Shown piece after piece: positions 1-32,000 of a stretch of DNA of 32,000 bases; positions within the stretch are counted from its first letter, which is position 1, and each line of letters starts with the position of its first letter. Made by a program: the position numbers and the translations under genes. The stretch comes from Candidatus Lokiarchaeum ossiferum. Its GTDB lineage: Archaea > Asgardarchaeota > Lokiarchaeia > Sigyniarchaeales > Promethearchaeaceae. The DNA is taken from contig CP104013.1 in NCBI GenBank assembly GCA_025839675.1, positions 4,470,001 through 4,502,000 on the forward strand, written 5' to 3'. The notes beneath the pieces are model-generated. The model was not told where the DNA came from. It worked only from the letters and a program-made list of their open reading frames with translations, and made no database searches.

Positions 1-211
1 TTATTTCCTGTGAGATCTGTTCAGAGGTCTGGATGGTTCTTAACATGTCACTTGAATATATTTTGTTTATAGATTCGGATTTTAAAAATTTTCCCGTAAG
101 TTGAGCTTGTTGTTTTCCACGTTTGGTCAGAGGAGGATCATTTCTTTTATTTATGGGATTAAACTGGGCTATTTTCTGTTTTTCACCATGTCGTATTAAA
201 ATTAGTTCCAC
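1..211 (-). CDS. Histidine phosphatase superfamily protein (phosphoglycerate-mutase-like), partial; C-terminus lies beyond the window edge
   Basis: My own reverse-strand translation from GTG at 211-209 gives VELILIRHGEKQKIAQFNPINKRNDPPLTKRGKQQAQLTGKFLKSESINKIYSSDMLRTIQTSEQISQEI with no stop to position 1. It shows the catalytic RHGE motif near the N-terminus, LTxxGxxQA, and SSDxxRxxQT, as in the PGAM/cobC family. This ORF is not in the supplied track because it is truncated. Confidence 0.7.
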   Translation of the reverse strand, partial: MELILIRHGEKQKIAQFNPINKRNDPPLTKRGKQQAQLTGKFLKSESINKIYSSDMLRTIQTSEQISQEI

Positions 212-661
212 AAGAAAATAAGATATAAAATTCCATATAAAGTTTATAAAATATGATTAAAGTCAAGAAACCTATTGAATCAAGTATTAATTGAATTGAT
301 GGATGATTCTAATTAATTTTGTCCTTTATTTTTTGCATAGAGGGTTGTTCAATTTTAGGCTCTCTTATTTCCATTGGTTACCAGAATTATTATGGGAAAA
401 TTCATTGCTCTGATTCCTTTCTTTGATTAATGGATGAGAAAAAACTTCTTTGTAGAAATTGAATACAATTTTTTAATACATATCTATAATATTTACTTGA
501 GAGCAATAACTTCAATTTTCAGACAAAAACCACCACAAATGTAAAAATATTTTTTTAGTTTTCATGGAAGAATTAATAGGTTGCAAAGCTTCCCTCCGTT
601 TGCAAATTAGATTAATTACTGCATAATCATTCAATTTTTAAGGAAATATTCTAATATATCA

Positions 662-1096
662 ATGATGGATGAGTTTGATGATTTAGTTAATGATTTACAA
701 AACCAGGTGAACCAAAAAGATCAAGCTGATTTTTCACCTTATGCTTTAAGTCTGGCCCAAAATCCTTATCATAACATGAAATTGGACCCTGAACCTGACG
801 TATACATCCACGAATGGCAAGGTCCATGTGGAGATTCTGTATGTTGGTATTTAAAAATTGTTGATAACTTTATCCAAGAAGCATATTTTAGCACGAATGG
901 ATGTATGACTGCAATTATCGCCAGTTCTCAGACGGCGAAAATGGTTCATCATCAATATATTGCAGATGTTCGTAAGTTAACCCATGAACAAGTGCTTCAT
1001 GCTTTAGGAAAATTTCCTGAGGCAGATCATCATTGTATTACTTTAGCTCTAAATTCTCTCAATTTAACTTTAAATCTATATTGTAAAACACTTTAG
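662..1096 (+). CDS. iscU: IscU/NifU-N-type iron-sulfur cluster scaffold protein
   Basis: The three cluster-ligand contexts of the IscU family are present: GPCGDSV (Cys-Gly-Asp), STNGCMTAIIASSQ (GC..AIASS) and DHHCITLAL (HC..LA). Size is typical at 144 aa. Confidence 0.75.
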   Translation: MMDEFDDLVNDLQNQVNQKDQADFSPYALSLAQNPYHNMKLDPEPDVYIHEWQGPCGDSVCWYLKIVDNFIQEAYFSTNGCMTAIIASSQTAKMVHHQYIADVRKLTHEQVLHALGKFPEADHHCITLALNSLNLTLNLYCKTL

Positions 1097-3039
1097 ATTA
1101 GTTTTTGTTTCTTTAATGCTTTTTTTTTCTGTTTGATTTCTTTTTTAAGGAGTTTCAATTCCAATTTCCAAGATTTTAATCTTGTTTTGATTTCTTTCTT
1201 CTCTTCCTTGGATTTCCCTTTCTGTTTTTTTAAAGTATTAATATTATTTGTAATTTCGGTAAATTTCATCACCAATTCATTATACTTATCTAAAGGAGAT
1301 TTTTGAATTTGCTGTTCTTCCTTCTCTTTTTTAGTTGAAATTGGTATTTCGGGCGATTTATCAAGAGATTCAAATTCTGGTTTAATTATCGGTATAGTTT
1401 CAAGTAATTGTTGTTGTTTCATCTGTTTTTGATCAATGGTTTCTTGTTTTCTTTGTTCTCTTGCAATTTCTTCCTGTTCTTTTTGTTTTAATTGTTTCAA
1501 TCGTTCACTTTCTAATCTTTCATGTTCTAATCGCATATGTTCTTGATGCTGTTGTTCGATTCGTTCTCTTTCCAGTTGTATTTCCTTTTGCTTTTCCAAT
1601 TCGATTTGTTCTTTCTCTCTTTGAATTTGTTCTAAGCGTTCTTGTTCCTTTTGTTCTTCTGTTTCTATTGCTTGAATCCAAGAGTGCACATCTTCTAAAT
1701 ACTTTTCTTTATCTCTTGGGTTCAAACCAAAACCAAATTTTTCCTTTTGCAAAATATTTGCAATTTTACTCATATTCCAGATATAATCGGTATGTAGTTT
1801 CAAATCCTTAATTTTGTCCCTGACTTCACTAAACGCATTTCCAATCTCAATCATTTCGTAATCTTCGATGATCAATCTTTCCAAATATCTTAACATCGCT
1901 TTAATAGAATCTTGCGGCATCGGAGGTAGAATTCTTTGTTGTACGCGAGGATTTTTTTGAAATCCAAACTGAAATGTTGAATTAGATTCTGTCGGCCCTT
2001 GCTTATACGTGCTTAAGATTTTCTGATATTCGGGTGACAAATCGGTTGATTTTTTTTCTGTTAAGGCGATTTTTGGAATTGATTTCTCTTTTGATATTCC
2101 CCATATTTCAAGCGTTTTTCGTGGAAATTCTTCCGGCCAAGGGGCGTCCAGAGAAAATATAAATGCCGTTTGAATCAGTCCTTTTTGAATTTCAAGGGGG
2201 GTTATAAGTGAAATTCCCGCGGGTATTATAGGATCTGATTGTTTCATCTGTGATAATAAAATGTCACTATTTTCAATTAAGGAAAATGGATACATAGGAT
2301 CGAACTGAATTTTTGCGAAGACTTGTTCTTGACGTTTCAATAGTTTTTCAATATAGGCCAATTCCATAAATGAAAAATCTTTTTCCAAGACTTCTTTAGC
2401 TTCTGTTGAAATTCCGTTTAGACCTGCTGTAGATTCTAAGTATTCCTCTTTGAATTTATCTTGTAATTGATTTGATATAAGGATGTGATTGAAATGTCTC
2501 TTGTCAGCACTTAAAATTCTGTGGTGAATGATGGGGTAATCTATATCAATATTATGTTGAATATAATTCACAAAATCGACAATTGTTTCCTTATAGGGAA
2601 CAAAAATTTCCCGATTGAGGGTTCCCTTAAGAAACGATTTTTGAGTTTCAGATTTTTGATATAGTGATAATGGGATTTTGTAGATCAACTCCTTTAAAAT
2701 CATATCTGACCCCTCCATAAATGTAATATCTTTTGATTTATTGAGAAATTGGGCAAGAAAATCTGGTATTTGGAGTGCAGTCAGCGGTCTTTTATCAATT
2801 ATGTATTTTCCTTGATCTATTTGGAATTTAACATAATAATATCCGATTCCAAAGATATAATGGGTTGTTTCTGAAGCATTTTTAATCGTGCATTCCATGC
2901 TAGAAAGGAAAACCACACTGTCCGCTCGAATATCTGTTATTTTATGGTTTTTATACATTCCCAAAATGGGATATCCCAACACTTTTCCCCAGCTTGGAAT
3001 TATCCATAAATTATTCGAAGCAAAAATTCGTTTTTCCAT
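1093..3039 (-). CDS. Hypothetical protein: ~430-aa globular N-terminal region, ~190-aa E/Q/K/R-rich coiled coil, lysine-rich basic C-terminal tail
   Basis: Long uninterrupted 648-aa ORF. The C-terminal third (TEEQKEQERLEQIQREKEQIELEKQKEIQLERERIEQQHQEHMRLEHERLESERLKQLKQKEQEEIAREQRKQ... then KKQKGKSKEEKKEIKTRLKSWKLELKLLKKEIKQKKKALKKQKLI) has charged heptad-like composition. I recognise no family motif in the N-terminal region. Confidence 0.6.
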   Translation of the reverse strand: MEKRIFASNNLWIIPSWGKVLGYPILGMYKNHKITDIRADSVVFLSSMECTIKNASETTHYIFGIGYYYVKFQIDQGKYIIDKRPLTALQIPDFLAQFLNKSKDITFMEGSDMILKELIYKIPLSLYQKSETQKSFLKGTLNREIFVPYKETIVDFVNYIQHNIDIDYPIIHHRILSADKRHFNHILISNQLQDKFKEEYLESTAGLNGISTEAKEVLEKDFSFMELAYIEKLLKRQEQVFAKIQFDPMYPFSLIENSDILLSQMKQSDPIIPAGISLITPLEIQKGLIQTAFIFSLDAPWPEEFPRKTLEIWGISKEKSIPKIALTEKKSTDLSPEYQKILSTYKQGPTESNSTFQFGFQKNPRVQQRILPPMPQDSIKAMLRYLERLIIEDYEMIEIGNAFSEVRDKIKDLKLHTDYIWNMSKIANILQKEKFGFGLNPRDKEKYLEDVHSWIQAIETEEQKEQERLEQIQREKEQIELEKQKEIQLERERIEQQHQEHMRLEHERLESERLKQLKQKEQEEIAREQRKQETIDQKQMKQQQLLETIPIIKPEFESLDKSPEIPISTKKEKEEQQIQKSPLDKYNELVMKFTEITNNINTLKKQKGKSKEEKKEIKTRLKSWKLELKLLKKEIKQKKKALKKQKLI

Positions 3040-3181
3040 TTATAATTAATGTTTTGGGCTGTCTCACTATTTAATTGTTTAATTTTTTTTTTTGATCACG
3101 GAATTGGTTTCAGAAAATCCAAATTTAACTAATCTATATGTAGACTTTGTGAAGTCTGTCCAAAAACCTTAATTTATAAGA

Positions 3182-4174
3182 TTGTTTGAGAAAACTGTAA
3201 AAAAAATGGTCGATTCAATAGTAGCAAGAACTCTCACGATGGACTTTATTTATTTAGATTTACTTTTTATCTCAATTTGGGTAATTTATCTTATCAAAAA
3301 GAGATATTGGATGCCATTGATCTGGGGTTTTGTTGGGTGGCTTGTCTATATTTTTGTAGACTATTACTTATGGTATCGAGTGATGGGTGTAAGAACGTAT
3401 GAAGGACCGATCAATGACGTTCTGTTTTTCCTGTGGTTTTGTTTTTCTCCTGGATTTGTGCAGTTTTCTTATGTTTTTACTATGTTTGAAAAGCGGAATC
3501 GTAAGGATATTATTCTTATTACCTTAATTTTTTATGTTGGGTGGACGCTTATAGGGCTTGGTTCTCAATTATTGCCCAAAGATGATAGAATAGTTCGAGT
3601 CGCGCGAAATATGAATGAAGCCGCTCAACGAATTTCTTTTACTGCTTTAGTTCTCTTTAATATTTGCATCGCCTTCCTCTTGGTTTGGAAAAAGAGACTT
3701 TCTTGGCAAGATGTCGGTTATCTCTTTCTTGTAGGTACCCTTGTTGAGTTTTGTCTGGAATTTTCTCTCGCCATATCGGGTATTCGTTTGGAACAAGGGA
3801 CTTGGAGTCCAATATTGATGATCGTTAATACTCTAATTGAATTCAATATGGGAATTGTGTTGATGTATCTTATCTGGGGGGGATTCAAGTGGGTTCGCGA
3901 TAGAAATGTGGGCCGTCCCTTGCAATATCAAGATTTTAAATATATTAAAACAGATTTTAATGTAATTTCAAGGCTTGGGTCTGAAAATTTACCCAAAATT
4001 TCCCCAAAAATGGCTAATCGTGTTGTTAAGTTATATAACAAACAAGAAGTTATTTTTGACCTGAGATATTACTTCAAAAAGTATTCAATAACTGATCGAA
4101 AAATTGAAGATGCGATAAAATTGGTTGAGCAAATATATTCCCGTTCGATTTCTCAAGTTTTATTAAGCTCTTGA
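3182..4174 (+). CDS. Polytopic membrane protein with soluble C-terminal tail, unknown function
   Basis: The first ~235 aa contain multiple hydrophobic W/F/L-rich segments and are followed by a ~90-aa hydrophilic tail. The track start is TTG at 3182; the first in-frame ATG is at 3206 (MVDSIV...), so the start is uncertain. Confidence 0.6.
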   Translation: MFEKTVKKMVDSIVARTLTMDFIYLDLLFISIWVIYLIKKRYWMPLIWGFVGWLVYIFVDYYLWYRVMGVRTYEGPINDVLFFLWFCFSPGFVQFSYVFTMFEKRNRKDIILITLIFYVGWTLIGLGSQLLPKDDRIVRVARNMNEAAQRISFTALVLFNICIAFLLVWKKRLSWQDVGYLFLVGTLVEFCLEFSLAISGIRLEQGTWSPILMIVNTLIEFNMGIVLMYLIWGGFKWVRDRNVGRPLQYQDFKYIKTDFNVISRLGSENLPKISPKMANRVVKLYNKQEVIFDLRYYFKKYSITDRKIEDAIKLVEQIYSRSISQVLLSS

Positions 4175-4195
4175 TATAAGTTAAAATAGATTAGT

Positions 4196-5029
4196 ATGAA
4201 TATGAAAAATGAGACTGCTCTAATTACGGGTTCTACAAGCGGGATAGGAAAAAAATTAGCAGAATTTTTTCTAAAAGAAGGATGCCAAGTGGCAATCTGT
4301 TCCCGATCAGAAGAAAAATTAGCTCCAACTCTAGCTGAATTTAAAAATATTTATGGAGATCGAGTTATCGGATTAATCTGTGATGTCACAAAGCCAGAAG
4401 ATCTGAATAAAATCGTTTCCGAAACAGTTCAAACTTTTGGTTCTCTTCGAATTCTCGTAGCTAACGCCGGAATTAATCTTTCTTATGGTCCTTTTGATCA
4501 TATGCCAAGTGAGATGGTTTTAGATAATGCTAAAAGTGTGATCGGAGTCAATTTATTTGGTGTACTCAATTCTGTTGCTGCAGTCATGCCTCAAATGAAA
4601 AAACAGAGATACGGGCGCATTATTACACTCTCGGGAGGGGGGGCGGATCGACCATTGACACATATGACCATTTATTCTGCTTCCAAAGGAGGGGTAGTTG
4701 CGTTCTCAAAATGTTTTGCAGAAGAGCTTAAAGAGAAAGAGATGGATATCAAAATAAACATTTTTCAGCCCGGAATGTTAAAAACGGGATTAACTAGTAA
4801 AGTAGAAGCAGTTCCAGATTGGAGAAGCAGTGAGGATGTTTTAAAAGAAACAGCTACTGCCATGGATTTCATGGGAGGGGATATAAATGAAAGTGTGTCT
4901 AAAGTTCTTCCCTATGTCTTACCTTCATGTACAAAAAATGGGACTGTATTTCGTGGTTTTTCTCTGTTCAAATTGATTACTGGGGCAATGAAATTACAGA
5001 AAGCGATAAAAAAAAAAAATAATTCATGA
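4196..5029 (+). CDS. Short-chain dehydrogenase/reductase (SDR family oxidoreductase)
   Basis: Classical SDR motifs: TGSTSGIGKKLA (TGxxxGIG NAD(P)-binding), NAGI, and catalytic YSASK (YxxxK). Length is about 277 aa. Confidence 0.9.
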   Translation: MNMKNETALITGSTSGIGKKLAEFFLKEGCQVAICSRSEEKLAPTLAEFKNIYGDRVIGLICDVTKPEDLNKIVSETVQTFGSLRILVANAGINLSYGPFDHMPSEMVLDNAKSVIGVNLFGVLNSVAAVMPQMKKQRYGRIITLSGGGADRPLTHMTIYSASKGGVVAFSKCFAEELKEKEMDIKINIFQPGMLKTGLTSKVEAVPDWRSSEDVLKETATAMDFMGGDINESVSKVLPYVLPSCTKNGTVFRGFSLFKLITGAMKLQKAIKKKNNS

Positions 5030-5162
5030 TTTTTTATTCTTTTTAAAAGCATCAATCATAAGTTTTTTTCGAAATATTTCCAACAGAAATTTTCAAACTG
5101 AAACTAAAAGAGAAAAAAAAAAAGTTAATCCTTATAGAAATTGATTTTGGATTTGATAACTT

Positions 5163-6239
5163 ATGACTGAAGAAGAGAATGCAGCTCAAAAAGCTGCCGA
5201 AGAAGAAGCCGCTAAAAAAGCTGCTGAAGAAGAAGCCGCTAAAAAAGCTGCTGAAGAAGAAGCTGCTAAAAAAGCTGCTGAAGAAGAAGCAGCTAAAAAA
5301 GCTGCTGCAGAAGACGCTGCCAAAAAAGCTGCCGAAGAAGAAGCTGCTCAAAAAGCTGCTGAAGAAGAAGCCGCCAAAAAAGCTGCTGAAGAAGAAGCCG
5401 CTAAAAAAGCTGCCGAAGAAGAAGCCGCCAAAAAAGCTGCTGAAGAAGAAGCCGCTAAAAAAGCGAAAGATAAAAAAAAACAAGAAGAAGATAAAGATAA
5501 TCTTAAATTCTGTATGGGAACTAGTGATCTACTATTCAAGGTTCTTAAAGCAATTGATTTTAAGGGTGGAGAATGTTCAGTATCCTCATTAACTGTTGCA
5601 TTAATGTTAGATGAGAAAGTGTTCATTGATGGGTTAAAAACTGGTTTAATGTTGAATTTATTAGAGAAAGATGGCGATATTTTTGCAACAACCGATTTGG
5701 GTGATCGCTTGCTGAGTTTAAGTAGTGTAGAACAAAAATCCTTAATTGCGAAAGAATTTTTAAAAATTGAATCGTACCGAGATATTGTATTTCGGATGAA
5801 AATGGCGACTGGAAAAGAAATTCAGATCAAAGAACTTGAAAAAGCAATTTATATTATTTTACCTAATATTCGGGAAGAAATTCGGAAGCAAATTACATCT
5901 GCTTTCATTAATTTTGCAAAATATGCTAATATTATTGAAGAATTGGCACATGCGGGAAATCCAAGTGTTAAATTGACTACAAATGGTGAATCTCAATTGG
6001 ATGCGGTTCTTCAAGAACGAAAGCGGAAAAAGAAAGGGGGTGCAAGTTCAGGACCGTCTTCATCAAGTGCTCCAGCAATTGTTAGTGATTTATCTTGTCA
6101 ATCTTGTGGGAAACCTATTATGTCTGATTACAACATGTGTCCCTATTGTGGAACCGCATTGAAACGTTCTTGTTCGAATTGTGGCAAGGAACTTCAACCT
6201 GGGTGGAAAATGTGCCCATTCTGTGGTACTGCACAGTAA
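5163..6239 (+). CDS. Repeat protein: N-terminal (AEEEAAKK)n charged-alanine helical rod, central winged-helix-like region, C-terminal double zinc ribbon
   Basis: About 12 copies of an 8-aa AEEEAAKK unit are followed by a K/E/D linker. The central region LLFKVLKAIDFKGGECSVSSLTVALMLDEKVFIDGLKTGLMLNLLEKDGDIFATTDLGDRLL is wH-like. The C-terminus CQSCGKPIMSDYNMCPYCG...CSNCGKELQPGWKMCPFCG has four CxxC pairs, i.e. a DZR-type double zinc ribbon (6096-6236). Confidence 0.75.
   Translation: MTEEENAAQKAAEEEAAKKAAEEEAAKKAAEEEAAKKAAEEEAAKKAAAEDAAKKAAEEEAAQKAAEEEAAKKAAEEEAAKKAAEEEAAKKAAEEEAAKKAKDKKKQEEDKDNLKFCMGTSDLLFKVLKAIDFKGGECSVSSLTVALMLDEKVFIDGLKTGLMLNLLEKDGDIFATTDLGDRLLSLSSVEQKSLIAKEFLKIESYRDIVFRMKMATGKEIQIKELEKAIYIILPNIREEIRKQITSAFINFAKYANIIEELAHAGNPSVKLTTNGESQLDAVLQERKRKKKGGASSGPSSSSAPAIVSDLSCQSCGKPIMSDYNMCPYCGTALKRSCSNCGKELQPGWKMCPFCGTAQ
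5181..5464 (+). repeat. Tandem 24-nt coding repeat (consensus gctgctgaagaagaagccgctaaaaaa), about 11-12 copies
   Basis: Directly visible head-to-tail 24-nt units that differ mainly at synonymous third positions (gcc/gct/gca, gaa/gac). The repeat generates spurious ORFs in other frames and on the opposite strand. Confidence 0.95.
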
Positions 6240-6292
6240 GATTGATCAAAATGCCATAACTTTTTTACTTTCTTCTTTTTACAATTTATTTA

Positions 6293-6970
6293 ATGCCGAA
6301 ATATTATTCCACACCAAAATATGTGTCCATTGATTTGTTCGGAAAAGTTGATGTTGGAAAAACAACCATCTTTGAATTATTTGCTGGAACGCGGTTATTG
6401 AAAGATGGAGGCAATCTATCCTACGATTTTCGCACGTATTACGCGAAGTGTTGGGTTTTGCAGCAACGATGGGAACATACTATGGTTTTTTTGGCAGATC
6501 CAAAGTTAGAAATGCGATGGAAAGACCTTCGGGCTAAGCAACTGCGGAAACTTATGGAGCCTACCAACATTTTGATTTTAGTTACTGATTCAACCCTTGA
6601 AGATGTACGGTCCATTAAACAATCCTTCGAAATGTGGCCAAAAATTAAAAAAAAATTAATTATTTTTGTAATTGCCAACATGCAAGATAAGGAAGGACGA
6701 CTATCTGTAGAAGAAATCAAACAATTTCTTGAAATGAAAGATGTTATTGGAATTTCGGCGATTCAACCGGGAGCAAAGGAAAAAGTGGAACAATTCATTG
6801 AAGATGCTACTTTGCGTTTTTTTGGAATGCTGGCAAAACGGGGGCAAGCTCTATTGCTCTATGATGATGATGAAATTGGATTTGGAAAAACTCCAAAAGA
6901 GAAGAAATCTAAAAATGGGAAGTATTCTTCACGAATTAGAAAGTTACAAAAAAAACTCGATGAAAGTTAA
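6293..6970 (+). CDS. Small Ras-superfamily-like GTPase with atypical switch II and a polybasic C-terminal tail
   Basis: G1 P-loop GKVDVGKTT (6341-6367). G4-like ANMQD (NKxD variant). G5-like ISAI. The hydrophobic strand LILVTDS occupies the position of the post-switch-II strand. The expected DxxG is replaced by ADPKL. The tail reads GKTPKEKKSKNGKYSSRIRKLQKKL. Confidence 0.7.
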   Translation: MPKYYSTPKYVSIDLFGKVDVGKTTIFELFAGTRLLKDGGNLSYDFRTYYAKCWVLQQRWEHTMVFLADPKLEMRWKDLRAKQLRKLMEPTNILILVTDSTLEDVRSIKQSFEMWPKIKKKLIIFVIANMQDKEGRLSVEEIKQFLEMKDVIGISAIQPGAKEKVEQFIEDATLRFFGMLAKRGQALLLYDDDEIGFGKTPKEKKSKNGKYSSRIRKLQKKLDES

Positions 6971-6987
6971 TCTGTAGTGTCTCTTTT

Positions 6988-8193
6988 TCATATATTCGCA
7001 GATTTGGATAGAAGTTCTTGTTCAATATCCCGTTTTTCCCTGAATTTTTTTCGAAATATACTTAAAACTCCGAAAATCAGGAAATATCCAAGTATTATAA
7101 TAATTAGGGTTGTTTGGTGCGAATCTGCGAGTGTTATCATGTTCATTGCAACCCCAATGATAAAACCTGTAAACAATCGGCTGGAAGTGGTTGCTTTACG
7201 AATAAGTAATGCTTGTAATCCCCAATCTGTCAGTGGTAGCAAAGGTAATAATGCTGCAAACCAAAATGCCCATACTCCTGATATTTGTATTTCCAAACTA
7301 TAGGTAATCAATGAAATGATAAAAAATGTGACCGCGGCCCCCAAAATCATGGCTGTGCATCGAGTACATAGATAAACACGTACTTTTCCCAGTTGAATTA
7401 CTATGGTATGATCATCTTCAAAAAATGAATGATGGGTTAGACTTTGGACATAACATTCCCCTGGCTGAGGAAAATAGGATTTTAATTGTTCATCATCTTC
7501 ATTTTCTTCTTGTGCTACTAAGATGGCTTCTTCTTCTTTTGAAAGAGGAAAGTATGGGCTTAATAATCGATCCAGAATCCACAAACCTAACCATGATGGA
7601 ATAATAATCAACAAATTATTTACAAAGAAATTTGCTAATAATAGCCATCGCGCTGTATTAAGGGTCAATTCTGCTGTAAATGTAGTATTAAAAATAAATC
7701 CAAAAAATAATATTGGAAGAAAGAGCAGGAGTTGTGCTAAACTAAAGCCTATTTGTTTGAATACATGTTTTCCTTGATAATATTCGCCTCCTCTATATGG
7801 GCGAAAACTTTCCGCCAGAATACTCCATCCTACATAAACAATTAGTATCCATTGGATATTTGTAGAGTGAGTCCATTCTAGGAAAAATTCTCCTGCAATT
7901 CCCGCGAAAAATACTGCATATCGATTAAATATTTTTGCTAAAATCCACAAGATACAAAGCGAAATCCAAAATAGAATGTGAAAATGTAATAAAATTTGTG
8001 GATTTAGGGAATAGATCGTTAGATAATTAAGTGCTCTAATACCGATCGCAAGGAAATAATACAGCGAAAAGCTCAATAAAAATTCAAAGAAATAAAACAA
8101 ACTTTGCTCAAAGGCGCCTCGGTGAATATTTTTCAAAGGATCATGATGTCGTTTCAAAGGTTGAGCTATATTCGTAGATGAGTCCATTTTCAC
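6988..8193 (-). CDS. Polytopic membrane protein with C-terminal DUF2085-like module
   Basis: About 10 hydrophobic segments. The C-terminal part HHSFFEDDHTIVIQLGKVRVYLCTRCTAMILGAA ... PLTDWGLQALLIRKATTSSRLFTGFIIGVA resembles the DUF2085 pattern (H.SF...CaRCtG..lG ... DW..q...r.s.n..R..tG). This is recalled from memory. Confidence 0.5.
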   Translation of the reverse strand: MKMDSSTNIAQPLKRHHDPLKNIHRGAFEQSLFYFFEFLLSFSLYYFLAIGIRALNYLTIYSLNPQILLHFHILFWISLCILWILAKIFNRYAVFFAGIAGEFFLEWTHSTNIQWILIVYVGWSILAESFRPYRGGEYYQGKHVFKQIGFSLAQLLLFLPILFFGFIFNTTFTAELTLNTARWLLLANFFVNNLLIIIPSWLGLWILDRLLSPYFPLSKEEEAILVAQEENEDDEQLKSYFPQPGECYVQSLTHHSFFEDDHTIVIQLGKVRVYLCTRCTAMILGAAVTFFIISLITYSLEIQISGVWAFWFAALLPLLPLTDWGLQALLIRKATTSSRLFTGFIIGVAMNMITLADSHQTTLIIIILGYFLIFGVLSIFRKKFREKRDIEQELLSKSANI

Positions 8194-8212
8194 GGGATAA
8201 ATTTAGAAAGAA

Positions 8213-8917
8213 CTACGCGAAGTTATAAATATTATCAATCGCTATGTTAAACTCTTCAATTTTAGCATTAAATCCTTTCTGAAGAACTCGAAATATCATT
8301 GCTCGAGCAGCGGGCGAAGGAATGTCTAATATAGAAAGGTCTTCCTTAATAATATTCTGGCCTATAATCATATGATCCGTTTGGTCTTTTAAAATCGCTT
8401 TACATTCGTTAGCGGTTGGAAAAGCACATCGACATAATTCATAATAATCCTTCACATCATTTTCAATGGTTAAAAAGGGGTAGATTCCTAAAACTTGAGC
8501 TTCAAAGGTTTTCTTCAAATTTTCGCGCAATCGAGTGAAATTGGGATGGTTTTGTTTGCATTGTCGACCTGTTTGGTCATTTTTCAGATAACCCGGAAAT
8601 TTGTCTTCCAATCGTCGATAAAATTCTTCACTTTGGGGTTCCACTCCATCAATAACCATTTGTTTGGTCATTTTCAAAGTCCCATTTATACTTTTTCGAG
8701 TACCATGCTCTAAATCTTTTTGAACCATTTTTGAGTAAAATGCTTTAACAATAGGTCGTAAAAGAATCGAAATTCCACTCATTTCTTCATGAATTAGTTG
8801 ACTCCCAATATCTAAAGATGACTTCATCTGTTTAAATAGATGTTGACGCACGAGTTCAACATTGTGTTCAAGAGTATCAATGGAGATCGAAATTGGTGAG
8901 AGTGAAGAATTTATCAT
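8213..8917 (-). CDS. Hypothetical soluble protein (234 aa)
   Basis: Clean ORF, 19 nt upstream of the 6988-8193 gene on the same strand, so probably co-transcribed. No recognisable motif. Confidence 0.55.
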   Translation of the reverse strand: MINSSLSPISISIDTLEHNVELVRQHLFKQMKSSLDIGSQLIHEEMSGISILLRPIVKAFYSKMVQKDLEHGTRKSINGTLKMTKQMVIDGVEPQSEEFYRRLEDKFPGYLKNDQTGRQCKQNHPNFTRLRENLKKTFEAQVLGIYPFLTIENDVKDYYELCRCAFPTANECKAILKDQTDHMIIGQNIIKEDLSILDIPSPAARAMIFRVLQKGFNAKIEEFNIAIDNIYNFA

Positions 8918-8993
8918 CGTGCTAATAAATAATAATCCGTCTTTATTAAAAAAAGCATTTGATCATACTACGAAAAATAAATCAAGTTCATAT

Positions 8994-9719
8994 TTATGTT
9001 TCAGTATTTGGAGGATCGGGGTTTTCTGCATCAGAATCGCTCAAATTTTCCAATAAATCGGTACTCCAGTTTGAAATATCGATGGTGAGTTCAATATCAT
9101 CTTCATTGGGACATACTACTCGAATTGTCAATTGCTCCGCAGTTCTGTCAATGATTTCTGGAAAATGACAATCATCTGCAAGTTTAGAAACTATAAATCG
9201 AATATATGCTTCCGAGAAAACTGTTAAGGATCCTTGCAATATTTCCTCACCTAATCTTCCAATATGAAAATGGACTCGTTTACCCTTTCGTTCTTTCTCA
9301 ATCAATTCTGCATCGACTAACCGAACGGCATGGTGGCGAACTGAGTCATGATGAATATTCAATTCCCGTGCAATTTCATTTTGAAAGCAATCGGCATGAT
9401 TTAAGATATAGAGAAATATCAGTAATGCATTTTTATTTTTGATAAGCATAAACGCCCTTTCCATTTCTTTAGTACGTAAGTTTTTTGGAAAGAAGAGTCG
9501 TTTTCCATCTATTTTATCTGATTTTATTATGCCATCTTCCTCAAGTTTGCTCAAATGATATAGTAATGTTGCACTACTAATTTTTTCATCCCCTTGCGAC
9601 ATGAGCTTATAAAAATAAGTTCCAGGGTTTTCACAGATTATTTTGTAGATATTTCTCCTGGTTGGATGAAGTAAGAACAATTTTTCGTCAGAGTGGTGTC
9701 GCCGGGGCATATTTTTCAC
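8994..9719 (-). CDS. Transcriptional regulator with two tandem winged helix-turn-helix domains (ArsR/TrmB-like) and a C-terminal domain ending in an acidic tail
   Basis: wHTH 1: RRNIYKIICENPGTYFYKLMSQGDEKISSATLLYHLSKLEEDGIIKSDKIDGKRLFFP. wHTH 2: ALLIFLYILNHADCFQNEIARELNIHHDSVRHHAVRLVDAELIEKERKGKRVHFHI. Both show the helix-turn-helix plus beta-wing (G-K-R-x-F/H) pattern. Confidence 0.7.
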   Translation of the reverse strand: MKNMPRRHHSDEKLFLLHPTRRNIYKIICENPGTYFYKLMSQGDEKISSATLLYHLSKLEEDGIIKSDKIDGKRLFFPKNLRTKEMERAFMLIKNKNALLIFLYILNHADCFQNEIARELNIHHDSVRHHAVRLVDAELIEKERKGKRVHFHIGRLGEEILQGSLTVFSEAYIRFIVSKLADDCHFPEIIDRTAEQLTIRVVCPNEDDIELTIDISNWSTDLLENLSDSDAENPDPPNTET

Positions 9720-9746
9720 ACAAAGTTTTATTATTTTAGGATTTCT

Positions 9747-10184
9747 TTATTCTTCGAGCTCGATTCGTTCGAAAAATGGTTTTTTAACATGGGTTATTGA
9801 TGACATTTTTTCTTTAATTATATCAAATTTGGCATCAGTGTCTTCAAAAACGCCTTCCCAAACACAGATCTCGTCTTTGAAACAAATTCCTGTGGAAAAG
9901 AGGTTGGTAAGATCTAATTCTTTTAATGTTTTTCTCAATGATGTGAAAAATGATTCATTTAAGGAACTTTTATCCAAAATTAGTTTGACAAACAACACTC
10001 GAGAGGCATTCGTTAGAAAGAATGATAATTTCTTTGAATCTCCTGGAATGACTGCTACTAAATTTTGTCCCAAGGGAAGTAAAGCATCATATATTCTTTT
10101 CGGAATTTTTATTTCCTCAGACAGCTTTGCAATAAATGCTTGAGCTAACTTTTTTGATTCGTAATATTCCTTTTTATCATCCAT
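9747..10184 (-). CDS. Hypothetical small alpha/beta protein (145 aa)
   Basis: The track gives 9747-10247, but the first 21 codons (MWFLILPFDARFNMHFFQFNI) look like AT-rich read-in. I prefer ATG at 10184 (MDDKKEYY...). It lies 27 nt upstream of the wHTH gene on the same strand and is divergent from the 10321 gene. Confidence 0.5.
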   Translation of the reverse strand: MDDKKEYYESKKLAQAFIAKLSEEIKIPKRIYDALLPLGQNLVAVIPGDSKKLSFFLTNASRVLFVKLILDKSSLNESFFTSLRKTLKELDLTNLFSTGICFKDEICVWEGVFEDTDAKFDIIKEKMSSITHVKKPFFERIELEE

Positions 10185-10320
10185 GATATTAAATTGGAAG
10201 AAATGCATATTAAATCTTGCATCAAAGGGTAAAATTAAAAACCACAAAGCGTAAAATTAAATTATCGAAGAACCGAGTCGTTAAAATAAAAATAAGAAGG
10301 TCGAGGAAAAAACGCAATAT

Positions 10321-13300
10321 ATGTTTAGTTTCATAGTTCTTGGTGATTCAGCGGCAGCCGTTGATTATTTCGATCATGCTGGCCTTTCGAATATAGATCA
10401 AGGTGATATTTCGAAATGGGAAAAACAGTGCACCTTTCAAGATAATGAAATTGATTTGACCCTCGATGTTCCATTAACTGATGGGTTTGAATATGATGAA
10501 TTTTTACCGATGGCAGATGGTATTTTATACTTTCTAAACCCAAATTTTCCCGAACAATTTGCCTTATTTGAAGATATTGTTCAAATCATTCAGAAAATAA
10601 ATCGAAATGTACCCTTTGCTTTAGTTTTCCGGGATTCTAAACGTTTGATTCAAACCTCAACTAATCAATTACTATTTTCTATATGGGAAAAGTATTCTTT
10701 TGAAGCTTTTATCGCAGATTTAGGCAGTCCTAATTATACAGATTATATTTTGGAAAGTATTTGCGAGAGTATTATAACTCGCCAAGCCATTATTAATCTT
10801 GATACTGCTTGGATGCAGGTACCCTTATTATATTCAAAAGTAAATAGGCACATTAATACTCAAGATTGGATCTCTGCGGCCCGTTTGGTGGAAAAAATTG
10901 CACTTATTTCACAAAAATGTAAAAATTCTGATTGGCAAATTTATGCTGAACAAGCCGCTTGGTTATATGCAAAAGGTGGTGCAGTGTTAGATGCTTCAAA
11001 GATTATTGGTAATTTTAATGAAGTTTACGCTGAACGTTACAAAAAAATTTATGTGGATCAGTTAATTTATCAAGGTAGAGTTCTTCACAATGAGAAAAAT
11101 TTTGCCCAAGCTGCCCAACAATTTGAAACGGCGGGAAATTGGGCACGTTTCGAACTCAGTGATTCTATTTTAATTAAAAAATCCTTAAAAAATGCAATAT
11201 ATTCTTGGATCTCCGCTTGTGAAATTCAAAATGCTTTTTCTCTTTTGGAACGATTTGATCATAATGAAATGATTGATATTTTAGAAGAAGTTACTGACAA
11301 AATTGCTGGGGTTGCTGATTTTCTCACTTCTCAAGGGCAAGATGATTTTGCCAAAGCACAATTATATCTCTGTTTTCAAAAGTATCAAAAAGCGGGATTA
11401 TTTGATTCCATCAAAGTATTTGCTAACAAAACAGTTAAAATTCTTAAACGAATTTTAGAGCGACATCTGCGAAATCTGGATGTTGATTCTGCAAAATTGA
11501 CTCTTGACGAACTTTATAATATTTGGGAGACTTTTGGTATTGAATCTGAAAACATTGACTCGTATCTTTTGCGAGTTGGAACTTTATTTATCGAAAGGCA
11601 AGATTTTCAAAAAGTGGAAGTTATCCTTCCCAAAATTGAATCTGGTGAAATTAAAAATCAACTTTCAAAAGCTCGTATGGATGAAGAAGAACGGATTAAA
11701 TCAGATTTACGACAAGACGAATTGGAGGATTTAACCGATGCTGTCGCTATCCTTAAAACGTATGTAGATGAAGAAAAAAAACAAATTTTGGCATATAATA
11801 GTCAAGTATATCAAGAAACTCAAGATCTCCTCGAACAAAAGCAAATTTCGTCAGGTTTAAAATATATTCATCAATATTTTCAGTGGTTAACGTTTATTGG
11901 TGAATCTGAATTTTCTTATGATGTCTACGAGCGGATTCTCTCTTTTTATCTCACCTTGGGATCTTTTGATAAATTTATTGAAGAAATCTCCCATTTACCC
12001 GAAGGACGGAGAAAAGTGTATCTTCGGGAAAAAGTGTCGATTATTATTAATTCTTTGAACAATCTCATGGTGGATGGCGAGACTACATTGATTTTACACT
12101 ACTCAACTTCCATCATCAAATTATATCGAAATCACCTGCTTTATGATGAGTCTCGTGATTTTGCCGAACTCTTGGTCAAGTTTTTACTTGAAAAAAGTAA
12201 GACCATGGCTCAGCAAGGAATTTTAGCAAGTATCAGTGAATCTATCGGTCTTGTCTCTCAAGTTGAAAACATCTCAAAGATGTATTTGGATTCAAAACAA
12301 TTTGATTTGGATCCCATCTATTCCCCTATTGTTATTTTTTATATAAAAACTGCTGATTTCAAGGAAGCTCGAAAATACAATGAGCGAATTAATTCGGATT
12401 CTCTAAAAGAAACGTATTATTCACAAATTGAAGAAATCGTGGGCGAAAAAAGTCGATCCAAAGCGATGGAGGCTCAACAGAAACAAGAAGTCCAATTTTT
12501 CGTGGAGCAACTCTCGCAATTACGAAATTTGGCTCGAGATCAACGAATTACTTCTGAAAATCTGTTGCGAATGCGGTTAGGTTTAAGAAGACGGTATTTT
12601 CAAAAACCCATTGATCTTATTCTGAAGGGAGAGTTTCCAGACGCTGCTCAACAATATTTTGAAGTCGCAGAAACTTTGATTAAAACAAAGAAATTTGAAT
12701 TGGCAGGAATTAGTGCGGGTATAGGAACTATTCTCTGTCTTTTAGTAAAAAATGTTTCTCTTCTAAAAAATCACTTAGATAAACTTAATCTTATGGCTGG
12801 GGTATCCATTTCAATATTTAAAGAAATATTTTCCGTGAAACTAATCTATTACATTCTTAAAATGATTGAGATTAATAATCCAACGTTAATTATAAATTCT
12901 TTGAAGCTATACGAGAGTTTGGCCTTATTTCCTGAAGAAAAAATGGTCCTTGATACTTTACTTGGAAAAGATATTGATTTTGAAGCATTAGTTCATTCCG
13001 ATCTCAGTTCACGCATGGATTCAGGCGAAATTAAGTTTTCAACGAATCACCAGCATCTTATCGATAAAATCGCGTTTGATCCATCTCAACGATCAAAACG
13101 AAATTCCATTGAACAGAAATTTTGGGAAGAAGCACAAAATTATTTAGCCCGACAAGAATATGAACAAGCATCTTTAAGTTATTTAGCCCAAGTAGATCAC
13201 TTAGTCGTTCGCAATAATGAAAAATTTGCCATTATATCCATCGTAATGGCCTTTTTAGCCTTATTGAAAGCGAAAAAACCTGCAGAAGTTTATTTCGAAT

Positions 13301-14055
13301 ATGAAAAATTTTATTATCAATTTGATAAAAAATATGAACGCGTGGCAAAATCTGAATTATTTGCTTTACTTGAGATAATATTGCAATATTGGGTGAAAAA
13401 AAGTGCTCAACAGACGATTCGACAGATCCTTTTGGCATTTCAATCGAAATTGCCGTTATTTGATTGGGAATCTTCTCTAATTAGTGGCTTTTTAGGGGAT
13501 TTTGAAGGAAAAGGATCTCAAATTTCATCAAATACGGATAAGAATGTGCATCTTGGTTCTCCTGATGAATTTGATGATTCAACTCTTCAAACTCAGCAAA
13601 TTGTGGTTTTAACCCAAGAAATCAGTGATATGCAGTCGAATTTCGCTGAATTGCTCCATAAACGTAATTCAATGGTGAATTCTTATTATAAAGACATAAT
13701 TTCTTACCTGACCGCCGAATCCTATTTAGAGGCTGCTACTGAATATGAAAAGCTTGGGAAACGCATGGCACGACGAAATGATTTTAATGCTGCAAGTTTA
13801 ATGCTTCTCTTATCTCTGCTTTCACGCTTAAAACATAAACAATCGGTGAATGAAATCACTGTTGCCCTTGATACCGTCTTGGGAAAATTAGGAATAGTTA
13901 AAAAAATTCTTGACGATCACTTTGGAGTCAAAATCGCTTATTTTGTTCTGGATGTATTAAAATCTAAAAATGAAAACTTAAAAACAAATATCCGAAACCT
14001 CCTCCAATTATTACCGCTTCTATCTGCGGAAAAGGTACTTGTGCAGTTGGAATAA
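10321..14055 (+). CDS. Giant protein: N-terminal degenerate Ras-like G domain (pseudo-GTPase) fused to a ~1080-aa TPR/alpha-solenoid
   Basis: The N-terminal ~165 aa follow the small-GTPase strand/helix order with every nucleotide motif degenerated. FIVLGDSAAAVDYF stands for ivlGdsGvGKs. IDLTLDVPLTDGFEYDEF stands for v.l.iwDTAGQE. ADGILYFLNP stands for a.g.ilvyD. NVPFALVFRDSKR stands for ip..lvGNKxD. The rest has recurring helical-hairpin signatures of TPR/SNAP-like type (YQGRVLHNEKNFAQAAQQFETAGNW, KGEFPDAAQQYFEVAETLIKTKKFELAG, YLARQEYEQASLSYLAQ, YLTAESYLEAATEYEKLGKRMARRNDFNAAS). Confidence 0.6.
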   Translation: MFSFIVLGDSAAAVDYFDHAGLSNIDQGDISKWEKQCTFQDNEIDLTLDVPLTDGFEYDEFLPMADGILYFLNPNFPEQFALFEDIVQIIQKINRNVPFALVFRDSKRLIQTSTNQLLFSIWEKYSFEAFIADLGSPNYTDYILESICESIITRQAIINLDTAWMQVPLLYSKVNRHINTQDWISAARLVEKIALISQKCKNSDWQIYAEQAAWLYAKGGAVLDASKIIGNFNEVYAERYKKIYVDQLIYQGRVLHNEKNFAQAAQQFETAGNWARFELSDSILIKKSLKNAIYSWISACEIQNAFSLLERFDHNEMIDILEEVTDKIAGVADFLTSQGQDDFAKAQLYLCFQKYQKAGLFDSIKVFANKTVKILKRILERHLRNLDVDSAKLTLDELYNIWETFGIESENIDSYLLRVGTLFIERQDFQKVEVILPKIESGEIKNQLSKARMDEEERIKSDLRQDELEDLTDAVAILKTYVDEEKKQILAYNSQVYQETQDLLEQKQISSGLKYIHQYFQWLTFIGESEFSYDVYERILSFYLTLGSFDKFIEEISHLPEGRRKVYLREKVSIIINSLNNLMVDGETTLILHYSTSIIKLYRNHLLYDESRDFAELLVKFLLEKSKTMAQQGILASISESIGLVSQVENISKMYLDSKQFDLDPIYSPIVIFYIKTADFKEARKYNERINSDSLKETYYSQIEEIVGEKSRSKAMEAQQKQEVQFFVEQLSQLRNLARDQRITSENLLRMRLGLRRRYFQKPIDLILKGEFPDAAQQYFEVAETLIKTKKFELAGISAGIGTILCLLVKNVSLLKNHLDKLNLMAGVSISIFKEIFSVKLIYYILKMIEINNPTLIINSLKLYESLALFPEEKMVLDTLLGKDIDFEALVHSDLSSRMDSGEIKFSTNHQHLIDKIAFDPSQRSKRNSIEQKFWEEAQNYLARQEYEQASLSYLAQVDHLVVRNNEKFAIISIVMAFLALLKAKKPAEVYFEYEKFYYQFDKKYERVAKSELFALLEIILQYWVKKSAQQTIRQILLAFQSKLPLFDWESSLISGFLGDFEGKGSQISSNTDKNVHLGSPDEFDDSTLQTQQIVVLTQEISDMQSNFAELLHKRNSMVNSYYKDIISYLTAESYLEAATEYEKLGKRMARRNDFNAASLMLLLSLLSRLKHKQSVNEITVALDTVLGKLGIVKKILDDHFGVKIAYFVLDVLKSKNENLKTNIRNLLQLLPLLSAEKVLVQLE

Positions 14056-14196
14056 AGAACCCGGACTTTTTACTTTATTTTCTCTTCTACTCTTTCCAGT
14101 GAAAATTTAATGGGTAATGTTTGCTGAAATTCGAACGCGAATTCCTTTAGGTTTAAAGGACTTAGATCTCTTTACTAGGTAATTCTCGAAAGAAAA

Positions 14197-14204
14197 AGGT
14201 GATC
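14197..14204 (+). promoter_or_regulatory. Shine-Dalgarno-like ribosome-binding site (AGGTGATC) for the 14207 gene
   Basis: The 8-nt AGGTGATC ends 2 nt before the ATG at 14207. It is complementary to the conserved 16S rRNA 3' end (5'-GAUCACCU-3'). Weaker GGTGA cores sit before other starts, e.g. 17072-17076 before 17084. Confidence 0.55.
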
Positions 14205-14206
14205 AA

Positions 14207-15562
14207 ATGGGATTTATGGAAAAATTAAAAGAAAGTTTTTCTTCTGTGGCAGCGCAGATGAAAGAAAATACTAAACAACTTGAGAGTGTAATCAAAGAAA
14301 ACTCGGAATTATTGGATTCTCATGATAAACTCAGTAAAGAAAGTGCAGAGGGTATCTTAGAATTAAAGAAATATGGGGAAAAAGAAACTCCTCTCTTAAA
14401 AGATGCTTTTGTTGGTCTCTCAGAGACACTCAAAATGGTGGAAGGAGAACGTGCTAAGATGACTTCTGAATTAAGAAGTCAATTTTTACAACCTATGAAG
14501 GAATTAGTTGCTCAATTTGATCAATTAGAGCGCGAAATCAAAGAAGATGAATCTGCTGCCAAAAAATTGGCAAAAATTAAAAAGAAATTGGACAAAGAAA
14601 AAGCAAAACCGGCTGAAAAACAAAAACCGGGAGCGATTGAAAAAGCTGAAGCTGATTATCAAAATGCAGTCAAGATTGCTGAAAAGGAACATGATGATGT
14701 GATCAAGGCAACCGCTGCATATCAAGAACAAAAAATCAGGAAAATTAAAGAATGCTTGGCTGTGATTGTTGCCCAACATAAAGGTTTTCATCAAATTGTA
14801 CTATCGAATTTAACCGATACTAAAATGTATATTGAAATGATTGTGCCGGAACAGAAGGAAGAGGTCAAAGAAGCTATTGCAGAAACCCTTGAAAATCTGG
14901 AAGAATCGCTTAAAAGTTGTGATCAAATATATACTGTCATCGCCCATGTCAAAAAAGATTTACACTCCGTTATCAAGGAAAACATGGAAATGTTGAATGC
15001 TCACCTGAAAGTCACTAAAGAAAGTAAGGAAGGAATCAACGCTTTTAAAGATTATGGATTGAAAGAAAGTCCTGCTCTCGGTGAAGCTCTATCTTCTTTA
15101 GGGGGTTCACTTGAAATCATAGAAGTTAATAGACAAGCTTTTGTCGAACAAATGAATCATGAATTTATTCGCCCCCTAAAAGAATTGATTGATACTTGGG
15201 ATAAACTCCGAGAATTAATCAAAAAAGATGTTAAATCGCTTAAAAATGATCAGAAAATAGTCCGAAAACTCGAAAAATTGAAAATGCAAGATCCTACAAA
15301 ATTGAAACCTGGTTTATTGGAGGAAAAGGAGAAGGAAGCTGCGTCTATTCGAGATGCGTCTACGAAATTGCACAAATCAATGCTCACATCCTATCAAGAA
15401 TTCACTGCTGCTAAGTCTAAAACCATGAAAAGTTGCTTAGGGTCAATGGTGGAGCGCAACTTAAAGTTTCATAATCAGGCTTTAAATATTATTGATAATG
15501 CAGAAATTTTAGTCTCACAAATTGATATTTCAAAAGAAATGGATTATGAATTGGACATTTAA
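14207..15562 (+). CDS. Tandem BAR-domain-like protein (two ~225-aa three-helix units; the first has an N-terminal amphipathic helix)
   Basis: Internal duplication with a 227-aa offset: S27-VIKENSELLDSHDKLSKESAEGILELKKYGEKETPLLKDAFVGLSETLKMVEGERAKMTSELRSQFLQPMKELV versus S254-VIKENMEMLNAHLKVTKESKEGINAFKDYGLKESPALGEALSSLGGSLEIIEVNRQAFVEQMNHEFIRPLKELI. Each unit matches remembered endophilin/amphiphysin BAR patterns: a ...FGrELG...ALgevGEam..L.evkd.ld.evkqnFidPLq.L block, a K-rich Kkl...r.dyd.kkk segment, and a terminal helix VAQHKGFHQIVLSNL / MVERNLKFHNQALNIID resembling vqAQleYHkQAvqIL. The N-terminus MGFMEKLKESFSSV is amphipathic. Confidence 0.6.
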   Translation: MGFMEKLKESFSSVAAQMKENTKQLESVIKENSELLDSHDKLSKESAEGILELKKYGEKETPLLKDAFVGLSETLKMVEGERAKMTSELRSQFLQPMKELVAQFDQLEREIKEDESAAKKLAKIKKKLDKEKAKPAEKQKPGAIEKAEADYQNAVKIAEKEHDDVIKATAAYQEQKIRKIKECLAVIVAQHKGFHQIVLSNLTDTKMYIEMIVPEQKEEVKEAIAETLENLEESLKSCDQIYTVIAHVKKDLHSVIKENMEMLNAHLKVTKESKEGINAFKDYGLKESPALGEALSSLGGSLEIIEVNRQAFVEQMNHEFIRPLKELIDTWDKLRELIKKDVKSLKNDQKIVRKLEKLKMQDPTKLKPGLLEEKEKEAASIRDASTKLHKSMLTSYQEFTAAKSKTMKSCLGSMVERNLKFHNQALNIIDNAEILVSQIDISKEMDYELDI

Positions 15563-15580
15563 TTACCATTGTTATTTCTC

Positions 15581-15588
15581 TTTTTTTT
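15581..15588 (+). terminator. Oligo-T tract (T8) downstream of the BAR-like gene, candidate archaeal terminator
   Basis: A T8 run lies 19 nt after the stop at 15562, between convergent genes. Archaeal RNA polymerase terminates at oligo-T. Specificity is weak in this AT-rich DNA. Confidence 0.35.
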
Positions 15589-15606
15589 CCGTTTTCTCTA
15601 AATTCC

Positions 15607-16377
15607 TTATATCACCGTTTTAGTGGCATAACAGAGTAAGCTGTCGCTTTCCTTTGGGCGCAAGGGTGATTTTTCATAGGAATCCCAAAAAATAATTTCC
15701 GAAAATTCATATTCCCTTAAAATATTCTTTAATTCCTCTGTGGAAGGTAAATACCAAGAGCTAGTATTCACTTTTTGGGAAAATTTTTCCTCCGCAGCTT
15801 TCTTATAAAATGTAATGAAATCTACATGTTGAATATGGGTTGTTAAATCAGGATCGAAACGTTTTGAGGTGAAAATTTCATATCCATCCTTCGAATGAAC
15901 AATTTTCGAAGTCCAATATCCCTTTCGCGGGTTCTCACTATTTAAAATTTGAAAAAATAACCGCCCTCCATTATTGAGGCTTTCACTAATTTTCTTAAAG
16001 GTCTCGGTGGGTAAGTATTCTCCCCACATCAAAGAAATCGAATTTCCAAGTGAATAAATCACATCAAATTTTTGTTCACATATTGGTTCCTTCACAAAAT
16101 CTTTTTTAGAGAAGGATATCTCGGAATTTGAGTCCTTTATAGCCGATTGGGCGTATTTAATTGAATCCTCACTAATATCAATGCCCTCAAATTCATGGGC
16201 AGGATAATTTTTTGCGAGTTGGGTTAAATGAATTCCGGGACCGCAGCCCAGGTCAAGAATTCGTAATCTTTTTTTCTGGGGAAATGTGTTAATTATTTCT
16301 TCAATAGTTGGTAATTCTCTCTTCAATCGGTTCGTCCAATTAATTGTTTCCAAATACGTTTCCATTTCATTATACAT
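15607..16377 (-). CDS. Class I SAM-dependent methyltransferase
   Basis: Motif I ILDLGCGPGIH, an acidic residue after strand 2 (EGIDISE), and motif post-II (DVIYSLGNS) are typical of the Rossmann-fold MTase layout. Confidence 0.85.
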   Translation of the reverse strand: MYNEMETYLETINWTNRLKRELPTIEEIINTFPQKKRLRILDLGCGPGIHLTQLAKNYPAHEFEGIDISEDSIKYAQSAIKDSNSEISFSKKDFVKEPICEQKFDVIYSLGNSISLMWGEYLPTETFKKISESLNNGGRLFFQILNSENPRKGYWTSKIVHSKDGYEIFTSKRFDPDLTTHIQHVDFITFYKKAAEEKFSQKVNTSSWYLPSTEELKNILREYEFSEIIFWDSYEKSPLRPKESDSLLCYATKTVI

Positions 16378-16406
16378 TCTGGTTCCCCTTTGATATCCTA
16401 CTTCTA

Positions 16407-16694
16407 TTATAGAATTTCACAAATCTCGCAGAGTTCATTTTTAAATTCAGCCCATTTTCCAGTTGATTTTAAATAATTTTCTTTAATCAATAAATCTTTA
16501 AGCCCTTCGTTCTTCCCAAAATCATTTACAAGTATTTCCGAAGGACCCAAATTTACCGAAGGAGAATTTAAACTGATCTCATAGTGTGGATATTTTGTTT
16601 CATCGATTAGCAAAACGGTCATGTTCCCCTTGGAGGCAAAAAATTTCTTCACTAAAATCAAGTTTTCACCTTTCCACTGAATTTTTTTCACCAT
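16407..16694 (-). CDS. Hypothetical small protein (95 aa)
   Basis: ORF 29 nt downstream of the methyltransferase gene on the same strand. No motif recognised. Confidence 0.45.
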   Translation of the reverse strand: MVKKIQWKGENLILVKKFFASKGNMTVLLIDETKYPHYEISLNSPSVNLGPSEILVNDFGKNEGLKDLLIKENYLKSTGKWAEFKNELCEICEIL

Positions 16695-17083
16695 AGGGAA
16701 TCTACGTCCAAATATCTTTGTTGTAGTTCAAAACTTTTCCTCAATTAAATAGCTTACACCTTAAATTTATCGACTTCATCTTTTTAATGTTTTGGCTACT
16801 TAGTTAATTCTCATCAATCTTCAAAAAAAGTGTCTAAAAAAAGTGATTGATTCTGTACTTTTTTTTCACATTCTTCTTGCCGAATTTGCATTTATGTTGA
16901 TCATATGAGACTTACTGTTCGTTTTTTTTCATAAATGTGATCTCCTTTTTCCAAAAAAAAGATCAATAACCTTTTATTAATCACTTTTTCTAATTATGAT
17001 ATAACACTCTGTTGAGTGACTCGTGTGAATTTTTGATCGAGCATCACCCAATTTTTAAGTGATTATATTACGGTGAAAACAAA

Positions 17084-18440
17084 ATGCCAATGGCTGAATT
17101 TACAGATTTACTGACCCAACCTTGGGGGGTTTTTGATGGAGTTGATATCGAGAAGTATATCATCGGAACCTATATTGTCAAAGTCGGAAAAAAACAAAAT
17201 GGACTTACTATGGGACAGTTCGCGGCTGTCGAACAAAGCACCGGAACATGGATTCGTGTTCCTGCTGAAACCGCGGAAGTACGCAAAGATCATGTGGCCA
17301 AATTATTAGGTTGCTATGAAATTCCTAATTGGGAATATGAAATTCCAAAGGATGTGGAAAGTCGCGATTATGTAATGATTATCGGCTGGCCTAAGGTCAA
17401 CTTGCTCAATGAAGATAATAAATTGAACTTTGCTCTCCTCTTTACGGCTTTAATCGGCAATATTTCCATGGGTGGCAAACTCAAACTCATGGATATTTGG
17501 TTTCCCAAAGATATTTTGGCTACCATGCCTGGACCGAAGTTTGGAATTGAAGGGATTCGCAAATATCTTGGAATAGAAAAGCGACCTTTGCTCAATAACA
17601 TGATCAATTAAGAATAGGATTTCCCTATCTTAGATTAAACCGTGTACTGGGCATACGGCTGCTGTCGCTGGTGATTTAGCTTACCAAGTCGCTCTTGGAG
17701 GTGTGGATGTTGTCAAGGATGATGAACTTATCTCCGGGCACGCGTTCAATACCATTGAAGATCGTGTCACTGCCGTTATGGCGGGTTTAGATAAAGCCAA
17801 AGAAGAGACCGGTGAGAAGACTATCTACATGATCAACGTCACCGACAATCTTCCCAAAGTGTATGACAATATTGCAACCGTTCAAGCCCATGGGGGTAAT
17901 GGTATTCTTATTAACTATTTACCACAAGGTCTCTCCGTCGTTCAACATATTGCGGAAGATCCAAGCGTCAAAATCCCAATTCAGATGCACATGGATTTCG
18001 CCGGAGTATGGTATTGCGATGCGTGGAGTGGCGTTACCAGCAAACTTACGCTTGGTAAATTGCCCCGATTAGTGGGTGGGGATGTAGTTGTTATGCCTGC
18101 TCCTTATGGTAAAGCTCCAGTGGTACCTGAACGATTTATTCAAAATGCTATGGAATGTGTATATCCTTTACCTGGCATTAAACCGATGATGCCTATGCCT
18201 AGCGGTGGCATAACTCCTGGTATGGTCGAATTTGCCATGCGAGATATTGGATCAAACATCATGATTGGTGCTGGTGGTGGAATTCATTCTCACGAGATGG
18301 GACCAACATCTGGAGCCATTGCCTTCCGTCAAGCCATTGATGCCTTTATGGCCTGTATTCCTGCCAAGAAAGCGGCCAAAGAACACAAAGAGCTTGGTGT
18401 GGCCATGGGTATGTGGGGCAGCAAAAAAACTGGCAAGTAA
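17084..18440 (+). pseudogene. RuBisCO large-subunit-like protein (form IV/RLP-type active site) interrupted by a 31-nt insert. As encoded it splits into 17084-17611 and 17634-18440
   Basis: N-terminal half: AAVEQSTGTW (aaESSTGTW), LIGNISMG (GNvfg), EKRPLLNNMI then stop. C-terminal half, in the +1 frame from 17634: IKPCTGHTAAVAGDLAYQVALGGVDVVKDDE (iKPKlGl...GGlDf.KDDE), YGKAP (loop-6 GK), PSGGITPG, GAGGGIHSH, GAIAFRQAID. Removing 17606-17636 restores RPLLNNMI-KPC with the same RPLL-to-KP spacing and the same 26-residue K-to-K(DDE) spacing as spinach K175/K201. The track start at GTG 17703 is an artefact of the split. Confidence 0.85.
17606..17636 (+). other. 31-nt self-contained hairpin insert interrupting the RuBisCO-like gene
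   Basis: aattaagaataggatttccctatcttagatt folds as 13 bp: 17606-08 with 17636-34, G17633 bulged, 17609-12 with 17632-29, A17613 bulged, 17614-18 with 17628-24, loop AUUUC. It contains UAA (17609-11) in the upstream frame and UAG (17631-33) in the downstream frame. Boundaries can slide by up to +2 nt (AA/AA). Confidence 0.8.
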
Positions 18441-18458
18441 AACAATATAATTCCACCC

Positions 18459-18482
18459 TTTTTTTTCACGTTTTTTTTTTTT
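18459..18482 (+). terminator. Double oligo-T tract (T8 ... T12) after the RuBisCO-like gene, candidate terminator
   Basis: ccc-TTTTTTTT-cacg-TTTTTTTTTTTT begins 19 nt after the stop at 18440. These are among the longest T runs in the window in a 3' position. Confidence 0.5.
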
Positions 18483-18595
18483 GAGTTTTCATTTTCCCTA
18501 TTATCTAACAATTCAAAGATCCCAGTAAACTAATTTCCCAATTCATCCTTACTCCTACCAAAAATTGTTTTAAGAGGTAAAAAATAAAAAAAGTT

Positions 18596-19453
18596 TTAGT
18601 TTTTGAATGGGGGAAAAGTTTCACTGCCTAGTTTTTTTCTTTCTTGCAGAATTTTTTCAATAATTAATCTAATAACCAGAAATATATTACCCAATCCAAT
18701 TAAAAACCACATGATCTTAATACCCGCTCGATAAGGGATATTTATGTTTACTGCCACACTCCAAAATACAATCAGAGCTTCAATTATCAAAACTGATAGT
18801 TTAGTAAGACCTGATTGTTCTACTAGTATTTTTTTGGGAATAAACCCAAGAAGAAAAAATAGCGAACAACTATAAAAAAAAACATCTAATTCCTTCCAAG
18901 GATAATGTATTGTCCGACTTTGTATATGATTAATTGCGAAAGTTAGTCCAACACCCAGTGCACCCATTATGGGATAATATAAGAATAAATTGAAAAATTT
19001 TGTAAGATGATGAATTGTAATATTTCTATCAGGATAATTTGTTAAAAAATTGATTGTAAGTAGTTCTTTCTGATAAAGGACCAATAAAACCTTCAAGAAT
19101 AGCATCAATATCAGCATTATCATGATAACAGTATACCATACTAATATTCCAGCAATCACGAAGCCGTAATATAACACAAGACCGGAGTAGAAGATCTGCT
19201 TATCACTTTTTGAATGGTTCTTTACTTTTGCTTCGATTAAGTATATTATTATAGGGATAAAAGGAGATAATATGAGTATTCCCAGTTGAAAAAATGTCTC
19301 TATATTTGTTTGATTGTTTAACGGTGGTAAATATGCTGCATTTTTCCAAATCATGACAAAGAAAAAATAGTAAACAAAAAGAAATATTATTAGCCAATTC
19401 AAATCTTGTAGAAATTTCCACACAAGTTTTGGTTTGTTTTTTTGGGACTCCAT
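18596..19453 (-). CDS. Polytopic membrane protein, unknown function (285 aa)
   Basis: About 8 hydrophobic segments rich in I/L/F/Y. No catalytic motif recognised. Confidence 0.6.
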   Translation of the reverse strand: MESQKNKPKLVWKFLQDLNWLIIFLFVYYFFFVMIWKNAAYLPPLNNQTNIETFFQLGILILSPFIPIIIYLIEAKVKNHSKSDKQIFYSGLVLYYGFVIAGILVWYTVIMIMLILMLFLKVLLVLYQKELLTINFLTNYPDRNITIHHLTKFFNLFLYYPIMGALGVGLTFAINHIQSRTIHYPWKELDVFFYSCSLFFLLGFIPKKILVEQSGLTKLSVLIIEALIVFWSVAVNINIPYRAGIKIMWFLIGLGNIFLVIRLIIEKILQERKKLGSETFPPFKN

Positions 19454-19588
19454 ATAAGGAATATCTGGTGTTAATTAATAAAAATAACTAGTAAATCTCT
19501 CCGCTTTTGAAAGATGGATGATAAATTTCCAATTTTAATCGGGATTATTTTATCTCAAAAATTTATTTTCTTAATGCTTACAATCAAA

Positions 19589-21013
19589 TTAGAAATGGAT
19601 AATAAGATTTGGTAAGGATTGTAATTCTGTTGTGACATTTTGGATCGGATTACCGGTCAAATCGATTTCTTGCAAATGGTGTAGCCATTTGATCGAGGCT
19701 GGAATTTTATGGAGTCCACAATTTTTGGCACGAATCGTAGTGATATGGCCGTTTTCACTTGTAAAGGTAAAATCCAATTGATTTTCGGGCTCATCGCCCT
19801 CAAATGTTAGAATATCCATAAATGATTCATCAAATGGTGATAAATTGAACTGATCTTGGAGTTCTAAAAGAAATTCGATTTCTTTAATCGAAGTGGTTGG
19901 AATGGATTGCAATTTCGCATACAGTGCTTTATAGGAAGGGTTTTTTGAAGTTAAAAGGTTATTCAAGGCGAGACGATGAATATGTAATTCATTTTCATGC
20001 TCCAAAGACAAACTTTGCCAAAATTGAGGGTGAATTGGTGCCAAAGGGTTATTTGCTGCGGCTTCCCGAACCTTTGCATCGCTTTCTGTTTCGATACTAA
20101 AAAAATTGCCAAATTCTGAAAACCGAGGTGCTCCCTCACTACGCGCCGCGGATTTTCGAACTTTGGGATCGGGTTCAGTTATTTCGGATAGAAATCGAAT
20201 ATATTCCTTAAAAGATGGTGCTTTTGGATTTTTAGCGATGAAGGTCCGCAGAAAGCCATGCTTGGAACTAAACCCTTTTCTGAAATCGGTTAGGGTTACT
20301 GCGGCGGGCTGTTGCAATAATTGTGTATAATCAACACTCTCAAGGAACAATTCAATCGGAGGATCCATTTGGAAGATTTTTATCACTATTTCCTCAAAAA
20401 AAGGAAATTTGGGATGGTTTGGATCATCGTAGATGTCAGGCACTTGGGAGGGGATATATTCTTCCGGAATATAATGTAACGTTTCTAAGACGGGGATCAG
20501 GTTGGCTATCAAGCAAGAATCATGCCGTTTGCCTTCATAATTGCAATCGGTAGCGATTTGATCTAAAAAATCATATAAATACTTAACATCAATTAAGCTC
20601 ATAAAGCGAAGTAATCGATTGGATAAGGGAATTCCAAGCTGGCTTTGGTTTTCGATGTCTGCTTGAATTTTAAACGCGTCTTCTCCCATTTCTGCAATTC
20701 CTGCAACCCAAGAATTTAGGGCTTGGAAAATGTCTTCCATGGTGAGATCATCCACGATCTTGTCCTCACTGGATTCAGAAAAGATATGGGCTTCTTCAAG
20801 GTCGGTGGGATCATTTTCTTCAGACCAAGGTATTTCATCGGAAGTTGAGAGAGCCAGATGGATACAATCAATTTTTTCTTCCTGGATAATGTCTCCTGAC
20901 TGATTATCTACCAATTGCATTATAACGGATTGTTTTCTGGATTCTGGATCGACATGTGCAATAAGGAATACGTCAGAACGGATGAATTGATGCTTGGATG
21001 TATAATCTCCCAT
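19589..21013 (-). CDS. Repeat protein with HEAT/LRV-type repeats and C-terminal leucine-rich repeats
   Basis: EPDPKVRKSAARSEGAP and ESDAKVREAAANNPLAP match the D..VR..AA.np..P LRV/PBS-HEAT pattern. The C-terminus CGLHKIPASIKWLHHLQEIDLTGNPIQNVTTELQSLPNLIIHF is a canonical LxxLxLxxNxI LRR. Confidence 0.65.
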   Translation of the reverse strand: MGDYTSKHQFIRSDVFLIAHVDPESRKQSVIMQLVDNQSGDIIQEEKIDCIHLALSTSDEIPWSEENDPTDLEEAHIFSESSEDKIVDDLTMEDIFQALNSWVAGIAEMGEDAFKIQADIENQSQLGIPLSNRLLRFMSLIDVKYLYDFLDQIATDCNYEGKRHDSCLIANLIPVLETLHYIPEEYIPSQVPDIYDDPNHPKFPFFEEIVIKIFQMDPPIELFLESVDYTQLLQQPAAVTLTDFRKGFSSKHGFLRTFIAKNPKAPSFKEYIRFLSEITEPDPKVRKSAARSEGAPRFSEFGNFFSIETESDAKVREAAANNPLAPIHPQFWQSLSLEHENELHIHRLALNNLLTSKNPSYKALYAKLQSIPTTSIKEIEFLLELQDQFNLSPFDESFMDILTFEGDEPENQLDFTFTSENGHITTIRAKNCGLHKIPASIKWLHHLQEIDLTGNPIQNVTTELQSLPNLIIHF

Positions 21014-21200
21014 GAACTACATTATATTATTTTGGATAGTTGAAGAATGATCTGCCTAAAAATGATAAGGCTCCATATATTTGACGATGCTTTATGCTTT
21101 ATTGAATTTTGTTTAAAACCCAAATTTGCTGTTTTTCCTATGGTCTCTGTCCCGCAGATTCGATCCTACCTTTAAATACAAAAGAAAATTCATGTGAATT

Positions 21201-21968
21201 ATGACTGAAAACGTTTCTGATGCTTTGCCTGACATTACAAATGCTCTTCATATCACACAACAATATGAAGAATATAATTTTCTCCGTCTTTGGGGAATTT
21301 TTCTTTTGATAGATAGTCTCATTTTTCTAAGTTCTCTTATCCCAATATTTCTCATAACCCACAAAGTCTATTATTTCTATAACAATCCGGGTAGAATATT
21401 GAGAATTGGGCTAAATTTTGTTCAATATTTACTGGTTTTCATTCTATTGATGAGAAGGGGGAGATCAAAAAAAACCAGCGTAAAACTAGGAAAGATGAAA
21501 GTGTCTTTTAATTGGTTGTTCCTTGGAGGACTAATTCTAATATTTCTATTAAGATCACTTCTAAATTTGATAACAAATTTTTTTTCTTTTAGTTTTTGGG
21601 GATATCCTTATTATTATTTCACTGATATAATAATTTTGAGTTTAACAACCCTCTTGTATTATAATCTGATGAGAAAAATCATTTCGCAACATAATTTTAA
21701 AGAATTGAAAATAATTACATTTGTTTTATTTGGGTGGATTGCTGCCCTCATAATACTATTACCTATCTTAAAAATAGATGAATTCTTTAAGTGGGATGAA
21801 ATTTATGTCCCTTTATCCGGTCCTGAAACAGACACAATACAAAGTTCTGATCTTTTCCCAATATTTCAGTATATTGTGTCTCAATTAACAACTTTCATTT
21901 TTCTCGTATGTGAATTTAGATCTGGAATGATAGCCTTAAGGAAATCCAATGAATTATTGAAGAAGTGA
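21201..21968 (+). CDS. Polytopic membrane protein, unknown function (255 aa)
   Basis: About 6 hydrophobic segments. Its stop lies 4 nt before the downstream wHTH gene, so the two are likely an operon. Confidence 0.6.
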   Translation: MTENVSDALPDITNALHITQQYEEYNFLRLWGIFLLIDSLIFLSSLIPIFLITHKVYYFYNNPGRILRIGLNFVQYLLVFILLMRRGRSKKTSVKLGKMKVSFNWLFLGGLILIFLLRSLLNLITNFFSFSFWGYPYYYFTDIIILSLTTLLYYNLMRKIISQHNFKELKIITFVLFGWIAALIILLPILKIDEFFKWDEIYVPLSGPETDTIQSSDLFPIFQYIVSQLTTFIFLVCEFRSGMIALRKSNELLKK

Positions 21969-21972
21969 TGTT

Positions 21973-22341
21973 ATGAAAATACTTGAAAACTCTGATGTGG
22001 AAATTGCAGATTCCCTTAAAATCAATGAATCCAAGCTGAAAATTCTCCAAGATCCCATTTTTTCTTCCACAACACGTTTAACAATTATGATGATTTTGAA
22101 TGCGAATCCCCAAGTGGGATTTACCACCCTTCGCAAGCTCCTCAAGATTACTGCTGGAAACATGGATCATCATACCAAATCTTTGGAAACTGCAGGTTTT
22201 CTTGTAAAATTTAAAACCTTTAGATTCAAACAACCGATGACCGTCTTAAAAATTACAGATCGTGGGAGAACGGCTTTCAAAACTTACTCTGATATGTTAA
22301 TTCAATTTTTGAATCCTGATATAGGCCAATCTAACAATTAA
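21973..22341 (+). CDS. Winged-helix transcriptional regulator (ArsR/HTH_34-like)
   Basis: LQDPIFSSTTRLTIMMILNANPQVGFTTLRKLLKITAGNMDHHTKSLETAGFLVKFKTFRFKQPMTVLKITDRGRTAF fits the R..Il..L......f..L...l..t.gnls.H...Le.aG.v...k........t.y.lT..Gr.af pattern. Confidence 0.7.
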   Translation: MKILENSDVEIADSLKINESKLKILQDPIFSSTTRLTIMMILNANPQVGFTTLRKLLKITAGNMDHHTKSLETAGFLVKFKTFRFKQPMTVLKITDRGRTAFKTYSDMLIQFLNPDIGQSNN

Positions 22342-22384
22342 AAACCTGGAAAGACGAAAAAATTGTAAAAATAGAAAAAAAATG

Positions 22385-23209
22385 TTATAGCAGTAACAAT
22401 GATACTGCCATAATGGCCATTCCGAGCACAATGCCTAACACAACTTGATCCCCTCTTCCGTATGAGTGGGCAGCTGGAATTAATTCATCCAAAGAAATAT
22501 AGATCATAATTCCTGAAATAACGCTCATCATGCCTCCAATTAATTGATCTGTGAGAAAAGGAGCAAGGAATGCATATCCAATCAAAGCACCTAGTGGTTC
22601 GGTTAAACCAGAGAGGAAGGAAATTTTAAAGGCTTTTTTTTTATCTCCTGTGGCAAAGTAAATGGGGCAAGCTACGGCGATGCCTTCAGGAATGTTATGG
22701 ATGGCGACGGCGATGCTAATAACAATGCCTAATTGTATATCTGCTAAAGTACTACCAAATGCGGCTAAACCTTCAGGGAAGTTATGAATCGCAAGGGTAA
22801 TTGCTGTTAATGTACCAGTTTTAAGCATCTGTGGATGACTGGTTTGTTTATGGGAAGAAGATAAAGATTCTTCGTCTCCGTTCTTCTTATCTACATTCGA
22901 TTCGATGAGGCACTCGCCCATATTATGATGAGGGTTTTCCACTTTGGGAATAATCCAATCAATAATCATGGTTAAGGCCATTCCTACAAAAAGTAGGAGT
23001 ATTCCAAGAACTTCACCAACCGATTCAATTCCTAACGGGAGGAGATCCATAAAAGAAACATATATCATCACTCCGGCCGATGCGCCTAAAGAGATTGAGA
23101 GTCCGGTTTTGGATGGTTTTTTTGAAAAAACCATAATCAACCCTCCAATGCCTGTGGAAAGTCCAGCGAGGAGAGTAAAGAGGAAAGCATACGCTAATTG
23201 TTGTTCCAT
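22385..23209 (-). CDS. zupT: ZIP-family divalent metal (zinc) transporter ZupT
   Basis: Paired signature motifs HNFPEGLAAF and HNIPEGIAVA, a His-rich cytoplasmic loop (NPHHNMGE), about 8 TM segments and a typical length of ~270 aa. Confidence 0.9.
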   Translation of the reverse strand: MEQQLAYAFLFTLLAGLSTGIGGLIMVFSKKPSKTGLSISLGASAGVMIYVSFMDLLPLGIESVGEVLGILLLFVGMALTMIIDWIIPKVENPHHNMGECLIESNVDKKNGDEESLSSSHKQTSHPQMLKTGTLTAITLAIHNFPEGLAAFGSTLADIQLGIVISIAVAIHNIPEGIAVACPIYFATGDKKKAFKISFLSGLTEPLGALIGYAFLAPFLTDQLIGGMMSVISGIMIYISLDELIPAAHSYGRGDQVVLGIVLGMAIMAVSLLLL

Positions 23210-23632
23210 GAGTTGTTCACTTCCTTGTGTGGGTTAAAGGAGTGGTTATTTCTAATGATCTAAAAGGTGCCCTAATATATAAATGTTAGGCATGTCTAAT
23301 AAATATAAATATAAAATTTGTGAAATATTCTAATACCCTTCAAAATCCATATATATGATCGATATAAACTAATGTATTATTAATAAAGAATAAATTGCTT
23401 CTATATTATATAAAATCGATTAAAAGACAAATTTATTCCAGTAAACACAAATTTTCAAAATTGCAAATCGAAGTCATAAAAATTTAAATTGACAAAAGCC
23501 AATCAGGAATATTTTGTTCTAATACAAAAGGTTCAATTTTAGAAAACAAAAGGTCGAAAAAATTAGAATTGTTTCGAATCAGATTAAAGATAACTTAGAT
23601 AATCATGAAATGAAACTGAAAAAAAAGGGATT

Positions 23633-24373
23633 TTATGATTTTTGTTCCATAGGTTTATTTCTTTTTAACCAATTTTCTATTTTTGAGGGCCTAATTACTC
23701 CAATATACAGAAATAGAGAAACTAAAACAACCATAAACCATCCAAAATAATAAAAAATTGTGAAATTGGCTCCTAAAACTCTGTCTATTAAAAAAAAGAT
23801 ATAAATCATAATTAAAGAAATTGGAGCCAGTCCCAATATTCCCACGAAAAATTTATCCACCTTTTCATCCAATTTTCGATTTAATTGAAAACAACTATAA
23901 ATGATATATGTGTCAACGATTAAGGATAAAATAAGAAGGAAACTCCAAATCAAAGTAGATAAATCGACTATAAACAGACCGAAAACCATTGTGTAAATCA
24001 TATATGCGCCGGTGAAGACCGAAAAAATCGAAATTATGACTAATCTCGTCTTTTTTTGGATCTTTGGATGAAAAACATTTAAACCAAACTGCAAAAAGAA
24101 AATATTTGAAAGAGCAATAAATGAAACAGTTACAGCCAGGAGTTCAATAAATTTTCCTGGGGAGATCTCCCATATTTCAAAATATCTTAAAACCCTCGAT
24201 ATCGCAGCACTAAACACTGCCAAACTTAATGATAATATTACAAAAAAGAAATTTTTTATAATTTTTGTTTTAAGCCTACTATATTTTTTTCCAACTTGGA
24301 ATGCTACAAATGCTCCGATGAGGGAGATGGAAAATTCATATAGCATAGGAACGAGATAATCTAAGTTTACCAT
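23633..24373 (-). CDS. Polytopic membrane protein, unknown function (246 aa)
   Basis: Seven hydrophobic segments with a short basic C-terminal tail. No motif recognised. Confidence 0.55.
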   Translation of the reverse strand: MVNLDYLVPMLYEFSISLIGAFVAFQVGKKYSRLKTKIIKNFFFVILSLSLAVFSAAISRVLRYFEIWEISPGKFIELLAVTVSFIALSNIFFLQFGLNVFHPKIQKKTRLVIISIFSVFTGAYMIYTMVFGLFIVDLSTLIWSFLLILSLIVDTYIIYSCFQLNRKLDEKVDKFFVGILGLAPISLIMIYIFFLIDRVLGANFTIFYYFGWFMVVLVSLFLYIGVIRPSKIENWLKRNKPMEQKS

Positions 24374-24741
24374 AATATTTTTAGAAGTAAAAGGAAACCT
24401 AAAAAGATTGGTTTATTAATTTTTGAATGTTTTTGAAGTTATCATAATGCCGTATTTAAGACTTAAATGGGATGGGGCAACAATTTTAAAAATCACGACT
24501 CTTTGAACTGCGAATATCCTTTTTAGTTCATGAAAATATCCATTTAATGAAATTTGATTCCCTTCTAAAATATTATGACTTCTATTGAGGATAGGACCTC
24601 AAAGAAAAAAAAATGGACTTTTTCCTTCTTAATACATGGTTCCTATATATTTTTTTTCCAAATATGAAATTATGCTACAAATTGTGGAAATTTACTTACA
24701 TTTTTTAGATTTTCTTTTCCAGAATACTACAAGGTGTATAT

Positions 24742-25269
24742 ATGACAGATCTTAATAATGTAAAAATATCAGGAAAAGCAATAACTCCCGTTTTAAAAGG
24801 ATTATCAAATGAAAATTTGGCTCGAAAAATATTAAAAGAAGGAGTTGGCACTCAAGAGATAGATGAAAACAAACAATATCCCGCAGAGAAGTATGTTGAG
24901 TCTCTGAACATTATCGAAAAAAAGATGGGTTCTTTGGTCCTGAAAAAAGTAGGGAAATTCATGATGGATTCCGCAAAATGGCCGCCAAATGTTAACGATT
25001 TGGAAAACGCTTTGAAATCAATCGATGTTGCATATAAAATGAACCATACACCAAATTCATCAGATAAAATTGGAAGTTATCACTTCAAAAAGATTAGTGA
25101 TAAAGAATTTGAAATACACTGTGATAATCCTTATCCATGTGGTCTTGATCTTGGAATCGTTGCTGGGGTTGCACAAAAATTTAATCCAAAAGCATATACA
25201 CGTCATAAAGAAGGCGATTGCAGGGCAAAAGGAAAAAAATCTTGTGTATATTCAATTAAATTAAGCTGA
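24742..25269 (+). CDS. Hypothetical soluble protein with C-terminal V4R-like Cys motif
   Basis: The C-terminus FEIHCDNPYPCGLDLGIVAGVAQKFNPKAYTRHKEGDCRAKGKKSCVYSIKL resembles the V4R pattern (C....pvC....G...G......v.v.E..C.a.G...C.F.i). This is a memory-based assignment. Confidence 0.4.
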   Translation: MTDLNNVKISGKAITPVLKGLSNENLARKILKEGVGTQEIDENKQYPAEKYVESLNIIEKKMGSLVLKKVGKFMMDSAKWPPNVNDLENALKSIDVAYKMNHTPNSSDKIGSYHFKKISDKEFEIHCDNPYPCGLDLGIVAGVAQKFNPKAYTRHKEGDCRAKGKKSCVYSIKLS

Positions 25270-25270
25270 A

Positions 25271-25280
25271 TTTTTTTTTT
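25271..25280 (+). terminator. Oligo-T tract (T10) immediately after the stop of the 24742 gene, candidate terminator
   Basis: tga-a-TTTTTTTTTT starts 2 nt after the stop codon (25267-25269). Confidence 0.45.
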
Positions 25281-25583
25281 ATTCCATTAATTATATGTGA
25301 TTTAATTTATTTTTCTTACTTATTCATTTAGCAAACTGTTTTTCCATATTTTTCCATCTACTCATTTATTATATTTAACTCAAATTCAAATCTCTAATAA
25401 TGAAAAAACAATCATACCCTAAACCAGAATATCTTGGTTTGTTTTTTTTGATAGAACTGGTTGGATTTGAGTGCAATTTCGAGTATAGTGTACCTTTGGT
25501 CGGATCTTAGAATTTATCAACCTCGAATAAAACCCCCCAATAAAATTAAAAAAAACAATCGATTATATGTTAAGTGATAACTA

Positions 25584-26126
25584 ATGACTAAATCCTCACC
25601 ATCACCTCATAATCATGATTTTTCATGTGTTCCTTTCAAAAAAAAGGGGTTTTATTTTGGAATGACAATTCCCTTTTTATTGGTATCTCTGGGAATTTTA
25701 ATCTTTTTGGGAGTTACTAACGTGTGGTTGGCCCTCCTTTATCTCTATTTATACTTACACACTTCTTTCTTCCAAGCTTTCTGTTGTGTGCATCAAGAAT
25801 GTCCCTATATTGGAGGTTTTTGCCCAGCTGTAATCGGAATTTTGCCTGCTCCTTATATTGCCAAATGGTTGAAAAGCACGTTAAAATTACCCCTTTCCAA
25901 GAAAAAATTTGATTTCGTGATAAATGTGGCCTTTATTGGCTTTCTTGGATTCATTTTCCTTCCGATATATTGGCTTTTTCAAGCCTACTTCATAGTTGGC
26001 ATATCCTACATAATTATTGTGGTGGTTTATCTGCTAGTATTTGGATTTTACATATGTCCATCCTGTGCTATTCGTGATACATGTCCTGGGGGAAAGGTTC
26101 ATCAATTATTTAAACGTCAGAAATGA
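25584..26126 (+). CDS. Cys-rich small membrane protein (180 aa)
   Basis: Four hydrophobic segments with two Cys clusters: FCCVHQECPYIGGFCP and CPSCAIRDTCPGG, a possible metal or Fe-S site. No family recognised. Confidence 0.5.
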   Translation: MTKSSPSPHNHDFSCVPFKKKGFYFGMTIPFLLVSLGILIFLGVTNVWLALLYLYLYLHTSFFQAFCCVHQECPYIGGFCPAVIGILPAPYIAKWLKSTLKLPLSKKKFDFVINVAFIGFLGFIFLPIYWLFQAYFIVGISYIIIVVVYLLVFGFYICPSCAIRDTCPGGKVHQLFKRQK

Positions 26127-26279
26127 TAAAGCCGAACGCGAAGGGACGAAGGGATGAGAAGGATAATTTATTGTGTTCTCAAATCAAAAATAGTCAAAAA
26201 AAGTTGAATGATGATCTTAACTCCTCTATATTTCCATGAAAGGGAATAAGGATTCGCAAGATCAAAACCATGAATTGAA

Positions 26280-27317
26280 TCATGATTCATCTTCTATATT
26301 GAATTGCATTATTTTTAAACCATTAATACCATCGGCGAAATAAATATATCCCTCAGTATAGCATACATCAAAGGCTTCTCCTCCTTCATGGGTACGACCA
26401 AGTTCTTTAGGGCTATTAGGATTGGAAATATCTACAGCTACTAAACCAGTTTCATATTCTGTTGTATATACAATAGATTCTCCTATCGAAACTCCAAAAG
26501 GCGTATCATTGCTACGAAATGTGCTTATTTCAGAAATTTCTGAGGGATCTTCGATATTTAAAATATATAAGGCTCCAACTTCGGCTTCTCCATGGTCAGT
26601 AGTGATAAGGAAATTATCCTTGATTAGGAGATTGAAGAAATCAACTCCTTGAATGATATATTCTCCCATCTTAACTGGGGTTTTAGAATTACTCACATTG
26701 TATGATTCAATATTTGAAAAGGAATTTCCATGATCTATAACATAGCATACCTGATCGTCAATTTTTACTTGCGTTGCTTTGTTATCCACAGAAATTGAAG
26801 ATAATCTTATTGGAGCTGCGGCATTAGTAATGTTCAATATTTCAACACCGAGAGTTCCTGCTCCAATATATGCAATTCCATTCACAACTTCAACACTAAA
26901 AATGGGCGTTCCGGATCGATAATGGCTAATTCGATGGATATTATTATAATCACTGATATTTAAAATTTCCAAACCATTTTGCATATTCGCGCAGTAAGCC
27001 AAATTATCAACAATTTCAAAATCATAAATTATTCCTGATTCAAAGTAGGATCCTAAATGCTTTGGGTTGGATGGGTCAGAAACATCTATCAGTGATAATC
27101 CTAATCCGGTTCCTTGAGGTGTTTTATCTAAAATATACGCAATATCACCGAAAACTTTGACTTTTCGGCATTCTCCATTTCCTTCATATTGTCCAAGCAC
27201 TACAAACTCTCCTTTAGATTGATCAATGGGAATTATATCAAAAGTGATAAATCCAATTATAATTAAAGCGAGAATTATCGGTACTGATAGAATCAACAAA
27301 ATTTTTTTTTTTTCCAT
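26280..27317 (-). CDS. Membrane-anchored/secreted LVIVD-repeat beta-propeller protein
   Basis: N-terminal anchor MEKKKILLILSVPIILALIIIGFI. Repeated units include NLAYCANMQNGLEILNISDYNNI, GIAYIGAGTLGVEILNITNAAAPI, IVYTTEYETGLVAVDISNPNSPKEL and GYIYFADGINGLKIMQF, typical of the LVIVD repeat family. Confidence 0.75.
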   Translation of the reverse strand: MEKKKILLILSVPIILALIIIGFITFDIIPIDQSKGEFVVLGQYEGNGECRKVKVFGDIAYILDKTPQGTGLGLSLIDVSDPSNPKHLGSYFESGIIYDFEIVDNLAYCANMQNGLEILNISDYNNIHRISHYRSGTPIFSVEVVNGIAYIGAGTLGVEILNITNAAAPIRLSSISVDNKATQVKIDDQVCYVIDHGNSFSNIESYNVSNSKTPVKMGEYIIQGVDFFNLLIKDNFLITTDHGEAEVGALYILNIEDPSEISEISTFRSNDTPFGVSIGESIVYTTEYETGLVAVDISNPNSPKELGRTHEGGEAFDVCYTEGYIYFADGINGLKIMQFNIEDES

Positions 27318-28043
27318 TGTAATTTCAAAATTATTTTAGAGGAAGTGCTAAATAAACATTTGAATCAAAGAATAAAGCATCATACTAAAAAAAATGAATA
27401 GATTCAAAAAAAAAAAAAGAAAAGATGATGAATGAATTCACAAAAAATAAATAAAACTCGCAAAGAAATATGAGTGAATGATTCTAGTAGATATTAATTT
27501 AAATCAAGTTAATTATATCAAAGATAATTGTAGCAAGAAAAATTCTATTACTTCAGAAAAGGAGTGATCCGCATTTCATTTAAAATTCAAAATATTTTTA
27601 TTGACTTTTTATAAAAAAAATGGTTGCACTTTCAATTAAAATGAATTGAAAATCGATAGTTACAATAAAATTTTTTCTCCCAAATTGCAAAATATATCAT
27701 GTTGGGACACAATAATTAAAAATGCATATTAATCATGAGGTGAATTATGTACAGAATTCTTTCTGATCAAGATTTTTTCTATATTTTATGAAAATGAGAT
27801 ATTATTTCCCATATGTATCCATAAGCCTACAGAAGTATATGCTGGATTTTTTTTTTTATCATGAAATTGCTTAAATGAATTAGGGGTTGTGTGAATGAAC
27901 AGGCAATCTCGGGTTTAGCAATCATGAATCAAAAAGACAAATGAAAATTCATGTAACTTTTTTTTTTTCAAAATTTTTTCGTATATTCCGAGACAAGCTC
28001 TCAGTTGAAGCGTTTTCTGAAGAGAGAAACATAGTTATACTTA

Positions 28044-30392
28044 TTATTTTTTTGTGTTTTTGGTATCTTCCCACGTGTGAATCATAGTTAAAATTTCTTC
28101 ATATGTAAAGGGTTTTTGGAGAAACCCCGCAATGGAATAATCTTTAAATTTTTCCTCGATATCATATTCGGTATACCCGCTAGAAATAAAGATGGGTAAT
28201 GTTGTACTATTTTCCCGAATTTTTTGAAATGCAGTAAAACCATCCATGTGAGGCATGATCAGGTCTAAAATAATTAAATCATATGATTGGGATGAATTTA
28301 TTACTTTTTTTAAAGCATCCATGCCCGAATTTGCGGTGTCCACTTTGTGTCCCATCCGTGACAAATATTTTTGACCCACTTTTAACACCGAGGGTTCGTC
28401 ATCTACGAGTAGGATTGAGTAATGTAATTTTTGGGCTGTAAACTCTTCAATTAGTGTCTTGGTGTTGTCTCCATTGCTTTTCTGTTCATAAATTGGAAGA
28501 ACCACATTGAATGTTGTCCCTAAGTCTTTCTTTGAACTCACGATGATCGTTCCCTTGTGACTTTGTACAATACCTAAAACTGCGGATAATCCCAATCCTC
28601 GTCCTTTCTCCTTCGTTGTAAAAAATGGTTCAAATATTTTTGGTAAAATGTCCGGTTCAATGCCTTTGCCCGTATCTTCAACTTTAAAAAGTACATACTT
28701 ATCTGGTCTTAAATTGGTTTTGAGGTATGAATGTGCTAAAAATGCCTCGTCACAATACTTTTGTTCAGTGGATACCCGGATTACTCCTTCTTGCCCATCT
28801 AATGAATCTGAAGCATTTAGAATCAAATTCATAATTACTTGTCGAATTTGGGTAGGATCGCCTCTAATGGACGATAATTCAGGTGATAGGGAAATATCAA
28901 AGGTGGCATTTTTGGAAACTAACCGTTTTAATAAATTTTCCATGCTGGAGACTTCTTCATTAAGAAAAATGGGTTTATCTTGGATCTGGCGTTTTCCTGC
29001 ATATAAAAGCATTTGCTGACTTAAATCGGCGGCTCTTTTGGCAGAATCAATGATATCATTCAAACATTCTCTTGTACCAGAATTTTCTGTTGCATCCATA
29101 AGGGCCAGTTCGGCATTCCCTAAAATTCCAACTAAGAGATTATTGAAATCATGGGCAATGCCTCCAGCTAAAATTCCCAAACTTTCGAGTTTCTGTGTGG
29201 TTAACACCTTCCGATCCATATTTTTCTTTTCACGTTCGATTCGGCGTAATTTACTTACATCTTGGAATGAAGTCATTAATAATGGTTGGTCATTAATTTC
29301 GACAAGATTAGTATTGATGATGGCCTCAAATAAATCTCCATTCTTACGCTTGAATTTGACTTCAAAATCTCTGATACTTTTATTGTGTTGAATTTTATCG
29401 ATTGTCTGTGTCCTATCAACTGAATTTGCATATGTGTCCAAACTATTTAGATTCGTAAATTCTTCAATAGTGTAACCAAACATATTTAAAAGGCTTTGAT
29501 TACTGTCGATTATAGTTCCATCCATTTGTGAAATTGCCACCCCAATGGGGGAGTTTTCAAACAAGCTTCGGTATTTCGATTCACTGCGGCGCAAATTCTC
29601 TTCCATCTTTTTTCGATCACTGATATCAAGGAAAAGTGTAACAAAATGATCCGGTTGGGGTGAATATGCATTTACAAGCCAAGTTTTCTGTAATATTTCA
29701 TCATATTGCTCAAAAGTGAAAGGTTTTCTTGATTTTGCAACCTTTCCATAAGTTTGCACCCAATTTATGGTCGAGTCAAATATATTTGGAATAACTTCAC
29801 TCACTTTTCGCCCAATGACTAAATCGTGTTCCAAGCCAGTTAATTCGGTAAATTTTTCATTAATATCCAAAAAAATATAGTCAATCGGTTCCCCCTGTGA
29901 ATTATAAAGCATCTTGTGGAAGGCATATGCGCTATTCATATTTGTAAAAAGAAATCGATAATTGCGGTGATATTCTTCTCGTTCTCTAATAAGGGCATAA
30001 TTGGCCGTGATATCAATCATTTCTGCAACCATGTGGCTCATTTTCCCTTCGTCATCAAGCAATGGGTAAGCATTGATATTCAATAAGATCTTTTTTTTAT
30101 TTGGCCATTCAATAAATTGGCGGATGTTGTGGACGGGAGCTAGATCCTTTTTGACACGTGTAAATGGCTGATCTTCCTCTGAAAATGGATTTCCATCTAT
30201 GTCGGTGGTTTTCCATTGTGGTGAATTGTAAACCCGATCCGTGATAGATTCTTTCTTGATTCCCAGAATATTTTCTGCTGCTTTATTAGCATATACAATG
30301 CTGCCAGAAATATCCACTATGACCGTAGCCAAATTGCATTTATCAATAATTTTTTTCCAGATTTGATCTTGGGAGGAGAATGAAAACATCAA
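28044..30392 (-). CDS. Hybrid sensor histidine kinase / response regulator with three PAS domains
   Basis: PAS-like blocks: ATVIVDISGSIVYANKAAENILG; YRFLFTNMNSAYAFHKML...; YRSLFENSPIGVAISQMDGTIIDSNQSLLNMFGY. H-box GGIAHDFNNLL, N-box IMNLILNASDS, G1 VEDTGKGI, F/G2 FEPFFTTKEKGRGLGLS. The C-terminal receiver has ILLVDDEP...DLIILDLIMPHMDG...LQKPF. Confidence 0.9.
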   Translation of the reverse strand: MMFSFSSQDQIWKKIIDKCNLATVIVDISGSIVYANKAAENILGIKKESITDRVYNSPQWKTTDIDGNPFSEEDQPFTRVKKDLAPVHNIRQFIEWPNKKKILLNINAYPLLDDEGKMSHMVAEMIDITANYALIREREEYHRNYRFLFTNMNSAYAFHKMLYNSQGEPIDYIFLDINEKFTELTGLEHDLVIGRKVSEVIPNIFDSTINWVQTYGKVAKSRKPFTFEQYDEILQKTWLVNAYSPQPDHFVTLFLDISDRKKMEENLRRSESKYRSLFENSPIGVAISQMDGTIIDSNQSLLNMFGYTIEEFTNLNSLDTYANSVDRTQTIDKIQHNKSIRDFEVKFKRKNGDLFEAIINTNLVEINDQPLLMTSFQDVSKLRRIEREKKNMDRKVLTTQKLESLGILAGGIAHDFNNLLVGILGNAELALMDATENSGTRECLNDIIDSAKRAADLSQQMLLYAGKRQIQDKPIFLNEEVSSMENLLKRLVSKNATFDISLSPELSSIRGDPTQIRQVIMNLILNASDSLDGQEGVIRVSTEQKYCDEAFLAHSYLKTNLRPDKYVLFKVEDTGKGIEPDILPKIFEPFFTTKEKGRGLGLSAVLGIVQSHKGTIIVSSKKDLGTTFNVVLPIYEQKSNGDNTKTLIEEFTAQKLHYSILLVDDEPSVLKVGQKYLSRMGHKVDTANSGMDALKKVINSSQSYDLIILDLIMPHMDGFTAFQKIRENSTTLPIFISSGYTEYDIEEKFKDYSIAGFLQKPFTYEEILTMIHTWEDTKNTKK

Positions 30393-30846
30393 GATAGTAT
30401 TGTGAAATGAACCTTTATATTTTTTTAATAATTATTTTTGGTCAAAATTACTCGAAATTGATCTCCAGATCACAATAGATTTTGTCTAAACTTAGGTGAT
30501 TGAGTTATTCTTCCAATTTTCCTAAAAAATGAGATATGTTTTTATAATAAATATAGAATAATGGAGTTTTCTTTGAGATTGAATGTATTACTCCGAACTA
30601 AATACATGTAATACTCAATAAAGAAGAATATGGGATCATTAATGGTCTTGTATCTAATTTGACTAAAGACCAATAATTTAAATATCTATCTGGATAATTG
30701 GATTCATTCTTATTGCAAATAATTGTCTTGATAATGACAAAAATCATACTAAAAAAGATTCTTTATTCTTGAAAAGGAATGAATGTTGTACGTAACCACA
30801 AAAAAACAAGATTAATTAAGACATCACATCTTATCCATATTAACAA

Positions 30847-31257
30847 ATGATCAAAGGTTTGCAAATCTGTGATTCGAAGGGATTTCCAATTTATACTCGA
30901 ACCGCAAATAATTTTACTGGGATTAATGGGACATTAATGAGTGGTTTAATTTCTGCCATCGGTGTCATGGGAAAAGAGTTGTTTAAACAAAATATTGCAA
31001 ATATCACATTTGGGGAAGGTAGTAATACTTCCTATCTCACGATTATTAGAAAAGAACTGTTTAAAGAAAATAAATCCATTGATTTTGTATATTTTTCGGA
31101 GCAGAAGTGTGATTTAGCATCATTAAATAATATTTCCACAACAATTTTTATAGATTCAAAACGAGATTTAATTGATTCTTCAAAAGTTAGGGATGATTTA
31201 AAGCCTCGCATTAATAAAATTATTGATTTGAACTTTCTTGAGATATTTCAAGATTAA
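30847..31257 (+). CDS. Small alpha/beta protein, possible Roadblock/longin-like (SNARE-like fold) regulator
   Basis: The N-terminal pattern MIKGLQICDSKGFPIYTRT....INGTLMSGLISAIGVMGKELF...IANITFGEG..YLTII recalls the i.g..i.d..G.p.......d..l.sGfl.Ai..f..el....i..i pattern of small archaeal longin/roadblock-type proteins. The size of 136 aa fits. Confidence 0.35.
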   Translation: MIKGLQICDSKGFPIYTRTANNFTGINGTLMSGLISAIGVMGKELFKQNIANITFGEGSNTSYLTIIRKELFKENKSIDFVYFSEQKCDLASLNNISTTIFIDSKRDLIDSSKVRDDLKPRINKIIDLNFLEIFQD

Positions 31258-31291
31258 TTTTATTGGAATGTTCGCTTTTCTGCAAAAAGAG

Positions 31292-32000
31292 TCAAGAATT
31301 CGGGTTTCCACTGTTATTTTTAAGATATTTTAAAATTCTTTTATCTTTTTCATATCTTTTTAATTGTTTTCGTTCGTTTTTATAAATTGAAATCATTTTC
31401 TTAATGGAATTATCCATTAAAACAGCTTGGTCAACATTGAGTTTTATGCTTTTATCATATTTTTGATCTACCTTCAAAACCCAAGCATTAATTTTATCTA
31501 TTTCTTTTCGAATTTTTTTTGATAAATAACTTCGAGCATTCTTCGCATGAAAGGCTTCCAAGGTTTCCAAATAAGGAATCCATTCACGAATGTACATCCG
31601 AATTGTATTAAACCATCCTTTATCTTCAAAATCTACTAAATTATATTCTATTGCAAGGCGATATTCATCAAACAACTTTAATTCTTGAAAATTGGTTAAT
31701 CGTTTGTTAAACGAAAGGATTTTTTCTTTAGTCGCTTGATTCCTGAAATTTTTAATGATTTTTTCTTGTGATGGACTAAATTTTCGAATAATTCGAGGTT
31801 TGGAAAAAAAATTGGATTTATTTAAGTAGTGTTCAAATTCATTTGCTGGAATGTCCTTAACACTATCTAAAAACTCTTTTTGAATTTGATCGATCTGGCG
31901 ATAAAATTGATTCTTGGCTCCTATGCCATAATCGTTCTTTTTGGATTTAAAATTTCCTTGTTGAGCAACAAAATTGGTCCAGTTGGCCTCTAATTCCTCA
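31292..32000 (-). CDS. Hypothetical protein, partial; N-terminus lies beyond the window edge
   Basis: The track lists only 31292-31675 (TTG start). My reverse translation shows the same frame stays open to the window edge: EELEANWTNFVAQQGNFKSKKNDYGIGAKNQFYRQIDQIQKEFLDSVKDIPANEFEHYLNKSNFFSKPRIIRKFSPSQEKIIKNFRNQATKEKILSFNKRLTNFQELK-LFDEY.... No motif recognised. Confidence 0.55.
   Translation of the reverse strand, partial: EELEANWTNFVAQQGNFKSKKNDYGIGAKNQFYRQIDQIQKEFLDSVKDIPANEFEHYLNKSNFFSKPRIIRKFSPSQEKIIKNFRNQATKEKILSFNKRLTNFQELKLFDEYRLAIEYNLVDFEDKGWFNTIRMYIREWIPYLETLEAFHAKNARSYLSKKIRKEIDKINAWVLKVDQKYDKSIKLNVDQAVLMDNSIKKMISIYKNERKQLKRYEKDKRILKYLKNNSGNPNS

Follow-up and report, generated by a model that had tools for sequence, protein, structure and literature searches.

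A conserved Asgard gene cluster for a predicted pseudo-GTPase scaffold, a helical orphan and a membrane protein of the DUF2085 family

A previously undescribed gene cluster, C-D-(E-F)-G accompanied by a GTPase gene, was found in the Asgard archaeon Candidatus Lokiarchaeum ossiferum. Its core comprises a large protein with a Ras-like pseudo-GTPase domain (G), a helical protein of 220-234 aa (D) and a polytopic membrane protein (C). On balance, comparison of related loci favors a vertically conserved cluster of Lokiarchaeia-type Asgard archaea that would encode a GTPase-regulated, membrane-anchored scaffold. Literature searches for the C-D-G cluster, for Asgard pseudo-GTPases and for NEF87 locus tags returned nothing relevant. 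The DNA analysed was a stretch of 32,000 nt (the window), the genes of which were lettered A-I:

A, 5163..6239, plus strand: 358 aa, low-complexity (EEAAKKAA)n region and C-terminal double zinc ribbon; neighbor only
B, 6293..6970, plus strand: 225-aa atypical small GTPase with a polybasic tail; likely accessory member
C, 6988..8193, minus strand: 401 aa, polytopic membrane protein, DUF2085 domain at the C-terminus; core, presumed membrane anchor
D, 8213..8917, minus strand: 234-aa protein predicted to be all-helical, from a family of Asgard orphans; partner of G in the core
E, 8994..9719, minus strand: 241-aa tandem winged-helix protein (HVO_0163-N / ArsR-MarR type); branch-specific
F, 9747..10184, minus strand: 145 aa, invariant C-x5-C-x-WEG motif; branch-specific
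G, 10321..14055, plus strand: 1244-aa core protein, predicted N-terminal Ras-like pseudo-GTPase and long C-terminal body
H, 14207..15562, plus strand: 451-aa tandem BAR-domain protein, CIBAR/FAM92-like; lineage-specific neighbor
I, 30847-31257: proposed earlier as a Roadblock/longin candidate; no support

All of these genes are present with the coordinates and spacing given in a previous reading of the sequence alone. A and B are separated by 53 nt and G and H by 151 nt, while the gaps within the minus-strand unit are 27, 76 and 19 nt, the last of these lying between D and C. B and C converge tail-to-tail across 17 nt, and F and G are divergently transcribed from a spacer of 136 nt. Gene calls and the alignment of homologues make the ATG at 10184 the more likely start of F, giving a protein of 145 rather than 166 aa. 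The earlier domain calls held for the zinc ribbon of A, for C, E, the N-terminus of G and H and, as regards its G1, G4 and G5 motifs and tail, for B. The suggestion of a Roadblock or longin protein at 30847 gained no support, as this gene had no match in Pfam, NCBIfam or a PDB sequence search.

Related loci, 79 at species level, formed the comparison set. In 72/72 loci D is divergent from G and upstream of it, mostly with a spacer of 100-300 nt, and C follows D on the same strand in 65 of 66. The trio was retained while its flanks differed (L004, L005, L006/L009, L008, L043 and a large second group), and a radical-SAM gene inserted in L006/L009 did not disperse it. Insertion of E and F into the D-G interval is confined to the Lokiarchaeum/Promethearchaeum branch, where they occupy the same position in nine loci; in most genomes D abuts G directly and a winged-helix (wHTH) gene is found five genes away from G. 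The second arrangement is represented by 70-odd loci from close relatives (median identity 89% for TFB and 88% for ACS) that share housekeeping neighbors, so that these loci amount to few independent observations. The taxon labels 'Thor/Odin/Hod/Hermod' carried by these loci were treated with caution, since their TFB and ACS proteins are about 89% identical to one another. G, D and C evolve fast, with median identities of 45-55% as against 89% for TFB.

A neighborhood conserved amid differing flanks was thus found for C-D-G and not for the G-H (10321/14207) or A-B (5163/6293) pairs, each of which recurs in no more than one other species, a sister that is 87% identical. The constant positions of D and C, a recurring GTPase gene and the lack of conservation of H and A together define the real feature, which is therefore C-D-(E-F)-G plus a GTPase. 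The sequence-only reading had suggested that the co-localization reflects functional linkage rather than chance, while calling synteny in one genome weak evidence; an excess over chance holds only for C-D-E-F-G and, to a lesser degree, B, and not for A, H or I.

Residues 1-190 of G were modeled by AlphaFold2 with a pLDDT of 89.4 and the topology b1-a1-b2-b3-a2-b4-a3-b5-a4-b6-a5. Foldseek returned 936 PDB matches at E<1e-3 for this domain, the best at about 3e-7 with TM scores of 0.6-0.7, and Rab33, RalA, Rap1b and KRAS were among the top matches. As modeled, residues 1-~155 have a Ras-like fold with the six-strand/five-helix topology of the Rab, Ral, Rap and Ras GTPases. Nevertheless, none of the nucleotide motifs G1 (GxxxxGK[ST]), G3 (DxxG) and G4 (NKxD) is conserved in an alignment of 27 G orthologues. 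The P-loop is reduced to a single residue in the model and is judged to be deleted, since strand b1 (residues 2-8) runs straight into helix a1 (from residue 10). A Ras fold lacking all three motifs makes the domain a pseudo-GTPase, as had been proposed. Such domains are known from eukaryotes, in CENP-M, in the pG domains of p190RhoGAP and in the dynein light-intermediate chain. Profile searches detected no sequence-level kinship of the domain to any GTPase. A link to IFT22/RabL5, resting on the best PDB profile match (E=1.4, not significant) and a shared DGIIY.NP motif, was dropped because IFT22 was missing from the top Foldseek matches.

Unlike the Ras-superfamily GTPases, G appears to carry its motif-less domain fused to about 1050 aa of helical repeats, which may form a TPR-like scaffold. 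TPR_2 (1e-7) and TPR_12 were matched in the G orthologue of locus L029, and PF07719 in the orthologue P0025; G of the window has no Pfam match, TPR included. A full-length G profile found no match among PDB sequences and no homology to any coat or adaptor subunit. The family occurs in 103 GTDB species genomes and is single-copy.

D is a confidently predicted helical bundle with no known relative. Its model has eight helices (pLDDT 89.7), and all 612 clusters of the family lack a Pfam domain; an exhaustive HMM search placed 149 clusters in the family at 50% identity. Neither a PDB sequence match nor a fold match at E<0.001 was obtained. Heme-oxygenase-like, TenA and BAR folds were rejected, with E values near 1 and TM scores below 0.4. 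Profile comparison indicated that D and G are unrelated. Distant D-like genes exist without G or C, and they repeatedly adjoin TrmB-type wHTH genes (L091, L100). A 1016-aa gene near a D-like pair in Helarchaeota was considered as a G candidate and is not homologous to G.

The assignment of C as a DUF2085-like polytopic membrane protein was borne out by Pfam PF09858, with 41.4 bits against a gathering cut-off of 25 (E 2e-10), and its orthologues likewise score above the cut-off. DUF2085 is a family without known function; C differs in having an extra N-terminal multi-TM region with weak resemblance to ECF S-components, and some members of the C family are fused to an alpha/beta hydrolase. Pfam also agreed with the description of E as a tandem wHTH protein (HTH_HVO_0163_N at 4.5e-13, HTH_20 and MarR_2). 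E lies in the D-G interval of the window and of L004-L009, L026, L043 and L088. It aligns weakly but collinearly with the wHTH gene of the other arrangement (f7), so that a wHTH gene is found in both. All nine orthologues of F are flanked by E and G and keep the C-x5-C-x-WEG motif invariant; F had no match in Pfam, NCBIfam or PDB.

B, previously called a small GTPase with a polybasic tail, has recognizable G1 (GKVDVGKT), G4 (NMQD) and G5 (SAI) motifs as well as the tail, which by analogy would suit membrane binding. G1, G4 and G5 are invariant in four orthologues; G3 is aberrant, reading DPKL instead of DxxG. Family scores are weak (16.7 bits for Pfam Arf against a cut-off of 22.3, and 21.3 for small_GTP against 42.5), as are the Arl matches in PDB (E 0.3-0.8). 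From its motifs, B is a plausible but atypical GTPase. It lies within one gene of C in eight of nine cases (the window, L088, L004, L005, L008, L092, L093 and L095); at the exception, L094, its neighbors are neither C nor D. The relatives L006/L009, at 29-30%, have no B, and its convergent orientation means that B cannot be co-transcribed with C. In the other branch, 59 of 63 loci contain the gene for a 412-aa Arf/RagA-like GTPase (f4) two genes downstream of G, and in L005 f4 directly follows G. Comparison showed that B and f4 are not orthologous, and profile-profile alignment of the f4 family with the N-terminal domain of G gave a probability of 1%. Given its positions, B is likely an accessory member of the cluster.

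The tandem BAR assignment of H was sustained: a profile of six homologues matched the CIBAR1 BAR domain over both halves, at 7.9e-10 (residues 49-212) and 8.6e-11 (residues 253-445), and one half shares 33% identity with the other. H of the window alone scores 20.0 bits against Pfam FAM92 (cut-off 23.6), and its homologues carry precomputed PF06730 or PF16746. Each half aligns with CIBAR1/FAM92 proteins (PDB 9uhd, 8ceg) over about 190 residues; these are homodimers, whereas H holds two BAR units in one chain, possibly forming a single-chain intramolecular pseudo-dimer, and is not syntenic with the conserved cluster. Vps5-BAR homologues have been reported in Asgard archaea (Eme et al. 2023, PMC10307638). 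Only six clusters of H homologues were found, all from Lokiarchaeum-like organisms. H adjoins G solely in the same species and its 87%-identical sister, where the whole region is collinear. Downstream of G, the gene order of L004 follows that of the window except that H and a methyltransferase gene are missing, and an H paralogue (42%) is located among PAS, CitMHS and His-kinase genes. The strong Shine-Dalgarno sequence ascribed to H is indeed present (AAGGTGATC, 4 nt upstream of the ATG), and together with a T-rich tract after the stop codon of G it suggests a separate H transcript. In A, the double zinc ribbon was matched by Pfam DZR (7.7e-11), and a 27-nt tandem repeat of 10.9 copies encodes the (EEAAKKAA)n region. 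By gene order, H and A are genus-level neighbors and bystanders outside the conserved cluster.

In the favored reading, a vertically inherited cluster would encode a GTPase-regulated scaffold. D and C are co-oriented, tightly spaced and divergent from G over a short shared promoter region. C would anchor the assembly in the membrane, D would bridge C to G, and the TPR-like body of G could serve as a platform for partners. A bona fide GTPase, B in the window, might act as the on/off switch of the assembly and, more speculatively, may pair with the nucleotide-free Ras-like domain of G.

The adjacency of C, D and G might instead be nothing but gene order inherited within one archaeal class, with no functional link. 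The second-arrangement loci are closely related and keep the housekeeping neighbors TYW1, PNP, TFB and ACS, and Asgard GTPase genes are generally reported to lie outside operons with their partners (PMC10933270). We regard this as unlikely, because the fast-evolving G, D and C are the sole genes kept together when other neighbors differ, their orientation is invariant, the divergent spacer is short, and insertions of E/F or of the radical-SAM gene left the trio together. The link could also be transcriptional and not physical, with G and the membrane protein controlled by a sensor/regulator pair made up of E (f7 elsewhere) and D. The position of E beside the divergent promoter of G, the occurrence of a wHTH gene in both arrangements and the recurrent TrmB-type neighbors of distant D-like genes are consistent with such a cassette. 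It is nevertheless distinctly unlikely, as the wHTH gene is mostly five genes from G while D abuts G directly, and Pfam and PDB sequence and fold searches revealed in D no signature of DNA binding or of known ligand binding.

In the sequence-only reading, A, B, C-F, G, H and the gene at 30847 were candidate parts of a single membrane-shaping machine switched by a GTPase, to which the BAR protein would contribute the curvature module. Many of its parts were upheld: H is a genuine tandem BAR protein by profile, B a plausible GTPase, C a membrane protein and G a predicted pseudo-GTPase scaffold, and all are adjacent in two Lokiarchaeum species. Of that parts list, synteny retains the scaffold, the membrane protein and an active GTPase; the curvature module goes with the unconserved H. 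The G-H and A-B adjacencies are confined to 87-100% identical genomes, and the collinear L004 locus, the unrelated context of the H paralogue, the probable separate transcript of H and the unmatched gene at 30847 all argue the same way. The one-machine model is largely refuted by synteny and is now very improbable; membrane shaping is not supported by the genes compared. STAND defense proteins combine a P-loop-fold domain at the N-terminus with a long array of TPRs, and the overall resemblance of G would fit an anti-virus system of this NTPase-plus-TPR type. The P-loop of G is deleted, however, and in about 80 species G is single-copy and its chromosomal surroundings are stable, unlike variable defense islands. 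Moreover, PADLOC models matched E only, through its generic HTH (Csa3/CARF-HTH), and none of G, D, C, B, F and H, leaving a defense role barely credible.

In eukaryotic trafficking, Arf/Arl/Sar GTPases pair with alpha-solenoid effectors such as coat adaptors and, for Arl2, TBCD. The conserved cluster is similar in placing a small GTPase gene near those of a large, probably helical-repeat protein and a membrane protein. The likeness is one of analogy, as G is not homologous to coat or adaptor subunits. An Asgard neighborhood in which genes for LAMTOR1-like Roadblock, Rab-like GTPase and DENN proteins are conserved (Liu et al., bioRxiv 10.1101/2020.10.19.343400) likewise joins a small GTPase to genes of a putative regulatory or scaffolding role. 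Its components are different, and Pfam and NCBIfam searches of the C-D-G cluster revealed none of the Roadblock, longin and DENN domains.

Asgard small GTPases are numerous and rarely found in operons, which makes their partners hard to predict (PMC10933270). The cluster supplies concrete and conserved candidates for such partners, namely G as predicted pseudo-GTPase scaffold, the helical orphan D, and C as presumed membrane anchor. The tempting but unsupported link between the BAR protein and GTPase machinery is removed, and H documents, from its sequence, a predicted single-chain tandem BAR protein in an archaeon. As the cluster is present in both cultured Asgard genera, Lokiarchaeum and Promethearchaeum, archaeal GTPase targets become experimentally testable. 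That C-D-G with B or f4 forms a previously undescribed membrane-bound GTPase-effector complex of Lokiarchaeia, in which the real GTPase would recruit or release the nucleotide-free Ras-like domain of G, with its fused helical-repeat platform, at the DUF2085 anchor, is a tentative and rather unlikely proposal. If true, archaea would have in the C-D-G complex an equivalent of the alpha-solenoid adaptors that GTPases recruit.

The ORFs found in the window (GC content about 33%) agree with the coordinates and gaps of the sequence-only reading. The genes discussed here are:

A: 5163-6239, plus strand, zinc-ribbon protein
B: 6293-6970, plus strand, atypical candidate small GTPase
C: 6988-8193, minus strand, DUF2085 membrane protein
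D: 8213-8917, minus strand, orphan helical protein
E: 8994-9719, minus strand, tandem winged-helix protein
F: 9747-10184, minus strand, small Cys-motif protein (start at 10184 according to gene calls and homolog alignment)
G: 10321-14055, plus strand, giant protein with a predicted Ras-like N-domain, 1244 aa, NEF87_003838
H: 14207-15562, plus strand, BAR protein, 451 aa, NEF87_003839 (100% identity)
I: 30847-31257, plus strand

D, F and G gave no match in Pfam or NCBIfam. C scored above the Pfam cut-off as a DUF2085 membrane protein, and a domain search identified E as a tandem winged-helix protein, both as had been proposed. A pattern scan over one genome per GTDB species yielded 103 confirmed G loci, 80 of which were fetched and compared by tblastn searches with the proteins of the window and subsequent clustering of ORFs. 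The comparison showed that C-D-(E-F)-G is a divergently oriented cluster conserved between genomes. All 72 loci that extend 1.5 kb or more upstream of G have D there on the opposite strand, mostly across a spacer of 100-300 nt, and in 65 of the 66 that extend for 4.5 kb or more, C follows D on the same strand. D is the most conserved partner of G; a second D paralog (D') was present in 57 loci.

Two gene arrangements were found around G. The first, C< D< E< F< G>, is that of the window, L004-L009, L026, L043 and the 87%-identical sister species (L088), and takes in a Promethearchaeum sp. genome (L008). The second, in about 70 other loci, reads wHTH< TM/Zn-ribbon< (TM/Zn-ribbon<) hydrolase< C< D< D'< G> TFB< GTPase>. 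Median identity among these loci is 89% for TFB, 88% for acetyl-CoA synthetase (ACS) and 45% for G, and housekeeping neighbors are common to them; being close relatives, they therefore amount to few independent observations. When both arrangements were compared, along with L004, L005, L006/L009, L008 and L043, whose flanks differ, C, D and G were the only genes that stayed together, and this retention across differing flanks is a stronger argument for the cluster than the locus counts. That the synteny is merely inherited, with no functional link, is unlikely, though it ranks first among the alternatives considered.

Nine arrangement-2 loci carry Hod-, Hermod-, Thor- or Odinarchaeota labels at NCBI (L019, L034, L037, L044, L065, L070, L076, L079, L080). 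These class labels look unreliable because the long gene order, TFB (about 89%) and ACS (88%) match records labeled Lokiarchaeota or Promethearchaeota. An alpha/beta hydrolase gene is a regular neighbor of C in arrangement 2, and in L010-L012, L023, L034, L047 and L080 the DUF2085 protein is fused to this adjoining 168-aa hydrolase (C of about 522 aa); in L005 (5275-7593) its fusion partner is an alpha-L-fucosidase domain (757-772 aa). Two membrane proteins with terminal zinc ribbons (families f5 and f13; 514 aa and 161 aa at L029 4505-6049 and 6126-6611) and a tandem wHTH protein (f7) are encoded upstream of C-D, in the same orientation, in most arrangement-2 loci and may share an operon with them. 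The window lacks counterparts of these, with the possible exception of A, a soluble zinc-ribbon protein. Its 136-nt divergent F-G spacer contains two copies of the direct repeat G(G/C)GTAAAATTAAA at a distance of 23 nt from each other (10228-10262); the repeat is also found in the sister species, is not recognizable in more distant relatives, and could represent TATA-like elements or an operator for E.

The model of D, with eight helices, was confident (pLDDT 89.7, pTM 0.85). It had no significant match among PDB folds (best E=0.19, TM at most 0.38), and none was found in the PDB by sequence. Invariant residues are concentrated in a DQTxxQCxxxHxNY motif. An exhaustive HMM search with D gave 149 clusters at 50% identity, of which the named ones are all from Asgard archaea. 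In L090 (9319-10660), L091 (10001-11535), L098 (1636-2952) and L100 (5229-6741), distant D-like genes form tandem pairs with neither G nor C beside them; therefore, within reach of the searches, the G-linked cluster appears confined to Lokiarchaeales-type genomes. The pairs of L091 and L100 adjoin TrmB-type winged-helix genes, so that pairing of a D-like gene with a wHTH gene recurs in distant loci; in L091 an Arf/Ras-like GTPase gene is also nearby.

Residues 1-190 of G were modeled by AlphaFold2 with 24 homologs, giving a confident structure (pLDDT 89.4, pTM 0.84) of canonical Ras topology. Foldseek returned 936 PDB matches at E<1e-3, the best being Rab33, RalA, Rap1b and KRAS (probability 1.00, TM 0.6-0.7). 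In the model, strand b1 (residues 2-8) runs almost straight into helix a1, which begins at residue 10, and the phosphate-binding loop is thus predicted to be deleted. None of GxxxxGK[ST], DxxG and NKxD is conserved in an alignment of 27 G orthologs. Model and alignment together confirmed the proposal that G begins with a pseudo-GTPase, a predicted nucleotide-free Ras-like domain. The solenoid body is putative, from TPR matches in orthologs; full-length homologs were found down to 26% identity.

A profile of H and five homologs matched the solved CIBAR1 (FAM92A) BAR domain twice, at residues 253-445 (8.6e-11) and 49-212 (7.9e-10), and the two halves of H are 33% identical. This makes H a tandem BAR protein, as the sequence-only reading had it. 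BAR-domain homologs (Vps5-BAR) were reported earlier from Asgard archaea (PMC10307638). H has only six homologue clusters. A 42%-identical paralog (L087 10001-11356, from the same sample as L001; precomputed as PF16746 BAR_3), flanked by a PAS protein, a CitMHS transporter and a PAS-histidine kinase, indicates that tandem-BAR proteins are a small family limited to Lokiarchaeum-like organisms. G and H, a pair whose conservation the sequence-only reading had proposed to check, are not conserved neighbors: H adjoins G only in the same species and the sister species, where the entire SDR-A-B-C-D-E-F-G-H-methyltransferase stretch is collinear with the window. In L004 (G 44% identical), G is directly followed by the 94-aa and RuBisCO-like genes that in the window come after H and the methyltransferase, so that these two are a lineage-specific difference, most simply an insertion. 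Downstream of the G stop codon there is a T-rich tract, and a separate Shine-Dalgarno sequence (GGTGATC) precedes H.

The RuBisCO-large-like gene of the window (17084-18440) is broken into two ORFs, one of 175 aa and one of 245 aa, that use different frames, with about 60 nt containing stop codons between ...RPLLNNMIN* and IKPCTGHT...; its L004 ortholog is intact (441 aa). The same 619-nt offset in the sister species shows that this is not a sequencing error, which leaves two explanations, a conserved pseudogene or recoding of the gene.

B had been described as a small GTPase with a polybasic tail. The tail is present, and G1 (GKVDVGKT), G4 (NMQD) and G5 (SAI) occur in order and are invariant across four orthologs, but G3 is DPKL rather than DxxG. 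Scores against GTPase family HMMs fell under the cut-offs, which makes B a divergent small GTPase of incompletely proven membership. B and C are tail-to-tail neighbors, or one gene apart, in the window, L088, L004, L005, L008, L092, L093 and L095; B is not beside C in L094, and was not found in the flanks of L006 and L009 (29-30% relatives), so that its link to the cluster is intermediate. Family f4, a 412-aa GTPase (Gtr1_RagA 2e-21, Arf 4e-20), occurs in 59 of the 63 loci whose sequence continues for 3 kb or more past G, and in L005 directly follows G, where the window has H. With that reservation about B, both arrangements have a recurrent GTPase gene next to the cluster.

A ends in a double zinc ribbon (DZR 7.7e-11), in agreement with the earlier assignment. 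Its 27-nt tandem repeat (5172-5464, 10.9 copies, 90% matches) encodes (EEAAKKAA)n and yields long spurious ORFs at 5052-5483 (minus strand) and 5179-5592 (plus strand). The A-B pair, also put forward for a check of conservation, proved not to be conserved, an A ortholog being beside B only in the sister species. For I, no Roadblock or longin signal was found in Pfam, NCBIfam or by sequence in the PDB.

The sequence-only reading had combined these genes into a full GTPase-switched membrane-shaping machine. H is a tandem BAR protein and G begins with a pseudo-GTPase domain, as it had said, but the adjacency of H and of A is not conserved, which contradicts the proposal and makes it very improbable. 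A regulatory cassette of D and the wHTH protein is also unlikely; E adjoins D in arrangement 1, and in arrangement 2 the wHTH gene lies beyond C and the hydrolase. Among the cluster components, only E matched defence-system models, through its generic HTH, and the stable single-copy context argues against a defence island.

The cluster was not found described in the searchable literature. A known conserved Asgard GTPase neighborhood comprises LAMTOR1-like, Rab-like and DENN genes (bioRxiv 10.1101/2020.10.19.343400), a gene set different from C-D-G. We rate C-D-(E-F)-G as a probable GTPase-associated scaffold neighborhood in Asgard archaea. In the proposed assembly, C would provide the membrane anchor, D would link C to G, and the helical body of G would serve as a platform. 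The GTPase, B in the window, would act as the switch, perhaps through pairing with G's pseudo-GTPase domain.

What the first reader, a model, noticed from the sequence alone, without database searches (positions are those of the whole stretch)
10321..14055. Pseudo-GTPase domain fused to a ~1080-aa TPR/alpha-solenoid
Residues 1-165 keep the beta-strand/helix rhythm of a Ras-like G domain, but every nucleotide-binding motif is lost. The P-loop GxxxxGK[ST] is GDSAAAVD. DxxGQ is DVPLTDG. NKxD is RDSK. The fold seems retained as a non-catalytic scaffold (pseudo-GTPase). It is fused to more than 1000 residues of helical-hairpin repeats whose sequence flavour (A..yE.Ag......f..Aa) recalls TPR/SNAP-type solenoids. 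Alpha-solenoids coupled to small-GTPase switches are the design principle of eukaryotic coats, tethers and IFT-type complexes. I do not recognise this fusion as a described family.
Basis: partly seen in the sequence, partly recalled or inferred. Interest (0 to 1): 0.7.

Follow-up and report, generated by a model that had tools for sequence, protein, structure and literature searches.

The report
Asgard pseudo-GTPase fused to TPR solenoid
This gene from the Asgard archaeon Lokiarchaeum ossiferum encodes a 1244-residue protein whose first 160 residues are predicted to fold like a Ras/Rab GTPase with no GTP-binding motifs, joined to a long modular helical-repeat scaffold; the family is undescribed, found only in Asgard archaea, and always sits next to a membrane-protein gene pair.

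Summary
ORF 10321-14055 (+) is a real 1244-aa gene, identical to NEF87_003838 of Candidatus Lokiarchaeum ossiferum.

- **N-terminal domain.** An AlphaFold2 model of residues 1-178 (pLDDT 87) has the Ras topology. Its best 50 PDB matches are all Ras/Rab/Ral-type GTPases (E about 1e-6, TM 0.6-0.7). None of the 75 family proteins retrieved carries a Walker A motif. The model leaves a single residue between strand beta1 and helix alpha1.
- **Solenoid.** The remaining ~1080 residues are all-helical and TPR-like. They are modular: two ~250-aa repeats, one 62-residue helix, and three ~140-aa repeats that each end in LPLFxxE.
- **Databases and distribution.** Pfam, NCBIfam, PADLOC, PDB sequence searches and the literature hold no matching family. 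It occurs only in Asgard archaea, once per genome, in 39 species genomes including the cultured strain MK-D1.
- **Gene context.** The gene is almost always divergently paired with an Asgard-only ~220-aa protein and a DUF2085 membrane protein. In the largest clade an Arf-like GTPase lies downstream.
The BAR-like gene is not a conserved neighbour. GTPase 6293 is a neighbour only in close relatives.

My best reading is a nucleotide-free pseudo-GTPase that serves as the docking head of a membrane-associated scaffold. The architecture is well supported. The function is inferred.

The parts
10321..14055 (+). Complete gene (1244 codons plus stop) for the pseudo-GTPase/solenoid protein, = NEF87_003838 of Ca. 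Lokiarchaeum ossiferum
   Evidence: full-length homologues in 39 species genomes
10281..10295 (+). AT-rich TATA-like element (TTAAAATAAAAATAA) about 33 nt upstream of the ATG, in the short divergent intergenic region. Putative archaeal promoter, not verified.
   Evidence: read directly; inference only
10321..10815 (+). Residues 1-165: Ras-like G-domain fold without G1-G5 motifs (pseudo-GTPase domain). Acidic (net charge -17). Best-conserved part of the protein together with module A1.
   Evidence: AF2 pLDDT 87; Foldseek best 50 all small GTPases; no Walker A in the 77 retrieved proteins; conservation; charge
10816..11709 (+). Residues 166-463: junction helix with invariant W164/P168, then helical-repeat module A1 (TPR-like). 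Holds most of the invariant residues (E210, A213, E269, E278, Y349, Q356, N400 and others).
   Evidence: internal repeat with A2 at ~250-aa offset
11710..11742 (+). Residues 464-474: disordered, poorly conserved linker
   Evidence: pLDDT <50; 12-24% identity
11743..12396 (+). Residues 475-692: helical-repeat module A2, a diverged copy of A1
   Evidence: hhalign probability 83-91%, E 1e-6 to 1e-5; AF2
12397..12582 (+). Residues 693-754: single long helix of 62 residues that leads into module B1
   Evidence: AF2 secondary structure
12583..12999 (+). Residues 755-893: module B1 (~140 aa), ends in LALFPEE (F870 and E873 invariant)
   Evidence: hhalign probability 97-99% between B modules; alignment A7
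13000..13041 (+). Residues 894-907: disordered linker
13042..13506 (+). Residues 908-1062: module B2, ends in LPLFDWE. Absent from the ~1090-aa members of the family.
   Evidence: short homologues
13507..13584 (+). Residues 1063-1088: disordered, low-complexity linker
13585..14052 (+). Residues 1089-1244: module B3, ends in LPLLSAEK (P1232 and E1237 invariant)
9747..10247 (-). Divergent neighbour, ~140-aa protein (real start probably near 10187). Invariant C102/C108 and WEGVFE motif, no known family. Linked only in Lokiarchaeales-type relatives (13 loci).
8994..9719 (-). Double winged-helix regulator (HTH_HVO_0163_N / HTH_20). Linked in the same 12-13 loci.
8213..8917 (-). Conserved partner gene: 234-aa soluble protein of an Asgard-only family (255 proteins, often a tandem pair), no known domain
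   Evidence: present upstream and divergent in 36 of 38 loci with enough flank
6988..8193 (-). Conserved partner gene: multi-pass membrane protein (~7 hydrophobic segments) with a C-terminal DUF2085 domain
   Evidence: Pfam E 2e-10; in 34 of 36 loci with enough flank; hydropathy
6293..6970 (+). Small GTPase (P-loop GKVDVGKT, NMQD, no DxxG glycine), convergent with the DUF2085 gene. Conserved here only in close relatives.

Best explanation
**Shown.**
- The gene encodes the founding member of an undescribed protein family of 1070-1290 residues. It occurs only in Asgard archaea and once per genome.
- Its N-terminal ~160 residues are predicted to keep the Ras/Rab G-domain fold. They lack the P-loop, switch I Thr, DxxG Gly/Gln, NKxD and SAK in every member.
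- This domain is under purifying selection at least as strong as on the rest of the protein.
- It is joined through an invariant Trp/Pro helix to a TPR-like superhelix of two ~250-aa modules, one long helix and two or three ~140-aa modules, separated by flexible linkers.
- The gene is divergently paired, in nearly all genomes, with an Asgard-only ~220-aa protein and a DUF2085 multi-pass membrane protein. In the largest clade an Arf-like multidomain GTPase lies ~1.1 kb downstream.

**Inferred.**
- The domain is a nucleotide-free (class i) pseudo-GTPase locked in one conformation. It acts as a constitutive protein-binding head, not a switch.
- The solenoid modules are docking platforms. The repeated B modules offer two or three equivalent binding sites, each with an invariant Arg, Tyr and LPLFxxE Glu.
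- The whole protein works as a cytosolic scaffold recruited to the membrane by the DUF2085 protein and its ~220-aa partner. It may engage or mimic an Arf/Rab-type GTPase.
For: - **Fold.** AF2 pLDDT 87, pTM 0.83, Ras topology. Foldseek against the PDB gave 757 hits at E<=1e-3, and the best 50 are all Ras/Rab/Ral/Rem/Rap.
- **Motif loss across the family.**
- **Selection.** The G-like domain and A1 are 35% identical to distant members, against 20-28% for the other modules and 9-12% for the linkers.
- **Solenoid and modules.**
- **No known family.**
- **Distribution.** 58 representatives among 1.84 billion proteins, nearly all of them full-length family members or fragments, with two repeat-type hits and one marginal 2608-aa hit that look spurious. 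39 loci in 185,579 species genomes, all Promethearchaeota, no genome with two loci. Submitter labels include Sigyn- and Hodarchaeota.
- **Synteny.** The g8213 family is in 36 of 38 loci and DUF2085 in 34 of 36 loci with enough upstream flank, always divergent. ArfL is in 24 of 24 clade-0 loci with enough downstream flank, plus L042 and L005.
- **Localisation clues.** The target has no convincing transmembrane segment, while the DUF2085 protein has about seven.
- **Precedent.** Nucleotide-free pseudo-GTPase domains serve as protein-binding modules in AAGAB (PMC12490416). That paper also cites CENP-M, dynein LIC and p190RhoGAP as pseudo-GTPases.
Against: - No nucleotide-binding measurement exists.
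- The fold is predicted, not solved. TM-scores are 0.6-0.7 and rmsd 4-5 A, so the domain is strongly diverged.
- Sequence profiles do not connect the domain to GTPases. HMMER against the PDB and Pfam found nothing. The best hhalign result is P=0.0037, probability 9%, against the ArfL G domain. It is in register from beta4 to beta6, but that is not proof.
- Inter-domain geometry is unreliable (pTM 0.37).
- Gene linkage does not prove physical interaction. Within clade 0 a larger block (p170 to p243, including a TFIIB gene) is syntenic, so part of the ArfL linkage may be inherited gene order.
- No ArfL from a contig the size of the L. ossiferum or MK-D1 chromosome appeared among the best 120 ArfL relatives.
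- The distant branch (L003) lacks the g8213/DUF2085 neighbours.
Confidence: 0.6

Rival explanations
1. The N-terminal domain is still a nucleotide-binding switch that uses non-canonical residues (a class ii/iii pseudo-GTPase or an ATP binder), so the protein is a regulated effector and not a static scaffold.
For: The Asp at the DxxG position (D49) is kept in many members, and D66-G67 before beta4 are invariant or nearly so. Some atypical GTPases bind nucleotide with degenerate motifs (background knowledge; MRAS 'broken switch' paper listed).
Against: No Walker A Lys/Ser/Thr in any of the 77 retrieved proteins. The model leaves a single residue between beta1 and alpha1, so there is no phosphate-binding loop. 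There is no NKxD or SAK for the base. The domain is strongly acidic (net -17), which disfavours binding of a polyphosphate.
Confidence: 0.1
2. The domain is not a GTPase derivative at all. It is a generic three-layer alpha/beta (flavodoxin- or Rossmann-like) domain that AlphaFold and Foldseek place nearest to Ras by convergence.
For: No significant sequence or profile similarity to any GTPase. Only 10-18% identity in the structural alignments. The exhaustive profile search picked up no canonical GTPase.
Against: The full Ras strand/helix order, including the antiparallel beta2-beta3 hairpin, is reproduced. All best 50 structural neighbours are small GTPases. Residual Rab-like signatures sit at the expected places: 'YxFK[IV]LxLGD' in beta1 and 'DG[IV]L[YF]F' in beta4. 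That comparison with Rab consensus comes from my own knowledge. The weak hhalign match to ArfL is in register over beta4-alpha3-beta5-alpha4-beta6.
Confidence: 0.1
3. It is a degenerate STAND-type NTPase-TPR sensor, such as an Avs-like defence or signalling protein. That is the commonest NTPase-plus-TPR architecture in prokaryotes.
For: N-terminal alpha/beta domain followed by a long TPR array; gene of unknown function.
Against: No PADLOC hit for it or its neighbours. The fold matches Ras-type GTPases, not the NB-ARC/NACHT type. It is single-copy, with stable synteny across deep Asgard lineages, unlike patchy defence islands. There is no effector domain.
Confidence: 0.03
4. It is an archaeal homologue or forerunner of a specific eukaryotic solenoid complex (coat adaptor, IFT-A/B TPR subunit or tether), with a built-in GTPase-like subunit.
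For: IFT139 and IFT70 are among the solenoid matches. There are Arf-like GTPase neighbours. The host lineage is Asgard.
Against: The IFT matches are no better than those to Ctr9, Ski3, Naa15, spliceosomal HAT proteins, APC subunits or Tom70 (E 2e-5 to 1e-3, TM ~0.1). There is no beta-propeller. Neither the exhaustive N-domain search nor the word-indexed full-length search found a eukaryotic relative. The structural survey of Asgard ESPs does not mention TPR or solenoid proteins.
Confidence: 0.08

Closest known systems
Class i pseudo-GTPases of eukaryotes (AAGAB N-terminal domain, CENP-M, p190RhoGAP pG1/pG2, dynein light intermediate chain)
   Same: G-domain fold kept, G motifs lost, and the domain used as a protein-binding module rather than a switch. 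AAGAB acts on adaptor complexes that contain solenoids, and CENP-M binds the solenoid protein CENP-I (PMC12490416; the CENP-M detail is from my own knowledge of Basilico et al. 2014).
   Different: Those are eukaryotic, short or differently fused, and unrelated in sequence. Here the dead G domain is covalently fused to ~1080 residues of solenoid, and the family is archaeal. A search for papers holding both 'Asgard' and 'pseudoGTPase' returned none.
ROCO proteins / LRRK2 (Roc GTPase embedded among ARM/ANK/LRR solenoids)
   Same: A Ras-like domain and long repeat solenoids in one polypeptide.
   Different: Roc is an active GTPase followed by a COR domain, and its solenoids lie mainly N-terminal to it. 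Here there is no P-loop, no COR (Pfam negative), and the G-like domain is at the extreme N terminus.
Small GTPase plus TPR effector pairs (Rac-p67phox, MglA-SgmX)
   Same: A Ras-fold domain working together with a TPR array. MglA-SgmX is prokaryotic (PMC7519303, listed).
   Different: Those are separate polypeptides, and binding depends on GTP. Here the two are fused and no nucleotide site remains.
Long TPR/HAT superhelical scaffolds (Ctr9, Ski3, IFT139/TTC21B, Naa15, APC subunits, Tom70)
   Same: Best structural matches for residues ~170-1198: helical-hairpin superhelix.
   Different: Only generic similarity (E 2e-5 to 1e-3, TM ~0.1, 9-14% identity). There are no Pfam TPR hits in the window protein. 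The 2+3 module organisation and the LPLFxxE module ends have no counterpart among the matches.
Asgard small GTPases with longin/roadblock fusions (Rab-, Rag- and Arf-like; Tran et al. 2024, PMC10933270)
   Same: Same organisms. A Ras-fold domain fused to other domains is common there: 26 of the 74 MK-D1 small-GTPase-related sequences are combined with roadblock or longin domains.
   Different: Those keep their nucleotide-binding motifs and are fused to roadblock or longin domains, not to a solenoid.

Membership tests
Functional Ras-superfamily small GTPase | G1 / Walker A GxxxxGK[ST] between beta1 and alpha1 | tested here: not met
   Absent in all 77 retrieved proteins. The model has one residue between beta1 (2-8) and alpha1 (10-20).
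Functional Ras-superfamily small GTPase | G3 DxxG(Q) at the end of beta3 | tested here: not met
   D49-V50-P51-L52 in the window protein. The Asp is often kept; Gly and Gln are absent in all aligned members.
Functional Ras-superfamily small GTPase | G4 [NT]KxD after beta5 and G5 SAK after beta6 | tested here: not met
   FRDSK after beta5 and EAFIADL at beta6. [NT]KxD occurs only at three unrelated positions among the 77 proteins.
Functional Ras-superfamily small GTPase | Ras-like alpha/beta fold with antiparallel beta2-beta3 | tested here: met
   AF2 topology; Foldseek best 50 all small GTPases. Predicted structure only.
Class i pseudo-GTPase (Stiegler and Boggon classification, as used in PMC12490416) | G-domain fold with the conserved G-motif residues missing | tested here: met
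Class i pseudo-GTPase (Stiegler and Boggon classification, as used in PMC12490416) | No nucleotide binding and no hydrolysis | not testable with these tools
   Needs mant-nucleotide, ITC or thermal-shift assays on the purified domain.
TPR-like alpha-solenoid | Stacked antiparallel helix pairs forming a superhelix | tested here: met
   All helix-turn-helix after residue 163; matches to TPR/HAT superhelices
TPR-like alpha-solenoid | Match to the 34-residue TPR sequence profile (Pfam TPR clan) | tested here: not met
   No TPR family at E<=0.1 for the window protein. Only a faint TPR_2 in homologue P0019. A weak PP5 TPR match, E 1.5, for the first hairpin of module B.
ROCO | COR domain directly after the G domain; active Roc | tested here: not met
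   No Roc or COR Pfam hit; all-helical repeats follow the G-like domain.
STAND NTPase-TPR | NB-ARC/NACHT-type P-loop domain with Walker A and B | tested here: not met
   No Walker A; Ras-type rather than STAND-type structural neighbours; no PADLOC hit.
Protocoatomer-type coat / IFT subunit | N-terminal beta-propeller plus alpha-solenoid, or specific homology to an IFT/COP/adaptin subunit | tested here: not met
   No beta-propeller. IFT139 and IFT70 matches are no better than many unrelated TPR proteins.

The most novel reading that the evidence does not exclude
The protein is the core of an Asgard-specific membrane-remodelling or sorting machine. The DUF2085 membrane protein and its ~220-aa partner anchor a giant solenoid scaffold. 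The scaffold's built-in, permanently 'on-shaped' Ras-like head pairs with, or substitutes for, an Arf/Rab-type GTPase. The repeated B modules gather multiple copies of a cargo or coat-like partner. This would be an archaeal solution analogous to GTPase-plus-solenoid coats, adaptors and tethers, but independent of them. It could be tested directly in the two cultured Asgard archaea, both of which carry the gene.
Probability: 0.15. Interest if true: 0.85.

Novelty: new variant of a known kind. Interest (0 to 1): 0.6.

Why it matters
Asgard archaea carry many Ras-superfamily GTPases, and what these do in cells without obvious organelles is an open question. Pseudo-GTPases have so far been described mainly in eukaryotes. 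I found no paper pairing the term with Asgard archaea.

This family would be a conserved, single-copy archaeal example. It would also be the first in which the dead G domain is fused to a very large solenoid. It has three features that make it a concrete handle on how Asgard GTPase-type modules connect to membranes:
- tight genomic link to a membrane protein;
- frequent proximity to an Arf-like GTPase;
- presence in both cultured strains, Lokiarchaeum ossiferum and Promethearchaeum syntrophicum MK-D1.

If it proves to be only a static scaffold of unknown purpose, it still defines three new Asgard-only protein families (the target, the 8213 family and the 9747 family) and two new repeat modules.

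Tried and rejected
**Sequence-only identification failed.**
- Pfam, NCBIfam and PADLOC gave nothing for the target.
- phmmer and hmmsearch against PDB sequences gave nothing for the whole protein, the N-domain profile or the B-module profile.
- A Pfam scan of 23 N-domains one by one found no GTPase family.

**Profile-profile tests of the N-domain against GTPases from the related loci.**
- ArfL G domain: probability 9%, P=0.0037, in register from beta4 to beta6.
- The 6293 family, the ~207-220-aa P-loop GTPases (MMR_HSR1 type) found ~9-10 kb upstream in the clade-0 loci, and one MK-D1 Rab-like GTPase: nothing.
- Homology by sequence is therefore not demonstrated.

**Rejected as partners.**
- The BAR-like gene at 14207: 0 of 44 loci, and unrelated to the ArfL that occupies that position in L005.
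- GTPase 6293 as a general partner: six close relatives only.

**Rejected readings.** A STAND or defence reading. A protocoatomer reading, because there is no propeller.

**Other negatives.**
- The gene upstream of the distant-branch member L003 is not a diverged 8213-family protein.
- Literature searches found no description of the family. They covered Asgard plus pseudoGTPase, DUF2085, locus tags, and Asgard plus TPR plus GTPase architecture.
- The ArvA/ArvB/ArvC vesiculation system of haloarchaea was read and is unrelated.

Full report
**What is in the sequence.** The window has about 33% G+C. It comes from Candidatus Lokiarchaeum ossiferum: the ORF at 10321-14055 (+), 1244 aa, is 100% identical to NEF87_003838. 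A word-indexed search of 5.8 billion proteins found 26 relatives at 26-86% identity. Nearly all are full length (1086-1264 aa), and all that carry a name are Lokiarchaeota/Promethearchaeota. The gene is real and conserved.

**The N-terminal domain.** I aligned residues 1-178 of 23 homologues (A2) and predicted the structure. It has pLDDT 87 and pTM 0.83. The order of elements is b1-a1-b2-b3-a2-b4-a3-b5-a4-b6-a5, which is that of a small GTPase.
- Foldseek against the PDB returned 757 matches at E<=1e-3. The best 50 are all Ras, Rab, Ral, Rap, Rem or Ypt proteins (E about 1e-6, TM 0.56-0.70, 10-18% identity).
- Sequence methods see nothing. There is no Pfam hit for the protein or for any of the 23 N-domains, and no PDB hit for the profile.
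- Profile-profile comparison with GTPases taken from the related loci is not significant. The best is the ArfL G domain at P=0.0037, probability 9%. That alignment runs in register through beta4, alpha3, beta5, alpha4 and beta6.
- From my own knowledge of Rab/Ras consensus, two family motifs look like relics of a Rab-type ancestor: 'YxFK[IV]LxLGD' in beta1 and 'DG[IV]L[YF]F[LI][ND]P' in beta4. This is a lead, not a test.

**Motif loss.**
- The 77 proteins retrieved by the two searches (75 family members plus 2 spurious repeat hits) have no G/AxxxxGK[ST] in the first 400 residues. [NT]KxD occurs three times, at unrelated positions.
- In the model, alpha1 begins at S10, one residue after beta1 ends at G8. 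The phosphate-binding loop is therefore missing or absorbed into the helix.
- Only two residues separate alpha1 from the next strand, so switch I is also essentially gone.
- D49-V-P-L sits at the DxxG position, with the Gly and Gln lost. FRDSK sits at the NKxD position. EAFIADL sits at the SAK position.
- The domain is acidic, with net charge -17.
- It is not decaying. Together with the first solenoid module it is the best-conserved part of the protein: 35% identity to distant members, against 20-28% for the other modules and 9-12% for the linkers. D66, P74, F83, N115, W122, W164 and P168 are invariant.

**The solenoid.** The model of residues 1-1198 has pLDDT 81.6. Its pTM is 0.37, so the arrangement of domains is unreliable. 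It is entirely helix-turn-helix after residue 163. It contains one 62-residue helix (693-754) and three disordered linkers (464-474, 894-907, 1063-1088).
- hhalign on sub-alignments shows two kinds of internal repeat:
  - two ~250-aa modules (about 221-469 and 470-720), probability 83-91%;
  - three ~140-aa modules (about 748-893, 922-1062, 1108-1244), probability 97-99%.
- Thirty-three B modules align with an invariant Arg near the start, an invariant Tyr, and an invariant Glu in a terminal LPLFxxE motif.
- The ~1090-aa family members lack the middle B module.
- Foldseek matches of the full model are generic TPR/HAT superhelices: Ctr9, IFT139, Ski3, Naa15, Syf1-type proteins, APC subunits, Tom70 and OGT (E 2e-5 to 1e-3, TM about 0.1).
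- The B-module profile finds nothing in PDB sequences.
- 'TPR-like alpha-solenoid' is therefore right. 'SNAP-type', or any specific coat or IFT relationship, is not supported.

**Distribution.**
- An exhaustive HMMER search with the N-domain profile over 1.84 billion representative proteins found 58 hits. Nearly all are 1070-1290 aa or fragments of such proteins, and none is a canonical GTPase. Two repeat-type hits and one marginal 2608-aa hit look spurious.
- A distant branch of ~1090-1106-aa proteins (E 1e-8 to 1e-4) has the same architecture and also lacks a P-loop. Its submitters label it Sigynarchaeota, Hodarchaeota, Promethearchaeota and, for one MAG, Bathyarchaeota. These labels are the submitters' own.
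- A scan of one genome for each of 185,579 species found 39 loci. All are in Promethearchaeota, and none shares a genome with another. They include the cultured Promethearchaeum syntrophicum MK-D1 and Ca. Harpocratesius repetitus.

**Gene context.** I compared 44 related loci.
- A ~220-aa protein homologous to window gene 8213-8917 lies upstream, on the opposite strand, in 36 of the 38 loci with enough upstream sequence.
- A DUF2085 membrane protein homologous to 6988-8193 follows it in 34 of 36.
- In many loci the ~220-aa gene is a tandem pair.
- The 8213 family has 255 members. Every one that carries a source name is labelled as an Asgard archaeon, and none has a known domain.
- The DUF2085 protein has about seven hydrophobic segments, while the target has none that is convincing. 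No paper describes a function for DUF2085.
- In Lokiarchaeales-type genomes, including the window, two more genes sit between the target and this pair. One is a ~140-aa protein with two invariant Cys and a WEGVFE motif. The other is a double winged-helix regulator.
- In the largest clade a 409-423-aa Arf/Rag-like GTPase ('ArfL') lies 1.1-1.5 kb downstream. Its G motifs are GLDNAGKT, WDxGGQ and HKxD.
  - It is present in all 24 loci with enough downstream sequence, and also in L042. In L005 it lies immediately downstream.
  - It is triplicated in L004 and L015.
  - Part of this linkage may be inherited gene order, because a larger block is syntenic in that clade.
  - No ArfL from a chromosome-sized Lokiarchaeum or MK-D1 contig appears among the best 120 relatives, and none is in the window.
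The BAR-like gene at 14207 has no counterpart in any of the 44 loci, and it is unrelated to ArfL. GTPase 6293 is conserved only in six close relatives.

**How it most likely works.**
- Shown: a Ras-fold domain without any nucleotide-binding motif, under purifying selection, fused to a modular TPR-like scaffold; restriction to Asgard archaea; single copy; and a stable genomic link to a membrane protein and a small soluble protein.
- Inferred:
  - The domain is a class i (nucleotide-free) pseudo-GTPase that serves as a fixed protein-docking head. Precedents are the AAGAB pseudo-GTPase domain, which binds adaptor sigma subunits through a non-switch surface, and the other pseudo-GTPases cited there (PMC12490416).
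  - The A and B modules are docking platforms, with the repeated B modules offering two or three equivalent sites.
  - The protein is recruited to the membrane through the DUF2085 protein and its partner.
  - It may bind or mimic an Arf/Rab-type GTPase.
- I put the architectural part at about 0.85 and the functional model at about 0.3, which gives 0.6 for the combined statement.

**Rivals.**
- A non-canonical nucleotide binder (0.1): disfavoured by the missing loop, the absent base-recognition motifs and the acidic charge.
- A convergent alpha/beta fold that is not GTPase-derived (0.1): disfavoured by the complete topology and the exclusive GTPase neighbours, but not excluded, because no sequence link is significant.
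- A degenerate STAND or defence NTPase-TPR (0.03): disfavoured by the fold, the lack of PADLOC hits and the stable single-copy synteny.
- A specific homologue of eukaryotic coat, IFT or tether subunits (0.08): only generic TPR similarity, no propeller, and no eukaryotic relatives found.

**Comparison with the known, and novelty.**
- It works most like eukaryotic class i pseudo-GTPases and like GTPase/solenoid pairs such as Rac-p67phox, MglA-SgmX and ROCO proteins. It is not a member of any of those families by the features tested.
- I found no description of it in several places:
  - the survey of MK-D1 small GTPases, whose architecture section reports single-domain GTPases and roadblock or longin fusions and no solenoid fusion (PMC10933270);
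  - the Asgard Arf preprint;
  - the structure-based survey of Asgard ESPs (PMC12962969);
  - the asCOG analysis;
  - searches by locus tag.
- I rate it a new variant of a known kind: a pseudo-GTPase, but archaeal and fused to a giant modular solenoid.
- Interest is 0.6. It is a solid, previously unnoticed, conserved Asgard family with a plausible link to membranes and GTPases, and it is present in both cultured strains. It has no demonstrated function.

**Limits.**
- All structural statements rest on AlphaFold2 models.
- No multimer prediction or biochemical test was possible.

Noticed in passing
window 17084-18440 (insertion at about 17602-17632): The RuBisCO large-subunit gene is split into two ORFs (17084-17611 and 17703-18440). 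Intact 441-aa orthologues in L001 and L013 lack a 31-nt insertion that is present here (GATCAATTAAGAATAGGATTTCCCTATCTTA). It is an imperfect hairpin flanked by GAT on both sides, and it shifts the reading frame. It could be a pseudogene, an assembly error, the footprint of a tiny mobile element or an mRNA mini-intron. The fold z-score is only -2.0, and the sequence is unique in the window.
   Followed up: partly
L004:14833-18742, L015:14965-19077, L005:13718-15148 and about 23 other loci: A family of 409-476-aa Arf/Rag-like GTPases ('ArfL'). Each has a ~130-aa N-terminal domain, a G domain with GLDNAGKT / WDxGGQ / HKxD, and a C-terminal coiled coil, Pro-rich stretch and basic tail. They lie just downstream of the target gene in most non-Lokiarchaeales loci and are triplicated in L004 and L015. 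At least 135 relatives exist, and all those named are Asgard.
   Followed up: partly
window 6293-6970 (+): This small GTPase has a good P-loop (GKVDVGKT) and NMQD in place of NKxD, but lacks the DxxG glycine (ADPKL). It may itself be an atypical switch. It is conserved next to the DUF2085 gene in six close relatives.
   Followed up: partly
window 14207-15562 (+): This 451-aa all-helical protein is an internal tandem duplication of a ~220-aa unit, with a weak FAM92/BAR-like Pfam match (E 5e-4, below the cut-off). It has no counterpart in any of the 44 related loci, so it is a lineage-specific neighbour.
   Followed up: partly
window 9747-10247 (-) and 13 related loci: A ~140-aa protein family with invariant C102, C108 and a WEGVFE motif. 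It always lies next to a double winged-helix regulator, between the target and the 8213/DUF2085 pair, in Lokiarchaeales-type genomes. It has no Pfam, NCBIfam or PDB relative.
   Followed up: partly
window 8213-8917 (-); L017:8355-9790 and similar loci: The ~220-aa partner family has 255 proteins. Every one that carries a source name is labelled as an Asgard archaeon, and none has a known domain. In many genomes it is a tandem pair of paralogues. Invariant residues include N19, G38, E45, P55, Y61, D114-Q115 and H124.
   Followed up: partly
window 5163-6239 (+) and 5052-5483 (-): This protein has an N-terminal (AAEEEAAKKA)n low-complexity region and a C-terminal double zinc ribbon. The 143-aa antisense ORF rich in Phe and Ser (5052-5483) is an artefact of that repeat.
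   Followed up: no
L005:5275-7548 (-): In one relative the DUF2085 membrane protein is fused to an alpha-L-fucosidase domain (757 aa). This is a possible hint that the DUF2085 protein faces or handles surface glycans.
   Followed up: no

Follow-up and report, generated by a model that had tools for sequence, protein, structure and literature searches.

A tandem BAR domain protein related to eukaryotic CIBAR/FAM92 proteins in Candidatus Lokiarchaeum ossiferum

BAR domains are core membrane-curvature modules of eukaryotes. Candidatus Lokiarchaeum ossiferum is among the few cultured Asgard archaea, and its cells bear thin branched protrusions and constrictions. A preliminary description of a 32,000-nucleotide stretch of its genome (positions 4,470,001 to 4,502,000 of contig CP104013.1, referred to here as the window) proposed that a 451-aa product encoded there joins two BAR-like units in tandem, and it regarded BAR domains as an essentially eukaryotic module. 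The locus raises the question of whether both halves of this protein are BAR domains, how they are arranged relative to each other and what such an arrangement could mean in an archaeon. The premise of an essentially eukaryotic module does not hold: a putative Lokiarchaeum BAR domain protein has been cited since 2015 (Spang et al. 2015, via PMC4917890), the bacterial BdpA followed in 2021 (PMC8687657), and Vps5-BAR homologues from Asgard archaea were added in 2023 (Eme et al. 2023, PMC10307638). BAR domains in Asgard archaea are already known; the conserved tandem architecture, of which the searchable literature yielded no description, appears to be the new part.

The gene and its internal duplication

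The coding sequence occupies 14207..15562 (all features with coordinates lie on the + strand of the window), begins with ATG and specifies a protein that is 100% identical to Ca. Lokiarchaeum ossiferum UYP47554.1 (NEF87_003839), for which the UniRef name "BAR domain-containing protein" is already on record. The RefSeq models start at Met4 and comprise 448 aa; the start at 14207 is favored because of the spacing of a Shine-Dalgarno-like GGTGA motif (14198..14202), located 4 nt 5' of the ATG, and because orthologues start with MGF or MGY. Approximately 50 nt 5' of the start codon, TTTAAAG (14152..14158) may be an archaeal TATA box; 19 nt past the TAA stop codon, eight consecutive T residues (T8, 15581..15588) are likely to act as an archaeal terminator. 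A convergent methyltransferase gene is situated beyond the T8 run on the 3' side of the tandem BAR gene, which appears to be monocistronic. The idea that the MG start is N-myristoylated was rejected, because residues 3 and 6 misfit the eukaryotic consensus and many homologues begin with MS.

The two halves of the 451-aa protein are homologous, and their duplication is far beyond chance. BLASTP comparison of residues 1-227 with residues 228-451 gave 33% identity over 215 aa (E 1e-34), and the SVIKEN pair to which the preliminary description had pointed is in place at residues 27-32 and 254-259. The lysine-rich segment (residues 117-135) and the two "FH" helices (residues 188-202 and 414-430) also lie at the positions that it had given, and its all-helical prediction agrees with the prediction of helix over nearly the whole protein, with three long helices per unit. 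The repeat, which had also been said to be visible in the DNA, is barely so: the single in-register DNA repeat is 27 nt long with 67% identity, the codon-aligned nucleotide identity between the halves is 45%, and third positions are 36% identical versus 28.5% expected from composition. The duplication is old and detectable through the protein.

The N-unit BAR domain comprises residues 1-210 (14207..14836), with helices at residues 3-57, 62-133 and 143-210 based on AF2 and Foldseek. Its lysine-rich distal arm and tip (residues 112-145, 14540..14641) have a net charge of +5 and carry a conserved K..K.KP.EK.KPG loop. An acidic inter-unit linker (residues 211-227, 14837..14887), which has a pLDDT of <50 at residues 217-224 and differs in length between orthologues, leads to the C-unit BAR domain (residues 228-451, 14888..15559), recognized by its Pfam and PDB CIBAR1 matches. 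The C unit possesses helices at residues 248-286 (with residues 219-245 ahead), 289-359 and 370-437 and an acidic tail at residues 438-451; the net charge of its lysine-rich distal arm and tip (residues 339-372, 15221..15322) is +6. The whole 451-aa protein is mildly acidic, with a pI of 6.2.

Homology and fold of the two units

Both units are BAR domains by homology and by fold, in agreement with the tandem that the preliminary description had proposed; what profile and structure searches brought up was specifically the BAR superfamily rather than coiled coils in general. As a single sequence, the C unit matched CIBAR1 in the PDB over residues 228-444 (E 1.8e-6) and scored just under the Pfam cut-offs for BAR (PF03114; 24.9 bits against 28.5, E 1.9e-5) and FAM92 (23.2 bits against 23.6, E 5.5e-5), while the whole window protein reached 20.0 bits for FAM92 (cut-off 23.6) and its N unit gave no direct match to Pfam BAR. 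For the N unit, close single-unit relatives (36-42% identical) exceed the Pfam thresholds of BAR_3 (PF16746), FAM92 and BAR; single-unit relatives, of approximately 220 aa, are numerous. A search of 1.84 billion proteins yielded 129 relatives, which matched FAM92 (90/129), BAR_3 (41/129), BAR (20/129) and Vps5 (16/129). Scores above the curated cut-offs were obtained for the Ca. Harpocratesius repetitus orthologue (BAR 55.2 bits, BAR_3 42.1) and the L002 orthologue (BAR_3 40.1, FAM92 32 bits); the C units of three orthologues score above threshold for two or more of the Pfam families BAR, BAR_3 and FAM92, and some orthologue C units lie above the FAM92 cut-off at 24.6-35.5 bits. A Pfam BAR-superfamily match is present at the family level, with the window protein alone just below threshold. 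Furthermore, a profile of 34 family sequences matched the BAR domain of CIBAR1/FAM92A over the full domain (E 3.7e-21) as well as amphiphysin (5.5e-5), arfaptin-2 (1.8e-3) and the MIM I-BAR (4.7e-3). A word-indexed homology search with the 34-sequence profile found two proteins only, probably because words rich in Lys and Glu filled up its list of candidates.

The predicted structures possess the BAR monomer fold, a bundle of approximately 200 residues with three long kinked helices. The N unit alone (residues 1-227, AF2 with 34 homologues) was modeled with a pLDDT of 93.8 and a pTM of 0.81, and its top 50 Foldseek matches in the PDB were BAR-superfamily proteins without exception (50/50), with TMt values of 0.84 for FAM92A, 0.89 for arfaptin-2 (rmsd 2.2) and 0.81 for amphiphysin. 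The full-length AF2 model, based on an alignment of 6 sequences, has a pLDDT of 86.9 and a pTM of 0.77; its best Foldseek matches in the PDB were FAM92A structures (TMt 0.90, rmsd 2.0 Å over 212 columns), with weak E-values of 0.08 and above.

The protein is a member of an Asgard-archaeal BAR family, of which the closest characterized relatives are the eukaryotic CIBAR/FAM92 proteins. CIBAR1/FAM92A (PDB 9UHD and 8CEG; Pfam PF06730) is both the best sequence match and the best structural match (TMt 0.84-0.90), and it shares with the Lokiarchaeum protein a three-helix monomer of equal length, the dimer-interface Y, H and V/I residues, the E-K salt-bridge pair and, in lipid-binding regions 2 and 4, conserved lysines. 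In contrast to the two diverged units (30% identical) in one Lokiarchaeum chain, FAM92A has a single homodimerizing BAR domain, and the Lokiarchaeum protein is devoid of most of its central basic patch and of the eukaryote-type C-terminal tail. We know of no CBY1 partner in archaea.

The suggestion that the extreme N-terminus resembles the amphipathic H0 helix of N-BAR proteins was not borne out. Residues 1-22 have a hydrophobic moment of 0.33-0.42, which ranks at the 47th-77th percentile among windows along the protein itself, and a net charge of 0. The C-unit counterpart (residues 228-247) aligns inside the crystallized domain of the classical BAR protein FAM92A, at the start of α1, and the N-terminal stretch is a continuous part of helix 1 in the AF2 models, so that this feature of the N-BAR subclass is absent. 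In addition, Pfam detected neither a PX domain nor a Vps5 match in the window protein, which places it outside the SNX-BAR and Vps5 (retromer) proteins; PX is present in one eukaryote-like relative of the 129.

Proposed pairing of the units and putative membrane face

The gene product is best explained as a cytoplasmic protein with two classical BAR domains in tandem, each forming a three-helix BAR monomer of approximately 210 residues. Within a single chain, the two units would pair antiparallel into a six-helix pseudo-dimer, giving a crescent in which an asymmetric "heterodimer" is built in and obligatory. This crescent would bind anionic archaeal membranes via the conserved lysine clusters on its distal arms and tips, without a FAM92A-type central basic patch and without an H0 helix, and would sense or stabilize membrane curvature, such as that of the protrusions, necks and constrictions seen in L. 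ossiferum. Taken as a whole, this explanation, which combines a tandem BAR protein, an intrachain pseudo-dimer crescent and lysine-cluster membrane binding, is considered probable.

An intramolecular antiparallel pseudo-dimer of the two units is likely, with indirect support from the predicted model, the linker and the counterparts of FAM92A interface residues. According to the pTM formula, a value of about 0.55 or less would be expected for 451 residues if the placement of the units were uncertain; the two units are therefore confidently placed relative to each other in the model, with its pTM of 0.77. In the BAR dimer geometry, the C-terminus of helix 3 adjoins the N-terminus of helix 1 of the partner (PMC12269497), and a short linker would thus suffice. 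The dimer interface of FAM92A involves Y127, H264 and I257 together with an inter-subunit salt bridge, E131-K245 (PMC12269497), and these positions recur in both units as Y56/Y283, H195/H422 and V188/V415, with the salt-bridge residues represented by E60/K176 in the N unit and E287/K403 in the C unit. Among the 34 family members, E60 is conserved in 91% and K176 in 97%.

With regard to the putative membrane face, mutation of the region 4 lysines of FAM92A reduced liposome binding by approximately 90% (PMC12269497), and these residues correspond to lysines in both units (K98/K112/K123 and K325/K339/K350). Across the 34 family members, the K112 and K123 positions are basic in 74-79% and the K98 position in 18%, while the tip lysines K130, K134, K138 and K140 are 79-97% conserved, K130 being basic in 97% and K138 in 94%. 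The distal arm of the N unit, together with its tip, maps to lipid-binding regions 2 and 4 as defined for FAM92A (PMC12269497). Of the five residues in the FAM92A central basic patch (R108/K109/R112/R114/K116), which is critical for liposome binding (PMC12269497), one is kept.

The two units could also be BAR domains that pair between chains, the N unit with the C (or N) unit of another molecule, so that two tandems would close into a dimer, or many would join head to tail into open polymers or lattices, instead of a single-chain crescent. This arrangement is unlikely, although it is consistent with the flexible, low-confidence linker of variable length, with the frequent occurrence of BAR lattices on membranes (e.g., ACAP1, Pil1/Lsp1 and SNX coats, which are among the N-unit fold matches) and with the model-derived nature of the support for intramolecular packing; the single-chain pTM, however, implies a confident intramolecular arrangement, and the BAR topology (PMC12269497) would favor intrachain pairing by means of a high local concentration. 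Less probable again is a BAR-fold scaffold that serves mainly to bind proteins, such as a small GTPase in the manner of arfaptin or a partner in the manner of CIBAR1-CBY1. The strongly conserved arm and tip lysine clusters that map to the FAM92A lipid-binding regions argue against such a scaffold, as does the lack of any GTPase gene linked in the window or conserved across the orthologous loci, whereas the largely absent central basic patch, the mild acidity of the protein, the very good fit of the N-unit model to arfaptin-2 and the abundance of candidate GTPase partners in the lineage (about a hundred small GTPases in the Lokiarchaeum composite genome, PMC4917890) would suit it. The preliminary description had placed the gene next to GTPase-like genes, which found no support: no window ORF of at least 100 aa gave a GTPase family match, and a PDB search with the N-terminal part of the 1244-aa ORF upstream gave no GTPase match.

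A generic coiled coil or helical bundle of the phasin-like or apolipoprotein-like kind, with a merely compositional resemblance to BAR domains, is scarcely credible. The weak E-values of the full-length Foldseek search and the many weak coiled-coil matches in Pfam (E >0.01) point in this direction, but the full-domain match of the family profile to CIBAR1 and the N-unit structure search effectively refute it, and the orthologues above curated Pfam BAR thresholds and the conservation of specific dimer-interface and lipid-binding residues also speak against it. The outcome that the preliminary description had named as fatal to its proposal, namely coiled-coil or helical-bundle matches alone and no BAR match, did not occur.

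Distribution, origin and meaning of the tandem form

Several Lokiarchaeial-type genomes share the tandem form, which has a single origin. It is kept in nine Lokiarchaeial-type proteins with two full units (P0001-5, P0010, P0011, L001 and L002), and its single origin follows from the grouping of the C units in one clade (bootstrap 93, NJ tree). On another contig (L004), two BAR genes lie next to each other unfused, as would be expected if a gene was first duplicated in tandem and the copies then fused. Such pairs are not general, because P0018 and P0024, which are C-like proteins of one unit, lack an N-like gene ahead of them and L004 alone has the pair; a genome scan with very specific patterns found only two extra loci. 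Comparison of the window with the orthologous loci revealed no conserved functional partner or pathway-indicating neighbor genes. A link to the CitMHS transporter gene, which is convergent at three orthologous loci, was rejected owing to its absence from the window and the P0010/P0011 loci, and a phage or mobile-element origin was rejected in the absence of a phage match.

The Asgard BAR proteins reported so far share the phylum and the domain superfamily with the tandem protein, as well as the Vps5 matches seen in part of its relatives; in those reports, they have one BAR domain each or, in the case of Thorarchaeia, are fused to Vps28, in contrast to the BAR-BAR tandem, of which no description was found in the searchable literature. 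An asymmetric crescent from two different BAR subunits, as proposed here, is formed by SNX1-SNX5 and APPL1-APPL2, both of which are among the N-unit fold matches, and Rvs161-Rvs167 is another heterodimeric BAR pair of eukaryotes. These pairs consist of separate polypeptides, whereas the Lokiarchaeum units are covalently linked, which would fix 1:1 stoichiometry and pairing. BdpA is likewise prokaryotic, has BAR-like features and is implicated in membrane sculpting; it differs in being bacterial, associated with the periplasm and outer membrane and equipped with a single BAR-like region, and it was absent from the relatives found. The searchable literature yielded no experimental work, biochemical or cell-biological, on an Asgard BAR protein.

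The case for an archaeal ancestor of eukaryotes that was already capable of membrane remodeling draws in part on Asgard BAR domains, and the known picture, in which Asgard archaea have BAR domains, is unchanged by the tandem protein. A single-chain tandem would fix the pairing and stoichiometry of the subunits and would therefore be monomeric, which is convenient for structural and liposome work, and it would let the two halves of the crescent specialize, as in the heterodimeric BAR proteins of eukaryotes. The wider proposal, put forward tentatively and at slightly less than even odds, is that a conserved Lokiarchaeial single-chain asymmetric BAR crescent arose via duplication and fusion of an Asgard FAM92-like gene and shapes cell protrusions and constrictions. 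If true, the protein would be the first single-chain BAR "dimer" and would provide a tractable archaeal model for BAR-based membrane sculpting that predates eukaryotes.

Two BAR units in one archaeal protein

The ORF at 14207..15562 (+) starts with ATG and encodes 451 aa, as given in the preliminary description. Direct reading of the + strand places a GGTGA motif 4 nt 5′ of the ATG and a T8 run 3′ of the stop codon, before a convergent methyltransferase gene, so that the tandem BAR gene looks monocistronic. The product is 100% identical to the hypothetical protein NEF87_003839 (UYP47554.1) of Candidatus Lokiarchaeum ossiferum, a cultured Asgard archaeon and the source of the window (PMC9834061); its RefSeq versions start at Met4 (448 aa), and in UniRef it already carries the name "BAR domain-containing protein". 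The internal duplication is evident from the alignment of residues 1-227 (N unit) with residues 228-451 (C unit), which are 33% identical over 215 aa (E 1e-34), and the SVIKEN motifs, Lys-rich segments, and FH-containing last helices lie where they had been placed. The duplication was also said to be visible in the DNA, where it is weak at best: the strongest repeat in register at the DNA level spans 27 nt with 67% identity, and the codon-aligned nucleotides of the two units are 45% identical, with third positions at 36% versus a composition expectation of 28.5%. The duplication of the BAR units is old.

Profile and structure searches bore out the core proposal of a tandem BAR protein, and the matches were not restricted to generic coiled coils. 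The C unit alone matched Pfam BAR (E 1.9e-5, 24.9 bits, below the cut-off of 28.5) and FAM92 (E 5.5e-5, 23.2 bits, below the cut-off of 23.6), and the whole-protein query matched the BAR domain structure of CIBAR1/FAM92A at residues 228-444 (E 1.8e-6). The N unit gave no direct match to Pfam BAR but shares 36-42% identity with single-unit proteins scoring above the BAR_3, FAM92, and BAR cut-offs. Searching 1.84 billion representative proteins with a profile yielded 151 relatives, of which about 60 had E below 1e-10 and most were single-unit proteins of about 215-235 aa. Among 129 relatives, Pfam matches were to FAM92 (90), BAR_3 (41), BAR (20), Vps5 (16), Arfaptin (5), and IMD (3), and curated thresholds were exceeded by the orthologues of Ca. 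Harpocratesius repetitus (BAR 55.2 bits, BAR_3 42.1) and of a second MAG (BAR_3 40.1, FAM92 32 bits). A profile of 34 archaeal units retrieved CIBAR1 (E 3.7e-21), amphiphysin (5.5e-5), arfaptin-2 (1.8e-3), and the MIM I-BAR domain (4.7e-3).

The AlphaFold2 model of the full-length protein, built from a six-sequence alignment (pLDDT 86.9, pTM 0.77), contains three long helices per unit and a low-confidence linker at 211-224. In Foldseek searches of the PDB, in which E-values with this query were weak (0.08 and above), the top match was the FAM92A BAR domain (TMt 0.90, rmsd 2.0 Å, 212 columns), followed by APPL1, endophilin, Bin1, and BRAP1, interspersed with low-probability non-BAR matches. When the N unit was modelled alone with 34 homologues (pLDDT 93.8), all of its best 50 PDB matches belonged to the BAR superfamily, including arfaptin-2 (TMt 0.89), FAM92A (0.84), amphiphysin (0.81), and Bin1 (0.80). 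On these structural matches, both units are BAR monomers of the classical type.

Pairing of the units and the putative membrane-binding surface

A single-chain antiparallel pseudo-dimer is the probable arrangement, on indirect evidence from pTM, linker topology, and conserved interface residues. Given the definition of pTM (d0 about 7.6 Å for 451 residues), two well-folded halves of uncertain mutual placement would reach at most about 0.55 by computation, and the observed value of 0.77 corresponds to about 6-7 Å of predicted error between the units. Within each subunit of an antiparallel BAR dimer, helices 1 and 3 are parallel, and they run opposite to helices 1 and 3 of the other subunit (PMC12269497); therefore, the C-terminus of helix 3 adjoins the N-terminal end of helix 1 in the partner, and an inter-unit linker of 8-17 residues fits antiparallel and not parallel packing. 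The residues required for FAM92A dimerisation, Y127, H264, I257, and F256 (PMC12269497), have counterparts in both units (Y56/Y283, H195/H422, V188/V415, and I187/M414, N unit/C unit), and the inter-subunit salt bridge E131-K245 corresponds to E60/K176 in the N unit and E287/K403 in the C unit. Conservation at these dimer-interface positions ranks with the highest in the family (E 91%, K 97%, Y/F 97%, H/Y 94%). Pairing of units between chains, which would yield a swapped dimer or polymer, is possible; the intramolecular pseudo-dimer is the probable form.

The concave face of FAM92A is lined by five basic regions, and mutation of either region 1 (central) or region 4 causes ~90% loss of liposome binding (PMC12269497). 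Region 4 positions are Lys in both window units (K98/K112/K123 and K325/K339/K350); across the family, K112 and K123 are 74-79% basic and the K98 position only 18%. At the tips, region 2 is rich in lysine (K130/K132/K134, also K138 and K140, 79-97% conserved), and the tip segments carry net charges of +5 (N unit) and +6 (C unit). Only one of the five basic residues of region 1 is kept (K41/K268), and the overall pI is 6.2. The Lys-rich arms and tips, together with the largely lost region 1, suggest that membrane binding would likely be electrostatic and mediated by the arms and tips, and it is predicted to be weaker than, or differently distributed from, that of FAM92A. The proposed N-BAR-type H0 helix found no support: the N-terminal stretch has an ordinary hydrophobic moment (47th-77th percentile of the same protein) and a net charge of 0, it is modelled as a continuous piece of helix 1, and its C-unit counterpart aligns inside the crystallised BAR domain of FAM92A, a classical BAR protein, at the start of helix 1.

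Origin of the tandem form and genomic neighbourhood

Two complete units were detected with the single-unit HMM in nine proteins. Besides the L. ossiferum protein, these comprise one relative at 87% identity, three at 38-42%, the divergent P0010 (553 aa) and P0011 (498 aa), and two from genome loci. Those with a named source come from Lokiarchaeum, 'Promethearchaeota archaeon', and Ca. Harpocratesius, and among the 150 best relatives two full units are confined to archaeal proteins. Neighbour-joining analysis of the units places all nine C units in a single clade (bootstrap 93), and the N units cluster, with weak support, among themselves and with single-unit proteins; the tandem form thus has a single origin, which predates the divergence of its lineages. 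The N unit has diverged less from the single-unit family (36-42% identity) than from the C unit of the same protein (30%).

A metagenomic contig (ENA ERZ21869602 ctg72012l, 6001-7300) carries two neighbouring BAR genes separated by 44 nt. The first encodes P0012, a single-unit protein of 221 aa; the product of the second starts with MGFLDKLKDSF, is 41-44% identical to P0012 and both window units, and looks frameshifted near 7140-7210 and cut short after VERNLNVS. This unfused pair fits tandem gene duplication followed by fusion and may be a precursor or relic of the tandem form; its second gene could also be a decaying duplicate. No adjoining BAR gene was found at the loci of two other C-like single-unit genes. 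Within the N unit of P0010 (5001-6662 of its contig), the helix 2-3 region is partially re-duplicated, with two matches to HMM positions 105-219; a gene for a small GTPase of the Arf/Ras family is found ~1.8 kb downstream, on the other strand. P0056 (467 aa), in which an N-terminal HEAT/PBS-lyase repeat region is fused to a single BAR unit (~242-441), represents a further non-eukaryotic BAR domain architecture.

The GTPase-like neighbours described earlier were not recovered, as no window ORF of at least 100 aa matched a GTPase family. The 1244-aa ORF directly upstream (10321-14055, +) has no Pfam match, a PDB sequence search with residues 1-220 found nothing, and the ORF is not a conserved BAR-gene neighbour in other genomes; its start, MFSFIVLGDSAAAVDYF, superficially resembles G-domain strand 1 and lacks a GxxxxGK[ST] P-loop. 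The 474-aa ORF at 19589-21013 (-) gave only a weak C-terminal leucine-rich-repeat match (LRR_4, E 0.004), with no Roc/COR or GTPase domain detected. Window neighbours comprise a wHTH regulator, a SAM methyltransferase, membrane proteins, an LRR protein, and a disrupted RuBisCO-like gene. The last, a large-subunit-like gene at 17084-18440 (+), is split over two ORFs in different frames (Pfam RuBisCO_large_N and RuBisCO_large), with a frameshift near 17605 and an in-frame TAG soon after (…ISLS*IKP…), and could reflect a pseudogene, a sequencing error, or recoding. At three orthologous loci, a convergent CitMHS-family transporter gene follows the tandem BAR gene (L001 9546-11192, L002 9454-11151, and L003 9408-11018, all -), and in two of the three, genes for a pair of CoA-transferase subunits lie upstream. 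The window lacks this synteny and shares no neighbour genes with the orthologous loci, and there is no operon clue to the function of the tandem BAR gene.

Relation to known BAR proteins

The premise that BAR domains are essentially eukaryotic is not borne out by published Asgard and bacterial cases. Discussion of a putative Lokiarchaeum BAR protein dates from 2015-2016 (PMC4917890), Asgard Vps5-BAR homologues were described by Eme et al. (2023), among them a fusion with Vps28 in Thorarchaeia (PMC10307638), and BdpA is a bacterial BAR-like protein (PMC8687657). In the searchable literature, neither a description of a BAR-BAR tandem nor a biochemical study of any Asgard BAR protein was found. 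CIBAR1/FAM92A is the closest characterised relative, and the closest functional analogy would be heterodimeric BAR proteins, such as SNX1-SNX5 or APPL1-APPL2, with their two subunits covalently linked. [quoted passage not shown]

What the first reader, a model, noticed from the sequence alone, without database searches (positions are those of the whole stretch)
17600..17640. Intact RuBisCO-like gene split by a 31-nt hairpin that no simple frameshift can rescue: excision or translational bypass?
Both halves of the gene are long, clean ORFs with conserved motifs, so there is no sign of decay. Deleting exactly 17606-17636 restores ...EKRPLLNNMI-KPCTGHT...GGVDVVKDDE with canonical spacing. The 31 nt are exactly coextensive with a 13-bp hairpin. 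UAA (17609-11) closes the upstream frame and UAG (17631-33) blocks the downstream frame until 17634, so a single +1/-1 slip cannot join the halves; 17609-17633 must be removed or skipped. The codon before the insert is AUC (Ile, 17603-05) and the last codon of the insert in the downstream frame is AUU (Ile, 17634-36). Both are readable by one tRNA-Ile(GAU). That gives matched take-off and landing codons flanking a hairpin with an early stop, the layout of phage T4 gene 60 and the mitochondrial 'byp' elements of Magnusiomyces. One difference is that the stop here is the second codon after take-off, not the first. Alternatives are a tiny RNA-level intron, a very recent palindromic insertion that makes this a true pseudogene, or an assembly artefact.
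Basis: partly seen in the sequence, partly recalled or inferred. Interest (0 to 1): 0.75.

Follow-up and report, generated by a model that had tools for sequence, protein, structure and literature searches.

The report
Small tRNA-type intron splitting an archaeal gene
A 31-base insert that splits a RuBisCO-like gene in the Asgard archaeon Lokiarchaeum ossiferum B-35 is most likely a small intron cut out of the messenger RNA by the cell's tRNA-splicing enzymes; it is not a dead gene and not a ribosome-skipping signal, and only one other archaeal coding sequence (cbf5) has been reported to carry such an intron.

Summary
The ORF 17084-17611 and its out-of-frame continuation to 18440 join into an intact 441-aa RuBisCO-like protein if 31 nt are removed.

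The window is Ca. Lokiarchaeum ossiferum B-35. DNA assemblies keep the insert. Three contigs from runs SRR32148620/22/23 are otherwise identical to B-35 and lack exactly those 31 nt. These contigs begin and end like transcripts.

A second lineage (84% nt identity) has the identical insert at the same site. The two genes differ at 132 of 1357 sites with dN/dS 0.037 and no other lesions, so this is not a pseudogene. Around the insert, 99 nt are invariant.

Removing 17608-17638 fits an archaeal bulge-helix-bulge motif:
- a 4-bp central helix, 17602-05 with 17633-36;
- a 3-nt 5' bulge;
- an intron hairpin;
- a relaxed 5-nt 3' bulge;
- exon-exon outer stems.

Cleavage two nucleotides into each bulge gives exactly the required junction. 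The same insert transplanted to random coding sites fits in only 0.04-0.5% of positions.

Best explanation: a BHB intron cut by EndA and ligated by RtcB, sitting in the catalytic Lys175 codon. Translational bypass is not supported.

Two things remain unverified: the library type of the three runs and the enzymology. It is a new member of a known kind.

The parts
16994..17004 (+). A/T-rich TATA-like element (TTATGATATAA) about 24 nt upstream of the apparent transcript 5' end
   Evidence: Read directly from the sequence. Its position relative to the contig 5' ends is an inference; in a 33% GC genome this is weak evidence.
17020..17023 (+). Apparent transcription start of the RuBisCO-like gene (61-nt leader; GGTGA Shine-Dalgarno-like motif just before the ATG)
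   Evidence: Contigs L084 and L085, from two runs, both begin at 17023. L086 joins non-genomic sequence to 17020.
17084..17607 (+). Exon 1: codons 1-174 plus the first two bases (AA) of the Lys175 codon
   Evidence: ORF list and translation. Homology to RuBisCO-like proteins. dN/dS 0.055 against the second intron-bearing lineage.
17608..17638 (+). 31-nt intron in the register predicted by the BHB motif. Registers 17606-36 and 17607-37 give the same product. It contains the in-frame stop TAA 17609-11 and also TAG 17631-33.
   Evidence: Absent from contigs L084, L085 and L086. Identical in lineage L170. No other copy in the window, in JGI metagenomes or in IMG/VR.
17639..18440 (+). Exon 2: third base of the Lys175 codon through the stop TAA 18438-40. 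It includes the KDDE motif.
   Evidence: dN/dS 0.029 against L170.
17602..17605 (+). 5' strand of the 4-bp central helix H (GAUC, exon 1). It pairs with 17633-17636 (GAUU, 3' end of the intron): G-U, A-U, U-A, C-G.
   Evidence: Explicit pair check and energy evaluation. Motif test passes only in this register.
17606..17608 (+). 5' splice-site bulge AAU (3 nt). Predicted cleavage between 17607 and 17608.
   Evidence: The rule that cleavage falls between the 2nd and 3rd bulge residue is taken from PMC2738675.
17609..17632 (+). Intron-internal helix h' (17609-13 with 17628-32, A17614 bulged, 17615-18 with 17624-27) and loop AUUUC 17619-23
   Evidence: Folds.
17633..17636 (+). 3' strand of central helix H (GAUU, intron)
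17637..17641 (+). 3' splice-site bulge AAACC. It is relaxed: 5 nt instead of the canonical 3. Predicted cleavage between 17638 and 17639.
   Evidence: with no slack, U17601-C17640 and A17600-C17641 do not pair. With 2 nt of slack the outer helix forms.
17589..17601 (+). Exon-1 strands of the outer helices: 17598-17601 pairs with 17642-17645, and 17589-17594 pairs with 17648-17653
   Evidence: These stems form only in the intron-bearing alleles when the intron is virtually inserted into 9 intron-less alleles.
17642..17653 (+). Exon-2 strands of the outer helices
17585..17683 (+). 99-nt zone with no difference between the two intron-bearing lineages: the intron plus 23 nt upstream and 45 nt downstream
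   Evidence: It is the longest mismatch-free run in the gene; the next longest is 47 nt. Simulated P of a run of 99 nt or more is about 0.001.
18459..18482 (+). Oligo-T runs after the stop codon, a likely archaeal terminator
   Evidence: Read from the sequence. Functional role inferred.

Best explanation
The 31 nt are an archaeal bulge-helix-bulge (BHB) intron inside the coding sequence of a form-IV RuBisCO-like protein gene of Candidatus Lokiarchaeum ossiferum B-35.

Proposed steps:
1. The gene is transcribed from about 17023.
2. In the pre-mRNA, the last bases of exon 1 (GAUC 17602-05) pair with the 3' end of the intron (GAUU 17633-36) to form the 4-bp central helix.
3. That helix is flanked by a 3-nt bulge (AAU 17606-08) and a relaxed 5-nt bulge (AAACC 17637-41). 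An intron hairpin lies on one side and exon-exon stems on the other.
4. The tRNA-splicing endonuclease EndA cuts two nucleotides into each bulge, after 17607 and after 17638. In Asgard archaea EndA is the (alpha-beta)2 type with the loop that confers broad specificity.
5. RtcB ligates the exons. This rebuilds the AAA codon of the catalytic Lys175 and restores the reading frame.
6. Unspliced RNA would give only a 175-aa fragment.

Shown here:
- The insert is in DNA of two lineages.
- The precise 31-nt deletion is in transcript-like contigs.
- The motif fits the junction.
- The gene is under purifying selection, and the intron and its flanks are invariant.

Inferred:
- The three runs are RNA-seq.
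- EndA and RtcB are the enzymes.
- The exact cleavage register.
For: 1. Host. The best protein hits are Promethearchaeota. The exact fragments are UYP47557.1 and UYP47558.1 of Ca. L. ossiferum B-35.

2. DNA compared with RNA.
- The DNA-type contig SRR22273277_1057 (21.7 kb) carries the insert and spans every divergent promoter.
- Contigs from SRR32148620/22/23 match B-35 over 1.8-3.9 kb with no aligned mismatch in L085 and L086. Their differences are the missing 31 nt, one extra A at 18873 in L086, and non-genomic or mismatched ends on L084 and L086. They encode the joined protein P0126/P0128.
- In those runs the contigs cover only 10237/10309-16558/16658 and 17020/17023-18859/19443/20984. They stop at divergent promoters.
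- The 255-aa gene at 21201-21968 has no complete copy in any contig from those runs.
- Two of the contigs carry non-genomic tails.
- A preprint lists six consecutive public B-35 transcriptome experiments, SRX27494461-66.

3. BHB fit.
- All 4 central pairs, the 3-nt 5' bulge and the adjacent inner helix fit only in register 17608-38.
- The BHB-constrained fold is -16.2 kcal/mol against a minimum free energy of -17.5.
- Random 31-nt virtual introns pass the motif test in 5 of 63,780 cases.
- The same insert transplanted into 18,723 coding positions passes the full test in 0.043% and the HBh' core in 0.46%.

4. Selection.
- Lineage L170 (84% nt identity over 3.7 kb) has the identical intron.
- Its spliced ORF is an intact 441 aa.
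- There are 132 of 1357 differences, dS 0.54, dN/dS 0.037.
- There are 0 differences in 17585-17683. P(0) is 3e-4 for the exon flanks and 4e-5 to 4.5e-3 for the intron.

5. Literature.
- Asgard EndA is (alpha-beta)2 with the L1 loop, which cleaves relaxed BHB motifs (PMC5829648).
- cbf5 mRNA introns use relaxed BHBs cut between bulge residues 2 and 3, and they interrupt a catalytic codon (PMC2738675).
Against: - The library type of SRR32148620/22/23 could not be read from SRA metadata. It is inferred from contig behaviour and from a preprint that gives SRX numbers, not SRR numbers.
- The 3' bulge is 5 nt rather than 3, so the motif is relaxed and not canonical.
- The slack of up to 2 nt in my full motif test was chosen after I had seen the site. 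The HBh' core test is the a priori one.
- The two intron-bearing lineages are identical across the motif, so there is no covariation evidence. The invariant zone could equally be a recent gene-conversion tract.
- The cleavage register is not determinable from the product because of the AA/AAA ambiguity.
- EndA and RtcB of this strain were not examined. No proteomic evidence for the junction peptide was available; the supplement was not held.
Confidence: 0.78

Rival explanations
1. DNA-level polymorphism. The three SRR321486xx runs are DNA from a B-35 sub-population, or a later culture, that lacks the insert. On this reading the insert is a recent insertion or a precisely excising DNA element and is never removed from RNA.
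For: The library type was not verified directly. Intron-less alleles exist in related strains (L083, L002).
Against: - Contigs from these runs break at the same divergent promoters in different runs.
- No contig from those runs carries a complete copy of one neighbouring gene.
- Some of the contigs carry non-genomic tails.
- The DNA-type run, in contrast, gives one 21.7-kb contig across the whole region.
- Outside the 31 nt, L085 and L086 show no mismatch to B-35 in their aligned parts.
- The insert is identical in a lineage 16% divergent, whose gene is under strong purifying selection.
Confidence: 0.07
2. Excision from RNA by a mechanism other than EndA/BHB, for example another endonuclease plus a ligase.
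For: The 3' bulge is non-canonical. No enzymology was done. There is no covariation.
Against: To my knowledge no other archaeal pathway that removes tiny introns is known. The 31 nt are too short for a group I or II ribozyme. There is no GT-AG, and there are no Rfam hits. The BHB register predicts exactly the observed junction.
Confidence: 0.05
3. A deletion artefact in cDNA. Reverse transcriptase skips the hairpin, so the 'spliced' contigs do not reflect real RNA.
For: The insert is a hairpin flanked by a 2-nt AA microhomology, a layout in which reverse transcriptase can jump.
Against: - The hairpin is weak: A/U-rich, bulged, about 10 bp.
- The deletion form is the form assembled in three libraries. 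No contig in those runs carries the 175-aa ORF.
- The longer ATTAA direct repeat would give a 27-nt deletion, not a 31-nt one.
- The deletion restores the frame exactly.
- Purifying selection shows that the gene is expressed as a whole protein.
Confidence: 0.04
4. A true pseudogene: a palindromic insertion that inactivated the gene, with nothing rescuing it.
For: GenBank and RefSeq annotate two separate fragments. The intron is absent from the sister strain and from six other relatives checked at this site.
Against: Two lineages share the insert, yet their genes differ at 132 sites with dN/dS 0.037, and neither exon has any further stop or frameshift. Transcript-like contigs lack the insert.
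Confidence: 0.04
5. Programmed translational bypass. The ribosome takes off at AUC 17603-05, skips the hairpin and lands at AUU 17634-36, as in T4 gene 60.
For: Synonymous Ile codons flank the gap, there is an early stop, and there is a hairpin.
Against: - Transcript-like contigs lack the gap, so there is nothing to bypass.
- The take-off and landing codons are not identical.
- The stop is the second codon after take-off, not the first.
- The hairpin does not include the take-off codon.
- To my knowledge bypass has never been reported in archaea.
- The exon-intron pairing that defines a BHB motif has no role in bypass.
Confidence: 0.02

Closest known systems
cbf5 pre-mRNA BHB intron of Crenarchaeota (Watanabe et al. 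2002; Yokobori et al. 2009, PMC2738675)
   Same: - A small intron (33-39 nt in the species whose lengths the paper gives) inside a protein-coding sequence.
- Relaxed ('unconventional') BHB at the exon-intron borders.
- Cleavage between bulge residues 2 and 3.
- It interrupts the codon of a catalytic residue.
- It occurs in lineages with a hetero-oligomeric, broad-specificity EndA.
- It shows lineage-specific gain and loss.
   Different: - A different gene (a RuBisCO-like protein rather than a pseudouridine synthase).
- A different phylum: a mesophilic Asgard archaeon.
- The length is not a multiple of 3 and the intron contains stop codons.
- The 3' bulge is 5 nt.
- The distribution is so far only two closely related lineages.
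- The loss in the sister strain coincides with a recombination mosaic.
HVO_1309 5'-UTR BHB intron of Haloferax volcanii (PMC7714728)
   Same: An mRNA that is a substrate of the tRNA-splicing endonuclease.
   Different: That intron lies in the 5' UTR and does not interrupt the reading frame. Its host is a euryarchaeon.
Archaeal tRNA and rRNA BHB introns
   Same: The same predicted recognition motif (two bulges, each 3' of a strand of a 4-bp helix) and the same predicted enzymes (EndA, RtcB).
   Different: The host RNA here is a messenger. The outer helix is built from coding sequence, and the synonymous sites in it are frozen.
HAC1/XBP1 unconventional mRNA splicing in eukaryotes (IRE1 plus RtcB or tRNA ligase)
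   Same: A tiny intron that shifts the reading frame (26 nt in XBP1) is removed from an mRNA by a protein endonuclease and an RNA ligase, without a spliceosome. This comparison rests on general knowledge.
   Different: The endonuclease there is IRE1 and it recognises twin stem-loops, not a BHB. Splicing there is a stress-regulated switch. No regulation is shown here.
Translational bypass: T4 gene 60 and Magnusiomyces 'byp' elements
   Same: A hairpin with an early stop codon lies between synonymous codons.
   Different: In those systems the gap stays in the mRNA. Here the transcript-like contigs lack it. The flanking codons are not identical, and the stop is not adjacent to the take-off codon.

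Membership tests
Archaeal BHB (EndA-dependent) intron | The host is an archaeon with a splicing endonuclease able to cut the motif | tested here: met
   The host was identified as Ca. Lokiarchaeum ossiferum B-35. That Asgard archaea have an (alpha-beta)2 EndA with the L1 loop comes from the literature (PMC5829648). The strain's own endA genes were not examined.
Archaeal BHB (EndA-dependent) intron | A 4-bp central helix with a bulge at the 3' end of each strand, and a 3-nt bulge at the 5' splice site | tested here: met
   G17602-U36, A03-U35, U04-A34, C05-G33. Bulge AAU 17606-08, followed directly by the inner helix.
Archaeal BHB (EndA-dependent) intron | A canonical 3-nt bulge at the 3' splice site, followed directly by the exon-exon helix | tested here: not met
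   U17601-C17640 and A17600-C17641 cannot pair. The bulge is AAACC (5 nt) before the outer helix resumes. The motif is therefore the relaxed type. Relaxed types are accepted by (alpha-beta)2 enzymes according to PMC5829648 and PMC2738675.
Archaeal BHB (EndA-dependent) intron | Cleavage between the 2nd and 3rd bulge residues reproduces the observed exon junction | tested here: met
   The predicted excision of 17608-17638 is 31 nt and gives ...AUGAUCAA|ACCG..., the junction seen in L084, L085 and L086. The register itself is indistinguishable from two others.
Archaeal BHB (EndA-dependent) intron | The intron is present in DNA and absent from mature RNA | tested here: inconclusive
   It is present in DNA-type assemblies. 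It is absent from three contigs that behave like RNA-seq assemblies. The library type was not verified from metadata.
Archaeal BHB (EndA-dependent) intron | Cut by EndA in vitro or in vivo, exons ligated by RtcB, and the intron released (often as a circle) | not testable with these tools
   This needs enzymology or read-level RNA data.
Programmed translational bypass (gene 60 / byp type) | The coding gap is retained in the translated mRNA | tested here: not met
   Transcript-like contigs from three runs lack the 31 nt.
Programmed translational bypass (gene 60 / byp type) | Identical take-off and landing codons, with a stop codon directly after take-off | tested here: not met
   The codons are AUC and AUU. 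The stop is the second codon after AUC.
Pseudogene | Relaxed selection and accumulation of further lesions after the disruption | tested here: not met
   dN/dS is 0.037 between two insert-bearing lineages. Both spliced ORFs are an intact 441 aa.
Group I, group II or spliceosomal intron | A ribozyme core of hundreds of nt, or GU-AG borders with spliceosomal machinery | tested here: not met
   The insert is 31 nt. There is no GT at any possible 5' border. There are no Rfam matches in the window.
Miniature transposable element (MITE or IS remnant) | Multiple genomic copies with terminal inverted repeats and a target-site duplication | tested here: inconclusive
   There is one copy in the window and none in JGI metagenomes or IMG/VR. 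At most a 2-nt AA duplication is present. The rest of the B-35 genome could not be searched.
Form IV RuBisCO-like protein (the host gene) | A RuBisCO large-subunit fold with the KDDE carbamate/metal motif and Lys175, but lacking residues needed for carboxylation | tested here: met
   Pfam RuBisCO_large on homologues. The best solved relatives are DK-MTP-1-P enolases 2OEK and 2ZVI, with the junction Lys aligned to a conserved Lys. NCBIfam enolase models score below their cut-offs. The protein has IKPCTG where RuBisCO has IKPKLG; the RuBisCO motif is from general knowledge.

The most novel reading that the evidence does not exclude
The intron may be more than a tolerated insertion. It may be one visible member of a wider, unannotated class of EndA-spliced introns in Asgard protein-coding genes that are currently filed as split genes or pseudogenes. 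Such introns could spread or be erased by short recombination tracts. The 99-nt invariant zone and the recombination breakpoint 40 nt upstream in the sister strain would fit that. Their splicing could also act as an on/off switch for the host enzyme, an archaeal counterpart of HAC1/XBP1 splicing.
Probability: 0.2. Interest if true: 0.88.

Novelty: new member of a known kind. Interest (0 to 1): 0.7.

Why it matters
1. In the papers I could search, only one archaeal coding sequence (cbf5, Crenarchaeota) and one 5' UTR (Haloferax HVO_1309) are reported to carry BHB introns (PMC7714728). This would be the first in an Asgard archaeon. It comes with apparent in-vivo evidence from public data.
2. L. 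ossiferum B-35 is a reference organism for eukaryogenesis. Its RuBisCO-like gene is annotated as two unrelated fragments, and RefSeq even starts the second fragment inside the intron. Metabolic reconstructions therefore miss an intact enzyme.
3. [quoted passage not shown]
4. It gives a dated case of intron retention (dS of about 0.5) and of loss by allelic replacement.
5. It suggests a simple genome-wide screen: compare RNA-derived and DNA-derived contigs for short, exact deletions flanked by BHB motifs.

Tried and rejected
- Rfam (gathering threshold) on the window, and an E-value scan on the RNA-type contigs: no hits. The intron is therefore not a known RNA family, and I could not identify the non-genomic contig tails.
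- tRNA search in the window and in 10 related loci, to compare with local tRNA introns: none found.
- Search for other copies of the intron: one copy in the window, none in JGI metagenomes, none in IMG/VR.
- Genome and metagenome scans for relatives of the protein. Every hit that reaches the site is uninterrupted there. The two partial matches were a contig end (L124) and a chimeric contig (L155).
- The B-35 genome itself did not appear in the genome collection, so a genome-wide search for further copies was impossible.
- BHB registers 17606-36 and 17607-37 give no central helix (reasoned by hand; one search tested only register 17608-38).
- Covariation analysis was impossible, because the two intron-bearing alleles are identical from 17585 to 17683.
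- The supplement of PMC11216029, which holds the B-35 transcriptome and proteome table, is not held as text. Expression and peptide evidence could not be read.
- Paper searches for the run accessions found nothing.
- A search with the 175-aa fragment for further split alleles found only the L170 lineage.
Full report
**Observation.** The region reads as the first-stage reader described.
- An ORF from 17084 ends at TAA 17609-11 after 175 codons.
- A second frame, closed by TAG 17631-33, then runs IKPCTGHT... to the stop at 18438-40.
- Removing 31 nt gives a single 441-aa ORF.
- Because the insert is preceded by AA and followed by AAA, deletions of 17606-36, 17607-37 and 17608-38 give the same product.
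- The hairpin is real but imperfect. The minimum-free-energy fold has a bulged 10-bp stem at 17608-17633, and the local fold is more stable than shuffles (z = -2.9). The inverted-repeat finder did not list it.

**Host and gene.**
- The joined protein hits thousands of RuBisCO large-subunit homologues, and the best are Promethearchaeota.
- An exact look-up identifies the two fragments as UYP47557.1 (175 aa) and UYP47558.1 (245 aa) of Candidatus Lokiarchaeum ossiferum B-35.
- RefSeq calls a 268-aa C-terminal protein whose start, MKPCTGHT, uses ATT 17634-36 inside the insert.
- The closest solved structures are DK-MTP-1-P enolases (2OEK, 2ZVI).
- The Lys created at the junction is residue 175 of the joined protein. 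It aligns with a conserved Lys of 2OEK, and the KDDE motif follows.
- NCBIfam enolase and RuBisCO models all score below their cut-offs. The host gene is therefore an uncharacterised form-IV RuBisCO-like protein.

**The insert is in the DNA.**
- A Logan contig from SRR22273277 (21.7 kb, seen in 3 samples) is 100% identical to window 14084-20611, insert included. It spans all the genes and promoters of the region.
- Relatives without the insert show a clean indel at ATGATY|AAR CCN. They are the MAG L002 (93% aa), the second L. ossiferum genome CP163304.1 (L083), Promethearchaeum syntrophicum, Harpocratesius and others.

**The insert is missing from transcript-like contigs.**
- The 90% identity cluster also contains 441-aa and 439-aa proteins identical to the conceptually joined B-35 protein.
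- They are encoded on Logan contigs from SRR32148622, SRR32148623 and SRR32148620 (L084, L085, L086).
- These contigs match the window over 1.8-3.9 kb, and L085 and L086 have no mismatch in their aligned parts. The differences are that exactly the 31 nt are absent, that L086 has one extra A at 18873, and that L084 and L086 end in non-genomic or mismatched sequence.
- L084 and L085 both start at 17023. L086 joins 31 non-genomic nucleotides to 17020. The last roughly 40 nt of L084 are also non-genomic.
- Other contigs from the same runs cover 10309-16658 and 10237-16558 at 100% identity.
- All five contigs therefore stop at divergent promoter regions.
- The 255-aa gene at 21201-21968 has no complete copy in any contig from those runs.
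- Uneven coverage bounded by transcription units is what RNA-seq assemblies show, not DNA assemblies.
- A preprint states that the public B-35 transcriptomes are six consecutive experiments, SRX27494461-66. I could not map SRX numbers to SRR numbers, so the library type remains an inference.
- The 175-aa ORF was found only on the DNA-type contig. The spliced form therefore appears to dominate in those runs.

**Structure.** By hand, and then by explicit checking, the register 17608-17638 fits the archaeal bulge-helix-bulge architecture.
- Central helix: G17602-U17636, A03-U35, U04-A34, C05-G33.
- 5' bulge: AAU 17606-08.
- Inner helix: 17609-13 with 17628-32 and 17615-18 with 17624-27, A17614 bulged, loop AUUUC.
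- 3' bulge: AAA 17637-39 plus two unpaired C's.
- Outer exon-exon stems: 17598-601 with 17642-45, and 17589-94 with 17648-53.
- Each bulge lies 3' of its strand of the central helix, as the motif requires.
- Cleavage between bulge residues 2 and 3 is the rule stated for cbf5 introns in PMC2738675. Applied here it removes exactly 31 nt.
- The BHB-constrained fold is -16.2 kcal/mol, against -17.5 for the unconstrained optimum.
- The 3' bulge is non-canonical at 5 nt, so this is a relaxed BHB.
- According to PMC5829648, relaxed motifs are cut only by (alpha-beta)2 and epsilon2 endonucleases, and Asgard archaea have the (alpha-beta)2 type with the L1 loop.

**Is the fit chance?**
- A motif test requiring a 4/4 central helix, an adjacent inner helix of 4 bp or more, and an outer helix of 4 bp or more with 0-2 nt of slack passes at the site.
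- It passes for 5 of 63,780 arbitrary 31-nt virtual introns in the window.
- Because the insert is itself a hairpin, I also transplanted it into 18,723 positions of 15 other ORFs and allowed all equivalent registers. The full test passed in 8 cases (0.043%). The core HBh' test passed in 87 cases (0.46%).
- The slack was chosen after I had seen the site. The core test was not.

**A second intron-bearing lineage, and selection.**
- A 220-aa member of the cluster led to an environmental contig, ERZ26802894 NODE_170 (62.4 kb, L170). It was also assembled by Logan from ERR13917544 (L171). It has the same gene order.
- It is 84% identical to the window over 3.7 kb. It carries the identical 31 nt at the same place, and its spliced ORF is an intact 441 aa at 96.8% aa identity.
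- The two genes differ at 132 of 1357 positions, with dS 0.54 and dN/dS 0.037 (exon 1: 0.055; exon 2: 0.029). The gene has thus stayed under strong purifying selection while carrying the insert, which excludes a decaying pseudogene.
- The longest mismatch-free run in the gene is 99 nt (17585-17683). It is centred on the intron and nearly coextensive with the predicted stem (17585-17658). The next longest run is 47 nt.
- Using codon-position rates from the rest of the gene, P(0 differences) is 3e-4 for the exonic flanks and 4e-5 to 4.5e-3 for the intron. A run of 99 nt or more anywhere has a simulated P of about 0.001.
- Two explanations remain for the invariant zone: constraint on the RNA structure, or a recent short conversion tract. 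Because the alleles are identical there, covariation cannot be tested.
- When the intron is virtually inserted into nine intron-less alleles, none forms the exon-exon stems (-7.7 to -12.8 kcal/mol against -16.2). This is descriptive only.

**History.**
- The sister strain CP163304.1 is about 98.6% identical to B-35 upstream of the gene, and 3.6% divergent in gene nt 121-480.
- It is 21.7% divergent in nt 1-120 and 16.3% divergent from about 17564 onward. That is more than L170 (10.8%). Downstream of the gene it has no alignable sequence.
- The simplest reading is that the intron was present in the common ancestor of B-35 and L170, and was lost in the sister strain when part of the gene was replaced by a divergent, intron-less allele. 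The breakpoint lies about 40 nt upstream of the intron. This is an inference.

**Rivals.**
- Translational bypass needs the gap in the mRNA. The flanking codons are not identical, the stop is not adjacent to the take-off codon, and the exon-intron pairing would have no role.
- A reverse-transcriptase skipping artefact is unlikely. The hairpin is weak. The deletion form is the one assembled in three libraries. The longer ATTAA repeat would give 27 nt rather than 31. Selection shows that a full-length product is made.
- DNA heterogeneity is the main residual rival. It depends entirely on the unverified library type.
- The insert is too small for a ribozyme intron and lacks GT-AG. There are no Rfam hits.

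**Comparison with what is known.**
- In the papers searched, BHB introns in archaeal mRNAs are reported only for cbf5 in Crenarchaeota and for the 5' UTR of HVO_1309 in Haloferax (PMC7714728; PMC2738675).
- No paper found mentions one in Lokiarchaeum or any other Asgard archaeon.
- The resemblance to cbf5 is close: size, relaxed motif, placement inside a catalytic codon, hosts with a hetero-oligomeric EndA, and lineage-specific loss.
- Functionally it also recalls XBP1/HAC1 splicing, in which a tiny frame-shifting intron is removed by an endonuclease and RtcB. The endonuclease and the recognition motif differ.

**Verdict.** The most likely explanation is a relaxed BHB intron spliced from the mRNA, which is a new member of a known kind. 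My confidence in the whole mechanism is about 0.78. The two gaps are the direct identification of the RNA libraries and the enzymology.

Noticed in passing
window 17084-19431 compared with L083 (CP163304.1): Divergence between the two L. ossiferum genomes is mosaic. It is about 1-2% upstream of the gene and 3.6% in gene nt 121-480. It is 16-22% at the gene's 5' end and from about 17564 onward. Region 18441-19431 has no counterpart in the sister strain: B-35 has a 285-aa membrane protein gene there and the sister has a 203-aa gene. This looks like a recombination or replacement hotspot that begins inside the RuBisCO-like gene.
   Followed up: partly
window 14207-15562 (+): A 451-aa coiled-coil protein appears, by eye, to have two similar halves. 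It has a weak, sub-threshold Pfam match to FAM92, which I take to be BAR-like (E = 5e-4). It could be a membrane-curvature protein of interest in an Asgard archaeon.
   Followed up: no
window 17634-18440; RefSeq WP_457920137.1: RefSeq annotates a 268-aa C-terminal protein starting MKPCTGHT. It uses ATT 17634-36 inside the intron as an initiation codon. GenBank instead starts at GTG 17703 (245 aa). Both annotations, and the 175-aa N-terminal 'enolase', are artefacts of the unrecognised intron.
   Followed up: yes
L086 1-31 and L084 about 3913-3953: The transcript-like contigs carry non-genomic tails. L086 has a 31-nt G+C-rich 5' tail. L084 has a roughly 40-nt 3' tail whose GGTGGATG...GATGAA pattern resembles, from memory, the 5' end of 23S rRNA. 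Rfam gave no significant match, so their origin is unresolved.
   Followed up: partly
L155 (Ga0209013_10032920) 965-2154: A 78%-identical RuBisCO-like gene stops matching at residue 258 and runs into an ORF that looks, by eye, like a bacterial ribosomal protein L23. This is probably a chimeric metagenome contig, not another intron.
   Followed up: yes
loci L011-L082: This RuBisCO-like subfamily is shared at about 50% identity with many Actinomycetota, Chloroflexota, Bathyarchaeia and other MAGs. All have the same LLNNM[IV]KPCTGH-type active-site stretch in the Lokiarchaeial members. The pattern suggests inter-domain transfer of an uncharacterised enzyme.
   Followed up: no
window 10237 and 17023: Both transcript-like 5' ends lie about 24-28 nt downstream of A/T-rich TATA-like elements (ATATTAAAT 10207-15; TTATGATATAA 16994-17004). 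This fits archaeal promoters, but it is weak evidence in a 33% GC genome.
   Followed up: no
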